Origin: Narcine bancroftii
Lineage: Eukaryota
Reading direction: 5' to 3'
Length of the DNA stretch: 64,000 nt
Assembly: GCF_036971445.1 (NCBI RefSeq)
Contig: NC_091470.1
Location: 191,332,001 to 191,396,000 of the forward strand
Positions 1-64,000 of the stretch are shown one piece after another. Both the position numbers and the translations under genes were made by a program. The number at the start of each line of letters is the position of its first letter. Positions within the stretch are counted from its first letter, which is position 1. The notes below the pieces were generated by a model. The model ran no database searches, was not told the origin of the DNA, and saw only the letters and a list, made by a program, of their open reading frames with translations.

Positions 1-1514
1 TAGCCTGATCCTACAAGGATTCTATCCCTTTCTCTGAATTCCTCTGTCCCACCACATCTGCCCCAGCATATACAACGCCCTCCATAATGTTTGGGAGAAA
101 TGCACATTTCCTTGTGACGCTTAAATAAACAAACAATAAATAATATTGTTCAAGACACACCTTTGAATAAAATCTGGAACATGCACTTTAATCACATGAA
201 ATGTTTGATTACAAATTTAAAACCATGGAGCACAAGGGCAAATAAATGAAAAAATATCTTTGCCCCAAACACTATGGAGGACACTGTATGTATATGTTGT
301 AGTAGCTGCTATAAGCTAAGTCTCTGCGGAGCCTATAGTCCAGGAGAGGTTATAGCTGTCTGCAGGTTATCTTAGAAAAAACACGCTGTTCCCAGAAAGA
401 ATGACATGAACCCCAGTTGAGTGTAGTTAACACTGAGCTTTATTGGGCTCACAGCCTTGCATTTATTCTCAAGCTGAGGGGTGTGGTCAAAGCCCCCTCA
501 GCACTGATTGGTGTGTTGGCAATCTGTTTTCCTTGATAGGCCAGTTAGGGTCCTTTAGTTGTGGCCAATTGGAGGGCAGTGCTGCGAGCCTCGCGCAGCC
601 TGCTGGATCGTCGCACTCATCTTTCATTTTGTGAGGCCCCCTGAGGGGGCTACGAGGGGCCACCACAGTGTATGTCTGTGAAGTCTACTCGAGTGGACCG
701 CACAATGTTGTTTTGTTGGTTTGTACAGGTACAATCAGATGACAAATAAACTTGACCTTGAATTTGGATGAGGCCTTCCATTCTAGAACATCTGAGATGT
801 CCTCCTTCTTCAAAGAACGTGGCTTCTCCTCCACTGCAAGCAACTCAGTCTTCACCGACATCGCCTCTACTTCCTACACATCTGCCCTGGCCCTCTTTGC
901 CCCAAGATGAAACATGGACAGGATTCACCTTGCCCCCACCCCTCCAGCGCCTGCATCCAACATATTATCCTCCTCAATTTCTTCTACCTACAATGTGTTC
1001 CCACCACCACACATCTGCCTTCCCCTCCTCTATCCATTTTCCACAGGGACCACTCCCTCTGGCATTCCACCCCTCCAACTCATCCCTTCCCACTAATCAT
1101 CCCCCCCCCCCCCCCAGTATCTATCCTGTAACCCCTGGAAATGTTGCACTTGTGCTCACATCTCCTCTTTCACCTCCTTTCGGGATCCCAAACAGTCCTT
1201 CTAATCAGCACTTACTGCACCCGGTGCTCCCATCCTGGCTTCCTTGACATCAGTGAGACAGGACGCAGACTGGGACATTGTTTCGTTGAGCACCTTCATT
1301 CTGTCCATTGCAACAGCAGGGACTTCCTAGTGACCAACCAGTTTTGATTCCATATGCCATTGCCACACTGACAAATACGTCTGTCCATGACATCATGCAC
1401 GACTAAACTGAGGCCACCCCACATCGGAGGAACAACTCCTCATATTCCATCTCGGAATTCTTTAATCAGATGGCACTCATATCGACCTCCAATTTCCATT
1501 AACCCTACCCCCAC

Positions 1515-1551
<37 letters not shown>

Positions 1552-1750
1552 TCTCCTTTCCTCAGCTAGTATCACTTCCCATCATTCTCTATTCCATCAT
1601 TTTTTTCTCCTTTACCCTCCCACCTGTATCCACCTATTTCTTCTGACTTGTTCGCCTGTGCTCCACCACTGCCCCTTCCACCCTCTCTCCTTCTCTGCCC
1701 TCCTTCGCCTTTTTATTCATGCTCAGACCCAATACGTTGGTTACCCTTTA
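1..1750 (+). mobile_element. Penelope-like element 3' portion (RT C-terminus/GIY-YIG remnant), split by a Tc1/mariner MITE and a LINE tail (~290-765)
   Basis: Degenerate SIPFSEFL..HHIC / DEAFHSRTSEMSSFFKERG and ISETGRRLGHCFVEHL (GIY-YIG YIGET.R.L..RF.EH) motifs; C-rich tail with (CT)n at ~1519-1553. Confidence 0.75.
73..286. mobile_element. Tc1/mariner-type MITE
   Basis: ~28-bp TIRs (caacgccctccataatgtttgggagaaa / tttgccccaaacactatggaggacactg) flanked by TA on both sides. Confidence 0.8.
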
Positions 1751-1964
1751 GTTCTGAAGTATGCCAGGGGTAGTGGTGGAGGCTGAAACATTAGGGGCAT
1801 TTAAGAGATTCTTAGGCACATGAATGGAAGAAAAATAGAGGGTCAAGAGGAAGGGAGGGTTTAGTAGTTTTTTTGAAGGAATATATGGGTTGTCACAACA
1901 TTGAGAGCCGAAGGGCCTGTACTGTTCTAGGTTTTATGCTGCATGACCTGCTGAGTTTCTATTT

Positions 1965-2890
1965 GTGGTTTTTTTGAATATTTTATTTATAGAATTTACA
2001 AGTCAAACAAGTCTAATAAACCCAATGATACAATTAACCAATGTATTTAACAACAATCCTTCTTGTTGATTATCATTGTAAATAACTTCCTTCCCTCCAT
2101 CCCTTGGAAAAAGAGGAAAAAAAACAAAAGAAAGAATAGGTATTGGAGTAGGATAGAAAAACAACAAATAATAAGAAGAGAAAGATCAGCCAGGCACCTT
2201 CCCCAATCTCTCAGGCCGAAAAATTATCTGACTTTTCAGGATCGTGGGTGTGGGGGGGGGAGGGGCAGCAGGGCAAGGGGTGAAACAATTAAAGATTAAT
2301 CCCTACATGGCATAGGTATGGCTGCCAAATATCCATAAATACATCGTACTTATACCTCAGACTAGATTTTCTCCAGGGGGTCACAGTTTTGCATTTCCGT
2401 ATTCCAACGTGCCAATCATAAATGGGAATCAGACTTTCAGGGATCCACTACACATTTCCTGGCCACCACCAATGTGGCCTTAACAAATTGTAATTGATGT
2501 TTGACAGCTTCATTGTAAGTCTTACATCTTTAACATTTCCTAACAAGAATAATTCTGGGATCTGTGGGAATTGTTCCTCAGTCATTTGTTCTAGAAGATC
2601 ACCCAGATCTACCCAAAAAGTTCTCAAATCAAAGGCAATTTTTAAAGATTGCCTTAGAAAATGTTTAGCAGTGTCATGGAAATCAGATCCCCATGGGTTT
2701 GGAATGTTGGAACACAGAGATTCATAGTTGTGCCCCTTTGGGGAAGATCACTTATAATTTGAGAAATAACTATGGGGTATTTTAGAAAACTTGCCGCCCG
2801 TTCTTAAGAATTGAGGGAATTAATTTATAGACCTTTTCCTTAAGCCTCGAACTTTGTTAACCTCCTAGAAAGAATTAAAAGTTATTCGTG
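1965..2890 (-). mobile_element. L1-clade LINE 3' end, decayed
   Basis: Reverse poly(A)/AATAAA tail at ~1965-1990; ORF2 C-terminal remnants on the minus strand. Confidence 0.6.
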
Positions 2891-2894
2891 TGGT

Positions 2895-4172
2895 GAGGGG
2901 GATCTTCCGGCAATGAACCAAAGACACTGCCTCACTTTGACATTTCCTGCTCTCTTTTTATCTCTTCTTGTAAGGTGTTTCATATAAATGTCTGCATTGT
3001 GAAGCTGCCACAGAACAACAAATTTAGTGACATGTCAGAATTAGAATCAGAATCAGGATTTATTATCATGAACAAGCATGAAATTCGTTGTTTTGCAGCA
3101 GGTCACAGGGCGAACATTCATATGAACCACCTTGCAACAATAAATAAAAAATAGTGCACGAAACGTCAAAGTGAGGTTCATTGATCATTCAGGAATCTGA
3201 TGGCAGCAGGGAAGAAACTGTCCTTATCCCGCTGAGTGCTCGTCTTTAGGCTCCTGTACCTTTTCCCCGATGGCAGCAGAGTGAAGAGGGCATGGCCTGG
3301 GTGGTGGGGGTCTTTGAGGATAGAGGCTGCTTTTTTAAGACACCGCCTCATGGAGATGTCCTCGATGGAGTGAAGTCTGGTGCCTGTGATGTCGCAGGCC
3401 GAATTAACCTGAGAGTTGTCCCCTCCGTACCAGACAGTGATGTAACCAGCCAGGATGCTCTCCACGGTTCACCTGTAGAAGTTTTCAAGAGTCTTCGGTG
3501 ACGTACCGAATCTCCTCAGACACTTCACAAAGTAAAGCCACCAGCGAACCTTCTTTGTGATTGCATTGATGTGTTCATGACGATCAAATCTGATTCTCAT
3601 TCTGAAGATCCTTCCTGAGGCCTACATGTCGATGTCATAATGAAGAAGATTCGCCAGCGGCAATACGTTGTGAAGAGTTTGAGGAGATTTGGTATGTCAC
3701 CCAAGACTCTTGCTTATTTCTACAGGTGTACCTTGGAGAGCATTCTAGCTGGTTGCATCATTGGTAAGGTGCCAATGCACAGGGCAGGAAAAGGATACAG
3801 AGGGTTGTGAACTCAGCCAGCACCATCATGGGCATTAGTCTTACTCCACTAAGGACATTAAGAGTTTCAAAAAAGCAGCCTTCATCATCAAGGACCCTCA
3901 CCACCCAGGCTATGCCCTCTTCTCACTGCGACCATCGGGAAGGAGGTACAGGAGACTGGAGACGCACACCTAATGCTACAAAACACCCTCTTCCCCTCCA
4001 CCCTCAGAATCACCAATGAACCACAGATGCTGCCTCACTTTTCTTTTGCACTAATTAATTTTTTTAAATGCTATTCATAGCAACGTTTAGATCTGTAATG
4101 CACAGTTCTGCTATCACACAACAATGAATTTCACGATTCTTGTCATGACGGTAAATTCGGATTGTGATTCTG
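2895..4172. mobile_element. Cluster of Rex1/Babar-type LINE 3' ends (minus 3040-3572; plus 2895-3035 and 3606-4172)
   Basis: ESILAGYITVWYG...KKAASILKDPHHPGHALFTLLPSGKRYRSLKTST..SFFPAAIRFLN C-terminal motif; (ATTCTG)n tails. Confidence 0.8.
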
Positions 4173-5810
4173 AACCATGGCTCACGCATTTTCTTCTCAA
4201 TCATATTCTCCTGCCACTCCCCATAATCTTTCACTGACAAAGAATCTGTCAACCTCCACTTTGAATCTACTTGTTTTCCACAGCCGTCCATGGCAACAAA
4301 TTCCACAGGTTGCCACCCCCCCCCCCCCCCCACCACCCCAGCCCCGGCTGAGCCCTGTGGCACACCACTAGTCACTGCCTCCCAATCAGGAAAGCACCTA
4401 TTTAAAACCACTTCTCTATCCACGTCAGTACATTGCCTCCTATACCACTTTCTCTAATTTTCCACATCAATCTCTTATGCAGAACCTGATTAAAAGCCTT
4501 TTGAAAGTCCAAAATACACCACATCAACTGGTTCACCAGTATCACTCTACTGGTTACACATGCAGAAAATTCTGGAAGATAAGTCAATCCATGAAGACGT
4601 GGACTTTTCACTCCTTTTGACCTGCTGAGTTCCTACAGTCATTATGGCTTGGCTTCACGAGTGAAGATTTAGGAAGGGGATTGCCCATGCCTGCTGCAGG
4701 CTCACTGGTGACTGACGAGGCCAATCCAGGACACAGTTCCTACAGTATTTCTGTGTTTTTACTATGATCACAGCATCTGCAAACATTTGTGTTTCACTCC
4801 TCTCCAAATGCACACAATGTTTAATATTCTGCCACCTCTGAAGTCAAGTTAACTGATCTATAATTCCACAATGTCTCTCTCCCTCCATTCTTAAAAACCT
4901 GCATGACATTAGAAATCCAATCAGAGTTCAGGGAATGTTGAAAAATAATCACCAACGCATCCTTTATCTTCAGGTGGATCTAGAATATAAAACATGGAAA
5001 TCCCCAGCACAGAACAGGCCCTTCATCTCACAGTTTTGTGCTGACCTAATAACTTAATCAAACAACTGCCTAGAATTTCCTTACTATATCACCCTCCATT
5101 TTTCTCAATTCCATGTCCTCTCAAAAGTTCCTATTGTCCCTGCCTCCACCCCACCATTTTTGGCAGCACATTTCATGCACTGACTGCTCCCTGTGTGAAG
5201 AACTTGCCCTTTACATCCCCCCCCCCCCACCCTGTTTACTTATTTCAAGCACCTTAAAACTGCCCTGTCATGTTAGCCATTTCAGTCCTGGCAGAAAAGC
5301 CTCTGACCGTCCACAAGATCAATGCTACTCATCATCTTAAACACGTCTCTCAGGAAACCCCTCATCCTCCAAGGAGAAGAGACCAAGTTCATTCAACCTA
5401 TGCTCATACGACACACTCTCCAATCTAGGCAGAATCCTTGTAAGTCTCCCCTCAATCCTCTCCATTGCATCCACGTCCACACATGGTGAGATGACCGGAA
5501 CTGAACACAATATTCCAAGTGGGTCCCAACCAAAGTCTTATACGGTATAGGTATAACATCACCTCATGGCTCTTGAACTCAATTCCATGGTCAATGAGGC
5601 CAATACTGTCAAGCTGTGTAGCAGCTCTGAGTGTCCTATGGACATGGACCTCAAGATCTTTTGTCCACTCTGCTTGGTTCTCCCATTAACATTGTATAAT
5701 GCTTCAAAAGCGACCTATGAAAGGAAACAAGCACTTCATGGCTTTCTGGTTTAAATTCTATCTGCCACTTCTCCGTCCAATGCAATCTCTAAATTCACCA
5801 ATGCACCACC
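4173..5810 (-). mobile_element. CR1-clade LINE fragments
   Basis: LDFQKAFNQVLHKRLMWKIRESGIGGNVLTWIEKW and VTSGVPQGS RT motifs; CR1 3' end at ~4985-5810. Confidence 0.75.
4640..4734 (-). mobile_element. 95-bp 5'-truncated RTE 3' stub with 12-bp TSD
   Basis: GGCTTGGCTT tail like the RTE copies at 33757 and 47300; flanked by agttcctacagt at 4628-4639 and 4735-4746. Confidence 0.75.
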
Positions 5811-6312
5811 ATTGTTGGCCAAATAACTGGAAGTGCAGAGTCAGAAAACTGGATGGAGATCATCAATCTAGTTGGGTGGTGTCACAACAGCAAGCTTGCT
5901 CTCATTGTCGCCAAGCCCAAAGAGCTTATTATCGACTTTAGGGAATGAGAGGCTGAGGGATCAGATTCCTGTCTGGATTGATGGGATGGAGGTGGAGAGG
6001 GCATGTTCCCACATGTTCCTGGGACTCCATGAGACAGTCAGCATGGCTTTGTGAGGTGCAGGTCTTACCAATTTGAGGAAGTGACAAAGATGGTTGATGA
6101 GGGTAGGACAAGGGATGTTGTTCACATAGACTTTGACAGGTTCCCATGGTAGGGTGATCCAGAAGGTTCAGATGCATGAGATCCATGGAGAGTTGATGAT
6201 TTGGATACAGAATTGGCTGGCCCATAGCAGGGGTGGAAGGGCATCATTCTAGCTGAAGGCCTGTGATCAGTGGTGCTCCACAGGGACCAGTGTTGGAATC
6301 CCTGCGTTTGTG

Positions 6313-9146
6313 TGTGTTGGACACGGTAGTGCAGGTGGGGGGCCTCACTGGACTGCTCAGGCTGGCCCGCCTCTTACCTGGTAACTTCTCCCCATAGTTC
6401 CCAATAAAGCTGAGAGCCTTAGTCTCCTCCCTCTATACCAGCCTTGGATCCGGGCCCAAAGCATGCAGTTACGTGCTGGATGTTTCAGAATATTAAAGAC
6501 TTTAATCATTTGCTTCGTGTCTGCTTGTGGTCATTAATTGAGCTACAATTTAATGTCCTGATTATTTTGCCATAGACAAGATGATCTGAGTGGAGAAGCT
6601 GGGGACTGATCCAAGGGAACCAGAGGTCTCCATTAAATTCAATATGTGGCTACACTGTCTACACTTCTGGCAGCCAAGAACTGGATGGCAGGAACGGGAG
6701 ACAGATGACACAAGACCACGCCATGCCTGGTGTCTCTTCCGACCCCATTGCATGTGATCCATGGGGGACGGCCATTTTCGAGATCATCTTGGTGATAGCC
6801 GTCTCAACACTACAGCAGCAGCAACTCCGACAATGAGTTGACTCTAGCCTCCGTCATGCTGTACCAGAACAAGGCCACCCCATCTGGCGCGATCGATGGT
6901 AGACATCGAGGTAAATGGTCGCACCATGGGCTGCCTATTCGACATGAGGAGTACTGAGAGCTTCATACACCCAGGCATGGTCCAACGGTATTCCCTGCCA
7001 AGTGTAGGGTAGCTTCAGCATCTAAATCCCACTCCATGGAAATCCACGGGTGTTGCACTGTGATTCTAACTGTTAGGGGAAAGAAGTATAAAAAGTTCAA
7101 ACTGTTAGAAATGGCCCCATCTCTGCACGCCAGTCATACTGGGACTAGGTTTCCAGTGTCAGCTTAAGAGCTTGCTGATGCAGTTTTGCAGGCCCAACCC
7201 TCATACTTTGCCCAGTGGATCCTCAAATCTGTGGGCAAAGCCCACACCCTTGGTGAAAACCACCACCTTTCCTCCATCGGTGCAGGCCTGTAAGGCCTTT
7301 GAGGGCATTAATGGTGAGATTGCCAAGACAGCAATTCATGCCTTGGATGAATCCATCCCTTTCCAAGTGGAGAGTGATGCCTCTGACTTGGCCCTGGCCG
7401 CCACGCTGAACCAAGTAGGCAGACCCATGGCATTTTTTCCCCGAACCTCCAGGGCCATGAACTCAGGCACTCGGCCACTGAGAAGGAGGCACAGTTTATA
7501 GTGGAGGCCCTGCACTACTGGAAGCATTATTTGGCTGGCAGACTGTTCACCCTGCTGACAGACCAGAGAGCCATCGCTTTTATATGTAAGGGAAAATCAA
7601 AAATGATAAGATCACGAGGTGGAGAATTGAGCTGTCCCCCTTCAATTACGAGATCTTGTATCAGCGGGGAAGCTCGTTGAGCCACCAATGCTCTGTCAGG
7701 GGAACCTGTGGCAGGGCACAGGTAGATCACATCCAAGCCCTCCACGATAGCCTCTGCCACCCCAGGGTCACCAGGCTCTACACTTTGTGAGGGCCCACAA
7801 CTTCCCCTACTCAGTGGAGGAGATCAGGGAGCTGACCAGTAACTGCTCAGTCTGCGCGGAGAGCAAGCCACAATTCTGCTGGCTGGAGAAAGCTCAGCTG
7901 ATCAAGGCCACTCGCCCCTTCAAATGTCTCAGTATGGACTTCAGGGGCCCCCTTTCATCCATGAACTGGAATGTGTACTTCCTGAATATGGTGGACGAAC
8001 ACTCTTGCATCCCATTTGCAATCCCCTGTCCATGGTCATTAAAGCCCTCCACAACCTCTTCACCTTGTTCGGTTACCCCAGTTACATCTACAGTGACCAG
8101 GGGTCCTCATTCATGAGTGAGGAGTTGCACCAGAACTTCCTGTCCAAGGGCATAGCCACAAGCAGAACCATCAGCTACATCCCCTGTGAGAACAGGCAGG
8201 TGGAAAGCGAGAATGGCACAATCCTCAGCCCTTAAGTCAAAAGGGACGATTATCTCCCAGTGGCAAGAGGTCCTTCTGGAGGCACTACATGCCACTAGGT
8301 CCCTACTCTGTAGAGCCATGAATGTCACCTCACATGAGAAACCATTCTCATTGCCTAGGAGGTCAGCTTCAGGAACCACGCTGCCGGTCTGGCTGACAAA
8401 TCTTGGGCCGGTGCTTCTCCACAGGCACATTAGGACCCACAAGGCAGACCCACTGGTCTTGCATGCCAACCTCAAGTACGCCCACGTACAGAACCTGGAA
8501 GGGAGGGAAGACACAATGTCCATCCAGGACCTGGCTCAAGCAGAGGCCCCCTGCAAGGGAGATCCACCCAGAAGCCCTTGTCAGCAACCGGCCGGTCCCA
8601 GGGGTCATCTGGATAAATGAGCTCCTACAACCACCACCACGACCTCTCAGGCCCCCAACATCCTTGCAACCTCCAGTGGAACAGCTGATGCTCCCACCCC
8701 TCTCCGAACCGGTTCACACTCCCATAGCTCAACTCCCCGACATTGAGTCGGTCAGACAGGCCACAGCTGTGCAGGAACCGATAACGACGCCACCAGTGCT
8801 GCGGCGATCACAGTGGCAGATTGGCTGAACTGGTATAGACTGCATGGCTGGAGATGATGGATATTGTCCAACTTCACCTCACCGGACTTTATCCAAAAGG
8901 AAGGAGTGAATTTGGTGGGACACGTTAATGAAGGTGCTGACTGCACTAAACTGTACAGGCTGGCCCACCCCTGACCTGGTAACTCCTCCCCATAGATTCC
9001 CAATAAAGCTGAGAGTCCTACTCTCTTCCCTCAATACGAGCCTTGGATCCGGGCCAGAAGCATGTAGTTATGTGCTGGATATTTCAGGATATTAAAGCCT
9101 TTGATCACTTGCTTCATGTATTCATGGGGTTATTGATTGAGCTACA
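6313..9146 (+). mobile_element. Internally deleted Ty3/Gypsy LTR retrotransposon with both LTRs (6313-6547, ~8911-9146)
   Basis: Two similar ~235-bp LTRs ending gagctaca; 5-bp TSD TTGTG (6308-6312, 9147-9151); PPT aaaaggaaggag before the 3' LTR; RNase H (FQVESDASDLALAATLNQ) and integrase (IYSDQGSSFMSEEL) remnants. Confidence 0.9.
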
Positions 9147-9158
9147 TTGTGATGCACA

Positions 9159-11741
9159 CAGGGCTGATCCCAGACTATTTTACACCGGAGGCGAAGCAAA
9201 GTACTTGCACCCCTCCAAAAAAAATAGCCAATTGCAATTTTCAAAAACAGACGTTTTGTTGAAAAATGAAAAACACAAAACTTGAAATTGCAAGATTCTT
9301 TGATTCTCTTTCTCAAATACAAAATAAAATATTTTGGCACACAAATCATTTTGAACCAAAAAGCACTTCGGGGAATGCATCCTTCACTAAGGGCAACACA
9401 ACATTCAAACCTTTCACCTCACACAACTTTAAGCCTACATACTTTTTAAGGTTATTCGGTGTAACTAACCAATCATGTTAGGACAATAATTTGCCTACAG
9501 TCTAACAGAGAAGGAAACCAAAAAGTGACTAACAGGATTAAAAACATAACCTCCTCGTCAGAGGTAACAAGCTTGTGAATTGTGTTGTTCAAATGTAAGT
9601 CTCATAAAAGTTTCAATTTCAGGTATATCAGAATCTCACATTGAGAGTCTTTCCCTCTGCAAATTTTGTCACCAGTTCAATCAGATTGAAAGCTAATGGT
9701 TGGGCATGTTCAATTGATAGAGTTGTCAAGCCACCTAGTCTCTTTTGCAACATTGTTGAGCGTGTGTGTTATAGTACAGATTCTATCACCAATGTGTATA
9801 TGTACAGATTGTAGTGTAGGATGCTTGTGATTGACTGAGAGTGTAGCCACACCTACTGGCAGGTCTTAAAGGGTTGCTCCGAGCCAGACCAGATAATTCT
9901 GGACTGGTCGACCTACTTGTGATATGATCCAGTCTTTTAGTTAATAAAAGCCTTGGTTTGGATCAAGAAGTCTTTGGTTCTTTCGATGTGCTCTACAGTG
10001 TTTAAGTTTTTATAAACTTGAGATTTAAGAAACTATGTTCACCACTTGCCACAGGACGTGTGAGAAGGATCCTTTGAGCAATGGAAACATTGGGCAAATA
10101 ATGCCAGAGTTTTGTTAGACTATGAAGCGAAATTCTCCTTGGAAGTCTTGGAGTTATTGCTATAAGTTCCCAACACAGACCTCAGCACCAGTATCTTTGT
10201 TTCCATTATGCACCAATGATTTTTCCAAATTCTTGCAGCCCTTAAGTACATCTTCATGTTACTCCCATTGACCATGCAGATTCCCAATTGGTAATCCCAT
10301 TTGTCCAAGAAGAGTTTATGCCATAAAGGCACTTGTAATCTCTTTTAGTGGAACAAATCTCAAGAAATATCCTCTTATGATAATTTTAGACTCAGACACC
10401 TCATTATCTGCTGGTTTGCCATTTGCTCAATTCTGGTGTCCAGAATAATTGAATAGTATTAGACTGAGTTGGTGTGTGTTAAAATTTGCTGCTTTGTAGC
10501 ACCCTGCTAGAAACTGTACAAGCTCATTTTGGATATCTTTTCCTCCGTAGTGAACCATTGATTCTTGGTCTTTAACTCTATGAAAATGTTCATTCATGAT
10601 AGGATCAAGAAGGGCCAGATATTCTACAAACGTTAAAAAGTTTCCATTGCTAGCACTGTGCAACTTTTCAATTGTACCGCGGAATGGCAAGTTTTGCATG
10701 CCAAGAACTCTGAACAAAGCATTCAAGCCTTTGAAGACTTGTCACCAGTGTTGTTCTTGACAAATTTTCTGCTAGTTGATAGCCTCAGTTGTTTTTCCTT
10801 TAGATAGTGCAATTCAAGTTCACGCTGGGTCAGTATGCCTCTTACGTGAAGAAAGATTTGCTTCAATGTTCTTCCAGTCTTTTGAACCTGTTTCTTGTTG
10901 GGATGATGCACCTGTTTTGGATTTCCTGCACAACTTCCAGGAACAGCAAAGCACCACAGCTTTTGAGGGTGAATATATTGACCATTGACAACACAATTTT
11001 AACACATAAACTTGTAGTTTATAGGAGAAAATCTTCTGTTGTTTGAGCCTTTGGGGAAAATCATGTGATCCAACCTGGTAGGGTCCATGTTGTATTATAA
11101 GCTGTTACAAATGATCACTGCAACAGCCAGGCCAGTTGTCAGGGTCATTGTCATTCAAGTCAGGCACAATTATTTCCAATACAAGTTAAGACAAATCAAG
11201 TCGAGTCATGTTTATTTATCGTTCATGCCATAAACCTTGCAGAGTACAGTGAAAACGAGATAGCATTTCTCCAGACTGTGGAGCTGGTTATTTACATGGA
11301 TAAATTACCTCAGAAACTTTTAAAATAAATAACATATCACATAAATATCATGTTACATATGCTAGCTCTGTGTCCTCGGAGTTTGGAAGCCTCTTGGGGG
11401 AAAAAAGCGGTTTTGCAATCTGGTTGTGAGTGCCTGAATGCTTCAGTACCTCTTCCCAGATGGCAGGAAGGAGAACAGATTGCGGAAGAGCATGTGCCAA
11501 CCAAACTACCATATGCGATCCCGCCGTGCATGCATCAATCAACCCCAGAACGCCAACCTCTACTGTGTGTGTGCCAACTGGCACTAGTGCACGCGCACAA
11601 GAATAAAGACGGCCACACCCAGCCAATGGACCCAGGGCACCGAGTAATAAGGTAAGTACACTTTTACACATTTGGTCCCTACGCCGGAAATCTGGCCACC
11701 CTGACAGCATCCCTCTGAGGTCTGAGGTAGTGTTGGCCCTG
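9159..11741 (-). mobile_element. Decayed hAT DNA transposon (ZMYM1/DUF4371-type transposase remnant)
   Basis: Ends cagggctgat.../...gttggccctg; ORF 10427-10726 QNLPFRG...NGNFLTFVEYLALLDPIMNEH...IQNEL; hAT C-terminal dimerisation remnant near 9660-10080; nested solo LTR and Rex1 tail (~11190-11500). Confidence 0.8.
9767..9997 (+). mobile_element. Solo LTR inserted in the hAT transposase
   Basis: TG...CA termini, internal AATAAA, near-duplicated gtgt flanks; interrupts the transposase C-terminus. Confidence 0.65.
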
Positions 11742-12710
11742 AATATATATAAATAAGTTGGATGAAAAAGTCAGTAGGTGGATAAGTAAGTCAGTAGATG
11801 ACACTAAGGTTGCTCAAGTAGTAGACTTGATGTGAACTTGTGTCAAAGATTATCAAAGAACACCCCAGGATATAAATCAGTTACAGAGTTGGGCACAGAA
11901 GATGGAGATAGAATTTAATTTTGGGAAGTATGAGATGTTGCTCTTTGGGAGGTCAAATGTAAGGGGAAATATCGAGTTAATGGTAAGAACAAGAGCATGA
12001 ATGTGCAGTGGGATCCAGGAGTCCAGGTCGACGAAAGTGGCTGCACCAGTAGATCGGGTGGTAAAGAAGCTGGGCTTCATGGAGCAGGGTGTTGAATATG
12101 AAAGTAAGGAGACTCTGCAGCTGGTTAGTCTGCAACTGGAATGTTGGAGTTGTAGAGTCGGACAGTGTGGAAACTGGCCCATTGGCCTCATTTGCCCATC
12201 CTGACCAGAATGTCTCAGCCACACAAGTCTCACGTCCTTGCATTGGTCCCGTATGCCTCTAAACTCATGCATCTATTCAATTGTGCATTCCTTTCCAGTC
12301 ACTCCACTGCAGGAACAATGTGGAGGGTTTGGGACAGGGTGCAGAAGAGGTTTACCAGGATACTGCCTGGTTTCCAGGAATTATGGGGTAGAGGTTGGAC
12401 AAACTTGGGTTATCTTCTCTGGAGCATCAGAGGCTGAAGGGTGACCTGATATAAATTTATAAGACATTGGTGGGGCCCCACTTGGAGTGTTGTGTTCAGT
12501 TCTGGTCACCGTGCTGCAGGAAGGTTTCAGGTTGGAGAGGGAGTGGAGAAGATTTATGAGCATGTTGTCAGGTCTCAGGGGCCTGAGCTATGGGGAGAAG
12601 GCTGAGTAGGCTAGGAGAGCAGTTGAATGAGGGGAAATCTCATAGAAATGTACAAAATCATGGGAGGAATAGATTGGATGAATCCAGCCAGGCGTTTCCC
12701 TAGAATAAAG
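11742..12710 (+). mobile_element. CR1 fragments continuing the CR1 piece at ~6050-6312
   Basis: RT text resumes (…tttgtg / atatatataaataagttggatgaaaa…gatgacactaag) after the Gypsy and hAT insertions; RVQKRFTRILPG motif. Confidence 0.7.
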
Positions 12711-12714
12711 GAAT

Positions 12715-15075
12715 TAATGGACAGCAGGATGGTCCCCGACGTGAACTTCCTGCGGAAGGAGAAAATTTGTTCGTGAGGGGTAATATTGGTGGCGGTACAG
12801 AGCAGCGACCTGATTGCGAAGAGCACCTCGGGAATGACCTCCTGCCAGTGAGAGACAGGCAGACCCCTGGATGACCTTCCACACGGTGGCATTTTCCCTC
12901 TTCACTTGGTTGGTCCCTAGTGGTCCTGTTGGTAGTGATACCTCTGGCCAGCAGGTATTGGCACAGTTCATTGCTCGTGAATGAGGACCCCTGGTCACTG
13001 TGGACATATGACAGGTGCCTGAATTGGGTGAACAAGTTATGCAGATGATTGTGGTGGTGGTCATATCTGGGCACGGGATGGCAAAGGGGAAACATAAATA
13101 CTCATCGCTAACCATGAGGAAAGACACGTTGCGGTTGATGGAGGGAAGGGGGCTCTTGAAATCCATACTCAGGCTTCAAATTATTGTGTGGCTTTCATCT
13201 GATGAGCCCTGTCTGGCTGGTAGAAGTGCAGTTTGCACTCCGCGCAGACCCAGCTGTCCCTGGTCACATCATGTCTCTTAGCTCCCCGATGGAGTACAGC
13301 AGGTTATGAGATTTGATGAAGTGGAAAAATCTCATAATAATGGGGTGGCAGAGGTCATTGTGGAGGGTCCTGAGGTGATCTATCTGTGTGTTGGCACGTC
13401 CCTCAGGATAGGGCATCTAGGAGCTCGCTGAGCTCCCGCCCCGTACAGGATATCATAATTATAGGTAGAGAGTTGTTAAACATCAATGTCATGGCCCGTT
13501 GGACTGAGAACGGGGTAAAACATCTTTCGGCCAGGTAACGCCTCCAGTGCCATATCGCCTCAACTATTACCTGAGCCTCTTTCTCAACGGAGGAGTGTCA
13601 GATTTCAGGGCCCTGGAGGGTACAGGAGTGCCGGTCAGGGTGAAGTCAGATGCATCGCTCTTGACCTGGAACGGGGCAGATTCATCCACCGTATGCATGG
13701 CGACTTTAGCGATATCTGCTTTTATGCAACTGAAGGCTGCCCAGGTCTCTCTTGACAAGGATGTGGATGATGAGGGGGTGGGCTTTGTTTGCATAATCAG
13801 GCACCCACTGGGCATAATAGAAAAAGAACCCAGGCAAGTTCTCAGGGCCGTGAGGCTGTGGGGGAGGGGGAGTTCTAGCAGTGGGCGCATGCAGTCGGGA
13901 TCAGGGCCAATAACTCCATTCACTCCAACACAGTCAGGCGGGTAGTGCGGTAAACAATTGTCCCTGTTGTAGGTGAGGTTTAGGCATTTGGCTGTTGTGA
14001 GGAATTTCTGGAAGTTGGTGTTGTTATCTTGCAGGACGTGGCCGCAGATCATGATGTTATCCAGGTAGGGGAAGGTGGCGCGCAGGTCATTTTGGTCCAT
14101 CTTCCGCAGAAAAACAGAGAAGCTGTTAGTATCACCAAAGCAGATCCTGAGGAAATGGTAGAGGCAGCCGTCTGCCTTGAAGGCAGTGCATTAACGGTCC
14201 TCTGGACTTATGGGGAGTTGGTGGTAGGCAGATTTCAGGTTAATTGTGAACGATTCGATTGACCATGTCCGCAAGTGAGGGAGGGGGTACATATCCAGCT
14301 GTGTGCAGTGGTTAATAATCTGGCTATAACCAATCACCATCCTGTGATTTCCCTCCACTGTTAACCACTGCGACTCGAGCTCTCCACGGGCTGATACTGG
14401 GCTCGATGATCCCCTCGTTCAGAACAACCTGTCCCTTTCACTGTATCGCCTGCTTTTTGTAGTAACTGGCTTTCATTTTGGGGTGAGTTTCGCGAACAGT
14501 GGTGGGGGATCAATATGGAGGGTAGAGAGACTGCGTGTCAGTTGGGGCAGTGGGGGAGGGGGTGTTGGTGGGAGGTGGCATGCTGACGAACTGCAGGTTG
14601 CTGACAGTGAGGGGGAAGAGGATCATCGTATTGCATTGTGACACTCTTGGGGTGGCATTGAAAGTCCAACCCCAGCAGCACTGGGGACCCTGTAAGTCAT
14701 GCCCTGCACAGCCACCGTCACAGTGGTGTGGCTGTGGATCTCACCTGAGTGGGACTTTAAGGCCATGGCAACTTTATAGTTTATAGGGAATTAACACTGC
14801 ACTGTATCGGGGTGAATAAAACTCTCAGTCCTCCCGCTATCGAAAAGGCATTGATCGAGATGTCCATCATAGACTGGGAGAGATAATGCGGACATTTCTG
14901 GTCCAGCATTACAGAGGCTAGTGTCGGTTCGTGGTCTAGCCCATGTGACACGTATTCTGGAAGTATAATGTAGCAGCATGGTTATCCCTCGAAGTTGGTG
15001 GTGTCCAGATGATGGCTATCATGTCACGGCATGGTTGACCCTGGATGCTGATGGTAGCCCAGATGGGGGCTCCAA
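12715..15075 (-). mobile_element. Gypsy pol (protease-RT-RNaseH-integrase remnants); gag and LTR continue at 21670-22376
   Basis: CLFDSGRTESFIHP (protease), ATFPYLDNIMICG (RT), FQVKSDASD (RNase H), VHSDQGSSFTS (integrase). Confidence 0.85.
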
Positions 15076-18000
15076 ACATTTTCATCTATCCCTCTATTTA
15101 AATCAAGTTCCCATTTCATTCTTGACTTATGTAATAACTTTTCCAACTTAGAAATAAATTTATTTGTTTCTTCCTTAGTGAGCAATAATTCTAAAGCAGA
15201 TTGTCTAGATAATTTTAAACTATGGCCAATTTTTCCAATAAAAACGTTTTAACCTGATAATAACAAAAAAATGTATTGCTGGGAACTTGAAATTTCTCCT
15301 TCATTCAATTAAAACTTCCCTGCTTCAAAGCAATCTTCAACTTTTTTAATCCCCAATTGATTCCATATATTTAAAAACTGATTATTTACAGTAGAAGGAA
15401 AAAAGTTTATTTTTGCCAAAAATCTTTTCCTTTCCACCCATCTCGTAATCAATCTTATTCCCTATTTCAATTTCAAAATTGGTGGATCCTTACCAATTAA
15501 CAACTTTGAATTCCATTTATAAATAAATTCGGACATAGACTTCTCATCAATTTTATCTAACTCTATATTTGCCCAAATATAATATTTATTTAAATCAAAC
15601 ATTACATTAATAAATTTCAATTGTGCAGCTTTATAATAATTTTGAAAATGTGTAAGTTGTAAGCTTTCTAATTCAAATTTCCAAGTTAATTTCTCCAAAG
15701 ATACCCTATTCAGGTTCCCCCTTCCATAAAAATTTCCTTAAAATTAATTTAAGGTCTTTAAAATTTTCAGGGGGCATTAAACAAGGAATAGATTAAAAAA
15801 AAAGATATTGAATCCTTGGAAAAACATTCATTTTAATACAATTCACTCTGCCTATTAAAGTAAAAGGTAAATTGTCCCATCTGTTTAAATCATCTTTAAT
15901 TTTATTAAATAATGGAACATAATTTAACTTTACAAATTATCTAAATTTTTTTAATCAATTCTAATACCTAAATATTTAATTGGATTATATGTCCATTTAA
16001 ATTGAGCTACATGTTTACAATGATCATAAACTCCTTCTACTAAGGGCATAACTTCACTTTTATCCCAATTAATTTTATAACCAGCTTTTCATATAAATAG
16101 ATTAAAGATTTTTCAGGATCTGTTATATAAATCAATACACAATCTGCAAACAAACTAATTTTATACCCCTCATTATTCACTTTAATATGAACATCTTGCC
16201 TTATTGATAGTGCCAATGGTTCAATTGCTGAAACAAATAATGCAGGAGATAAAGGACAACCTTGTCTGGTCAATCATGTTAATGATTATGTTATACAATC
16301 GTGTTATCTTATACAAAGGATAAAAAATCCTTTTCTTTTTCAATCTTTTTATTATTATTATAATTTATAAACACATACAGTTCAAAGAGATATAAAAAAT
16401 ACATAGTAAGTAATGAATTAATACAGAGATATTAAACAATAATATTACAGAATAAAAATATATCATAAAAAAAATTTAGATCAGTTTAGGGTGTGAACTA
16501 TCTCTAAAAAAAGATATAATTAATAACAATATATGAAAAAAGAGAAAAAAAAACCCAAAAAAAGAAGAAAAAACAAATCTGAATTAAAAATACTTTAAAA
16601 AAAAACTTTAAAAAAAAACCTACAGATATAGCTAAACCAGAGGGAGGGTTGGCATTACCCAACTTTAGAATTTATTACTGGGCAATTAATATTAGTTACT
16701 TAAGGTATTGGTTGAATTATTCAGAATTATCTCTAAATCCCCATTGGGTAAATTTAGAAATTAAACCGATACAAAATTTTGCAATTAGCTCTATTTTGGG
16801 AGCTGCTCTCCCTTTTACTCTTACTAAATTATATAAACAAATCGATAATCCAATGGCTAAACATACACTACGTATATGGTTTCAATTCCGGAGATTTTTT
16901 GGCCTAAGTCATTTTATCTTGGAAACTCCTATTGTACTAAATTTCCTTTTTCATCCCTCTTTAATTGATCAAGCTTATTTTCTCTGGAAAGTTAAAGGTA
17001 TAACATGCTTTTCAGATTTATTCTTGGATAACTCTTTCATGTCATTTGAACAATTATCCATGAAATATGATTTACCTCGATCTCATTTCTTTCGATATTT
17101 GCAGATTAGGAGTTTCTTAGTTTCGACTTTACCCTCTTTTCCCAATCGGGAGACTACGACTGTTTTAGAGGATATACTATATTCAAAATTCCCTCCAAAA
17201 GGTGTGATATCTAAATTATATAATATAATTACAAAAATAAATTCTGGGACTTTTGAAAAGTTTAAAAATGATTGGGAAAGAGAACTCAACCTTCATATTT
17301 CCAATGAAAATTGGAATAAAATTCTGCGACTGGTAAACTCTTCTTCTCTATGTGCAAAACATTCACTAAAGTTGTTCATAGAGCTCATATGTCTAAAGAT
17401 AAACTCCATCGCTTTTATTCTCATATCGATCCTAAATGTGATAAATGTCAATTGGAAATAGCTTCCCTTACACATATGTTTTGGTCCTGTCCCTCTTTAC
17501 AGAATTATTGGAAGGAAATTTTTTCCATTATATCTACTGTTTTGAATATTGATTTACAACCACATCCCATTACTGCAATTTTTGGATTACCTGTGATAGA
17601 TTTGACTTATTTATCTCTTCCTGCGGATCGTATGATTGCTTTTCTTACACTAATGGCTAGAAGATCTATACTATTGAATTGGAAAGAGGTTAATCCTCCC
17701 ACTGTTTTTCAATGGTTTACCCAAACTATACTATGTTTAAATTTAGAGAAAATTAGAAACTCTGTCTATGAATCCCCTTCTAAGTTTGAGTTAACCTGGT
17801 GACCATTTATTCAATATTTTCATTTGTGGTGAGTTGATCTGGCTCTGTTTTCTTTCTATGATTATGTATGATAATTGGGCTGTAAGATGAGATTGGAGTG
17901 ATTGGCGTGAAGGATAAAAAATCCGAAGGATTTCTATATAAAGCTTTAATCAAATTCATAAATATTGGCCCAAATTAAAATTTTTGTAAAACCTTAAATA

Positions 18001-21000
18001 AATAATTCCATTCTAATCTATCAAAAGCTTTTTCTGCATCTAATGATAAAACTAATGCTGGATTCGATTGGCTCTGAGAACTATGAATTAAACTAATTAA
18101 TTAGCTATATTATCAGCAGAATACCTTTTCTTAATAAATCCAAATTGATCTAAATTAACCAACTCAGGTAAATATTCATTTACACTATTATCCATAACTT
18201 TAGCAACAGTTTTATAATCAACAATATAGTACTAATCTATTTCTTAACAATATAATAACAATATAGGTCTATAAGAATCAGGTTTTAATAAATCTTTATC
18301 TTTCTTAGGTAGAACTGTTATTACAGCATTTGAAAAGTATTCTGGTAATGAACAAGTTAATATCACTTGTTTTAATACTTCCATTAATAAAGGCATCAAT
18401 AAATCTTTAAACTTTTTACAAAATTCAGACGTAAAGCCATTTTCACCAGGAGATTTCACATTTTTCATAAAATTTGAAGCCTTAATAACTTCCTTCAACG
18501 TAATTCATTTACTTCAACGTAAATGGAGAATCTAAATCTTTCTGAGCTTGGCAATTCAAAGATGAAAGTTGAATCTTCTGCAAAAAATATCATCAATATC
18601 TTCTTCATTATCCAATGATTGAGATGAATATAACTTAGTAGAATACTCTTGAAAAGAATCATTTATATTCAGTAATTTTTGAATTCTTCTTGACTGCATT
18701 AATAACCCTTGATGTTTGCTCCATTTTCAATTGCCAAGCTCAAATCTTATGTGCTAATTTTCCTAATTCACAATATTTTTGTTTAGTTCTATAAATTAAT
18801 TTCTCAATCATATGTCTGAATTCAATTATAATACATTTTTTTATTTATCAATTCTAACCTTATTTTCTGATGGTTTTTTGTTGAAAATGTTTTTTTCCAA
18901 AATTGCAATTTCCTTCTCTAATTTATCTACTTCCTTAAGATAATTTTTCTTAATTTTAGTCAAATAACATTATTTGGCCTCTTAAATAAGTTTTTAATGC
19001 ATCTGATAAAACACATTCATTATCAACTGAATAAATATTTGTATCTAAATACATCTGTATTTGACTTCTCATAAAATCACAAGATTCTATATTTTTTTAG
19101 TAATTATGAATTAAATCTCCATCTATAAACTGTTTCAATTATATCAGAATTTGAATATGACATCAATAATGGTGAATGGTCTGATACAATTCTAGGTTTA
19201 TATTGTACATACTCAATCCTTCCTTGTAAATGAGCCAAAATTAAGAAAAATCTATTCTGGAATAAAAAACTAAACCGATAAGAAAAAAAGGAATAATCTC
19301 TCTCTCTTTAGGGTTAAATTTCTCCAAATATTTACCCAATTTAACTCTTCCAATAATGTCAATATTCCTTTAGCTATTTTCATTTTCATTAAAGATTTCG
19401 TAGATTTATCTAAAATTGGGTCCAAGCAACAATTAAAGTCTCCACTGATTATTATATTTCTATTTACTTGTGCCAAATTAAGAAAAGCATCTTGAATAAA
19501 TTTTTCATCATCCATATTAGGAGCATACACATTCATAAAAATCCAAGATTCAGAATAAATTTGAAAATTTACCAACACAAATCTACGAAGAGGATCAATG
19601 ACTGTCGATTGTAATTTAAATGGAATTTTTTTATTAATTAAAATAGCTACTCCTCGCACTTTAGAGTTAAAAGATGAAGCTATAACTTCACCAACCATTC
19701 CCTCTTTAACTTTTGATGTTCTTTCTCCATTAAATGAGTTTCCTGTAAAAAAGCAATATCTACTTTCAGCTTCTTAATATGAGCTAAAACTCTTCCTTTT
19801 AATTGGATTATTGAGCCCATTCACATTAAACATTACATAATTCAAATCTTGTGTTACCATAATTTAATTTTAAAAATACTCAACCCTCCTCTCCACCCTG
19901 GGTCATCCCAGCTCCACAGCCAACTTTCAAAACATACCATCTCCAAAGATAGAAAGTAAGAAAACCAAAAATTATTATTTTTTTAAATGCAAAAGCACTG
20001 ATTAGGTCAGCACTAACTCCCTTAATAACGAGAAGTTGCCCTTGCCACTAGTGGTATGAGGCCTGGGGAGAGGAGAGCAAAAAAAAAACGAGAATCCCCC
20101 AGAAATTTGATTTCAGTCAGTCAAGTACGATAAGCTTCTTCAAGGTCTCTATTAACTTGATCATCATCAGTTTCAACTTGAGCCTCAGTCGGCAGTCTTC
20201 CAGGTGAAATCCCTCCTTTCAATTTTTCTTGATCCCCTTCAATTTGTTGAGATACACAAGATTGCCTTCCATTCTGCTTAATATTAGGTAGCAAATTGGC
20301 AAATTCCAAAGTCTCGCACTCATGAGAAAAAAAATTGACCTCGATATTGCCCATAAAAGAACCGCTGGGTATCGAAAAGCAAATTTTTATGCCTTCTTCC
20401 GCAAAACTGATTTTGCTGGATTAAATTCTTTTCTTCTTTTGACACTTTCATTACTCAGATCTGCACAAATAAAATACTCTATTATTCTGGATCATTAAAA
20501 GGGCTTTATTGTTCCCTGGGCTTTTTGAACTCCCATTTTTTTTAATTATTTCCCTATCTTGGTAACATAGACATTTAAGAGTGTGGTGGTTGTCCCGGAT
20601 ACGGTTATTTTCCTATGTGCTCTATCAAGTTCCAAACCATTAGGAAAATTCTCTGGTCCCAAAATTTCAGGCAGCCAATTTTGAAAACATTTTACTGGAT
20701 TATTGCCTTCAAAGTTCTCAGGCAACCAACAATTTTCACATTATTTCTCCGACTCTGATTTTCCAACATATTGCAATAAATATTTCTTCTGAATTTCCCA
20801 CGCCGTAAAAGAATCTTCTGTCTTCTTAACTGTATCTTTACATTCTTCTACCTTCATATGACATTCCTGGAAATCTTCTTCAAACTTTTGAACTTTAATT
20901 TTAATTTTATCAAGAGTTTTATTACACTTTGTCTTCATGGCAGTCATTTTTTCTCTAATAGCCCCCAATTGATTAGTAAAATCAGCTTTCACTTCAGCAA

Positions 21001-21670
21001 AGCTTGTATCCATTTTTTTGACTAATTGAATCCATTTTTTTAAAAATCTGTGGAGCAAGAGGATTTTGGGGTAACATAATCTGCACCCATTTTACCTTGA
21101 ATATATTGGTCTCTGCCTCCTTCTGATTCCTCTCCTCTTCAACTCCTAGTTCTTCTTCTCCCTCCTCCATTTAAGTTGCCAAAGGTTGAAACTGCAGGTG
21201 GACTTTTTGCTTAGCCCTTATTGACCTGCAATCACAGACTGAGTCAAGTCCACAGACTCTGACTCGATCGCTTCTGTAGCGCTCATGCACGGAACTTCGC
21301 ACATGCACATGTGTTTCCACAATCAACTCCGTAATTTTCTTCCGTGCTCCAGCACTATCTTCCCCAGCTCCCCAAGAAGGTGGCACTGGAGTCTGAATCC
21401 TTCTGAACCGCAAAGCCTTCAACAGTTGGTGTTGGAAAGGAACCAGAATTGGAGGCTGAGTCTTCAAGGCAGACCCAGTTTCTTCCATGAAAGTAACTTC
21501 AGTTGTAGCCAAGTTTTTTGCAGTTTGTCTTCTGGATTTTTTTTTTGCAGTCATCTTTTGAGACCTCTAGGAAAATTTTGAAGTTATTTAATATTTATTT
21601 TTTAAAAATCAGGTATTAATTAATTCTGCCAAGAAAGGTGTTTTCCACATCTTTTCCCTATGCCATCACG
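15076..21670 (-). mobile_element. Near full-length, decayed AT-rich L1 LINE (5'UTR, ORF1, ORF2; 3'-truncated) inserted in the Gypsy element
   Basis: Coiled-coil ORF1 remnant (20741-21058); endonuclease (NVYAPN...SGDFNCCLDP); RT (KSPGENGFTSEF, YRPI, TRQGCPLSPALF, ISLFAD). Confidence 0.9.
16331..17909 (-). mobile_element. Younger L1 insertion with 5' inversion (minus-strand 3' tail 16331-~16638, inverted ORF2 C-terminus ~16632-17909)
   Basis: Perfect 15-bp TSD aaggataaaaaatcc at 16316-16330 and 17910-17924; GGLALPNFRIYYWA and CCHC knuckle (CDKC...HMFWSC) on the plus strand. Confidence 0.9.
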
Positions 21671-22376
21671 CCACGGCTGCCTTCTGAGTCCAACTACTCT
21701 GCTTGAGTAGCCTCTGGCACATGTCATCTGACCTGACACCTGACATAGGTATCCCGGATCATGTCCTTCATGTTATGGGTGGCCAACACTGGCTGGAGTC
21801 CACGCAGGACCTAGAGGAACTTGTCACTCGATTCACCCAATCACTGTTTGCGGGTAGCCAGTGTGTACCTGGTGAATACCTCATTAAATTGCTCCCTGTA
21901 CAGGTCCTTGTGTATGTTCATCACCTACGTGTATGTTGAGGGGTCCCTGATCATCGGGGACACTCGATGTCTGACCAAAGAGAAGAAACAGGTGCAGTTT
22001 GTTCGCCTCTGTGGCCACGACTCCAGTGGAGTTCTGTAGTAAGACCTCAAAGCAGCATAGCCAGAGTTCAAAGCAGTCCGAGGCTTTTTCTGATTGTGGG
22101 TCGATCTCCAGCTTATCGGGATTCAAGAGTTGTTCCATCTTTGGGGAAAAAATTGTAAATAAAATCGATGCCCTATTGATAACTCAAAAGACTGGAGTTA
22201 CAGATCTTTTATTTACAGTAAACTTAAAGGTCATCCTGTGCTGTGACCCAGGTTTTCTGGGGAGGGGTTATGGTGTTGGAGCTTTTATACATTTATACAG
22301 GGTCAAGAGGGAAGAGCCAGGGGTCCAGTCACAGAGCGGGGAGGAGTCGGATTAATGAGTGTACAGCAGTTCACTC
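21670..22376 (-). mobile_element. Gypsy gag 5' end and LTR (partner of 12715-15075)
   Basis: MEQLLNPDKLEIDPQ...FELWLCCFE gag N-terminus, same family as 53460-53726; LTR-like segment with AATAAA ~22165-22376. Confidence 0.75.
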
Positions 22377-22899
22377 ACCAAGCCCAGCTCTTCGCTCCCC
22401 TCTTTCATCCATTGGATTCCCCGGCTCTGCTTCTCCATGTCCAGTCCTCAGCATCTCTCCTCCTCCCCCCCAGGCCATGAAGCTCAGCACCCAGGTCCCT
22501 TCGCCCTCTGGCCCTGGCGGATCGGCAGCCTCTGACCCACTGGGCCTCCATGCTCTTCGGGTCAAACTCTCCCCATTTCCCCGCTCACCCTGCACGTCCA
22601 TTCCCACTCTCTCCAGCCCTCTCGCTTCTCAGTCTCAGCGGCCTTGGTGAAAAAGTGAGGGGCGGAGGGAGCACCCAGCACCAGACATCATGGGAGGCCT
22701 GGTGGTTGCACCTGGGCTACAGGCTGACATCAACAGTGCGCCCCTAAGCAGCTGCACCCAACGGCCTTTATGGAATGAGATGGAGCGACTTGTTCCACTC
22801 CACTTATGGGACTATCCCCCCCACCCTCGGACGGTTTGGAGTCCACAGTCAGTGGCCTCTGTCAGCCTTTATATAAAGGGAGGTGAAGCAATGTAAAGG

Positions 22900-23550
22900 T
22901 GGAGATTAACTGCCTGTACATTTGCTTTTTATTAACCACGAGAAAAAGACTTACAGACACACAAGAGTACATAATAAACACAAAGATACATAAATAAAGA
23001 TATTTTAATATCTTGGGCTGATTTACTCAGATACAGCATCAAGCTCCTAACCTGTGGGAAGAACCTATTCCCCAGCCTGGCAGCCCTGATTTAGATTCCC
23101 CTTCTACCTTCTTTCTGTGGGTCAAAGACACTGAGTGCTGGATGGAAAGGCTCCTCGATAATTTTTTCAGCCCTACTTAAGCAACATTCCCAGTAAAAGT
23201 CATGAATAAAGGAGAGGGAGAGTGCAGTGATTTTGGCCATTTTAACGATTCTCTGTACAGGCTGTTTGATGCATTGTCGCCACCGCCCACACCGTGATGT
23301 AGCCAGACAGGATTGAATGATCAAATGGCCGAAGGTAGCCTTGGCCTCCCCGACCTCCTCAGGAAGGGTGGGCACTGCTGCTCCTTCCTGACTCCCAAGG
23401 AGGTGGTGTGGTCCCAGAATCGGTCGCCAATTTTATATACATGCTCGCCAAGGAACTGGGTGCTCTCTGGTCTCTCCAGGAGGGAACCAATGATTCGTAA
23501 GTAACAATGTTCGGTCAAACTTCATCCTCCTGAAATCCATAATCATCTCT
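22900..23550 (-). mobile_element. Rex1/Babar-type LINE 3' part
   Basis: CLSRAEKIIEEPFHPA motif and typical tail. Confidence 0.65.
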
Positions 23551-23554
23551 TTGT

Positions 23555-23880
23555 CCCTCCCTCACTTGTTTAATCCCCCTTTCAACCAACTCGCCCTCTA
23601 TCCCTCCCTCACTATTTAACCCCCTCCCACTCCCTCTCTGAACCACCCTCACTGTTTAACCCCCACCCACTCCCCGTGTTCCACCTTCACTGTTTAACCT
23701 CCCACTCACTCCACCTCTGTCGCATCCTCACTCTTTCATCCTCACCCACTCCCCCTCTGTCCCACCCTCACTGTTTAACCCCACACCCACTCCCCCTCTG
23801 CCCCACCCACTCCCCTTCTGCCCCACCCTCACTCTTTCACCCCCACCCACTCCTCCTTTCTCCTGATACTTTCCTGTTTA
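23555..23880. repeat. Degenerate C-rich tandem repeat (ccctcactgtttaacccc...cactcccc)
   Basis: About eight diverged ~40-bp units visible. Confidence 0.7.
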
Positions 23881-24374
23881 ACAACAGACAATTGCATTTT
23901 ACTGGCCCTTCAGCTTGTGTTGGGATGTCAGGTAAAACTACCCTTAGAAAGATTTAGAACACAGAGCAGTACAGCAGGGTGTTTCCTCGTCTCCCCCAAT
24001 GTGTTACTGACCAATATAAAATCTACCGTTTCTGCCACGTTTCCTCTCCCCTTAGCTGCTGCACGGCCTGAGGGCCGTTTCAAGCATTCTCCTTTATTTC
24101 AGATTTCTAGCATCTGCAATGATGTCCTCTCACAGTTCCATCACTATAATTTACCCATCTCCCCTGCCCCCCCCCCGTTCTTCATCATTAACACCTCCCA
24201 CAGACACCTCAGCTGCGCCAAGTGGTGGACCCACAACTCCCCTTTGTTAGTCAGGAATGTGCAGCAGTAGCTACACTTCCAAAGGAGGTTGCGGAGGGCA
24301 AGGGTACCGGCCCCCACCTCGACCACATTATACGGGAGCACAACTGAGAGCAACCTGTCTGCCTGTATCATACT

Positions 24375-25700
24375 GAGGGATATGTCATTGTGTGGGGTAC
24401 GTCATCATGTGGGACACAGTCATCATGTGGGCCACTGTGATTATGTGAGACACTCTCATCGTGTGGGACATACCAGTGGGTAGAACACGTCATCATGTGG
24501 GACACATTATTGTGTGGGACACATTATTGTATGGTTCATGTCATTGTGTGAGACGCGTTATTGTGTGGGACGTGTTATCGAATGAAACACATAATTGCGT
24601 GGAACATGCTATTGTGTGGGGCACGTTGTGTGTGTCACATTATTTGGGACACATCATTTGTGGACATGTCATTGTGTGGGACATGATGTTGTGTGGTTCA
24701 TATCATCATGTGGGAGATGTTATCATGTGGGACACGTTATTGTATCGGACTTGTTATTTTGTGGGACACGACATCGTATGGGCCACATTATTGTCTCGGA
24801 CATGTTATCATGTGGGACAAGTTATTTTGTGGGACACATCACCATGTGGGACATGTCGTTGTGAGGAAGAGAATATTTTGTGGGACATGTTATTGTGTGG
24901 GACATGTTATTGTGTGGGACACGTTATTGTGTGGGACTCATCATTCTGTAAGGCACATCATCATGTAGGACACATTATTGTTGGGACACTGTCATTTTAT
25001 GGGACACGTTGCCATTTGGGGCATGTCATTCTGTTGGCCACGTCATTCTGTGAGGCACATCATCCTGTGGGGCACATCATCAAGTCGGACACATCATTGT
25101 GTGGGACACATCATCGGGTGGGACACGTCATTGTGTGGACACATCATCATTTGGGACCTGATATTGTGTGGGAAACATCATTGTCTAGGACATGCCATCA
25201 TGTGGGACACATTACTGTGTGGGACACTGTCATCATGTGGGACACTGTTATCATGTGGGACATGTTGTCATGTGGGACACGTTATTGTGTGGGACACGTC
25301 ATCATGTAGGACACGTCATTGTGTGGAACATGTCATCATTTGGGACCTGATATTGTGTGGGAAACATCATTGTCTGGGACATGCCATCGTGTGGGACACT
25401 GTCATCATGTGGGACACTGTTATCATGTGGGACATGTCATTGTGTGGGACACGTTATTGTGTGGGACACATTATTGTCTGGGACATGTCATCGTGTGGGA
25501 CACTGTCATCATGTGGGACACTGTTATCATGTGGGACATGTCATTGTGTGGGACACGTTATTGTGTGGGACACATTATTGTGTGGGACATGTCATCGTGT
25601 GGGACACGTTACTGTGTGGGACATGTCATCGTGTGGGACCCGTTATTTTGTTGTACATGTCATTGTGTGGGACCCGTTATTGTGTGGGACATGCTATTGT
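24375..25700. repeat. ~1.3-kb minisatellite, 17-19-bp unit (TG)TGTGGGACAYGTYATYR
   Basis: Dozens of TGTGGGACA cores, more homogeneous toward the 3' end; lies between Rex1-type fragments. Confidence 0.95.
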
Positions 25701-25704
25701 CAGG

Positions 25705-26980
25705 CGTATTGCCGATGATACCATGGTAGTGGGTTGTATAAAGGAAGGGGATGAGTTAGCATAGAAGATGGAGATTGAAAACTTGACTGAATGGTGCCCC
25801 AGCAACAACCTTGTATTCAATGTCACCAAACGAAAGAGCTGATTGTTGACTTCAGGAAAGGAAAAGCCAGGGTTGGCACCAGAATGAATGTTAGAGGGGG
25901 CATTAGAGTGTTGGGGGGGCTACAGTGCAATACTTGCAAACTTGCTCGGGTGGGGTGTTGGATGCTGGGACCTACCTGCTGACGAACGATAACACCATCT
26001 GCCCCTTCAACGTAGGAGATGAGGGTGCTGCTTTTATTGTGTCAAGTGTCACTAGATGCTAGTGACACAGCCAGGGGTGAGCAGAGAGTCTATAGCATGC
26101 GTCAAGCTAGACACTAGCGATGCGGGATGGGGTGGGGGAGGGTGGGTCTGACGACGAGCAATGGCCACAACTGTATTGGGGGACAGCACCTCGCTTGGGG
26201 AGGGACAATGCCTGTGGATTCCCCCCCCCTCCTTTTGATGCCAAGCCTGGGAAAATCAATGATCATTGGGTGATCAGAGGTGGAGAGGGTGAGCACATTT
26301 AACTACATGGGAGTCACTATCTCGGAGGATCTTTCCTGGACCCAAAACACTCATGGCATCATGAAGTAAGAACATCAATGCCTCAACTTCCTCAGGAGTT
26401 TGTGGAGGAGGTTTGGTCTGACACCAGAAACCCTGGCAAATTTCTGCAGAGGTGTAGTGGAAAATGTGCTGACCGGCTGCATCATGATTTGGTATGGGAA
26501 CAATCCTTATGGAGGGCTTTACACTCAGAACATCACGGGCAAGACCCTTCCTACTATTGAATGCCTCTGCAGGGAACGCTGCCGTCGGCGAGCAGCAGCG
26601 CATCATCAAAGACCCTCACCACACACTCCTGCCATCAGGAAAGAGGTCGAGGTGCCACAAGACTCGCTCCACCAGGTTCAGGACCAGCTGCTACCCCTCC
26701 GCCATCCTCAACAACAAACTCATTTAAAAGGACTCTGACTCTTTATTGTTTGTTGTTGCACAGTCAGTTGTTTATATTTCATTATTTAGTCGTGTCTATC
26801 CTTCGAGGTCGAGGATTGATGGTCTTCGTTCAATGTTGTACAGAGCGAAGACGCTTGTGCATGTATTTGTTTAATGTGTACTTCATGCTGCAATGTGGTG
26901 CATGTGTACGTTGTGTTGTTATTTTTTTGCACTATCACTAAGTGGCAATTCTGCCTCGCCCACAGGAAACAAATCTGAAA
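25705..26980 (+). mobile_element. Rex1/Babar LINE 3' half containing a hAT MITE and a small RTE-tail-like insert (~26786-26905)
   Basis: ADDTMVVGCI, TKELIVDFRK, VENVLTGCIMIWYG, LLPSGKR motifs. Confidence 0.8.
25868..26249. mobile_element. 382-bp hAT-type MITE
   Basis: TIRs CAGGGTTGGCACCA / CAGGCTTGGCATCA (12/14); 8-bp TSD ggaaaagc (25860-25867) / ggaaaatc (26250-26257). Confidence 0.85.
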
Positions 26981-27026
26981 TCTGAGCACATGCCCGATCC
27001 CAACGAGGCTTCAAAAATAAATCCTA

Positions 27027-27070
27027 CCCAGCAACGGTTGACACATGATGCCCGTGCTATTTGATTGGCT
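27027..27070 (+). promoter_or_regulatory. MHC class II-type X1-X2-Y enhanceosome module (RFX/CREB/NF-Y sites), distal and inverted relative to the beta gene
   Basis: CCCAGCAACGGTTG (X1, compare HLA-DRA CCTAGCAACAGATG), overlapping TGACACA (X2-like), exactly 20 bp of spacer, then TTGATTGGCT (Y, compare CTGATTGGCC). It sits in a non-repeat patch between a Rex1 tail and a small tandem repeat. Confidence 0.65.
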
Positions 27071-27149
27071 AGCGTTCCCCATGTTATTCATCCTGCGGTC
27101 AGAGAGGCTGCGGTCTGTTTCTCTGTTATTTGAAGTTGGGGATTTTCCT

Positions 27150-27390
27150 TCCATCCCCTCCCCCAGTGACCCATCTGGAAGGGTCCTTCTGCCTGCCATT
27201 CCTGAGCACCCTCACTTTCCCCTCCATTGTTCCAGTGACCCATCTGAGCAGTTGCCCTCTGTATTCCAAGCTGTCCATCACCTTCCTTGACTCCCCTCCA
27301 TCCTCCCAGTGACCCATCTGAGCAGATGCACTCTGTATTCAAAACTGTCCACCACCTTCCTGGCATTCCCTTCCACCCTCCCAGTGAGAG
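27150..27390. repeat. Short tandem repeat with cccagtgacccatctg core
   Basis: 3-4 diverged ~70-bp units; another copy of the core at ~28050. Confidence 0.65.
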
Positions 27391-28015
27391 GAGCTGCCCT
27401 GGTCAGATCCTTCTTGTACAACTGGAACATCACCCACAACGCACATTGTCACCAAATCACTGCAGTGGAGTAGAGGCAGTCAACCACCGCTTTGCTGAAT
27501 GCAGATTCGCTAAGAAGGTGTGGAGAGGGTTCTTGTCACAGTTCAACCCCAGCAGCAATGGGGCAGAGGGTTCTCTGATTCCAGGGACTCCCACAGCAAG
27601 ACACCCAGAATTGTTGGAAGACCACCAGCTTGGTGCACTTTGGTCTGTCCGAAACCTGTTGGTGTTTCAGCACACAGAGATGTCGGTGAGGGAGTGCTGC
27701 TGACTGGCACGTCCCAGGCTGCAGGAGTACTTGCGGAGGGACACACAGGCTTGGTGCAGACAACACAAGGGTGCTAGGAGGAAGGGCCACAGTCTAGAGC
27801 CTTCCCCTTGAGGGTCTGAGACCAAAGGGAAGTCCCTCAATCAACAGTGGGGGGGGGAAGAGAAGAAATGACAAAGGGGTAGTAACGGTGTAAACAGAAA
27901 TGAACGTGACAATGTGCAGTGATGGAGACCAAATTAAGAATGTAAAAATACTTTGTACAGTTTTATTTTATGTCAATACTTTATTGTGAATAAAGTTTAT
28001 TTTTGGAAAAAAGGA
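27390..28015 (+). mobile_element. Tx1/L1-type LINE 3' end
   Basis: C..VEAVNH.FAECRFAKKVW and ALWSVRNLLVFQHTEMSVRECC motifs; aataaagtttatttttggaaaaaa tail. Confidence 0.75.
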
Positions 28016-29509
28016 AAATAAATGCAGTCTACCTTCCACTTCCCCCCATTCCCCAGTGACCCATCTGAACAGACCCCCCCAACCTTGGGATCTTCCTCTG
28101 CTCCCTTTACCCATTCCCACTCAATCCCATTCCCCTTCCCATATTGACCTGTGCATCCTGGGCGTTCTCCTCCGCCAGAGTCAATTGAATGAACACCTCG
28201 CATTCTACTACCCAGTGGTGTGAACACAGCATTGTCTAATTTCAAATAGCAAGCCCCCTCCTCTCCCCCTTCTGCACTGGTCAACCCCTGGCCACTTGTC
28301 CTATTGTCAGCAAGTTGTGTTGAATTGTTGTTCATACTATAAACCTTGCAGTGTTCAGTGAAAAATTATAGAGCGTTTCTCCGGACCTTGGATAAATTAC
28401 TGCTCCACCAACCTGTATCTCATTCTCATCCCCCCACTGGATTCTGCTCTGTCTCCACTCCCCCTTTCCCTCAGTTCCATCTGGTCCCTCTTTATACCAC
28501 CACTCTATCTCTGCATCAAATCCCAGCAACGGCAGCCTTTGTCTCTAATGACCCACTGAACCCATGTGTGATTCATCCACCTGTTTTACTTGCCTCCCCC
28601 CCCTCTCCCCCGGTGCATGATGTTTCACCTCTGCCTGGTTCACTGATCCCACCCTGTCCTCTGTACACTGCTCCTACACTACCTTCAGTTCTGATGAAGT
28701 TTTGACTCCAAACGTTGACCCTTCCTTTGTCCCATGTCCTGCAATTGCTCTCTGTCCAGAAATCCATCCATCTGGAACATACTCCTTGACTGAGGCTCCA
28801 TCCCACTAGAAAGGGGTGGGGGGAAGAATTCCAGAGTATCCCCTCCATCGGAAGATATTCCTGCATATGTTGAGGGACCCCGCTGACCCACCCCTATCCC
28901 TGGTTCTGAACAATCTGACAGAGGAAAACCCCTCCCATTCCCCCCAGTTCTGGACACTCTGAAAGAGGAGACATTGGCTTCACTGAGGAGAACCATAGGT
29001 CCAGCCTGGGAAAGTGGGGTCAGTCCTTTTGTCACCTCTCTCCTTCCCCACCTATGATGACTGCACTTTTGCTGCTTCCTGCACCAGGGCACCAGGTACC
29101 TCACCTATGCTGGAATCCTCACCCCCACTCTGTCATCTTGGACTCCTCCTCTACTCCCCAAAGCATTGGTCAGTGGCCAATATCCATCACCAGCCCACAC
29201 CTCAGGCTGGAACCCCCATTCTCTTCTCCCACTGGCTCTAATATGTTTTCCTCCTTGAAGCCTGCTCTCCCCCTTATCACACAAAGCTCTTGACTATGCC
29301 TCTACTCTCAGTACCTCTTCCCCCAGACAGAAGCAGGATAGAAGTCCCCTGGTCCTCACCTTCCACCCACCAGGAAAAAGCTGAACCATTCCCACCATCT
29401 CCAGCTACATTCCTCTCTCTACCCCATTCTCATTGCATTTTCCCTTGGACCACCAGACCCAGGAAGGCATGTCTGCTTCATGACCCAGGCACATAGCATG
29501 TTTTTAGAC

Positions 29510-29726
29510 ATATAACATGGTAACAGGCCATTTTAGCCCACAAACCCATGCCCACAACTTACTCCCAGTTTTGAATGGTGGGTGGAAACCAGAGCCCCTG
29601 GGGAAATTTCTCACAGACACAGGGAGAATGTACAAACTCTTTACATACACCACAGAATTCCAACCCTGTCCCTGATCCATGGCGCTGTAAAGGCATTGTG
29701 CTTACTGCTACGCCAACTATGCACCC
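29510..29726 (-). mobile_element. tRNA-derived V-SINE (HE1-like)
   Basis: A-box-like TTGGCGTAGCAGTAAG, B-box-like GGGTTGGAATTC, and V-domain GAGTTTGTACATTCTCCCTGTGTCTG...CTCTGGTTTCCACCCAC on the minus strand. Confidence 0.8.
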
Positions 29727-30542
29727 TCCCCCCCTACCCACCATGTTGTGTTACACATGGAACACAGTTCTGGTCACCACACCACTGGAGGACATGGAGA
29801 AGACAGAGAAGAGGGGCAGAAAGAGGTGGGGAGGGATGAGTGCACAAGGGAGTCACAGAGGGAGTGGTCCCTGCAGAAGGCCAAGAGGGGAGGAGAAAGG
29901 TGAAAGTTGGCAACAAAATGGGTAATTGATGAGCTCACCATGAGGCAGCAGCGATGCAAGTCCCATTCACACTCATTTAATGCCAGTAATTAACCACCAA
30001 TCTACTAGTTAACATGCCAGTGTGAATGCTCGTGAATCAGCGCACATTTCACCCTGGGGATGGACTGCCTAGCAAGGGTGTAGCATTGCCAATATGTTTT
30101 GAATCAGCGGATTGGTTAGTCCAGTGTGAAAGGACAGGGGGTATCCTGGGACCAATTAGTGATGCGTTAATAACATTCTTGCATGAGTGCAAGAACATGA
30201 AGGAAACAAAAGATTAAAACTTTGTATGAAATTTACTAAACCCTGATCAATGAATTATGAAATTGTAGTTAAACAGAATTGATCATGGCCAATTAAAATG
30301 TAATGAAGCATTCTGTACAGCAGTCTGAGCCCTTCAATCTCTCGTCATGCCGACCGATGCAACTTACTCCAGTATCAGAAAATCGTAGTAGGAATAAAAC
30401 ACATGAATAGAACTGTGAGAAAATATGCGCACAATTTATAAAGGACCGCAGGAAAGTGGCAGCCAGAAAGGAATCCACGCACAATTGGGTACATTCAACA
30501 ATCAAGAATGACACAAAAGGAGGGACAGGGAAAGAGGGGCAA

Positions 30543-31212
30543 GGAGGAGACGGGACCGGGGAGGGGGGGTCCGGAGGAGACGGGACCGGGGAGGGGGGGT
30601 CCGGAGGAGACGGGACCGGGGAGGGGGGGTCCGGAGGAGACGGGACCGGGGAGGGGGGGTCCGGAGGAGACGGGACCGGGGAGGGGGGGTCCGGAGGAGA
30701 CGGGACCGGGGAGGGGGGGTCCGGAGGAGACGGGACCGGGGAGGGGGGGTCCGGAGGAGACGGGACCGGGGAGGGGGGGTCCGGAGGAGACGGGACCGGG
30801 GAGGGGGGGTCCGGAGGAGACGGGACCGGGGAGGGGGGGTCCGGAGGAGACGGGACCGGGGAGGGGGGGTCCGGAGGAGACGGGACCGGGGAGGGGGGGT
30901 CCGGAGGAGACGGGACCGGGGAGGGGGGGTCCGGAGGAGACGGGACCGGGGAGGGGGGGTCCGGAGGAGACGGGACCGGGGAGGGGGGGTCCGGAGGAGA
31001 CGGGACCGGGGAGGGGGGGTCCGGAGGAGACGGGACCGGGGAGGGGGGGTCCGGAGGAGACGGGACCGGGGAGGGGGGGTCCGGAGGAGACGGGACCGGG
31101 GAGGGGGGGACCGGGGAGGGGGGGTCCGGAGGAGACGGGACCGGGGAGGGGGGGTCCGGAGGAGACGGGACCGGGGAGGGGGGGTCCGGAGGAGACGGGA
31201 CCGGGGAGGGGG
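30543..31212. repeat. 30-bp G-rich VNTR (ggaggagacgggaccggggagggggggtcc), ~22 copies
   Basis: 18 identical units at 30543-31082, one unit with a 15-bp internal duplication, then further units. Confidence 0.98.
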
Positions 31213-31259
31213 AAGGTGGGCTAGAGACAGAGGTGAAAGAGACAGAGTGTGGGTCGGCA

Positions 31260-32500
31260 AGGAACTAACTGCCAATTCCTTTAAACTTGTATCCCAGTGT
31301 ACGTTGCCTCTCTGCACAGGATGGAGGTGTTTCTCTGCCATGTGGAATTCTGGAATGGTAGGTCCACCATCGCTCATTGCGTCACTGGGACATAACCAGT
31401 GGAGGATAAGCACCCCACTGTTCTGGTACACCAGGTCATGAGTGTTAATTGGTCCAGTGTCAACAGCAAAAATGGCCTCTTGAACCAGTTCGTTCAACAG
31501 CCATTTTACTGATTAACCAAAGTGAAAAAGTCTGTTGCCATCAATGTAGCGATGGAAAAGTTGTGGAGCCTTGCAACATGGATTGGCAAACATAGCAAAC
31601 AAAAAGACAGACATAGCTGGGACCCATGCTTGCACCTGACTTGCAGAAAGTGGGATGAGTCAAAGGACAAGTTGCATGGGCAGACCACAGTGGTGGAAGA
31701 GGGGGATTGGTTCAGTCTGTTATTAAAACAAAGACACACCTTCTTTATAGGGGAACTGAACGTTCAGGTAAAAATGAGGCAGTCCTGCCCAGGGAAATGG
31801 AAGATGCCAGTGAGGAAGAGAAGGGACTGGTTGGAGGGACGAATTGAGTCGAGGAATGACGATACTCATTTGGTGGGGTAGGAGCACGTGGAAGCAATGG
31901 GTTCAGCAAGGCAGTTGGGTTTGTGGATCTTCGGTAGGAGGTAGAACTAGGCAGTGTCAGGTTGGAGGCTGTGGAATGGAAGTGATGAGGTCAGAGATGG
32001 TGCAGAGACAGAGCCTTCATGTTTCTTTGTGGGATCTTGTTCAAGAGGTGATTAAAAGATGTCTGAGAGCTGTTGTCTGGCCTCGGCAAGGTAAAGATCA
32101 GTGCTCCAGATCATAGCAGCACTGCCCAAGTCTGTCATTTTGATAAGGTTGGGATTGGTGCAGGGAGAATGGAGGGCACAGAATTCCCTGAGGGTGAGAT
32201 TACAATAATTGAGGGGAAGAGGTGAAATTAAGACTATTAATGTCTTGGCAGCAGTTGGAAATGAACAGATCCAGAGTGGGCAAAAGGCTGGAAGGAGGTG
32301 TCCAAGAGGAGGGAGTCCTCAACTGGGGATGGAGAATCCAGGGGAAGTGAACACTGAGACAGAGAAAGGGTTTGGCAATGTGGCATGCGTAGAACTCATT
32401 GAGGTGTGGGTGCAGGGGGATGAAGGAGAGGCCTTTATGGAGCAGAATGTTCCATTTTCAAGAAGACAAGGTCAGAGGGGATAACAAAATCAGGCAGGGG
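31260..32500 (-). mobile_element. Old Penelope-like element RT remnant
   Basis: NLTL.E.CALHS.CTNPNL...AAMIWSTDLYLAEARQQLSD and CNLSFDSSHFLQ motifs. Confidence 0.7.
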
Positions 32501-33756
32501 TTAGAGTGTGGGTCATTAGGGTGGAAAGGATTGGGGGAGGGTTGATAGGGTCAGAGAGGGAGGGGGGGTATTTAAATACACAAGGCAGAGAAGGATACAG
32601 TGCCAATATGGGCAGATGGGATATCTGTGGAGGGGAATAAAGATCAGGCTGGATCTTTCAGCTGAAGGACCCAGTTCTATCAAGATGAAAGCCCTCCCAC
32701 CAACCAGGGTCCCACACAATCTTCCCAGCTGACCCAATGGACTTTATTCAGTGCAGTTTCCTCTACACTGGAGAGAACAGCACAGGGTGGGTGAACACTT
32801 GCAGAGAATCCTATCTAGTTACGTCCCTTTAACCTGATTCCTCTTCCACTGACAGATCGATTGGGACTGTTCCAGTGGGGTCACCATCAGGGTGAGGAAC
32901 ATCACTCAACCTTGATCCAAATACATTTCAGTCTTCACTCTCAATATGAATTCAGAAAATCCACTTTCTCTCCATCTGAACAGCTATTCTGCTGTTGATC
33001 ATCTAACATTTATTCACCGTACACTGTCTGACCTGCTCAGTGTTTCCAGCATTTTGTTTCCATCCCTGCAAATTGTGGAATGGAGGGGATTCGGAGAGGG
33101 TTACCCGCATTCGGAAAAGGCAAGGACAGAGTAAATTACTTTCATTTTAACTTCGACACATGCGTGGTAACAGGCCTTTCTAACCCACGAGCCCATGCTG
33201 CCCAAATACACCAATTAACTTTCCCAACCCCCAGACCATAGAAAACTATAGCACAGGAAACAGGCCATTTATCCCTTCAAGTTTAGAAGCAACATGAGAG
33301 GAAGATTCTTCACTCAGAGTGGTGGCAGAGTGGAATGACCTTCTGGAAGAGGTGGTTGCAGCAGGGTCAATTTTGTCATTTAAGAGAAGGTTGGATGAGT
33401 GCATGGATGTGAGGGGATTGGAGGGTTATGGGCAGGTAGCAGATAGGTGGGACTAGTGCAGTTCACTTAAAAATTGGTGTGGACTAGAGGGGCCAAGATG
33501 GTCTGTTCCAATATTGTAATTGTTATATGGTTATAGTCTGTGCTGAAAATATCATAGTGCTAGTTCCCTTGACCCTCCAGACCTTTCCCAGCTATGTATC
33601 TATCCAGTTTATATATAAAACTTAAGAGTGAGCCTGCATTTACCATATCAGATGGCAACTATTCCATATTCCCATCACGGAGTGGAAAAGTTCACAGTAA
33701 TGTTCCCCTAAACCTTTCCCCTTTCACTCTTGAGCCATGTCCTCTCATATTTATCT

Positions 33757-35702
33757 CTTCTTTCTTTGGCTTGGCTTAACGGACGAAGATTTATGGAGGG
33801 GTAATGTCCAAGTCAGCTGCAGGCTCGTTTGTGGCTGACAAGTTCAATGTGGGACAGGCAGACACGGTTGCAGCGGTTGCAAGGGAAAATTGGTTGGTTG
33901 GGATTGGGTGTTGGGCTTTTCCTCCTTTGTCTTTTGTCAGTGAGGTGGGCTTTGCAGTCTTCTTCAAAGAAGTTTGCTGCCCGCCGAACTGTGAGGCGCC
34001 AAGATGCACGGTTTGAGGCGATATCAGCCCACTGGCAGTGGTCAATGTGGCAGGCACCAAGAGATTTCTTTAGGCAGTCCTTGTACCTCTTCTTTGGTGC
34101 ACCTCTGTCTCGGTGGCCAGTAGAGAGCTCACCATATAACAAGATCTTGGGAAGGCGATGGTCCTCCATTCTGGAGATGTAACCTACCCAGCGCAGTTGG
34201 ATCTTCAGCAGCGTGGATTCGATGCTGTCGGCCTCTGCCATCTCGAGTACTTCGATGTTGGTGATGAAGTTGCTCCAATGAATGTTGAGGATGGAGCTGA
34301 GACAACGCTGGTGGAAGCATTCTAGGAGCCATAGGTGATGCCGGTAGAGGACTCATGATTCGGAGCCGAACAGGAGTGTGGGTATGACAACGGCTCTGTA
34401 TACGCTAATCTTTGTGATGTTTTTCAGTTGGTTGCTTTTCCAGACTCTTTTGTGTAGTCTTCGAAAGGCACTATTTGCCTTGGCGAGTCTGTTGTCTATC
34501 TCGTTATCGATCCTTGCATCCGATGAAATGGTGCAGCCGAGATAGGTAAACTGGTTGACCGTTTTGAGTTCTGTGTGCCCGATGGAGATGTGGGGGGGCT
34601 GGTAGTCATGGTGGGGAGCTGGCTGATGGATGATCTCAGTTTTCTTCAGGCTGACTCCAGGCCAAACATTTTGGCAGTTTCCGCAAAACAGGACGTCAAG
34701 CGCTGAATGGGCAACTAAAGTGGCATCAACTGCAAAGAGTAGTTCACGGACGAGTTGCTCTTGTGTCTTGGTGTGAGCTTGCAGGCGCCTCAGATTGAAG
34801 AGACTGCCATCCTTGCAGTACCAGATGTAAACAGCGTCTTCATTGTTGACATCTTTCATGGCTTGTTTCAGCATCATGCTGAAGAAGATTGAAAAGAGGG
34901 TTGGTGTGAGATCGCAGCCTTGCTTCATGCCATTGTTAATGGAGAAGGGTTCAGAGAGCTCATTGCTGTATCTGACCCGACCTTGTTGGTTTTCGTGCAG
35001 ATGGATAACCATGTTGAGGAACTTTGGGGGGCATCCAAGGCGCTCTAGTATTTGCCAAAGCCCTTTCCTGCTCACGGTGTCGAAGGCTTTTGATGAGGTC
35101 AACAAAGGTGATGTAGAGTCCTTTGTTTTGTTCTCTGCACTTTTCTTGGAGCTGTCTGAGGGCAAAGACCATGTCAGTAGTTTCTCTGTTTCCGCAAAAG
35201 CCGCACTGTGATTCTGAGAGAACATTTTCGGCGACACTAGGTATTATTCTATTTAGGAGAATCCTAGCGAAGATTTTGCCTGCAATGGAGAGTAGCGTGA
35301 TTCCCCTGTAGTTTGAGGAGTCTGATTTCTCGCCTTTTTTGTGCAGGTTGATGATGATGGCATCACATAGGTCCTGAGGCAGCTTTCCTTGGTCCCAGCA
35401 AAGCTTGAAAAACTCATGCAGTTTGGCATGCAGAATTTTGCCACCAACCTTCCAGACCTCTGGGGGGGATTCCATCCATACCTGCTGCTTTGCCACTTTT
35501 CAGTTGTTCAATTGCCTTGTATGTCTCTTCCCGGATGAGGGCCTCATCCAGCTCTAGCCTTAAGGGCTGTTGATGGAGCTGGAGCAGGGCAGATTCTTGG
35601 ACTGAGTGGTTGGCACTGAAAAGAGATTGAAAGTGTTCTGATCATCGGTTGAGGATGGAGATCTTGTCACTGAGGAGGACTTTGCCTTCTGAGCTGCGCA
35701 GC
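33757..35702 (-). mobile_element. RTE-clade LINE, 5'-truncated, inserted in a CR1 tail
   Basis: NYRGITLLSIAGKIFARI, KQGC.LTPTLFSIFF, LRWVGYISRMEDHRLPK, C-terminal CNRCNRVC; CCAAGCCAAAG tail. Confidence 0.95.
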
Positions 35703-36710
35703 AGCTGTCCTAATTTCAGTGGAAAGACCCTACTTGCATTTACTCTGTCTATATCCCTCAATCTTCTAAACCTCTATTCCTTGGAATGTAGAAGAATGAG
35801 GGAGCTTTGATAAAGTCCTAAGCCATTTCATCTTTCCTTGTAACTCAACTCCTGAAGACCCAGCAACTTCCTAGTAAATCTTCTCTGCACTTTTTCAATC
35901 TTACTGATATCCTTCTTGTAGTTTGGTGACCAGAACTGCACACAATATTCCAAAGTTCACCATCAATTTCTTATACAACCTCACCTTAAGATCCTAACAT
36001 GTACTCAACTTTGATTTATAAAGGCCAAAATGCTGAAAACTTTACCACTCTGTCCACCTGCAACACCACCTTCACGGAATAATGTATATTTATTCTCAGA
36101 TCTTGCTGCTCCTTGACATTCCTCAGTATTTATCCTTCCAAAATGCAACACCTCACACTTGTCTGCATTAAATTCCATCTGCCACTTTCTCACCCATTTT
36201 TCCAGTTGGGCCAGATCCCTCTTCCAGCTTTAAAAACCTTCCTTGCTGTCCACAACACCACTCGTCTTTGTGTCATCAGCAAACTTGCGGATCCAATTGA
36301 CCACATTATCATCCAGATAATTGATATATACAACAAACAGTTCCAGCACCGATCCCCAACAGGCCTCCAGACTGAGAAGCAACCATCCACTACCACTCTG
36401 TCTTCTCCCATTCAGCAAATTTCAAACCCAGATTACAACCTCTTCATGGATACCTCGTGTCCGAACCTTCTGAATTAACTTCCCATTTGGGACCTTGTCC
36501 ATGTAGACATCATCTACCTTCTTGGTAACCTCCTCGAAAAACTCTACAAGATTTGTTAAACACAACCTACCACGCACAAATGATTGTCCTTAATCAGTCC
36601 TGGACTGTCCAAATACTTGTATACCTGATCTCTCAGAACACCCTCCAATAATTTACCTACAACTGACATCAGGCTTATCAGTCTGTAATTTCCTGGTTTA
36701 CTTCTTGAAG
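35703..36710 (-). mobile_element. CR1 LINE fragment
   Basis: PGNYRLISLMSVVGKLLE, KFADDTK, WQMEFNADKCEVLHFG motifs. Confidence 0.85.
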
Positions 36711-37194
36711 GGTGGGAGAGAGAGGTAGGGAAAGTCCCAGGCCAAGAGGACATGGGCAGATTGGGTGTTAAGAGGTCCTAGTCTGAGGGAGGCAGGATGG
36801 GAGATTCCAAGGGTTGCACTCCATGCTCCTCCCCCATACCAGTGACCGGGATATTGCCCCCCAGGGCAAGGCTGTTGAATTGGTGAATTTGTATCACTGT
36901 TGCTGTTAATCTAATGTTCCAGCAAGAAGATTCCCAGTGCATCTGTGCTTTGCATTTGTGTGTGTAACAAACTCTCACTTCATTGCAGAGACTGGAGTCA
37001 AGGAGCACCTCCAGCAGCAGTGATCACAGCTCCCTAGGCCCCTGTGTCTGGATGGCAAGTGGGAGGGGGCAGAATGTAAACATCCCCACGCCCCCCCCAC
37101 CTGACTCAGGGCAGAGCTGGCACAAAACGAGTCCATCGGATTTCCCAGGCTGTCGACATTAGAATCTGACCCCTTGAGGACCAGACATCCATGC

Positions 37195-38224
37195 ACCCCC
37201 CCTCTCTCCTGCCCCCCAGAGCACCCACCTCTCTCCTCCTCCCCCCCCCCAGGGCACCCACCTCTCTCCTCCTCCCCCCCCCCAGGGCACCCACCTCTCT
37301 CCTCCTCCCCCCCCAGGGCACCCACCTCTCTCCTCCTCCTCCCCCCCCCCAGGGCACCCACCTCTCTCCTCCTCCCCCCCAGAGCACCCACCTCTCTCCT
37401 CCTCCTCCCCCCCCAGGGCACCCACCTTCTCTCCTCCTCCTCCTCCCCCCCCAGNNNNNNNNNNNNNNNNNNNNNNNNNNNNNNNNNNNNNNNNNNNNNN
37501 NNNNNNNNNNNNNNNNNNNNNNNNNNNNNNNNNNNNNNNNNNNNNNNNNNNNNNNNNNNNNNNNNNNNNNNNNNNNNNNNNNNNNNCTCTCCTCCTCCTC
37601 CTCCCCCCCCCAGGGCACCCACCTTCTCTCCCTCCTCCTCCCTCCCCCCCCCCAGGGCACCCACCTTCTCTCCTCCTCCTCCTCCCCCCCCCAGGGCACC
37701 CACCTTCTCTCCTCCTCCTCCTCCCCCCCCAGGGCACCCACCTTCTCTCCTCCTCCTCCTCCCCCCCCAGGGCACCCACCTTCTCTCCTCCTCCTCCTCC
37801 CCCCCCCAGGGCACCCACCTTCTCTCCTCCTCCTCCTCCTCCCCCCCCAGGGCACCCACCTTCTCTCCTCCTCCTCCTCCCCCCCCCAGGGCACCCACCT
37901 TCTCTCCTCCTCCTCCTCCCCCCCCAGGGCACCCACCTTCTCTCCTCCTCGCTCCTCCCCCCCCAGGGCACCCACCTTCTCTCCTCCTCCTCCTCCTCCC
38001 CCCCCAGGGCACCCACCTTCTCTCCTCCTCCTCCTCCCCCCCCAGGGCACCCACCTTCTCTCCTCCTCCTCCTCCCCCCCCAGGGCACCCACCTTCTCTC
38101 CTCCTCCTCCTCCCCCCCCAGGGCACCCACCTTCTCTCCTCCTCCTCCTCCCCCCCCAGGGCACCTCACCTTCTCTCCTCCTCCTCCTCCCCCCCCAGGG
38201 CACCCACCTTCTCTCCTCCTCCTA
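37195..38224. repeat. ~35-42-bp polypyrimidine minisatellite CCAGGGCACCCACCTTCTCT(CCT)nCCCCCC, broken by N gaps
   Basis: About 20 visible units; gaps at 37455-37586 and 38225-38423. Confidence 0.95.
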
Positions 38225-38423
38225 NNNNNNNNNNNNNNNNNNNNNNNNNNNNNNNNNNNNNNNNNNNNNNNNNNNNNNNNNNNNNNNNNNNNNNNNNNNN
38301 NNNNNNNNNNNNNNNNNNNNNNNNNNNNNNNNNNNNNNNNNNNNNNNNNNNNNNNNNNNNNNNNNNNNNNNNNNNNNNNNNNNNNNNNNNNNNNNNNNNN
38401 NNNNNNNNNNNNNNNNNNNNNNN

Positions 38424-39765
38424 NTCTCTCACCTGCTGAGCTGGAGGTTCCACTTGCTTGAAAAGGGCATCAAAAAATCACAGTGCCCAACAGCAGAGTG
38501 AGCTGCCTCAATGACCATCACCCAGTTACACTCACATTTACTGTGACAAAATGTTTTTTTTGAGATAGGTATGTGGTAATTCTGGCCATGACCAAGGAAA
38601 AGTCTGGACCACTGCAATTCGCCTACCATCACAAATCACTCCATAGTAGATGCAGTATCACTGGCTCTCCCCCCCTTCTTCTGGATCAGCTTGACAACAC
38701 CAACTCATAACATGCAGCTGATCTTCATCAACTACAGCTCACCCTTCAACATCATTATTCCCTCATTGCTGGTCAACAATCTCAACTCCAGGCCTCTGCA
38801 TTCACCTCTGCCACTGGATCCTTAACTTCCTAATCGGAAGACTAGTCAGCATGAATTGGAAACAAATTCTCCTCCTCACTGATTATTAACACAAGTGCAC
38901 CCCAAGGATACGTGCTTAGCCCACTGCTCTACCCATTATACACCCACGACTGTGTGGCCAGGCACAATTCCAATGCTATCTGCAAATTTGCCAACGACAT
39001 GGACATTTGTCAGCAGAATGACAACATACAAGGAGAGAGATCAACTCATCGAAAGGTGTCACAACAACCTCGCGCTCAACGTCAGCAAAACCAACTAGAT
39101 GAATTGTGGTCTTCAGGAGGAAATCAGGAGAACGTGATCTATCCTCATAGAGGGGTCAGCAATGGAGAGGGTCAAGAACTTCAAATTCCTGGAGTTGATA
39201 TCTGAAAATCTGTCCTCGAGCCTCCATGTCGATGCAATCACAAAGAAGGCTCACCAGTATATATTTTTGTGAGGTGTCTGAGGGGATTCGGTATGTCACC
39301 GAAGCCACTTGCAAATTTCTACATTTGGACCGTGGAGAGCATTCTGGCTGGTTGCATCTGGTATGGAGATGCCAACACTCAGGACAGGAAAACCTCCAGA
39401 GGGCTATTAACTCAGCCTGTGACAATCACAAGCACCAGACCTTCACTCCATTGAGGACATCTACACGAGGTGATGTGTAAAGAAATTTAAAAAAGCAGCC
39501 TCTATTCTCAAAGACCCCCCACCACCCAGGCCATGCCCTCTTCACTCTGCTACCATCAGAAATCTAAAGACGAGCACTTAGTGGCACAAGGACAGCTTCT
39601 TCCCTTCTGCCATCAGATTTCTGAATGAACCGCAGACTCACTTTGCTTTTGTTCTTGCAGAATTTTTATTTATTTTTTTAAGGTGGTTCATATGAATGTT
39701 TGCACTGTGAAGCTGCCACAAAACAATGAATTTTGAGACATGTTCATAACAATAAATTCAGATTC
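38424..39765 (+). mobile_element. Rex1/Babar LINE RT and 3' end
   Basis: VSCLND..PV.LT, LSPLLY.LYTHDCVARHNSNAICKFA and ESILAGCI motifs. Confidence 0.85.
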
Positions 39766-40689
39766 ACCATTAAGAATCCACCATTAACCATGAACTCCTG
39801 CCTTTAGTTTTTTTCTTACACTTTACACACATCACATTCAACTCCATCTGCTACTTCTCTGCCAAGCGCTGCATCCAGTCACCCTCACACAGGCACACAC
39901 CAGGAACTTAACTAGATCCCAGCCATCCCAACCAATGGTGTGTCTACTTGCTGACACGCTGACTGGCATTTTATTATAAATTTAACTAATTTAAACTCCC
40001 GAACCATCCCCCTAACCCACAGGAAAGAATTACCAGAATTTAACCAAAACAAACGTCAGGGTAGGTACGAGGTGAGGGGTTGTAATCTACGCAAGTGGAC
40101 AGAAGACAGAGTCACCTCTGAACAAAGACCTGTATCAAAGAGGCAGGGAAGTCCATGGACCAATGCTAGATAATAAAATTAGTACACATGGGATGGCACA
40201 GCTGTTGTAACCCAAACTGCCTAGTTTTGGGCACAGTGTGGACCGCCAGATGGCAATATGCAGGGTGTCCCCAGGATTAAGACACCCCATCCCCTCCCAA
40301 GTGATCGTGCACCCAATGCCACAACAGGAATAAAGTACCATCTCCACCCACCCTCCACCCTTGATCCCCGCACTCCCACGCCTCAGGATCCCACGCCCAC
40401 CCCCTCCAAAGAGATCTTCTGCCCCCATGACCCAAAGGCATGCAGTGCAACCTCCACCCACCTTACCCCCTCCACCAAGGATCTCCCCCCACCTCCAGGG
40501 ATCCATTCCCCCCCCCCCACCTGGACCCAGTGCCCAGTCCCCCCCCCCCACCCCAGGGACCTGACACCCCCTTCCCCGTTGGGATCTTGCGCCCCCTTCC
40601 CTTCCTCAACCCCGGAATCTGGAGCCCCCACCCCCCCCCCCCATCCGATGTCCGTCCCCCTCATCTTCATTTTCCCTCCAAACGCTGGG

Positions 40690-41360
40690 ATCCGGTGCCC
40701 CTCCTTTTCACTCGCCGCCCCTCTCCCCTATATGGATCCGCCGCCCCCCCCCCTCTCCCGGGGACCGGCCCGTCACGCCGGTAAGACAGGACTCCCGTCC
40801 ATGCGGTGGCTGGTGCCCGGGACCGGCGGGCGGACAGCGCCGGGAGTCGGGGAGAGGTTGCACCCCGCCGACGGCTTGCAGGCCCGATGCTCGAGCGCGC
40901 GGGGGTGAGAAGGGTCCCGGGGATGTTCTCACCTCTCCGCGGCAGCACCTCTCGTTCATAGATGGGAATGTTGTTCCACACACGCCCAACATGTCCTGGT
41001 AAACCGCCTCCGGATCCTCCTTGTTCCAGCGGTCCACGTTGCTCTGCATCCACTCCTTCACCACCACAAACCTCCTTAGGACGGGGTCTAAGTACCAGAT
41101 CACCTCACCGTCGTAGATCGATTTTCTGACGAAGGTCCATTCCCCACGGCGCTGCTGTTGAACTCACAGCCCTGAATAATGAGTCAACGAGTGAGCTCCT
41201 GGGTGGGAGGGAGACAGGACACAGAGTCACCCCCGCCCCACTCTGGGCATCCCCTCTCCAGCATCAGGCCCGCAGGCTGCAGCCCCCGCCCTCATTCCAG
41301 TTCCCACCCCACACCGTCCATCCCCCCGCAAGGCTGGAACCTCGGATATATCCGCAGTCC
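40690..41360. other. CpG island spanning MHC II beta exon 2 and the start of intron 2
   Basis: Dense CpG (e.g. gggaccggcgggcggacagcgccggg, tcgagcgcgcggggg) against a CpG-depleted background. Confidence 0.7.
40933..41198 (-). CDS. mhc2b: MHC class II beta chain, exon 2 (beta-1 peptide-binding domain); frameshifted as assembled (possible pseudogene or consensus error)
   Basis: Acceptor cctgtctccctcccacccAG| and donor G|GTGAGA. Frame-corrected translation: GAHSLTHYSGCEFNSSAxGEWTFVRKSIYDGEVIWYLDPVLRRFVVVKEWMQSNVDRWNKEDPEAVYQDMLGVCxNNIPIYEREVLPRR. It has the beta-1 Cys pair, the NSS glycosylation site and W61/N62/N82 equivalents, and resembles the shark class II beta motifs GAHS...C.FNS...WM.SNVDRWN...C..NIPI recalled from nurse shark. 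Length 266 nt (net -1). Confidence 0.9.
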
Positions 41361-41560
41361 CGCCCCTTCCCTCTTTAATCGCCCCCTTTCCTANNNNNNN
41401 NNNNNNNNNNNNNNNNNNNNNNNNNNNNNNNNNNNNNNNNNNNNNNNNNNNNNNNNNNNNNNNNNNNNNNNNNNNNNNNNNNNNNNNNNNNNNNNNNNNN
41501 NNNNNNNNNNNNNNNNNNNNNNNNNNNNNNNNNNNNNNNNNNNNNNNNNNNNNNNNNNNN

Positions 41561-41740
41561 CTCCCCCCCTCCTCCCTCCCCCCTCCTCCCTCCCCCCCTC
41601 CTCCTCCCCCCCTCCTCCCTCCCCCCTCTCCCTCCCCCCCCTCCTCCCTCCCCCCCCTCCTCCTCCCCCCCCTCCTCCCTCCCCCCCCTCCTCCCTCCCT
41701 CCCCCCTCCTCCCCCCTCCTCCCTCCCCCTCCCCCCCTCC
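41561..41740. repeat. Pure C/T low-complexity tract next to the N gap 41394-41560, in intron 1
   Basis: Only C and T on the plus strand. Confidence 0.9.
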
Positions 41741-41744
41741 TGGC

Positions 41745-44635
41745 AGTTCATTACCAACAGTATCCAAAACTGTACTTTTGAGGCCACAGGATACCCTGCA
41801 CTGACTACATGTTCCTTTGTGACAGAGGCTCCGCTACTGGTTTCCTGCCTCCAGGTGCAACTGCCCATCATTCCCTTTGCCTCCTGAATGATCTGCTGCA
41901 CAGTTCCCCCAACTCTGGAGAACTGCAGTTGGGTGCACTTGTACTGTCCCAGATTTCCCACATCCTGGAAGAGGAGCACACTACTGCCCTGGCTGCCATT
42001 CCCTCAGCTCAGACTGTACGATAAGTAAACACTACCCAAAACTCGCCTGTTCCTTTTTCCTCAGGAGGCACCATCATTGCCATCACTTCCTCACCATCTG
42101 CTCTCCAAAGCCTTGACCTAAAGATTCAAAGTCCAATCTGGACACTAGCTGCTCCAACAATGGTCACTCCCTTTGTTAATGCAAATCTGCATTCATCAAA
42201 GAGGTGGGCAACAGCCTCTACTTCACCGCAATCATCCCGCAGACTGTGTGTGGAAGGTGATGTTCCAGTCATGCAGGAAGGATCTCACTGGGAGGCCCCT
42301 TCTCTCTACCAGCCCAGCAAAGTCCTGGTGCTTGATAGTGAGCCCTGGCAATGAGGAATTCTACAAGATGTCCTGGAGAGTCTGCTCTGGGAACCATCCC
42401 ACCAGGTCCATCAAGACTTCATCTCTCAGTTTCTGCAGGATGAACCATGCTGACCACTGCCTGGTGGCCTTGTGGTCAAAGTTGTTGTTCTGGAAAAACA
42501 TTTCCAAATCATAGGTGGGGCCAGGCCTATCCTTTGCAATGCCACTTGGTGCCTTCATACTTTGGATCCTTGTACAGCCCAATTCATATGAATACAAAGG
42601 TAGTCATCAGGATGAGGGCCAAGTTGGGTACAACCTTGTCACCATTTTCTGGTGCCTTCAGACCCAATTCATTCTGGACACCCTTATGAATCAGAAACCT
42701 GCTCTGGTAAATGCCAGGGTGGAGATTCAGGAGATGGGCCACCTGCATCACTTACAGCAGCACTGGGAGCACCTCCCACCTGATGACCAGGTTCTTTGCC
42801 ATTATTGAGAGGGAGTGCTAAGCCCACGGTCCCAAATTTTGGTGGACTTTTGTGATCCACTCCAACCAATCTTTGCTGAGCGCCTTAGTGGACCGCTCAG
42901 GCCAGTTACCAAAAAAGTATTGCCTCAGTTTGCTTTGAGCTTACCTTGGTGCACGTAAACTCAAACTGCCCACATATGCTGGTCAGTCTCCAGACCAATC
43001 GTATATCCAAAGATAGAAATGTCGTACATGTACAGGGAGGCCTTAACCCGAGTGCCTCCACTGTCCAGCAAACATTACTCCTCTTTTGTCCTCATCCTTC
43101 CTGATGGATTCATCAAAGGCCTCTATCCAGCACCCAAATAAGCCTTGCCCACCTCCGGACTTGATAGAGAAGCTGTCTGTTTCCCACCTATTGATTTGGA
43201 CTGCACTACAGATATTTGTGTGGAACAGTTTAATCCAATTCCAAATTCCTTCCCCAAAGCCCATTTTGGATAACTCATTCACATTGTGTATGTGTGTGAC
43301 ATCTAGTCAAAAGCCCTCTCCTAGTCTAAGTTGACCAGGCAGGAATCCACTCCCCTCCCTGCACGTAGGCAATGGTATCCTTGAGGAGCATATCAGAGAT
43401 CTTCCTGCCCAGGACCATGCAGGGCAGGTCTGGGTGGATACCTACCCCAGGTCAGACTTGACGATTCATAATGGCCCTGGACAAGACTTTGTCATCAATA
43501 TTTAGCAATGATATGGGTTTCCATTTCCTGATATACTCCTCCTTCTGCCACCTGTTTGAAGATTAGGATGATGATGCCCTTTTTCATGGGAGTCAGACAT
43601 ACTTCCTGCCAGAGGAGCATAGCATTGTACACTTCCAGCCAGTCTGGGCCCACCCAGTCCCACAGACCCATGTACAACTCAGCCAGAGTTTTACTTGATC
43701 CAAATGAATGGATGGAGTCTCGCAGCTCCCCCAGAGTAATTGACGGATCAAACAAGTTCCTTGTACTGTCATGCAAGACTTCTATGATAGAGAACAGGAT
43801 GTTTTGGGAGGCCATTCTGTCTATCAACATAAAAGGATCTGCAGCTCCATGCTGAGGTTCTTCCTGTCCCGGCTGGTGTGAAGGATAAGCTTGGCCCTGT
43901 TGCTGTGCAAAGTCCCAGTCAGCTGGACTTCACCTCACCACCTATCCTTCATGGAAATGTTTTTCCAGACAAAATTTTGAGCACAAGTCCATCAGGCAGT
44001 GGTCAGCATGGAACATCCTGCAGAAAATGAGAGACACACAAAGCCTCATTGCCAGGACTTGGCCTGGCTGGCACTGAGGATATCCCAGTCAAATCCTCCT
44101 GTACAATTGGAACATCACCATCCACACACATTGTCTCCAAGATGACTGCAGTTCAGCAGAGACAGTAACTCATCTCTTTGCACAATGCATATTCAGCATA
44201 TGGAGAATGCAAGGGTTCTTGTCACAGTTCATCCCCAGTGGCAGCAGGACAGAGGACTCTCCAATCTACATGCTGTTGCCGGGGACACACACAGAGTCCA
44301 ACTTCTAGAACTGCTGGAAGACCATTAACTGGGTGAAAGATTCACTTTAGGAGTACGTGCTGAGGTTTGCTGCTGACAACGAGATGGCACTGTGCGTGTG
44401 TGGTGGGGCGGGGGGCGCGGAAAGATAGAAAGGTCCACAGTCTCGAGTCCTCCCATTATTGGGCAGTAAGGGGGAAGTTCCTCAAACTGGGATTTTTTGT
44501 GGGGATGGGGTCACAAGTAACAAGATGGCGATTATGCTGAAAATAGAGAACATGTAATAATGATGGGAACATGATACTAAGGGTGGGAAGCAACTTAGAA
44601 AAGTTTTGTTTTGTAAATAAAGTCTATTTTGGAGA
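41745..44635. mobile_element. Two Tx1-type LINE fragments in intron 1 (minus ~41745-43860; plus ~43870-44635)
   Basis: LSKMGFGEGIWNWIKLFH, FFQNNNFDHKATRQWSA and VLMDLVGWFPEQT motifs; AATAAA tail at ~44617. Confidence 0.75.
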
Positions 44636-44829
44636 AACCACCTGAAAGCTCAATAAATTGGACTAAAAAAAGAGAACTTCCCTCTTGCCAGGTGCCGAGA
44701 ACCAAGAGCTGGTCTCAAAGTGAAGAGAGAAAACTTTCTTTACGTAGCCGCTGGTGAATCACCCGAAATACAATTTGATTAAATTGCGGCCATAAACCGA
44801 AGAGGTGAAACGTCCAAGCCACACACTGA

Positions 44830-45250
44830 AGTGCATCACATATTTTCCAACTCACGGGACCGAGCCGACGATTCGCCCGCAGGACTTGGCCGATCCTTTC
44901 CCACTGAACCCATCACATCGGTCCGGACCTCAGGCTCACCCAGCCCCAGGGATGGAAGTGGAGCCGCTGAGAGCCGGCGGGACACTGGGACAGGGGCACA
45001 GAGGCGACGGGACCCCGGGACTCACCGACTCCGACCTCCCGCTGTCCACGGAGATGCGCGGAGCAGAGGAGCAGGGACACCCGAAACCACGAAGCGCCGA
45101 ACGGAGCTGTCCATTCCCTCATTATCGCTCGCTGGTCACACAGGGAACTGCGACGCTCTCTTCCGACCCGCTTTAAATATAGGGCGCCGAATGCACCAAT
45201 CACAACCGGCAAAAAGGGAACCAATCATGAACGGGCAAGGCGGGCAGGGA
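44830..45250. other. CpG island over the MHC II beta promoter, exon 1 and start of intron 1
   Basis: High GC content and CpG density. Confidence 0.7.
45026..45122 (-). CDS. mhc2b: MHC class II beta chain, exon 1 (signal peptide): MREWTAPFGASWFRVSLLLCSAHLRGQREVGV+G
   Basis: ATG at 45122, 50 bp below a TATATTTAAA box. 97 nt (32 codons + 1) with a hydrophobic FRVSLLLC core, ending at a consensus G|GTGAGT donor (intron starts 45025). Phase 1 joins exon 2 as G|GA GCT CAC = GAH. Lies in a CpG-rich island. Confidence 0.8.
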
Positions 45251-45312
45251 GGAGCCAATCACAAGCGGGAATTGGGGAACCAACCACAAAGTTGAAGGAA
45301 GGAGTTTCTGGG
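45170..45312 (-). promoter_or_regulatory. Proximal promoter of the MHC class II beta gene: TATA box plus three Y/inverted-CCAAT boxes and one degenerate copy
   Basis: On the minus strand: TATATTTAAA (45181-45172), TGATTGG at plus-strand CCAAT 45196-45200, 45221-45225 and 45255-45259, GTGGTTGG near 45280-45287, an opposite-orientation CCAAT at 45271-45275, and partial X-like CCCAGAAAC at 45312-45304. Confidence 0.75.
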
Positions 45313-45637
45313 CAGACCAGAGCGCTAGATGGAGGCGCTTGGAGCAATTACGGAGGTGCTGGGGGGAGATGGGGAGCTGCCCACTGGCTGCCTGTGGTAT
45401 CAAGGCTCTGTGGGTCTGGGTGGGGCCGGACCATGAGGAAGGGCATTAACGCTCTCCTCTGCACACAGAATGGGGAGGAGGATATCAGGAATTGGACCAC
45501 CATATCAGTGTTAAATATTGATTACAAATTCCTCCACTGCCCTCCATAACATGATGACCCTCCACTACACATGTCCAGTATAGAAATGAAGAGAGTGTCA
45601 TCAAGATCCTCGTAGTTCAATTAACTATTCAGCACAT

Positions 45638-47312
45638 CTCTGTATACGCTTATCTTTGTGAGGTTTTTCAGTTGGTTGTTTTTCCAGACTCTTTTGTGTA
45701 GTCTTCCAAAGGCACTATTTGCCTTGGCGAGTCTGTTGTCTATCTCATTGTCGATCCTTGCATCTGCTGAAATGGTGCAGCCGAGATAGGTAAACTGGTT
45801 GACCGTTTTGAGTTTTGTGTGCCCGATGGAGATGTGGGGGGGCTGGTAGTCATGGTGGGGAGCTGGCTGATGGAGGACCTTAGTTTTCTTCAGGCTGACT
45901 TCCAGGCCAAACATTTTGGCAGTTTCCGCAAAGCAGGACGTCAAGCGCTGAAGAGCTGGCTCTGAATGGGCAACTAAAGCAGCATCGTCTGCAAAGAGTA
46001 GTTCACGGACAAGTTTCTCTTGTGTCTTGGTGTGAGCTTGCAGGCGCCTCAGATTGAAGAGACTGCCATCCGTGCGGTACCGGATGTAAACAGCGTCTTC
46101 ATTGTTGGGGTCTTTCATGGCTTGGTTCAGCATCATGCTGAAGAAGATTGAAAAGAGGGTTGGTGCGAGAACACAGCCTTGCTTCACGCCATTGTTAATG
46201 GAGAAGGGTTCAGAGAGCTCATTGCTGTATCTGACCCGACCTTATTGGTTTTCGTGCAGTTGGATAATCATGTTGAGGAACTTTGGAGGACATCCGATGC
46301 GCTCTAATATTTGCCAAAGCCCTTTCCTGCTCACGGTGTCGAAGGCTTTGGTGAGGTCAACAAAGGTGATGTAGAGTTCTTTGTTTTGTTCTCTGCACTT
46401 TTCTTGGAGCTGTCTGAGGGCAAAGACCATGTCAGTAGTTCCTCTGTTTGCGCGAAAGCCGCACTGTGATTCTGGGAGAATATTCTCGGCGACACTAGGT
46501 ATTATTCTATTTAGTAGAATCCTAGCGAAGATTTTGCCTGCAATGGAGAGCAACGTGATTCCCCTGTAGTTTGAGCAGTCTGATTTCTCGCCTTTGTTTT
46601 TGTACAGGGTGATGATGGTGGCATCACGAAGATCCTGAGGCAGTTTTCCTTGGTCCCAACAAAGCTTGAAAAACTCATGCAGTTTGTCATACCCACACTC
46701 CTGTTCGGCTCCAAATTATGGGTCCTCTACCGGCATCACCTACGGCTCCTAGAACGCTTCCACCAGCGTTGTCTCCGCTCCATCCTCAACATCCATTGGA
46801 GTGCTTTCATCCCTAACGTCGAAGTATTCGAGATGGCAGAGGTCGACAGCATCGAGTCCACGCTGCTGAAGATCCAGCTGCGCTGGATGGGTCACGTCTC
46901 CAGAATGGAGGACCATCGCCTTCCCAAGATCGTGTTCTATGGCGAGCTCTCCACTGGCCACCGTGACAGAGGTGCACCAAAGAAAAGGTACAAGGACTGC
47001 CTAAAGAAATCTCTTGGTGCCTGCCACATTGACCACCGCCAGTGGGCTGATATCGCCTCAAACCGTGCATCTTGGCGCCTCACAGTTGGGCGGGCAGCAA
47101 CCTCCTTTGAAGAAGACCGCAGAGCCCACCTCACTGACAAAAGGCAAAGGAGGAAAAACCCAACACCCAACCCCAACCAACCAATTTTCCCCTGCAGCCG
47201 CTGCAACCGTGTCTGCCTGTCCCGCATCGGACTTGTCAGCCACTAACGAGCCTGCAGCTGACGTGGACTTTTACCCCCTCCATAAATCTTCGTCCGCGAA
47301 GCCAAGCCAAAG
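45638..47312 (+). mobile_element. Young RTE LINE with 5' inversion (inverted 45638-~46684, forward ~46684-47312)
   Basis: Minus-strand RT ORFs (LLFADDAALVAH) abut the plus-strand C-terminus (VIPTLLFG...CSRCNRVC); TSD attcagcacat (45627-45637) / attcaggacat (47313-47323). Confidence 0.9.
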
Positions 47313-47591
47313 ATTCAGGACATGCAACATTCCTCACTTCCTGAGTGGATAAGGCGACCGGCCACATCATGTCAGCTTTCTACAGAAGCTCTACCTAGTG
47401 TCTTGGCTGCCTACATCACAGGTTGATGTAGGAAATTGGACCATAAGAGCAATGGAGAGGATCACTGGGGGTCTCCCTCCCCCCATCGACATGATTCATT
47501 GGGATTATTTTATGAAGAGGGTGCGCAGAATCATTGAGGACTACCACCACCCCACACACAGTATTTATTTTTATTTTAAATTTAGACACAG

Positions 47592-49570
47592 TGTAGTGTT
47601 TTTCCTACATGAGTGTGGAAAAGAATGACACACTCACCAATGTTTTGGAAAAAGACTGGTTTGTGGCTCTGACTATTGCACTTATATGGCCCTCTGGTGC
47701 TGACGTCAGGGCCCTATGTCATCGGAGCACCGGCCTGGGATTGGTCGATGTTCCCGCCAGAGTTCCCCATCTTCCCTTCATACAGAAGTCACCTGAGATG
47801 AAGGACGGTGTCTCCCCCAGGTCTGTGCGATCACCGCGGTCTCCATGCACAGACTGCTACACAACCCCATCACCCCCCCCCCAGAACCGGCAATTGGGCC
47901 ATTGCCTATAGCCTTGGGTGGCCTGGCCCTGTGTCATGGGGACCAGCTCATCATGGTCCAGCTATGCCAATTTCAAGCAATCAACTGTAAAAGTATCCTC
48001 CTTACCACTGATATCGAGGACAAAGGTGGAACCATTGTCCCTAATGACCTTGTAGAGCCCTTTGTAGGGTTGTTATAGGGGTGGCCAATGTGCACCCCTT
48101 CTCATGAATGCATACTGACGTCTAAATCCCTGGGGACATTCTGTTTGGGCTCGCCATATGGTGGAGGTTGCTGTGGGACCAGGAATCCCAGTTTTTACCG
48201 CAGGTTCTTGAGGGTTGCTGCGGGGTCTTCCAAGCGTTTATCATAGCCAGGAACTCCCTGGGGATGATCAAAGGCATGCCGTAGACCATCTCCACCTCCG
48301 ACACATTGAGTCCCCAATAGGACTTCCATCCAATTAGGACCCTTGAGCCGGGCCATCAAAGCAGCCTCGAGATGCTGTGGAAGTGCTCCACCAACTCACT
48401 AGGGTTAGGGTTAGGGCCAGAGGGTGATATGCCATGGTGTGGTAGAGCTGTGGCCCCAGAAAGTTAGACAACACTGCCCAGAGCTCAGAGGTGAATTATG
48501 CCCCCCTCCCTATCCGAGGTTAGGTCCTCTGGGCCCAGAATCAGAACACCCATGTGTCAATGAGTGCCATGGAGCAGGTTTCTATGGTGGTATCAGCCAG
48601 TGGGACTGCCTCAGGCCACCTCATGGAGCAGTCAGCTGTGGTCAAGAGGTATCTCACCCCATGTTAATGGCCCCACTATATCACAGATGTGACTGAACCT
48701 GTGACACGCTGGTTCAGGGGTCTGTGTGGGCACTCTCGTGTTAATCTGCACTTTAGATGACTGACGTTTCATGCAGGATTTTGCCAACTGCCTGACCTGT
48801 TTATGGAGGCCATGCCAGACAAACCTGTTGGCCACCATTTTGACTGTGGTGTGGATTGCGGGGTGCACCAGGTTGTGGATGGCGTCAAAAATCTGGCATC
48901 TCCATGCAGCCAGAACAATGGGGCTGGGGCTGCCATTAAAAACATCGCACAGCAGTGTCAGGTTATCTGGACCAACAGAGACGTCCTCCCCCAGAGGTAG
49001 AATCTGAAAAGTTCTGGTGTGCACCAAGTGCTGTCCCTTGAGGACAGTAAGTAGGCAGTGGCATGAAGGAAGTTGGCCCCAGGAGCAGTTGTGCCACTGC
49101 TGTGAGGGTAAAGGTCTGTTTAAAGTGGCTCTGGCCGAAACGAAGGGGGATGGTGCAGGTACCAAAAGTCCAAATGGAGGAGCTGTTGACTGTCCTCAGT
49201 GTTGGGCCCTGCTTGCCGTTGCAGGTGTCAAGGCCTGCAGGGGGAAGAATGCTTATCTCAGTGCCATTGTCAACCAGGAAACGCCTGCCCGACAGTTCCA
49301 GATGGAGAGGAGGCTATCATGTGGGCCAACAGGCATGCAATTATCAATAGTTGGCCAGGGCATTTCCCAGTAACATGCAGGGTGGGTGGCATCGACAGGC
49401 CTCTGCACCCCATGGCTGATAATAGCATTGCTGTCCCGGGGAATTAACTTGCCTCTCTGCTCGTCTTGGTCTCGCAGGTGGCTGTTTGTTGGGCTTGCTG
49501 ATGTGGTCTAAAACAGGACTGGTGTCCTTCTTCGCTCTCCAGAGCATGTTCACCCAGGCCACGACCCTCC
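47592..49570 (-). mobile_element. Gypsy element (second family): 3' LTR ~47592-47860, integrase and gag remnants
   Basis: IHNLVHPAIHTTVKMVANRFVWHGL...KSC zinc-binding integrase motif; G-run PPT next to the LTR. Confidence 0.75.
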
Positions 49571-52500
49571 TGATACACTCTATCAATAAATCCCAAGTCA
49601 GAGAGAGGGAAACAATGGACTTTAATACTCTTTAGATTGTAGCTGGCCTGATTCCATGTGCTCGAATCAAGGACAGGGGGAGAGAAGTCGACCTTTATTG
49701 CCGTGTCACAAGTGGAGGAGTTGCTAGGGAGTGGGTCATCAGTGGGTGGGCCAGCTATCCATACACAGTCATACATACATATCACCACATTCACCCTCTC
49801 TTTAAAAACAAAACCCCACCGGGTTAAAATTCTAAAGGCTTAGCTGGTCGGGTGATCTCCTCCACCTCTGTGACCTGCGCAGTTCCACTTGTGTAGTACT
49901 GGTCAGTTCCATTGCTGGTCATGTGTCCTGAGGCTGGGAGGGAGGGCAGTCTCTGTAGGAAGTGGGGCTTGGTTGTGCTTGGGGGCAATTGTGGTGGTTG
50001 GAGCAGCTGGAAGGGGGTCCAGGGCATGTGGTGTGGGGGCCCTGGGTGCGTCACTAACCTACACCGAACCCCTGATGGGGGTAATGGGGGTGTAGGTAGG
50101 ATTTGGGTTGAATGGGGTAGGAAGTGGGTAAGGATCTCCAGCACACGCCAAGTCCCAGTCAGGGACTCTGTCCTCATGGCTGTCGGAGTACATCACAGGC
50201 ATCCTGGGGGTTGGTATGCAAAAGCTGCATCTCTTCAACCAATGGATCGGTCTTATGGCCTCTCACGTGTTTCCGCAGCAGGACAAGTCCCGGAGATGAG
50301 AGCCAGAGGAGCAGTGTGGTTCCGGTCGCCAACCTCCTGGGGAAGGAAAACATGTATTCATGTGGGGTCACATTGGTAGCGGTGCATAGGAGAGATCAGA
50401 TGGCTTGGAGTGCTTCTGGCAGGACTTCCTGCCAATGGAATATTGCCAGGCCTTTTGACTTAAGGGCCAAGAGGACCACCTTCCAAACTGTGGTGCTTTT
50501 TCTCTCTACCTGGCCATTCCCCCTGGGGTTGTAGCTTGTGGTTATGTCTCTAGCCAACAGGTACTGCTGCAACTCATTGCTCATCAAAGAGGACCCCCAA
50601 TCACTGTGGATATAGTTTGGGTAACCAAAGAGGGTGAATATGCTGTGGAGTGCCTTAATGACAGTGGCTGAGGTCATGTCAGAATGGGATGGCAAAAGGG
50701 AACCTGGAGTATTCGTTGATGACATTAAGGAAGTAGACATTCCTGTTGGATGAGGGTAATCGATACTGAGTCGATCAAAGGGGCGTGTGGCTTTGATAAG
50801 GTGCAATTTGTCAGGCTGGAAGAACTACGGTTTACATTCTGTGCAGACCCGACAGTGTCTGATCAGAGACTTGACGTCCTCAATGGAATACGGGAAGTTC
50901 CGAGCTTTTATGAAGTGGAACAATCTTGTAACTCCGGGGTGGCAGAGGTAATTATGCAGGGACTGGAGGTGGCCAAGATGCGCATTGGCTCATGTCCCCC
51001 AGGATAGGACATCTGAGGGATCGTTGAGCTTGCCTGACCAGTATAGGATATCGTAGTTAGAGGTGGAGAACTTGATTCTCCACCTCAGAATTTTGTCATT
51101 TTTGATCTTACCTTGCAGTTTGGTGTTGAACAGCTCATTGGTCCATTAGCAGGGTAAATCTTTTTCCAGCCAGGTAATGACACCAGTGGGGTACTGCTTC
51201 AACAATTATCTATGCCTCCTACCCGACAGAGGAATGATGTATCTTGAGGCTGTGAAGGGTGTGGGATAAAATGCCACTGGCCTGCCTGCCTGGTTGAGAG
51301 TGGCTGCCAGTGCGAAGTCAGAGGCATTGCTTTCCACGGTACGCATCGTGGCTTAAGTGATGTCTCCCTTGATCTGGGTGAAAGCAGCCCGGGCTTCTGC
51401 CGATGAGGGGAAGGTTGTGGATTTTCCAGGGCGTAGGCTTTATCGACATAGTTGGGCCCCATTGGACATTATAGGAGAAGAACCCCAGGCATTTTTTTAG
51501 TGCCTTGAGGTTGTGTGGAATTGGGAGTTCTCTGAGGGGACGCATGTGGTCAGAGTTGGGGGCAATGGCACCATGTGCCACGATGCATCTGAGGAGGGCC
51601 ATACGAGTTGTGCTAAATACACACGTCCTCGTTGTAGGTCAGATTGAGGGACTTAGCGGTGTGGAGGAATTTGGCAAGGTTCGCGTCGTGGCCCTGCTGA
51701 TCGTGGCCGCAGATGGTGGCATTATCTAGGTAGGGGAATGTGGCCATCAGTTTGTTTGTCTACCATCTGGTCCGTTTCCCTCTGAAATAGAGAGACACCA
51801 TTGGTGACTCCGAAGGGTCCCTGGAGGAAATGGAAGAGCCTGCCATCTGCTTCAAATGGTATACTGGTGGGCTCCTGGGAAAGGGGGGAGTTGATGATAT
51901 GCCAACTTCAAGTCAATGGTGGAGAACACCCTATACTGGGCGATCTGAATTACTATGTCGGTGATCTGGGAGACGGGGTAAGTGTCCAGCTGCATGAAGC
52001 AGTTGATCATCTGGCTGTAGTTGATCACCATACTCCCACCCCTGACCACCAAGAACTATGACCCCCTCCGCCAGGAGTCTCTGCACCTCTGTACCCTGTC
52101 CTCAGCGATATAGCACCTGCTCTTTGTTGCAATGGGCTTGCAGTTCGGGTTCAGGTTCTCAAGGTGGAGAGGCTGCAGGTAGGAGCTGGCTGCCAGCGGG
52201 GAGGTCCATAAGGTGAGGGTTGTATACTGTTATGGGCAGTTGTGGTTATCTGGAAGCCATCGTCTCTCCTGAACTGGCTTCGGAAGTCAAGGCCCAGGAG
52301 GATGGATGCACAGAGCTGTGGCATTACAGTAAATTAAAGTTATCATAATGTTTGCCCTCCCCCCACCCCCCAACTGTTAACGAAGCAATGGATCTCAGCA
52401 GATTGGTCCTTTGCTGCCACTGAGATCATACCGCACATGGGTCTAACAGAGAAAGAGAGTCTGTTGGCAGTGCCCAGATGGATGAAGCTCTCTCTGCTCC

Positions 52501-53750
52501 CACTGTCAAATAGTCAGTTCTTTTCCTGTTTACCTCAATCGCCATCATCGAGTAGGCAATCAGGTGAGGGCTGCCTTGGTTCAATATGACGAATGCCAGA
52601 ACTGGATCATCGTCACTGTCAGGAGGGGGGGGCAAATCAGTAAGATGGTGGCCCCATGTTGACCATGCTGCTATACTGGGTGAGGAGGAGGAGGAAGAAG
52701 GTGGAAGTGATGTCATCCTTCCATTCCTTCCAATCTACGCATTCTTCCTCCCTACCCTCTGTACTCTCATTCTGATTCCCATAAGCATTTGGGACTGGAA
52801 GTGATGTCAGGATTGATGGCCTTCCCCCAGGAGTGCACACAGCGCTGCTTGATTGGACTTGATTAGAGACATCCCTGACCCTGGCTCCTGGGAGGCAACA
52901 TACCAAGCCCCGATCTCGTCAAGCAAACCTCCTATCTGCTCCTCTAACCAGCGAGTCCCCAACTACAAGAGCCCTTCTCTTTTCCCCCCTTCCCTTCTGA
53001 GACTCACTGATAATGTCCTCTCTTCCCACATCCAAAGCATGTGGCCTCCTTTGCCGGGCAGAGTCGTCAGGGGTCCTTCAGCTGGCCACAGCTGATTGCG
53101 GCAGCGACAATGGTAGGGTCGGGGCCTCCTTGCACGGAGGCAGTCTGTGACGCCAAATCCCAAAATAGCAATATCTGCAGCCCACACGTGGAGGACCCGT
53201 TTTTACCAGCAGCGATTGACTCAGCATTGCGTTGTGTCCTAGCAAGCTAGAGGGCTCTCGTCAGAGGCAGTCACTGATGGATGTAGTCGGACCTCACTCC
53301 AGACAGGCAGGCATCCTGAATCAACTCCTCCAGACACTGGTCTGCAGGGACCGGGGTCAAGATGTTGTCCCTGCAATCTCTTCCCAGGTCATGCAGGACT
53401 CAAAAGAACTCATCCATAGACTCACCAGGCTGCTGTTTCCTCGAGGCCAGGAGGCATCATCAGTAAACTTCATTCACCCGGGGTCGGAAGAGGCTGTGAA
53501 GTTCAGTCATTGCAGCTAGATAGGTCATGCAGCCTCTGATCGCCTGGTACGCTTGGCAGCCAATTCTCGCTCGCAGGACCTTGAGCCTCTTCTCATCTGA
53601 GTCCACTCGGTCCACTGTGACTTCCAGAAAGTTTGTGAAGCACTCGATCCACTGCTCATACTGATCAGCAGCTCCAGGCATCTGTGGATCGATGTCTAGC
53701 TTGTCAGGTGGCAGCAATTTGTCCATCCCATGTGGTAATTAAAGTGTATT
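49571..53750 (-). mobile_element. Gypsy element: 3' LTR ~49571-49789, gag-pol remnants, 5' LTR missing
   Basis: MDKLLPPDKLDIDPQ gag start; VFSTIDLKLAYHQ RT; YIHSDWGSSLMS...GNGQVER integrase. Confidence 0.85.
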
Positions 53751-53763
53751 GAATTGATCAGAA

Positions 53764-53918
53764 GGGAGGCAGTGATAGATAGGAGTTATGGAGAGGCTGT
53801 GATGGACAGGAGTGATGGGGAGGCGGTGATGGACAGGAGTGACGGGGAGGCGGTGATGGACAGGAGTGATGGGGAGGCGGTGATGGACAGGAGTGACAGG
53901 GAGGCAGTGATGGGGAGG
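53764..53918. repeat. 27-bp tandem repeat (ggggaggcggtgatggacaggagtgat), ~6 copies
   Basis: Seen directly; gives the GEAVMDRSD repeat in the ORF track. Confidence 0.9.
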
Positions 53919-53929
53919 TGGTCACCCCC

Positions 53930-55630
53930 AACAGTCAGGAGTCAGGGAAATGGGTGACTCCCTTTCCTCACAGGGGGGGGAGACAGGCAGAGAATGCCTG
54001 TGGCCATTCCCCTCAACAACAAGTATACTGTTTTGGTTACTGTTGGGGAGGGTGGGATTATGAAAACATATAGGATTATGAAGGGTATGGATAGGATAGA
54101 TGTAGGAAGGTTTTTTGAGCTGGCCGGGGAAACTAAATCGAGAGGACCCAGTCTCAAGATTCGGGGTAGTAGATTTAGGACAGAGATAAGGAAAAATAGC
54201 TTTTCCCAGAGAGTAGTGAATGTTTGGAATTCTCTAACCAGGGAAGTGTTTAAGGCTGCTTCATTAAACATATTTAAAATTCGGTTAGATAAAATTTTAC
54301 ATGATAGAGGAATTAGGGGATATGGGGAGAAGGCAGATAGGTGGAGTTAGGTCATAAATTAGATCAGCCATGATCGTATTGAATGGTGGAGCAGGCTCGA
54401 TGGGCCATTTTTGGCCTACTCCTGTTCCTACTTCCTATGTTCCTATGACAAGACATGAAGGTCAGGTCTGTAGCACAGGGGCTGGACCCTTGTCTCAGAA
54501 GGGAAGTGGGGGGAAAGAGAAGGGCTCTTGTAGTTGGGGAGCAGATAGGAGGTTTGCTGGATGAGATCAGGGCTCCCAGTTGGTATGTTGCCTCCAAGGT
54601 GCCAGGGTCAGGGATGTCTCTGATCGAGTCCCTGGCATTCTGGAGGGGAAGGGCAAGCAGCCAGAAGTCTTGGTCCACGAGGGGACCACTTACATAGTTA
54701 GAAGTGGAGATGAGGTCCTGAAAAGGGATTACATAGAGTTAGGGAAGAAGTTGAAAAACAGGACCTCAAGAGTGGCCATCTCGGGATTGCTGCCTGTGCC
54801 ACACATTAGTGAGGGTAGGAATAGGAAGTTGTGGAGGATGAATATGTGGCTCAGGTGATGGTGCAGGGGGCAGGGGTTCAGATTTCTGGATCATTGAGAT
54901 CTCTTCTGGGGAAAGTCAGACCTGTACAAAAGGGCTTGGCTGCACTTGAACTGGAGGGGGGCAAATATCCTGGCAGACAGGTTTGCTAGAGCCGTTGGGA
55001 AGGGTTTAAACTAGTTTAACAGGGGGATGGGAATCAGAATGAGAGTACAGAGGGTAGGGAGGAACAATGCCTAGATTGGAAGGAATGGAAGGAACAGAAC
55101 ATAAAAATAAATGAAGGAGGGCGAAAGGTCAAGGTAGTTGGTAACAAAAGGAGTATATGTGGAGGACAGTCTCTCAAGTGCATATATTTTAATGCAAGGA
55201 GCATTGTAAATTAGGAGGATGAGCTTAAGGCACAGATGGCCACATGGAAATACGATATTGTGGCCATCACTGAAACCTGGATGCAGGAAGGGCATGTTTG
55301 GCAGTTAAATATTCCAGGGTTCTGTTGTTTTAGGTATGATAGAACAGGGGGGGCGCGGATAAAGGGTGGAGGAGTTGCATTGCTTATTAGAGAGAACATT
55401 ACAGCAGTGCTGAGGCAGGATGGTTTGGTGGGATCGTCCAGCAAGGGTATTTGGGTAGAATTGAGGAATGGCAGAGCCATGAATACATTAATGGGAGTGT
55501 ATTATAGACCACCAAATGTGCTGAGGGATTTAGAGGAGAATATTTGTAAGGAGATTGCACATATGTGCAATAAACACAAGCTGGTAGTTGTGGGAGATTT
55601 CAACTTTCCGAACATTAACTGGGACGCCCT
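53930..55630 (+). mobile_element. CR1 LINE 5' region (ORF1 SGNH-esterase and endonuclease remnants) with a nested CR1 3' end (~54056-54446)
   Basis: VCCLQGARVRDVSDRV...RVAISGLLPVPH; YDIVAITETW...YYRPPN...VVGDFNFPNINW. Confidence 0.85.
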
Positions 55631-56689
55631 CTCATGCCCTTGTCCTTCCTGTTAGATTCAGCAAAGGGTTCTATACAACACACAAACAGGTCCAGAGACA
55701 GTGGACAGCCTTATCTAACTCCAGACTTGATGGAGAAGTTGTTTTCCCACCCGTTGATTTGGACTGTACTACAGATGTCTGTACAGAGCAGTTTAATCCA
55801 ATTCCAGATTCCCTCCCCAACACCCATACTGGAAAGCACATCCATCATGAAGGTATGTGACATCCAGTTGAAAGCCTTCTCCTGGTCTAATCAAGGTAGG
55901 TATCCAACCCCCTGTCTTTTAATCTTTTTCTCTATGGTAATTTAATGCATATATTGGAGTTTTTATTTTACAAAGTACCTGGTGGCTGCAGCAGATAGGA
56001 ATTTCAGTTCACAAGTACATTCTACTGGTGTGTGTGTGTGTGTGTGAGAGAGAGAATAACTCATTATCATTATCAGATATAACCTCCCCTAGTCAAAACA
56101 TATTGATGCCATGAGTAAGAAAGATTTCCTCACAAACCTCAGGGAATTAGGAATATCACTTATGATCTTTTCCCATTTTACTCGCTGCACCAGGGCAGCA
56201 GGTCCAGATGCAACACAGTGCTGCAGGGGAACCACTTTGCCTAAACCTGTAACAGACTGCAGACAGTCGTGAACACAGCTCAAGTGATCACACAATCCCA
56301 TCTCATCTCTATAAACTCCATACAATCAAGATTCCTTTAGTGTCAGGTCCACAAATACAAAAATACCTTTACTTTTGTTTGCTCTGTAGCTACACTACCT
56401 CCTGTCTGTTCCAGTGGTGAACCTGAGCTGCAGGTACCCAAATCTCCATCCTCTGCCCCTGGTTCCATACTCCCGATAGGATTAGGAAGCTGTCAGCGCC
56501 TGAGCTCTTCAGGTGCCTGCTCACCATCAGGACCCTCACGAATTTCAGTTCCAATCCTTGGTTCCCAAAAGCCAGTCTCCATCCCCTAGACTGGTTTGAG
56601 TTCTTCAGCTTCTGAGCTGCTTTCTGGTCTGCTGATGTGGTCTCCCACCCTGAAGCATCCTCTCCTAGACTCCACCTTCATGGGGCAGT

Positions 56690-59608
56690 CAGAGTAATGA
56701 CCAGGCAGTAGGACTGATGGAAGATGAGGTCACAAGGCAGTGATGGGGTCAGGGGAAGGTGATGAGCTCATGGGATGTGATGAGGTCAGGGGAAGGTGAT
56801 GAGGTCAGAGGAGATGATGAGGTCATTGAGCAATAATGAAGTTGTGGAGTAATGATGAGGTCATGGGAGGTGATGAGATCAGGGGAAGGTAATGAGATCA
56901 GGGGAAGGTGATGAGATCAGGGGAAGGTGATGAGGTCAGGGCAAGTGATGAGGTCATGGGAGGTGATGAGGTCAGAGAGGTGCTGAGGTCAGGGGAAGGT
57001 GATGAGGTCATGGAGCAATTATAAAAATATAGAGCACTGATGAGGTCATGGGAGGTGATGAGATCAGGGGAAGGTAATGAGATCAGGGAAAGGTGATGAG
57101 ATCAGGGGAAGGTGATGAGGTCAGGGGAAGTGATGAGGTCATGGGAGGTGATGAGGTCAGAGAGGTGCTGAGGTCAGGGGAAGGTGATGATGTCATGGAG
57201 CAATTATGAAGTTATGGAGTGGTGATGAGGTCAGGAGAGGTGATGAGGTCATGGAGCAGTGGTGAGGTCACAGAGCAATGATGAAGTTATGGAGCAATGA
57301 TGAGGTCAGGGAAGGTAATGAGGTCAGGGGAAGATGATGATGTCAGACGAGATGATGAAGTAATCAAGCAATGATGAAGTTATGGAGTAGTGATGAGGTC
57401 AGGGTAAGGTGAGATCATGGAGAAATGATGAAGATATGGAGCAGTTATGAGGTCAGGGGAGGTGATGAGATCAGGAGAAGGTGATGAGATCAGGGAAAGG
57501 TGATGAGGTCATGGGAGGTGATGAGATCAGGGGAAGGTAATGAGATCAGGGGAGGTGATGAGGCCATGGGAGGTGATGAGATCAGGGGAGGTGATGAGAT
57601 CAGGTGAAGGTGATGAGATCAGGGGAGGTGATGAGGTCATGGGAGGTGATGAGATCAGGGGAAGGTAATGAGATCAGGGAAAGGTGATAAGATCAGGGGA
57701 AGTGATGAGGTCATGGGAGGTGATGAGGTCAGAGAGGTGATGAGGTCAGGGGAAGGTGATGAGGTCAGGGGAAGGTGATGAGAGCAGGGGAGGTGATGAG
57801 GTCAGACGAGATGATGAGGTAATCAAGCAATGATGAAGTTATGGAGTAGTGATGAGGTCAGGGTAAGGTGATGAGATCATGGAGAAATGATGAAGATATG
57901 GAGCAGTTATGAGGTCAGGGGAGGTGATGAGATCAGGAGAAGGTGATGAGGTCATGGGAGGTGATGAGATCAGGGGAAGGTAATGAGATCAGGGGAGGAG
58001 ATGAGATCAGGTGAAGGTGATGAAATCAGGGGAGGTGATGAGGTCATGGGAGGTGATGAGATCAGGGGAAGGTAATGAGATCAGGGAAAGGTGATAAGAT
58101 CAGGGGAAGTGATGAGGTCATGGGAGGTGATGAGGTCAGAGAGGTGATGAGGTCAGGGGAAGGTGATGAGGTCATGGAGCAGTGATGAGGTCAGGAAAGG
58201 TGATGAGGTCATGGAGCAGTGATGAGGTCACAGAGCAATGATGAAGTTATGGAGCAATGATGAGGTCAGGGAAGGTAATGAGGTCAGGGGAAGATGATGA
58301 GGTCGGACGAGATAATGAGGTAATCAAGAAATGATGAACTTATGGAGTAGTGATGAGGTCAGGGGAAAGTGATGAGATCATGGAGCAATGATGAAGATAT
58401 GGAGCAGTTATGAGGTCAGGGAAGGTAATGAGGTCAGGGGAAGATGATGAGGTCGGACGAGATAATGAGGTAATCAAGAAATGATGAACTTATGGAGTAG
58501 TGATGAGGTCAGGGGAAAGTGATGAGATCATGGAGCAATGATGAAGATATGGAGCAGTTATGAGGTCGGGGAGGTGATGAGATCAGGGAAAGGTGATGAG
58601 ATCAGGGAAAGGTGATGAGGTCAGGGGAAGTGATGAGGTCATGGGAGGTGATGAGGTCAGGGGAAGGTGATGAGGTCATGGAGCAATGATGAAGTTATGG
58701 AGTGGTGATGAGGTCAGGAAAGGTGATGAGGTCATGGAGCAGTGATGAGGTCACAGAGAAATGATGAAGTTATGGAGCAATGATGAGGTCGGGGAAGATG
58801 ATGAGGTCAGATGAGATGATGAGGTAATCAAGCAATTAATCAAGCAAAGTTATGGGAAAGTGATGAGGTCATGGGAGGTGATGAGGTCAGGGGAAGGTGA
58901 TGAGATCATGGAGCAATGATTAAGATATGGAGCAGTGATGAGGTCATGGGAGGTGATGAGGTAGGGGAAGGTGATGAGATCATGGAGCAATGATAAAGAT
59001 ATGGAGCAGTGATGAGGTCAGGGCAGGTGATGAGGTCAGGGGAGGTGATGAGATCAGGGGAAGGTAATGAGATCAGAGGAAGATGATGAGGTCATGGAGT
59101 AATGATGAAGTTATGGAGTAGTGATGAGGTCATGGGTGGTGATGAGGTCGGAGAGGTGATGAGGTCATGGAGCAGTGATGAGGTCACAAAGCACTGATGA
59201 GGTCAGTGATGAGTTCAGGGGAAGATGATGAAGTCATCGAGCAATTATGAAGTTATGGAGTAGTGATGAGGTCGAGGGAGGAGATGAGGTCAAGGAAAGT
59301 GATGTCAGGGGAGGTGATGAGATCAGGGGAAGGTGATGAGGTCAGGGGAGGAGATGAGGTCATGGGAGGTGATGAGATCAGGGGAAGGTAATGAGATCAG
59401 GGGAAGGTGATGAAGTCAGGGGATGGTGATGAGGTTACAAGGCAGTGATGAAGTTATGTAATAGTGATGAGATCAAAGGAACGTGATGAAGTAAGGAAAG
59501 GTGATGAAGTCAGGGGTAGGTGATGAGGTTACAAGACAGTGATTAAGTTATGTAATAGTGATGAGATCAAAGGAAGGTGATGAGGTCAGGCAGGAGATGA
59601 GATCAGGG
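56690..59608. repeat. 2.9-kb purine-skewed satellite, 18-19-bp unit GTGATGAG(G/A)TCA-GGGGAAG / -TGGAGCA
   Basis: Continuous array with higher-order duplications, e.g. an exact 150-bp repeat at 58261-58410 and 58411-58560. Confidence 0.97.
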
Positions 59609-60752
59609 GAATTTTGCAATTTTTAATGTTAAGGGTTTGAATAATCAGATAAAAAGGAAGCGGGTTTTGAATTATTAAGAAAATGAAGGTGGATATTGCT
59701 TTTTTGCAAGAAACTCATTTGACGGAAAAAGAACATTTGAAATTAAAAAGAGACTGGGTTGAGCATGTTATTTCATTTTCCTACAATTCCAAATCTTGTG
59801 GTGTACCAATTTTAATTCATAAAAATTTATCTTTTACATTAGATTTTATGTTGGAAAAGAAGGGTGGAGCTTTGATGATTATTAATATTTTTTGATTAAT
59901 TAATTGATGATTAATATTTTCTGAAGCTTGGACATTGTTAAATATTTATGCTCCTAATGTAGATGATGAAAAATTTAGTACTGACGTTATTTTGGGATTA
60001 AATGAAGCAAACAAAAATATATTGGTAGGAGGAGATTTTAATTGTTGTTTGGAACCTTTAATGGATAAATTACCAAAATCAGTAAGAAAATTAAAGATAG
60101 CTAAACATATATCTAAGGTTATGAAGGATTTAAATTTGGTGGAAATATAGAGAAGATTGAATCCAATGGAAAAAGACTTTTCATTTTATTCAGCTACACA
60201 TGATTCATGTTCAAGAATTGATTTTTTTAAATATCTGCTCAATTACAAGGGAAAATAACCAACGCTGAATATAAAAGTCGAACTTTATCGGATCATTCAC
60301 TTCTATGAATATCATGTATTAGTTCAGATATGGTTAAAACTAGTTACAGATGGAGATTTAATACAGCTCTCGAAACAATCTGAATTTGTTAGTTTTCTTA
60401 GAGATCAAATTAAGATGTTTCTACAATTAAATGTGAATTCAGTTCAAAGTACATTTACATTGTGGGATGCGTTGAAGGCATATTTGAGAGGTCAGATTAT
60501 TGTTTTACAACTAAACTTAAAAGAAATATTTGGCAGATAGTAATAAAATGAGGAAGAGATTAAAGAATTGTAGAAAAATTTGCAGAGAAATGTTTCAGAA
60601 GATAAAAAATATACAATTATCTAATATGAAAATGTAATATAATACCTTACAAACATATCATTATGAGAAAATGATTCAGAGATCTAAACAATGGTATTAT
60701 GAGTTAGGAGAAAGAGCTCATAAGGTCTTAGCTTGGCAATTTAAAACAGAAC
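59609..60752 (+). mobile_element. L1 ORF2 endonuclease fragment
   Basis: FNVKGLNN..KRKRV, DIAFLQETHL, NIYAPN...VGGDFNCCL motifs; abruptly fused to CR1 (VPQGSVLGPLLF) at ~60753. Confidence 0.9.
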
Positions 60753-61790
60753 AGGTACCACAGGGATCAGTGCTGGGTCCACTGTTGTTTGTCATCTATG
60801 TTAATGGTTTGGGTGAGAACCTAATTGGGGATGTAGATGGTGAGGTTTGTAAGTTGCAGATGTCACCAAAATTTGGGGTGCGCTGGGCAGTGAATCAGGT
60901 TGTTGAAGATCACAACAGGATGTACTAGGAGAATGAACGAATGTTGCTGGGGCTTGAGGAACTGAGTTACAGAGTAAAGTTAAACAGGTTCAGGGTTTAT
61001 TCCCTGCAACGTCAGAGATTAAGGGAGATTTGATCGAGGTATACAAAATTGTGATCGGTATAAAGCAAGCAGGTTTTTTCCCCACTGAGGTTCAGTGGGA
61101 CAAGAACTAGAGACATGGATTAACAATGAAAGGTAAAATGTTTAAAGGGATCTTCACACAGACAGTGGTAGGGCTGTAAATCAGAACAGTTTATGGAGGA
61201 AGTTCAACCAGGGCAAGACTCGCAAAGTGAATGACAGGGCCTTAGAGGGTGTTGCAGAACAGAGAGTCCTGGGGTACAGGTTCAGTTCTCAGAGGATATA
61301 GAGGGTGGTGAAAAGATCATTTGGGACCCTTGTTTTCATGGTATGTGGCATTGACGGCAGGAGTGGGAGATCAATGACTTGGTGAGACCACACCGGCAGT
61401 ATGTGTACGGTTTTGATTGACGCACCAAAGAAGGAGGTCATTACCTGCATATGGTGCAGGAAGGGTTCATGAGAACTGGAGGGGCTTGAGTGATCAGCAG
61501 AGACTGCATCGGCAGGGAGCTGGAGCAGAGGCTTCAGCGTGACCTCACAGATCACGAGGAGCATGGACAAGGTGAATGGTCACTTCTTTCTCCCAGACTC
61601 AGGGAGTCTACAACCAGACAGCACAAGTTAAAGGTGAGAGGGGAAAGATGTAAAGGGGTGTTTGAGGGGCACCTTCTTCTCACAGAGACTGGTGGGTGTG
61701 TGGAGGGAGATGATGGGATTAGAGTAGATATGCTTCGTAGTCAGCATGACCAAGATGGCCCAAATGGCCTGTTGCTGTGCAGTCTGATTC
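60753..61790 (+). mobile_element. CR1 fragments
   Basis: VPQGSVLGPLLFVIYVN and CR1 3'-end sequence. Confidence 0.75.
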
Positions 61791-62084
61791 CACGCTTCTG
61801 TGATGAAGTAACAGGACACAAGAATGTACAGGCAGAGACTGGAAACTGAGCTCAAGGGTTTATTGCTACAGGGACGTCATCAGGTGGTTCCGGCTGTAGA
61901 TCTGGGGGATGAACACTGGTCTCTAGGTGGTGCCGAGCATTGGATGAGCAAGACAGACCGGTGCTGAGCTCAGGACGGCTGTGGAGACAGAAAGGGTCAG
62001 TGAGGCCTTGGCTGGAGGGAGAGGGATCCATGCTGGGTGGCTGAACAACTGGGGCTGAATCCCATCACCATCAGATCTACATTC

Positions 62085-64000
62085 ATACACCATCACTGAA
62101 CGGTGAACAGTCACATCACATCACCAAATAGTGTAGAGTCACACCCTGTCATCTAATGGTGAACAGCTACACACCAATCGCTGAACGGTGAACAGTCACA
62201 CCCCACTGAATGGTGTACAGTCACACCTCATCACCGACTGGTGAACAGTCACACCCCACAGAATTCTGTACAGTCACACCTCATCACCAACTGGTGAACA
62301 GTCACACCCCACCGAATTGTGTACAGTTACACGCCATCATTGAACAGTCACACATCAGACTGTGTGTGGAACCAAAGTATGAGGGCCACATGTACTGAGG
62401 ATATGTGCTGAGGATCTACCTGTCCCAGGTTTTACGAAGGATGGGCCTGGCCTCAGTTAGCTGGACTTTGCCTCACCACCTCTCCTTGGTGGAAAAGTTT
62501 TTCCAGATCAACATCTTTGACCACAGGCCATCAGGGGCTTGAGGAACTGAGTTACAGAGGAAGATTAAATAGGTTCGGGGTTTATTCCCTGCAGTGTCAG
62601 AGATTAAGGGAGATTTGAATGAGGTATACAAAATTGTGAGCAGTATAAAGCAAGCAGATATTTTCCCTTCTGAGGTTCAGTGAGACAAGAAGTAGAGACA
62701 TGGATTAACAGTGAAAGGTAAAATGTTTAAAGGGAACTTCACACAGACAGTGGTGGGTGTGTAGAACAAGCTGCCTGCTGAAGTGCTGAATACAGGCTCA
62801 ATTTTAACATTTGAGAAGATTGTGAACAGGCACATGGTTGGGAGGGATATGGGGGGGTGGGGCGGTTATGGTCCGGTTACAGGGCAATGGGACTGGGAAG
62901 GATAAAATTTCAGCATAGTCCAGATGGGCCAAAGGCCCTGTTTCTGTGCCGTAGTGTTTTATGATTTCATGGAACAGCAGATGGAATTTAGAATAGCATG
63001 AAGTGATTTAAATAGGGAAGTTCAACCAGGGCAAGGCTTGCAAAGTGAATGACAGGGTCTTAGAGAGTGTTGCAGAACGGAGAGTCCTGGGGTGCAGGTT
63101 CTGTTCTCTTGAAGTAACCATGGAACTGAGAGATGAGGACTTGATGGACCTGGTGGGATGGTTCCCTGAGCAGACCATCCAAGTCATCTGGCGGAATGCC
63201 TCATCGGCAGGGCCCACTAACAAGCACCAGGACTTGGTCTGGCTGCCAGTGAGAAGAACCCTCCCAGTGAGGTCCTTTCTGCACAACCGGAACATCAGCC
63301 TCCATATACGTTGACATCTGACGGCTGTGGTAGAGGGAAACTGTCACTCTTTACTGAATGCAGATACACAGAGAGTGTGGAGAGGGATGGAGGGGGTGAC
63401 AGAGGACTTTGTGATCTATGGACTGTTCCTGGCGATGCACACAGAGTCTGACATCAGAACTGCCGGAAGACCATCAACTCAGTGGAAGACGTACTTGTCC
63501 GCCCTAAACCTGTTGGACGTTCAGTACACGGAGATGTCGGTGAGGGAATGCTGTTGACTGGCACATTCCAGGCAGCAGGAGCACGTGCTGAGGGACACCC
63601 AGAGGCTGGTGCAGCCAACGTGAGGGCGCTGGGGGGAAGGTCCAGTCTAGAGTCCTTCCATTACTGGGCACTGAGGGGCTGAAACTGAGGGTGAGTCCCT
63701 CAACCCATAGAGGGGGGAGTATCGACAAGGTGTCACAGTGATGACAACTGGATGTGGAGAGAACAAATGTAACAATGTACATTGAAGGGAATGTAGAGAT
63801 ATGACTGACACTGAACGGTTGACAGTCACAACCTGTCATCAAAAAGTTTTAAGTCACAACCTGTCACCAAATGATGAACAGACACACCTGTCACTGAACG
63901 GTTTATAGTCATAATCCATCACTGAATGGTGAACATTCAAACCCCATCACTGAACAGTTTAGAGTTACATCCCGTCACCGAATGGTGAACAGACACACCC
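62085..64000. repeat. ~31-bp tandem repeat (cactgaacggtgaacagtcacaccccat) in two blocks (62085-62355, 63807-end) separated by Tx1/CR1 fragments
   Basis: Same unit on both sides of a 1.45-kb LINE mosaic. Confidence 0.85.

What the first reader, a model, noticed from the sequence alone, without database searches (positions are those of the whole stretch)
27027..27070. Canonical X1-X2-Y (CIITA enhanceosome) module ~18 kb from the promoter, inverted, in a non-repeat patch
Seen: CCCAGCAACGGTTG, TGACACA, exactly 20 bp of spacer, then TTGATTGGCT, matching the HLA-DRA X-Y geometry. Other CCCAGCAAC sites I saw (e.g. 25798, 28522, 35859) have no Y box at that distance, and no plausible first exon follows this one. 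Knowledge: mammalian MHC II loci have distal, often inverted X-Y enhancers bound by RFX, NF-Y and CIITA. Inference: this is a distal or intronic CIITA enhancer in a shark/ray, or the orphan promoter of a deleted neighbouring MHC gene. The S box is poor (CGAGGCT at the expected position).
Basis: partly seen in the sequence, partly recalled or inferred. Interest (0 to 1): 0.75.

Follow-up and report, generated by a model that had tools for sequence, protein, structure and literature searches.

The report
Ray MHC class II enhancer array
This short DNA module is one of about fifteen gene-less copies of the MHC class II on-switch that flank a ray or shark's class II gene pair, many joined to an NF-kB-type site, and it likely works as a long-range enhancer, possibly supplying the X-box input that the neighbouring beta gene's own promoter lacks.

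Summary
The X1-20 bp-Y module at 27027-27070 is real and sits in the MHC. Two paralogues just left of the window keep the S position, X, Y and kB (41 of 48 columns) but not the X-Y spacer (5 of 18). It is one of 15 distal X-Y modules around the only class II alpha/beta pair found. Nine carry kB; the 10 downstream ones are all inverted and the 5 upstream ones all gene-oriented. Strict patterns hit almost only this region genome-wide, so it is no transposon. No leader exon follows it. The beta gene is spliced in RNA-like contigs, yet its promoter has three CCAAT boxes and no X box; alpha's promoter is canonical. The '18 kb' spans a probable assembly gap, and beta exon 3 is missing from the assembly, so distance and inversion hold only as assembled. 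Best reading: a distal RFX/NF-Y/NF-kB enhancer, a kind known in mammals; activity untested. This scan noted the upstream modules here and similar ones in other sharks and a skate (unchecked notes).

The parts
27003..27011 (+). Conserved 9-mer at the S/W-box position, 15 bp before X
   Evidence: 7 of 9 columns identical in three paralogues. That it is a true S box is inferred from position only.
27027..27042 (+). X1 box plus the first X2 bases (predicted RFX site)
   Evidence: Scores 16.3 bits against a matrix built from three class I-type promoters and the class II alpha promoter of this genome; 11 of 16 columns identical in three paralogues.
27039..27045 (+). X2 position, TGACACA (CRE-like half site)
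   Evidence: Only TGA(C/T) is shared by the three paralogues.
27041..27060 (+). 20-bp X1-Y spacer: sequence diverged, length kept
   Evidence: 5 of the last 18 columns identical in three paralogues; lengths 20, 20 and 19.
27061..27070 (+). Y box (inverted CCAAT, predicted NF-Y site)
   Evidence: 10 of 10 columns identical in three paralogues.
27139..27148 (+). NF-kB-type site GGGATTTTCC, 75 bp after the Y core
   Evidence: 13 of 13 columns around it identical in three paralogues; matches the recalled kB consensus GGGRNWYYCC.
38225..38424 (.). 200-N run, probably an assembly gap holding beta exons 3 onward
   Evidence: Other runs of exactly 200 N occur in L048, L097 and L114. The exon 3 start seen in RNA-like contigs is absent from the assembly. 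Gap status is inferred.
40933..41198 (-). MHC class II beta exon 2 (beta-1 domain), with three one-base indels in this assembly
   Evidence: Atlas neighbours are MHC domains, class I first and class II beta at 0.81; class II beta identity rests on recalled shark sequences and the adjacent alpha gene. Contigs of 4 of 4 runs carry each indel the other way.
45026..45143 (-). Class II beta exon 1 (leader; ATG at 45122)
   Evidence: Covered, with loose ends at the splice site, in RNA-like contigs.
45171..45262 (-). Beta promoter: TATA-like box and three CCAAT (ATTGG) boxes, no X box
   Evidence: Best X scores before the three ATTGG cores are -6.3, -2.3 and -0.4 bits, and at most 2.4 bits allowing one indel.

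Best explanation
The element is a gene-less X1-X2-Y module with an attached NF-kB-type site, one of about fifteen X-Y modules around an elasmobranch class II alpha/beta pair, and it likely acts as a distal enhancer of those genes. RFX is predicted to bind X and NF-Y to bind Y at the fixed 19-21 bp spacing, forming the platform that recruits CIITA, while NF-kB at the site about 75 bp further on would add B-cell or inflammatory input. The module would loop to the class II promoters. Because the beta promoter has CCAAT boxes but no X box, it would depend on these modules or on the alpha promoter for RFX/CIITA input. Shown: anatomy, paralogue conservation, clustering, gene layout as assembled. Inferred: binding, activity, target gene.
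For: (1) Locus: class II alpha C1 exon 7 kb beyond the window; alpha leader and a canonical X-19 bp-Y promoter 22 kb beyond; b2m-like and bromodomain exons about 1.1 Mb away on the same contig; RFXAP family match in the genome. (2) Footprint: paralogues at G000:C5:191324904 and 191330455 keep S position, X, Y and kB at 41 of 48 columns against 5 of 18 in the X-Y spacer (Fisher p=1.6e-5) and 8 of 38 and 10 of 47 in the flanks. (3) Enrichment: a matrix from 4 true promoters finds 17 X-Y pairs at 10 bits or more in 464 kb (15 distal, the alpha promoter, one probable other promoter), against 0-2 in 20 Markov shuffles and 0 at 8 bits or more in 200 kb of control DNA. Of 47 X-like sites near the genes, 16 have ATTGG at 19-21 bp and only 3 ATTGGs fall at any other distance. 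(4) Genome-wide: the strict X-Y pattern has 6 hits in 3.33 Gb, all on C5 at 189.8-191.4 Mb, of which 3 precede class I-type leader exons. The X-half/Y/kB pattern has 7 hits, 6 within 135 kb here. (5) kB follows Y at 58-75 bp in three sequence families with no BLAST homology to each other: 9 of 15 modules, against 0 in 20 shuffles. (6) Mammalian distal S-Y modules bind RFX and CIITA and act as enhancers (passages of PMC7866136; PMC2292219; PMC1802633).
Against: No binding, chromatin or reporter data. Conservation is shown only among paralogues in one genome; no other elasmobranch genome could be searched (the tool holds no relatives; empty). The S-X spacer (10 of 15) and Y-kB stretch (30 of 65 columns, including a 17-base deletion) are also fairly conserved, so the boxes do not stand out everywhere. 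Both genome-wide patterns were drawn after seeing the modules, and 3 of the 4 matrix training promoters came from one of those patterns, so the tests are not fully independent. X2 and S do not match the recalled mammalian consensus well. The class I-type promoters have the same X-Y geometry, so CIITA versus NLRC5 is not settled. The probable gap leaves distance and orientation uncertain.
Confidence: 0.7

Rival explanations
1. The downstream modules are the upstream control region of a second, oppositely oriented class II alpha/beta pair that has been lost or is hidden in the gap at 38225-38424. They would then serve, or have served, that pair.
For: The downstream 3.4-kb block is a 75-87% identical inverted copy of the block upstream of alpha, and module polarity mirrors across the genes. 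Elasmobranchs carry one to four copies of each class II gene (PMC10751288 passage). The gap already seems to hide beta exons.
Against: No remnant of alpha exons 1-3, the alpha promoter or beta exons 1-2 in 464 kb. Only one beta exon 2 in the assembly. The 27027 family has no BLAST-detectable counterpart upstream of alpha.
Confidence: 0.15
2. It is an orphan promoter or a decaying duplicated copy with no present function.
For: Several modules are duplicates, including four 97%-identical tandem units. One tandem copy scores under 8 bits and the upstream family-3 copy has no Y at the right distance.
Against: Y and kB are invariant while the spacer and flanks have decayed. No leader exon follows the module, whereas the same test recovers the alpha leader. 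Local CpG observed/expected is 0.55 against 0.31 for the window.
Confidence: 0.08
3. The module recruits NLRC5 or acts through RFX/NF-Y/NF-kB alone, and serves class I or antigen-processing genes rather than class II.
For: Class I-type promoters share the geometry, the nearest about 280 kb away. In mouse the S box sets NLRC5 versus CIITA choice (PMC4374748 passages), and this S position could not be classified.
Against: The 15 modules bracket the class II pair within 172 kb and are absent from most flanking MHC DNA sampled (2 hits in 199.6 kb). Their S-position sequence differs from that of the three class I-type promoters.
Confidence: 0.07

Closest known systems
Distal S'-Y' / X-Y (XL) enhancers of the human and mouse MHC class II region (HLA-DRA distal module, H2-Ea distal X-Y; Masternak 2003, Krawczyk 2004, Gomez 2005, seen only through passages of PMC2292219, PMC7866136, PMC1904273 and PMC1802633)
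   Same: Promoter-type X-Y geometry away from any first exon, several copies in the class II region, some reversed (the Ii Y''-S'' module in PMC1802633 Table 1).
   Different: Cartilaginous fish. About 15 modules around one gene pair, arising partly by tandem and inverted duplication. A kB site at a near-fixed 58-75 bp in three unrelated families. Strict mirror polarity as assembled. From recall only, the mouse Ea distal region also holds a kB-like motif (Dorn 1988; not held), so the pairing may have a precedent.
Proximal W/S-X1-X2-Y module of classical class II promoters (HLA-DRA type)
   Same: X1, an X2 half site and Y with 20-bp spacing; the alpha promoter here has it.
   Different: No leader exon downstream. 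The review passage says all classical human class II promoters carry the module (PMC7866136), whereas this beta promoter has no X box.
Class I SXY module read by NLRC5 (PMC4374748)
   Same: Same X and Y with 20-22 bp spacing; three class I-type promoters of this genome match the same pattern.
   Different: Different S-position sequence; kB lies after Y, not upstream of S as recalled for mammalian class I enhancer A; located around class II genes.

Membership tests
Distal MHC class II S-X-Y enhancer | X1 box | tested here: met
   0 mismatches to a recalled consensus; 16.3 bits against this genome's own promoters.
Distal MHC class II S-X-Y enhancer | Y box at fixed spacing from X (20-22 bp in PMC4374748) | tested here: met
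   20 bp here, 20 and 19 in paralogues; 19-21 bp in 16 of 16 modules near the genes.
Distal MHC class II S-X-Y enhancer | X2 (CRE-like) box | tested here: inconclusive
   Only TGA(C/T) is conserved in 3 of 3 paralogues.
Distal MHC class II S-X-Y enhancer | S/W box about 16 bp upstream of X | tested here: inconclusive
   A 9-mer 15 bp upstream is conserved at 7 of 9 columns, but no verified S consensus was available to score it.
Distal MHC class II S-X-Y enhancer | Lies in the class II region, away from a gene start | tested here: met
   Beta exons in the window, alpha gene just beyond it; no leader exon downstream.
Distal MHC class II S-X-Y enhancer | Bound by RFX, NF-Y and CIITA in vivo; enhancer activity | not testable with these tools
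   Needs ChIP, ATAC or reporter assays. An RFXAP family match exists in the genome; CIITA and RFX5 were not searched.
Distal MHC class II S-X-Y enhancer | Conserved at the orthologous position in other species | not testable with these tools
   No related genome is held; no look-alike windows.
MHC gene promoter (orphan) | Leader exon within about 400 bp downstream | tested here: not met
   Only a non-hydrophobic candidate at 27027 and none at the two paralogues; the alpha leader is recovered as a positive control.
Transposable element or high-copy repeat | Many dispersed copies | tested here: not met
   Family 1 has 3 copies and family 2 has 6, all in this locus. Counts are lower bounds by the tool's own note.
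NLRC5-type class I SXY module | Class I-type S box | tested here: inconclusive
   The S-position sequence differs by eye from that of three class I-type promoters; specificity in rays is unknown.

The most novel reading that the evidence does not exclude
Elasmobranch class II control is split: the beta gene has no RFX/CIITA landing pad of its own and is driven by a mirror-arranged array of composite X-Y-kB enhancers on both sides of the gene pair. This would wire NF-kB directly into class II expression and put a locus-control-type architecture near the origin of jawed-vertebrate adaptive immunity.
Probability: 0.35. Interest if true: 0.72.

Novelty: new variant of a known kind. Interest (0 to 1): 0.5.

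Why it matters
If these modules are active, long-range RFX/CIITA control of MHC class II predates the shark-mammal split or arose twice. A transcribed classical beta gene without an X box would be an exception to the rule drawn from human class II promoters, and it gives a clean test of whether distal modules can replace the proximal one. The repeated X-Y-kB pairing suggests a direct inflammatory input to class II in cartilaginous fish. The work also shows that this assembly misrepresents the beta gene (three probable indel errors, later exons missing), which could be misread as loss of class II beta.

Tried and rejected
High-copy repeat: rejected. Beta as pseudogene: first suspected from three frame breaks in exon 2, rejected because contigs of 4 of 4 runs carry each indel the other way and show splice-junction ends; a null allele in the assembled animal is not formally excluded. 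The run search listed no holder on record as RNA; the four runs are 'RNA?' guesses from one study. No contig of those runs covered 26997-27374; this blank is not evidence on transcription of the module. Pfam scans of 9 window ORFs and a genome search with PF00969 found nothing, and the homologue search with the beta-1 piece found nothing. tblastn and motif scans for a beta-2 or beta transmembrane exon in 464 kb gave only noise. X-Y-like matches at window coordinates -47515, -29247 and 126537 belong to a dispersed repeat (at least 8 copies) and scored under 8 bits; they were dropped, as were the 52366 hit (8.4 bits) and the tandem copy at -37010 (under 8 bits, though it keeps kB). The C9 hit lacks a convincing X and was treated as chance. 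A metagenome pattern scan returned microbial contigs that I took as chance matches and did not use. Krawczyk 2004 and Dorn 1988 were not held; PMC7041702 was not read. No supplements were consulted.

Full report
Observation. The window is G000:C5:191332001-191396000. With a recalled X consensus, up to 2 mismatches and 15-27 bp spacing, this is the only X-Y pair in the window. The other 4 of 5 CCCAGCAAC sites have no ATTGG within about 105 bases. The module sits between a repeat tail (34 short genome hits to query bases 1-40) and a 74-bp tandem repeat at 27218-27387.

The locus. On the minus strand lie a leader exon (ATG at 45122) and a beta-1-type exon at 41198-40933. The Atlas places the latter among MHC domains, class I clusters first and class II beta at 0.81; I call it class II beta from recalled shark sequences and its neighbour. 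Seven kb beyond the window is a C1 exon whose PDB matches are almost all class II alpha chains, after two b2m-MR1 fusion constructs. Its alpha-1 exon and a leader with a canonical X-19 bp-Y promoter lie upstream, at window coordinate 86011. A b2m-like exon and bromodomain exons lie at 190.25-190.30 Mb, and class I-type leaders at 189.76, 190.82 and 191.08 Mb. This fits the elasmobranch MHC as described in passages of PMC10751288, which contain no hit for 'promoter' or 'enhancer'. An RFXAP-family match exists on C16. An earlier scan note names the organism as an electric ray; I did not check this.

The beta gene and the gap. Only one beta exon 2 was found in the assembly, with three frame breaks. 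Contigs of 4 of 4 RNA-like runs (one study; RNA status is the tool's guess) carry a one-base difference at each of 40975, 41145 and 41178 and have loose ends at the exon borders. So the gene is transcribed and spliced and the breaks are probably assembly errors. The 15-base loose end marking exon 3 has no match in the window at 2 mismatches, in 76 loci at 1 mismatch, or exactly in the genome, and no C1-set exon was found near it. A 200-N run lies at 38225-38424; runs of exactly 200 N recur in 3 other fetched stretches. I infer a gap that hides exons 3 onward. The module is then downstream of beta, more than 18 kb from its promoter, and inverted as assembled.

Anatomy and footprint. Two paralogues lie 7.1 and 1.5 kb left of the window in the same orientation, about 75% identical over 115-183 bases. 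In their alignment, three-way identity is 7 of 9 at the S position, 11 of 16 at X, 10 of 10 at Y and 13 of 13 around GGGATTTTCC. It is 5 of 18 in the X-Y spacer, 8 of 38 and 10 of 47 in the flanks, 10 of 15 between S and X and 30 of 65 between Y and kB. Boxes versus spacer gives Fisher p=1.6e-5. Spacer length stays at 20, 20 and 19. This is what selection on binding sites and spacing would leave.

The array. A matrix from three class I-type promoters and the alpha promoter finds 18 X-Y pairs at 8 bits or more and 17 at 10 bits or more in 464 kb. Twenty Markov shuffles give 0-2 at 10 bits. Twenty 10-kb stretches elsewhere give 0 at 8 bits among 484 ATTGG, and 199.6 kb of MHC flank gives 2. The 17 are the alpha promoter (in the training set), one site at 168910 followed by a splice donor, and 15 distal modules. 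Ten lie downstream of the genes, all on the plus strand (-44504 to 27027); five lie upstream, all on the minus strand (94905 to 127341). Nine of the 15 have a kB match 58-75 bp after the Y core; none did in 20 shuffles. These nine fall into three families without BLAST homology to each other. Seven of the downstream modules lie in four tandem 3.4-kb units that form an inverted 75-87% copy of the block upstream of alpha. Independent origins are therefore about six families, not fifteen.

Genome-wide specificity. A strict X-Y pattern has 6 hits in 3.33 Gb with 0 for the reversed control: the three family-1 copies and three class I-type promoters. My own uniform-base estimate is about 1 chance hit genome-wide. 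An X-half/Y/kB pattern has 7 hits, 6 within 135 kb here. Both patterns were written after seeing the modules, so their value lies in the absence elsewhere and in the independent promoter hits.

The beta promoter. It has a TATA-like box and three ATTGG cores. The best X scores before them are -6.3, -2.3 and -0.4 bits, and at most 2.4 bits if one base were missing or extra, near the control median of 0.4. True promoters and modules score 10-19 bits. The promoter itself was not covered by the RNA-like contigs, so assembly error there is not directly excluded.

Mechanism. By analogy with mammals, RFX would bind X, NF-Y would bind Y, the fixed spacing would let CIITA dock, and the module would loop to the class II promoters, with NF-kB adding input. 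All of this is inferred. A beta promoter without X would rely on such modules or on the alpha promoter. I put 0.70 on a distal class II enhancer, 0.15 on the control region of a lost or gap-hidden inverted gene pair, 0.08 on an inert copy and 0.07 on a class I or NLRC5 role.

Comparison with what is known. I saw passages only (no full texts, no supplements) of PMC2292219 (distal X-Y at Ea and HLA-DRA, about 40 non-promoter X or X-Y sequences in the human class II region), PMC7866136, PMC2278383, PMC1802633, PMC1904273, PMC4374748 and PMC10751288. Distal modules are therefore a known kind. Searches listed no paper on class II cis-elements in cartilaginous fish, but the library lacks most subscription journals. 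It works like a mammalian distal S'-Y' enhancer by anatomy; membership by binding and activity is untested.

Earlier scan notes (unchecked). One note covers the upstream modules of this same locus, which I had already found. Others report X-Y modules with kB sites at shark class II loci and X-less beta promoters in a skate. They agree with my reading but are leads, not support.

Verdict. A real, non-random regulatory module; a new variant of a known kind; interest 0.5.

Noticed in passing
window 40933-41198: Three one-base indels break class II beta exon 2 in the assembly, but RNA-like contigs of 4 of 4 runs show the other form; probably assembly errors.
   Followed up: yes
window 38225-38424: Beta exons 3 onward are missing from the assembly and probably lie in this 200-N run.
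   Followed up: partly
L025:5300 to L026:6800 (window coordinates -44.7 to -33.2 kb): Four tandem 3.4-kb units, about 97% identical over the family-2 module, each with two X-Y modules; a recent enhancer expansion or an assembly artefact.
   Followed up: partly
L040:4910 (window coordinate 168910, plus strand): Strong X-20 bp-Y module (14.4 bits) followed about 40 bases later by a GTGAGT donor; probably the promoter of an unidentified gene with a non-coding first exon.
   Followed up: no
L111:8614 (minus) and L113:5810 (plus): Two strong X-Y pairs with 18-bp spacing (14.8 and 19.5 bits) facing away from each other; possibly promoters of antigen-processing genes, not identified.
   Followed up: no
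L011-L024: A long array of repeated sequence, over 100 kb, lies between the class I-type gene at 191.08 Mb and the downstream module cluster (repeated identical tblastn hits).
   Followed up: no
L034:4539 and 4695 (minus): Two unrelated X-Y modules 156 bp apart, 22.5 kb upstream of the alpha promoter, without kB.
   Followed up: partly
L032:2816 (window coordinate 86816, minus) and window coordinate 90254 (plus): Further X-like sites near the alpha promoter without a Y at 19-21 bp (10.7 and 15.1 bits).
   Followed up: no
L071, L072, L073: Three class I-type promoters share X-Y, a TGACGC motif and a second CCAAT pair further downstream; the leader in L073 looks frame-broken at a G run.
   Followed up: no

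What the first reader, a model, noticed from the sequence alone, without database searches (positions are those of the whole stretch)
40933..45312. Cartilaginous-fish MHC class II beta gene hidden among repeats (promoter, exon 1, exon 2)
Seen: two minus-strand exons with consensus phase-1 splice sites that join in frame (…GV-G|AHS…), a TATA/CCAAT promoter and CpG islands. Knowledge: exon 2 has class II beta-1 hallmarks (Cys pair, NSS glycan site, WN, C-x-N-N with the N82 equivalent) and the shark-type WMQSNVDRWN motif. The ORF track misses the gene because exon 2 is split over different frames. Elasmobranchs are the earliest-diverging living lineage with MHC, so its structure is informative.
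Basis: partly seen in the sequence, partly recalled or inferred. Interest (0 to 1): 0.75.

Follow-up and report, generated by a model that had tools for sequence, protein, structure and literature searches.

The report
Expressed ray MHC class II beta
This is the first half of an ordinary, spliced and expressed immune gene (MHC class II beta) of an electric ray that only looks broken because of three sequencing errors and a likely gap in the assembly; its control boxes sit far from the promoter and likely act as long-range enhancers.

Summary
Taken alone, that looks like loss of the only class II beta gene found in this genome. Public contigs refute it. Three putative RNA runs cover exon 2 at word depths of thousands and carry all three indels corrected; a DNA run carries two. 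Loose ends show the 45026|41198 splice and a splice to a beta-2-type exon 3 that the assembly lacks. Leader and beta-1 group with ray class II beta chains. An intact class II alpha gene lies 22 kb upstream; NCBI names it for Narcine bancroftii. Beta-2-microglobulin and class I genes lie within 1.6 Mb. Side result: the beta promoter has TATA and three Y boxes but no correctly spaced X-X2-Y module. The alpha promoter has one, and about 15 more lie away from any promoter found, one at window 27027-27068. Earlier scan notes report the same in a skate. Verdict: ordinary gene, useful curation, untested enhancer lead.

The parts
45299..45312 (-). X1-like half site (11 of 13 positions of a recalled mammalian X1 consensus), without an X2 core and 36 bp from the nearest Y box (non-canonical spacing)
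   Evidence: chance of such a score in this 358-bp stretch is about 0.04-0.08 (my arithmetic), so weak
45196..45286 (-). Array of three Y boxes (inverted CCAAT, starting 45262, 45228, 45203) plus one degenerate unit at 45286; period 25-34 bp
45172..45181 (-). TATA box
   Evidence: sequence; contigs of run X6 reach 45135-45143, which fits but cannot show a start
45026..45143 (-). Exon 1: part of 5' UTR and leader peptide (ATG at 45122, 32 codons + 1 nt)
   Evidence: tblastn to P0004 55% identity, E 1e-5; X6 contigs at depth 1e4-2e4 with no differences; X4 DNA contig identical over 44600-45600
41199..45025 (-). Intron 1 (3.8 kb; GA-rich repeat and N run 41394-41560)
   Evidence: splice seen in loose ends; repeats
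40933..41198 (-). Exon 2, beta-1 peptide-binding domain; 266 nt as assembled, 267 nt (89 codons) with the indels seen in contigs
41178..41178 (.). Assembly error 1: one base too many
   Evidence: left out in contigs of X1, X2, X6 and X3
41145..41145 (.). Assembly error 2: one base missing behind this place
   Evidence: put in by contigs of X1, X2, X6 and X3
40975..40975 (.). Assembly error 3: one base missing behind this place
   Evidence: put in by contigs of X1, X2, X6; X3 does not cover it
38225..38424 (.). Run of exactly 200 N, 2.5 kb into intron 2 beside a GA-rich tandem array; likely the gap that holds exons 3 onward
   Evidence: inference (masks and gaps cannot be told apart, but a 282-nt beta-2 exon cannot hide under 200 or 132 masked letters)
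27027..27068 (+). Distal X1-X2-Y module (12 of 13, spacing 20), opposite strand to the gene, 18 kb 3' of the beta ATG in assembly coordinates; one of three diverged copies

Best explanation
This is the leader and beta-1 exon of a spliced, expressed MHC class II beta gene in the MHC of an electric ray, and its three frameshifts are assembly errors while its later exons likely lie in an assembly gap. The chain likely pairs with the product of the intact class II alpha gene 22 kb upstream on the same strand to present peptides to helper T cells, as in other jawed vertebrates. Shown: exons, splice junctions, corrected indels in contigs, linkage. Inferred: the full-length protein, pairing, peptide presentation. 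Transcription likely starts just downstream of the TATA and Y-box array; CIITA-type control would come mainly from X-X2-Y modules at the alpha promoter and at distal sites (untested).
For:: contigs of runs X1, X2, X6 (kind 'RNA?', study P1) lie on 40928-41199 at mean word depths up to 2e4, 8e4 and 2e5 per bin. Intron bins are at 0-3, except a G-rich patch at 40470-40657 (up to 76). All three runs carry all three indels; X3 ('DNA?', study P2) carries 2 of 3 and does not cover the third. No substitutions are listed. A loose end before 40928 (X1, X6) reads in frame as the E-P-E-V-T-V start typical of beta-2 in the aligned relatives. The three X3 contigs with gaps in 40000-41310 show 2, 1 and 4 gaps, while an X4 contig has 0 over 44600-45600: the stretch between the N runs has poor consensus. 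All three indels sit in runs of 1-3 equal bases. Beta-1 is 36-52 of 83-86 residues identical to 25 elasmobranch chains and 17-20 of 80-85 to 5 bony-fish chains. The tree puts it inside the elasmobranch clade (99/96) in an 11-row group with four named rays (94/97, not starred). The alpha gene is whole (247 aa, four coding exons). Beta-2-microglobulin at C5:190.30 Mb and class I alpha-3 exons at 190.38 and 189.78 Mb match the published elasmobranch MHC layout (PMC10751288, passages).
Against: Exons 3 onward were never seen whole: only 15 letters of exon 3. That motif, P0004 and P0012, the TM-tail stretch and profile searches of 414 kb find nothing in the assembly. The runs' RNA status is a guess by the tool, though exon-only cover with spliced ends fits RNA or cDNA. 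On exon 1 only 1 of 3 putative RNA runs laid (X6) had contigs; X2 and X7 had none (the tool warns that a filter drops records). Depth with the correction is below total depth at each site (for example 6262 of 19162 in X1); I attribute this to overlapping contigs that end beside the site, which fits table 8 but is an inference. The DNA support is one contig at depth 2 and may come from the assembly's own sample. Pfam does not recognise the 54-aa core, and its best PDB hits are weak class I (E 0.014); whole relatives also fall below the Pfam cut-off.
Confidence: 0.93

Rival explanations
1. The gene is a truncated pseudogene and this ray has lost MHC class II, as cod, pipefish and an anglerfish have.
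For: Three frameshifts; one beta-1 hit genome-wide; no beta-2/TM/tail exon found; no beta chain of this species among the 32 proteins.
Against: Contigs correct all three indels and splice on to an exon 3; the alpha gene is intact with a canonical promoter.
Confidence: 0.02
2. The assembled haplotype carries a real null allele and the contigs come from the other, intact allele.
For: Class II copy-number variation and absent loci are reported in sharks (PMC9992475, PMC8010645, passages). Depth with the correction is below total depth.
Against: Contigs match the assembly with no listed substitutions in a normally polymorphic exon; a null allele differing only by three homopolymer indels is unlikely; intron DNA nearby shows further indels against X3.
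Confidence: 0.03
3. It is a W-type (W-category) beta chain or another non-classical class II chain.
For: Best PDB hits of the core are class I; longest end branch among the elasmobranch rows (0.65); 10 residues unseen in 25 relatives, four to six of them in well-conserved columns; only one allele seen.
Against: Nests among named class II beta chains. [quoted passage not shown] The partner alpha-2 keeps the Ig tryptophan where W-type alpha has F/L (PMC8713811, passages). Relatives show 0-12 private residues by the same count. No W-type sequence was in my tree.
Confidence: 0.02

Closest known systems
Batoid MHC class II beta chains (Rhinoraja longicauda P0012, Pristis pectinata P0017, Hypanus sabinus P0021, Mobula hypostoma P0018) and sawshark P0013
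   Same: Leader of the same length as the ray chains, beta-1 48-52 of 86 identical, Cys15/Cys79, N19 glycan site, W61, N82, R93, phase-1 exon borders.
   Different: A normally conserved stretch around beta 41-49 departs (P for F/Y, R for K, V for A). One alpha/beta pair was found, at the low end of the 1-4 copies reported (PMC10751288, passages). Beta-2, TM and tail could not be compared.
Shark DAB and DBB class II beta lineages (PMC8010645, parts 2-3 of 7 read; PMC9992475, passages)
   Same: Beta-1 hallmarks; linked alpha/beta pair.
   Different: These lineages are defined on the beta-2 domain and split within sharks, so they cannot be assigned here.
Mammalian W/S-X-X2-Y promoter module and distal S-Y / X-Y enhancers of the HLA class II region (PMC7866136, PMC1802633, PMC2292219, passages)
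   Same: X1-X2-Y at 19-21 bp spacing at the alpha promoter, at two class I-type promoters and at about 15 distal sites.
   Different: In mammals every class II promoter has the module in fixed order and spacing; this beta promoter has TATA, a Y-box array and only a mis-spaced X1 half site. No binding or enhancer activity was tested.

Membership tests
Elasmobranch MHC class II beta | Beta-1 cysteines C15 and C79 | tested here: met
   feature from PMC8010645
Elasmobranch MHC class II beta | N-glycosylation site at N19 | tested here: met
   NSS in register
Elasmobranch MHC class II beta | Peptide-binding W61 and N82; D33 and R93 | tested here: met
   N82 is in frame once the indel shown by contigs is allowed for
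Elasmobranch MHC class II beta | Leader exon and beta-1 exon joined in phase 1, spliced in transcripts | tested here: met
Elasmobranch MHC class II beta | Beta-2 C1-set domain with C117/C173 | tested here: inconclusive
   only 15 letters of exon 3 seen; exon not found in the assembly
Elasmobranch MHC class II beta | K198, TM glycines, tail without YXX-phi motif | not testable with these tools
   exons not found
Elasmobranch MHC class II beta | Linked class II alpha gene, within the MHC near beta-2-microglobulin and class I | tested here: met
Classical class II | High allelic polymorphism in exon 2 | tested here: inconclusive
W-type (W-category) MHC | Location outside the MHC | tested here: not met
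   PMC10751288 passages
W-type (W-category) MHC | Partner alpha-2 with F/L in place of the Ig tryptophan | tested here: not met
   W kept in P0037; feature from PMC8713811 passages
Canonical class II promoter (S-X-X2-Y) | X1 and X2 18-21 bp upstream of a Y box in the beta proximal promoter | tested here: not met
   best 6 of 13 at that spacing for 4 of 4 ATTGG sites; an 11 of 13 half site lies 36 bp away; consensus recalled, not from a call
Distal S-Y enhancer | Binding of RFX, NF-Y and CIITA and enhancer activity | not testable with these tools
   sequence match only

The most novel reading that the evidence does not exclude
In rays the class II beta gene has no canonical X-X2-Y promoter. It runs on a TATA plus NF-Y array and is coupled to CIITA through a field of distal X-X2-Y enhancers on both sides of the single alpha/beta pair, expanded by local duplication. 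This would date locus-control-region style regulation of MHC class II to the ancestor of jawed vertebrates and show a promoter design not described in the papers found.
Probability: 0.4. Interest if true: 0.6.

Novelty: new member of a known kind. Interest (0 to 1): 0.35.

Why it matters
For curation: this assembly shows the only class II beta locus found as frameshifted and truncated, and no beta chain of this species turned up in the protein searches although its alpha chain did, so an automated survey would likely report a false loss of MHC class II in an electric ray. For biology: if the distal X-X2-Y modules work as enhancers, long-range CIITA control of class II is as old as jawed vertebrates, and the element at 27027-27068 makes that testable in a standard reporter assay.

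Tried and rejected
Pfam MHC_II_beta on the genome found nothing and rang in no control; Pfam on the 54-aa core gave 0 families; the word-based protein search with the core found no candidate. None is informative, since whole shark chains also fall below the cut-off. The pseudogene / class II loss reading was held after and dropped; CD4, CD74 and CIITA were therefore not searched. Exon 3 onward was sought by regular expressions, tblastn, whole-genome protein and pattern searches (one search had no first-look candidates and shows little), a window pattern search and profiles over 414 kb with alpha exons as positive controls at 108-170 bits: not found. One search listed no holder on record as RNA. 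Runs X2 and X7 had no contig on exon 1: no evidence either way. Local alignment of alpha and beta promoters was not above shuffles (40 of 300 as high). The two pattern hits outside C5 (C9, C29) are not at a recognisable promoter and are taken as chance. The lone cysteine in the alpha-1 helix is common in relatives. Earlier-findings look-ups by place and sequence were empty. No structure was predicted: half the chain is missing and the fold is known.
Full report
Observation. Exon 1 (ATG 45122, donor after 45026) and exon 2 (41198-40933) lie on the minus strand with consensus phase-1 splice sites, a TATA box at 45181, three Y boxes and CpG-rich flanks. Exon 2 does not read through: the class II-like residues are spread over four frame segments, which means three single-base indels and a net frameshift in 266 nt.

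Identity. The 54-residue open core found 4 proteins among 1.84 billion representatives (E 8e-9 to 3e-5). They include a full-length 273-residue chain, P0004, with a C1-set domain and a bamboo-shark protein named class II beta. P0004 also matches exon 1 (55%). A search with P0004 returned 32 proteins; 30 were aligned (the fragments P0002 and P0031 left out) with the window's chain read with X at each break. No further gaps are needed, and C15, N19, D33, W61, C79, N82 and R93 are in register (features from PMC8010645, parts 2-3 of 7 read). Beta-1 identity is 36-52 of 83-86 residues to 25 elasmobranch chains and 17-20 of 80-85 to 5 bony-fish chains. A tree of leader plus beta-1 (31 rows, midpoint root) places it within the elasmobranch clade, in a group with four named rays and six unnamed chains (94/97, below the starring rule).

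Neighbourhood. The window is C5:191,332,001-191,396,000 of G000. A class II alpha gene lies upstream on the same strand, its stop 22,231 bp from the beta ATG. It has four coding exons and an open 247-residue frame that matches P0037, which NCBI names for Narcine bancroftii and holds on a contig of the same length as C5. Beta-2-microglobulin (E 3e-28) and two class I alpha-3 exons lie 1.0-1.6 Mb away, as in the published elasmobranch MHC (PMC10751288, passages). Genome searches found one beta-1 exon and one alpha-1 exon; the first look of that tool is word-based, so these are lower bounds.

The apparent breakage. No beta-2, TM or tail exon was found in the window, in 280 kb downstream or in 70 kb upstream, while alpha exons scored 108-170 bits as controls. 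Genome-wide, the best C1-set matches to two full-length beta chains were class I alpha-3 or class II alpha-2 exons at 31-38%. This looked like a dead sole class II beta gene. X1, X2 and X6 cover exon 2 at thousands to hundreds of thousands in word depth with near-empty introns. All three carry one extra base behind 40975, one behind 41145 and one fewer at 41178, giving 267 nt; X3 (DNA?) carries the latter two at depth 2. Loose ends give the exon 1-2 junction from both sides and an in-frame junction to a beta-2-type exon 3, whose first letters were not found in the assembly. X3 contigs show further indels in the introns between the N runs, whereas the exon 1 region is identical to an X4 contig over 1001 bases. 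So the stretch between two GA-rich repeats has poor consensus. The only N runs in 414 kb are the three in the window. A beta-2 exon is about 282 nt, longer than either downstream N run, so a true gap, likely the 200-N run, is the simplest place for the missing exons (inference). Limits: RNA status is the tool's guess; only X6 covered exon 1; P2 may be the assembly's own sample; no second allele was listed, which says nothing firm on polymorphism.

How it likely works. The beta chain would pair with the neighbouring alpha chain and present peptides to helper T cells without DM, which chondrichthyans lack (PMC8010645). Pairing and presentation follow from established knowledge and were not tested.

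Promoter. Mammalian class II promoters carry S-X-X2-Y in fixed order and spacing (PMC7866136, PMC1802633, passages). Using an X1 consensus and an 18-21 bp spacing that I recalled (neither comes from a call), the alpha promoter scores 11 of 13 with an X2 core and 19-bp spacing. The four ATTGG sites of the beta promoter score 5-6. Against a flat 'no X box': an 11-of-13 half site sits at 45312-45299, but it lacks X2 and is 36 bp from the nearest Y. Across 414 kb, 20 of 870 ATTGG sites score 10 or more at the right spacing, against 0-7 for 11 other spacing windows. For 40 shuffled consensuses the mean was 1.9 and the maximum 12 (at 11 or more: 7 observed, mean 0.3, maximum 3), and 0 of 156 sites scored in 94 kb of other C1-set loci. 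Features left out of the score are enriched too: X2 core in 12 of 20 against 94 of 850, fuller Y box in 15 of 20 against 162 of 850. The 20 are not independent; they fall into about 10 sequence families. Two are a class I-type promoter, one the alpha promoter and two likely chance. Fifteen are distal: eight in a four-copy 3.4-kb repeat 79-90 kb 3' of the beta ATG, three diverged copies at 18, 47 and 52 kb (one at window 27027-27068; boxes better kept than the spacer; two matches genome-wide), and four upstream of alpha. No alpha or beta leader exon lies near them; other genes were not excluded. A tight pattern gave 9 matches in 3.3 Gb and 0 for the reversed control. Six were the sites it was built from; of the 3 new ones, one is a second class I-type promoter in the MHC and two lie elsewhere without a recognisable promoter. 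Distal X-Y enhancers are known in human and mouse, where some are thought to be pseudogene promoter remnants (PMC2292219, passages), which is a live rival here.

Prior knowledge. Elasmobranch class II beta genes are well described (PMC8010645; PMC9992475 and PMC10751288, passages). A search for this species with MHC found 0 papers; the 15 listings were not immunological. Searches on class II promoters and enhancers (15 listings seen of 73, 64, 50 and 34) listed no paper on cartilaginous-fish X-Y modules. Class II loss in bony fishes is from a listing and abstract start (PMC6832177). PMC1351924, PMC6155461 and PMC8713811 were seen as passages. No supplements were read; the alignments in those of PMC8010645 may hold electric-ray chains. 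Two unreviewed notes of this scan report distal X-Y modules and X-less beta promoters in a skate; I read them after finding the pattern here and could not check their DNA.

Verdict. A real, expressed, ordinary class II beta gene, mis-assembled; new member of a known kind; interest 0.35, carried by the curation value and the enhancer lead.

Noticed in passing
L037 3353-9198 and L039 1720-1785 (G000:C5:191,399,353-191,417,785, minus): Intact class II alpha gene (P0037) in tandem upstream of the beta gene, with a canonical X1-X2-Y module about 190-230 bp before its ATG.
   Followed up: yes
window 27027-27068; L040 2938 and 8488: Three diverged copies (about 75% alike over 110-180 bp) of an element with X1-X2-Y, all on the strand opposite to the beta gene and 3' of it.
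   Followed up: partly
L043-L044 (G000:C5:191,287,500-191,298,400); relatives in L050 7256 and L051 3306: A four-copy 3.4-kb tandem repeat with two X-X2-Y modules per unit; one module has about 80%-identical relatives upstream of the alpha gene in the opposite orientation.
   Followed up: partly
L089 and L090 (G000:C5:189,761,543 + and 191,076,512 -): Two paralogous class I-type promoters, each with two X-Y modules about 100 bp apart followed by a leader exon; the L090 leader shifts frame in a G run (assembly error or pseudogene). The class I label rests on linkage and my reading, not on a database match of the leader.
   Followed up: partly
window 45143: One X6 contig (depth 417) carries 29 unlike letters upstream of 45143, not at an AG and not found in the window or fetched loci; likely a library chimera.
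   Followed up: partly
window 41115-41070 (beta-1 residues about 37-49): Residues unseen in 25 relatives in normally conserved columns, confirmed by contigs; the total of 10 private residues is at the upper end of the relatives' range (0-12).
   Followed up: partly
window 45621-47246 and 33800-35700: Two related LINE-type reverse transcriptase remnants (label from my reading of the translation, no family search); the first bounds the unique promoter DNA to about 300-450 bp.
   Followed up: no
window 24384-25691, 30543-31212, 37193-38223, 56740-59611: Long minisatellites (periods 17, 30, 33-38 and 19), several GA-rich and next to N runs.
   Followed up: no
L035 1436-1714 (G000:C5:187.72 Mb): A C1-set exon that reads like tapasin (my reading; not checked against a database).
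   Followed up: no
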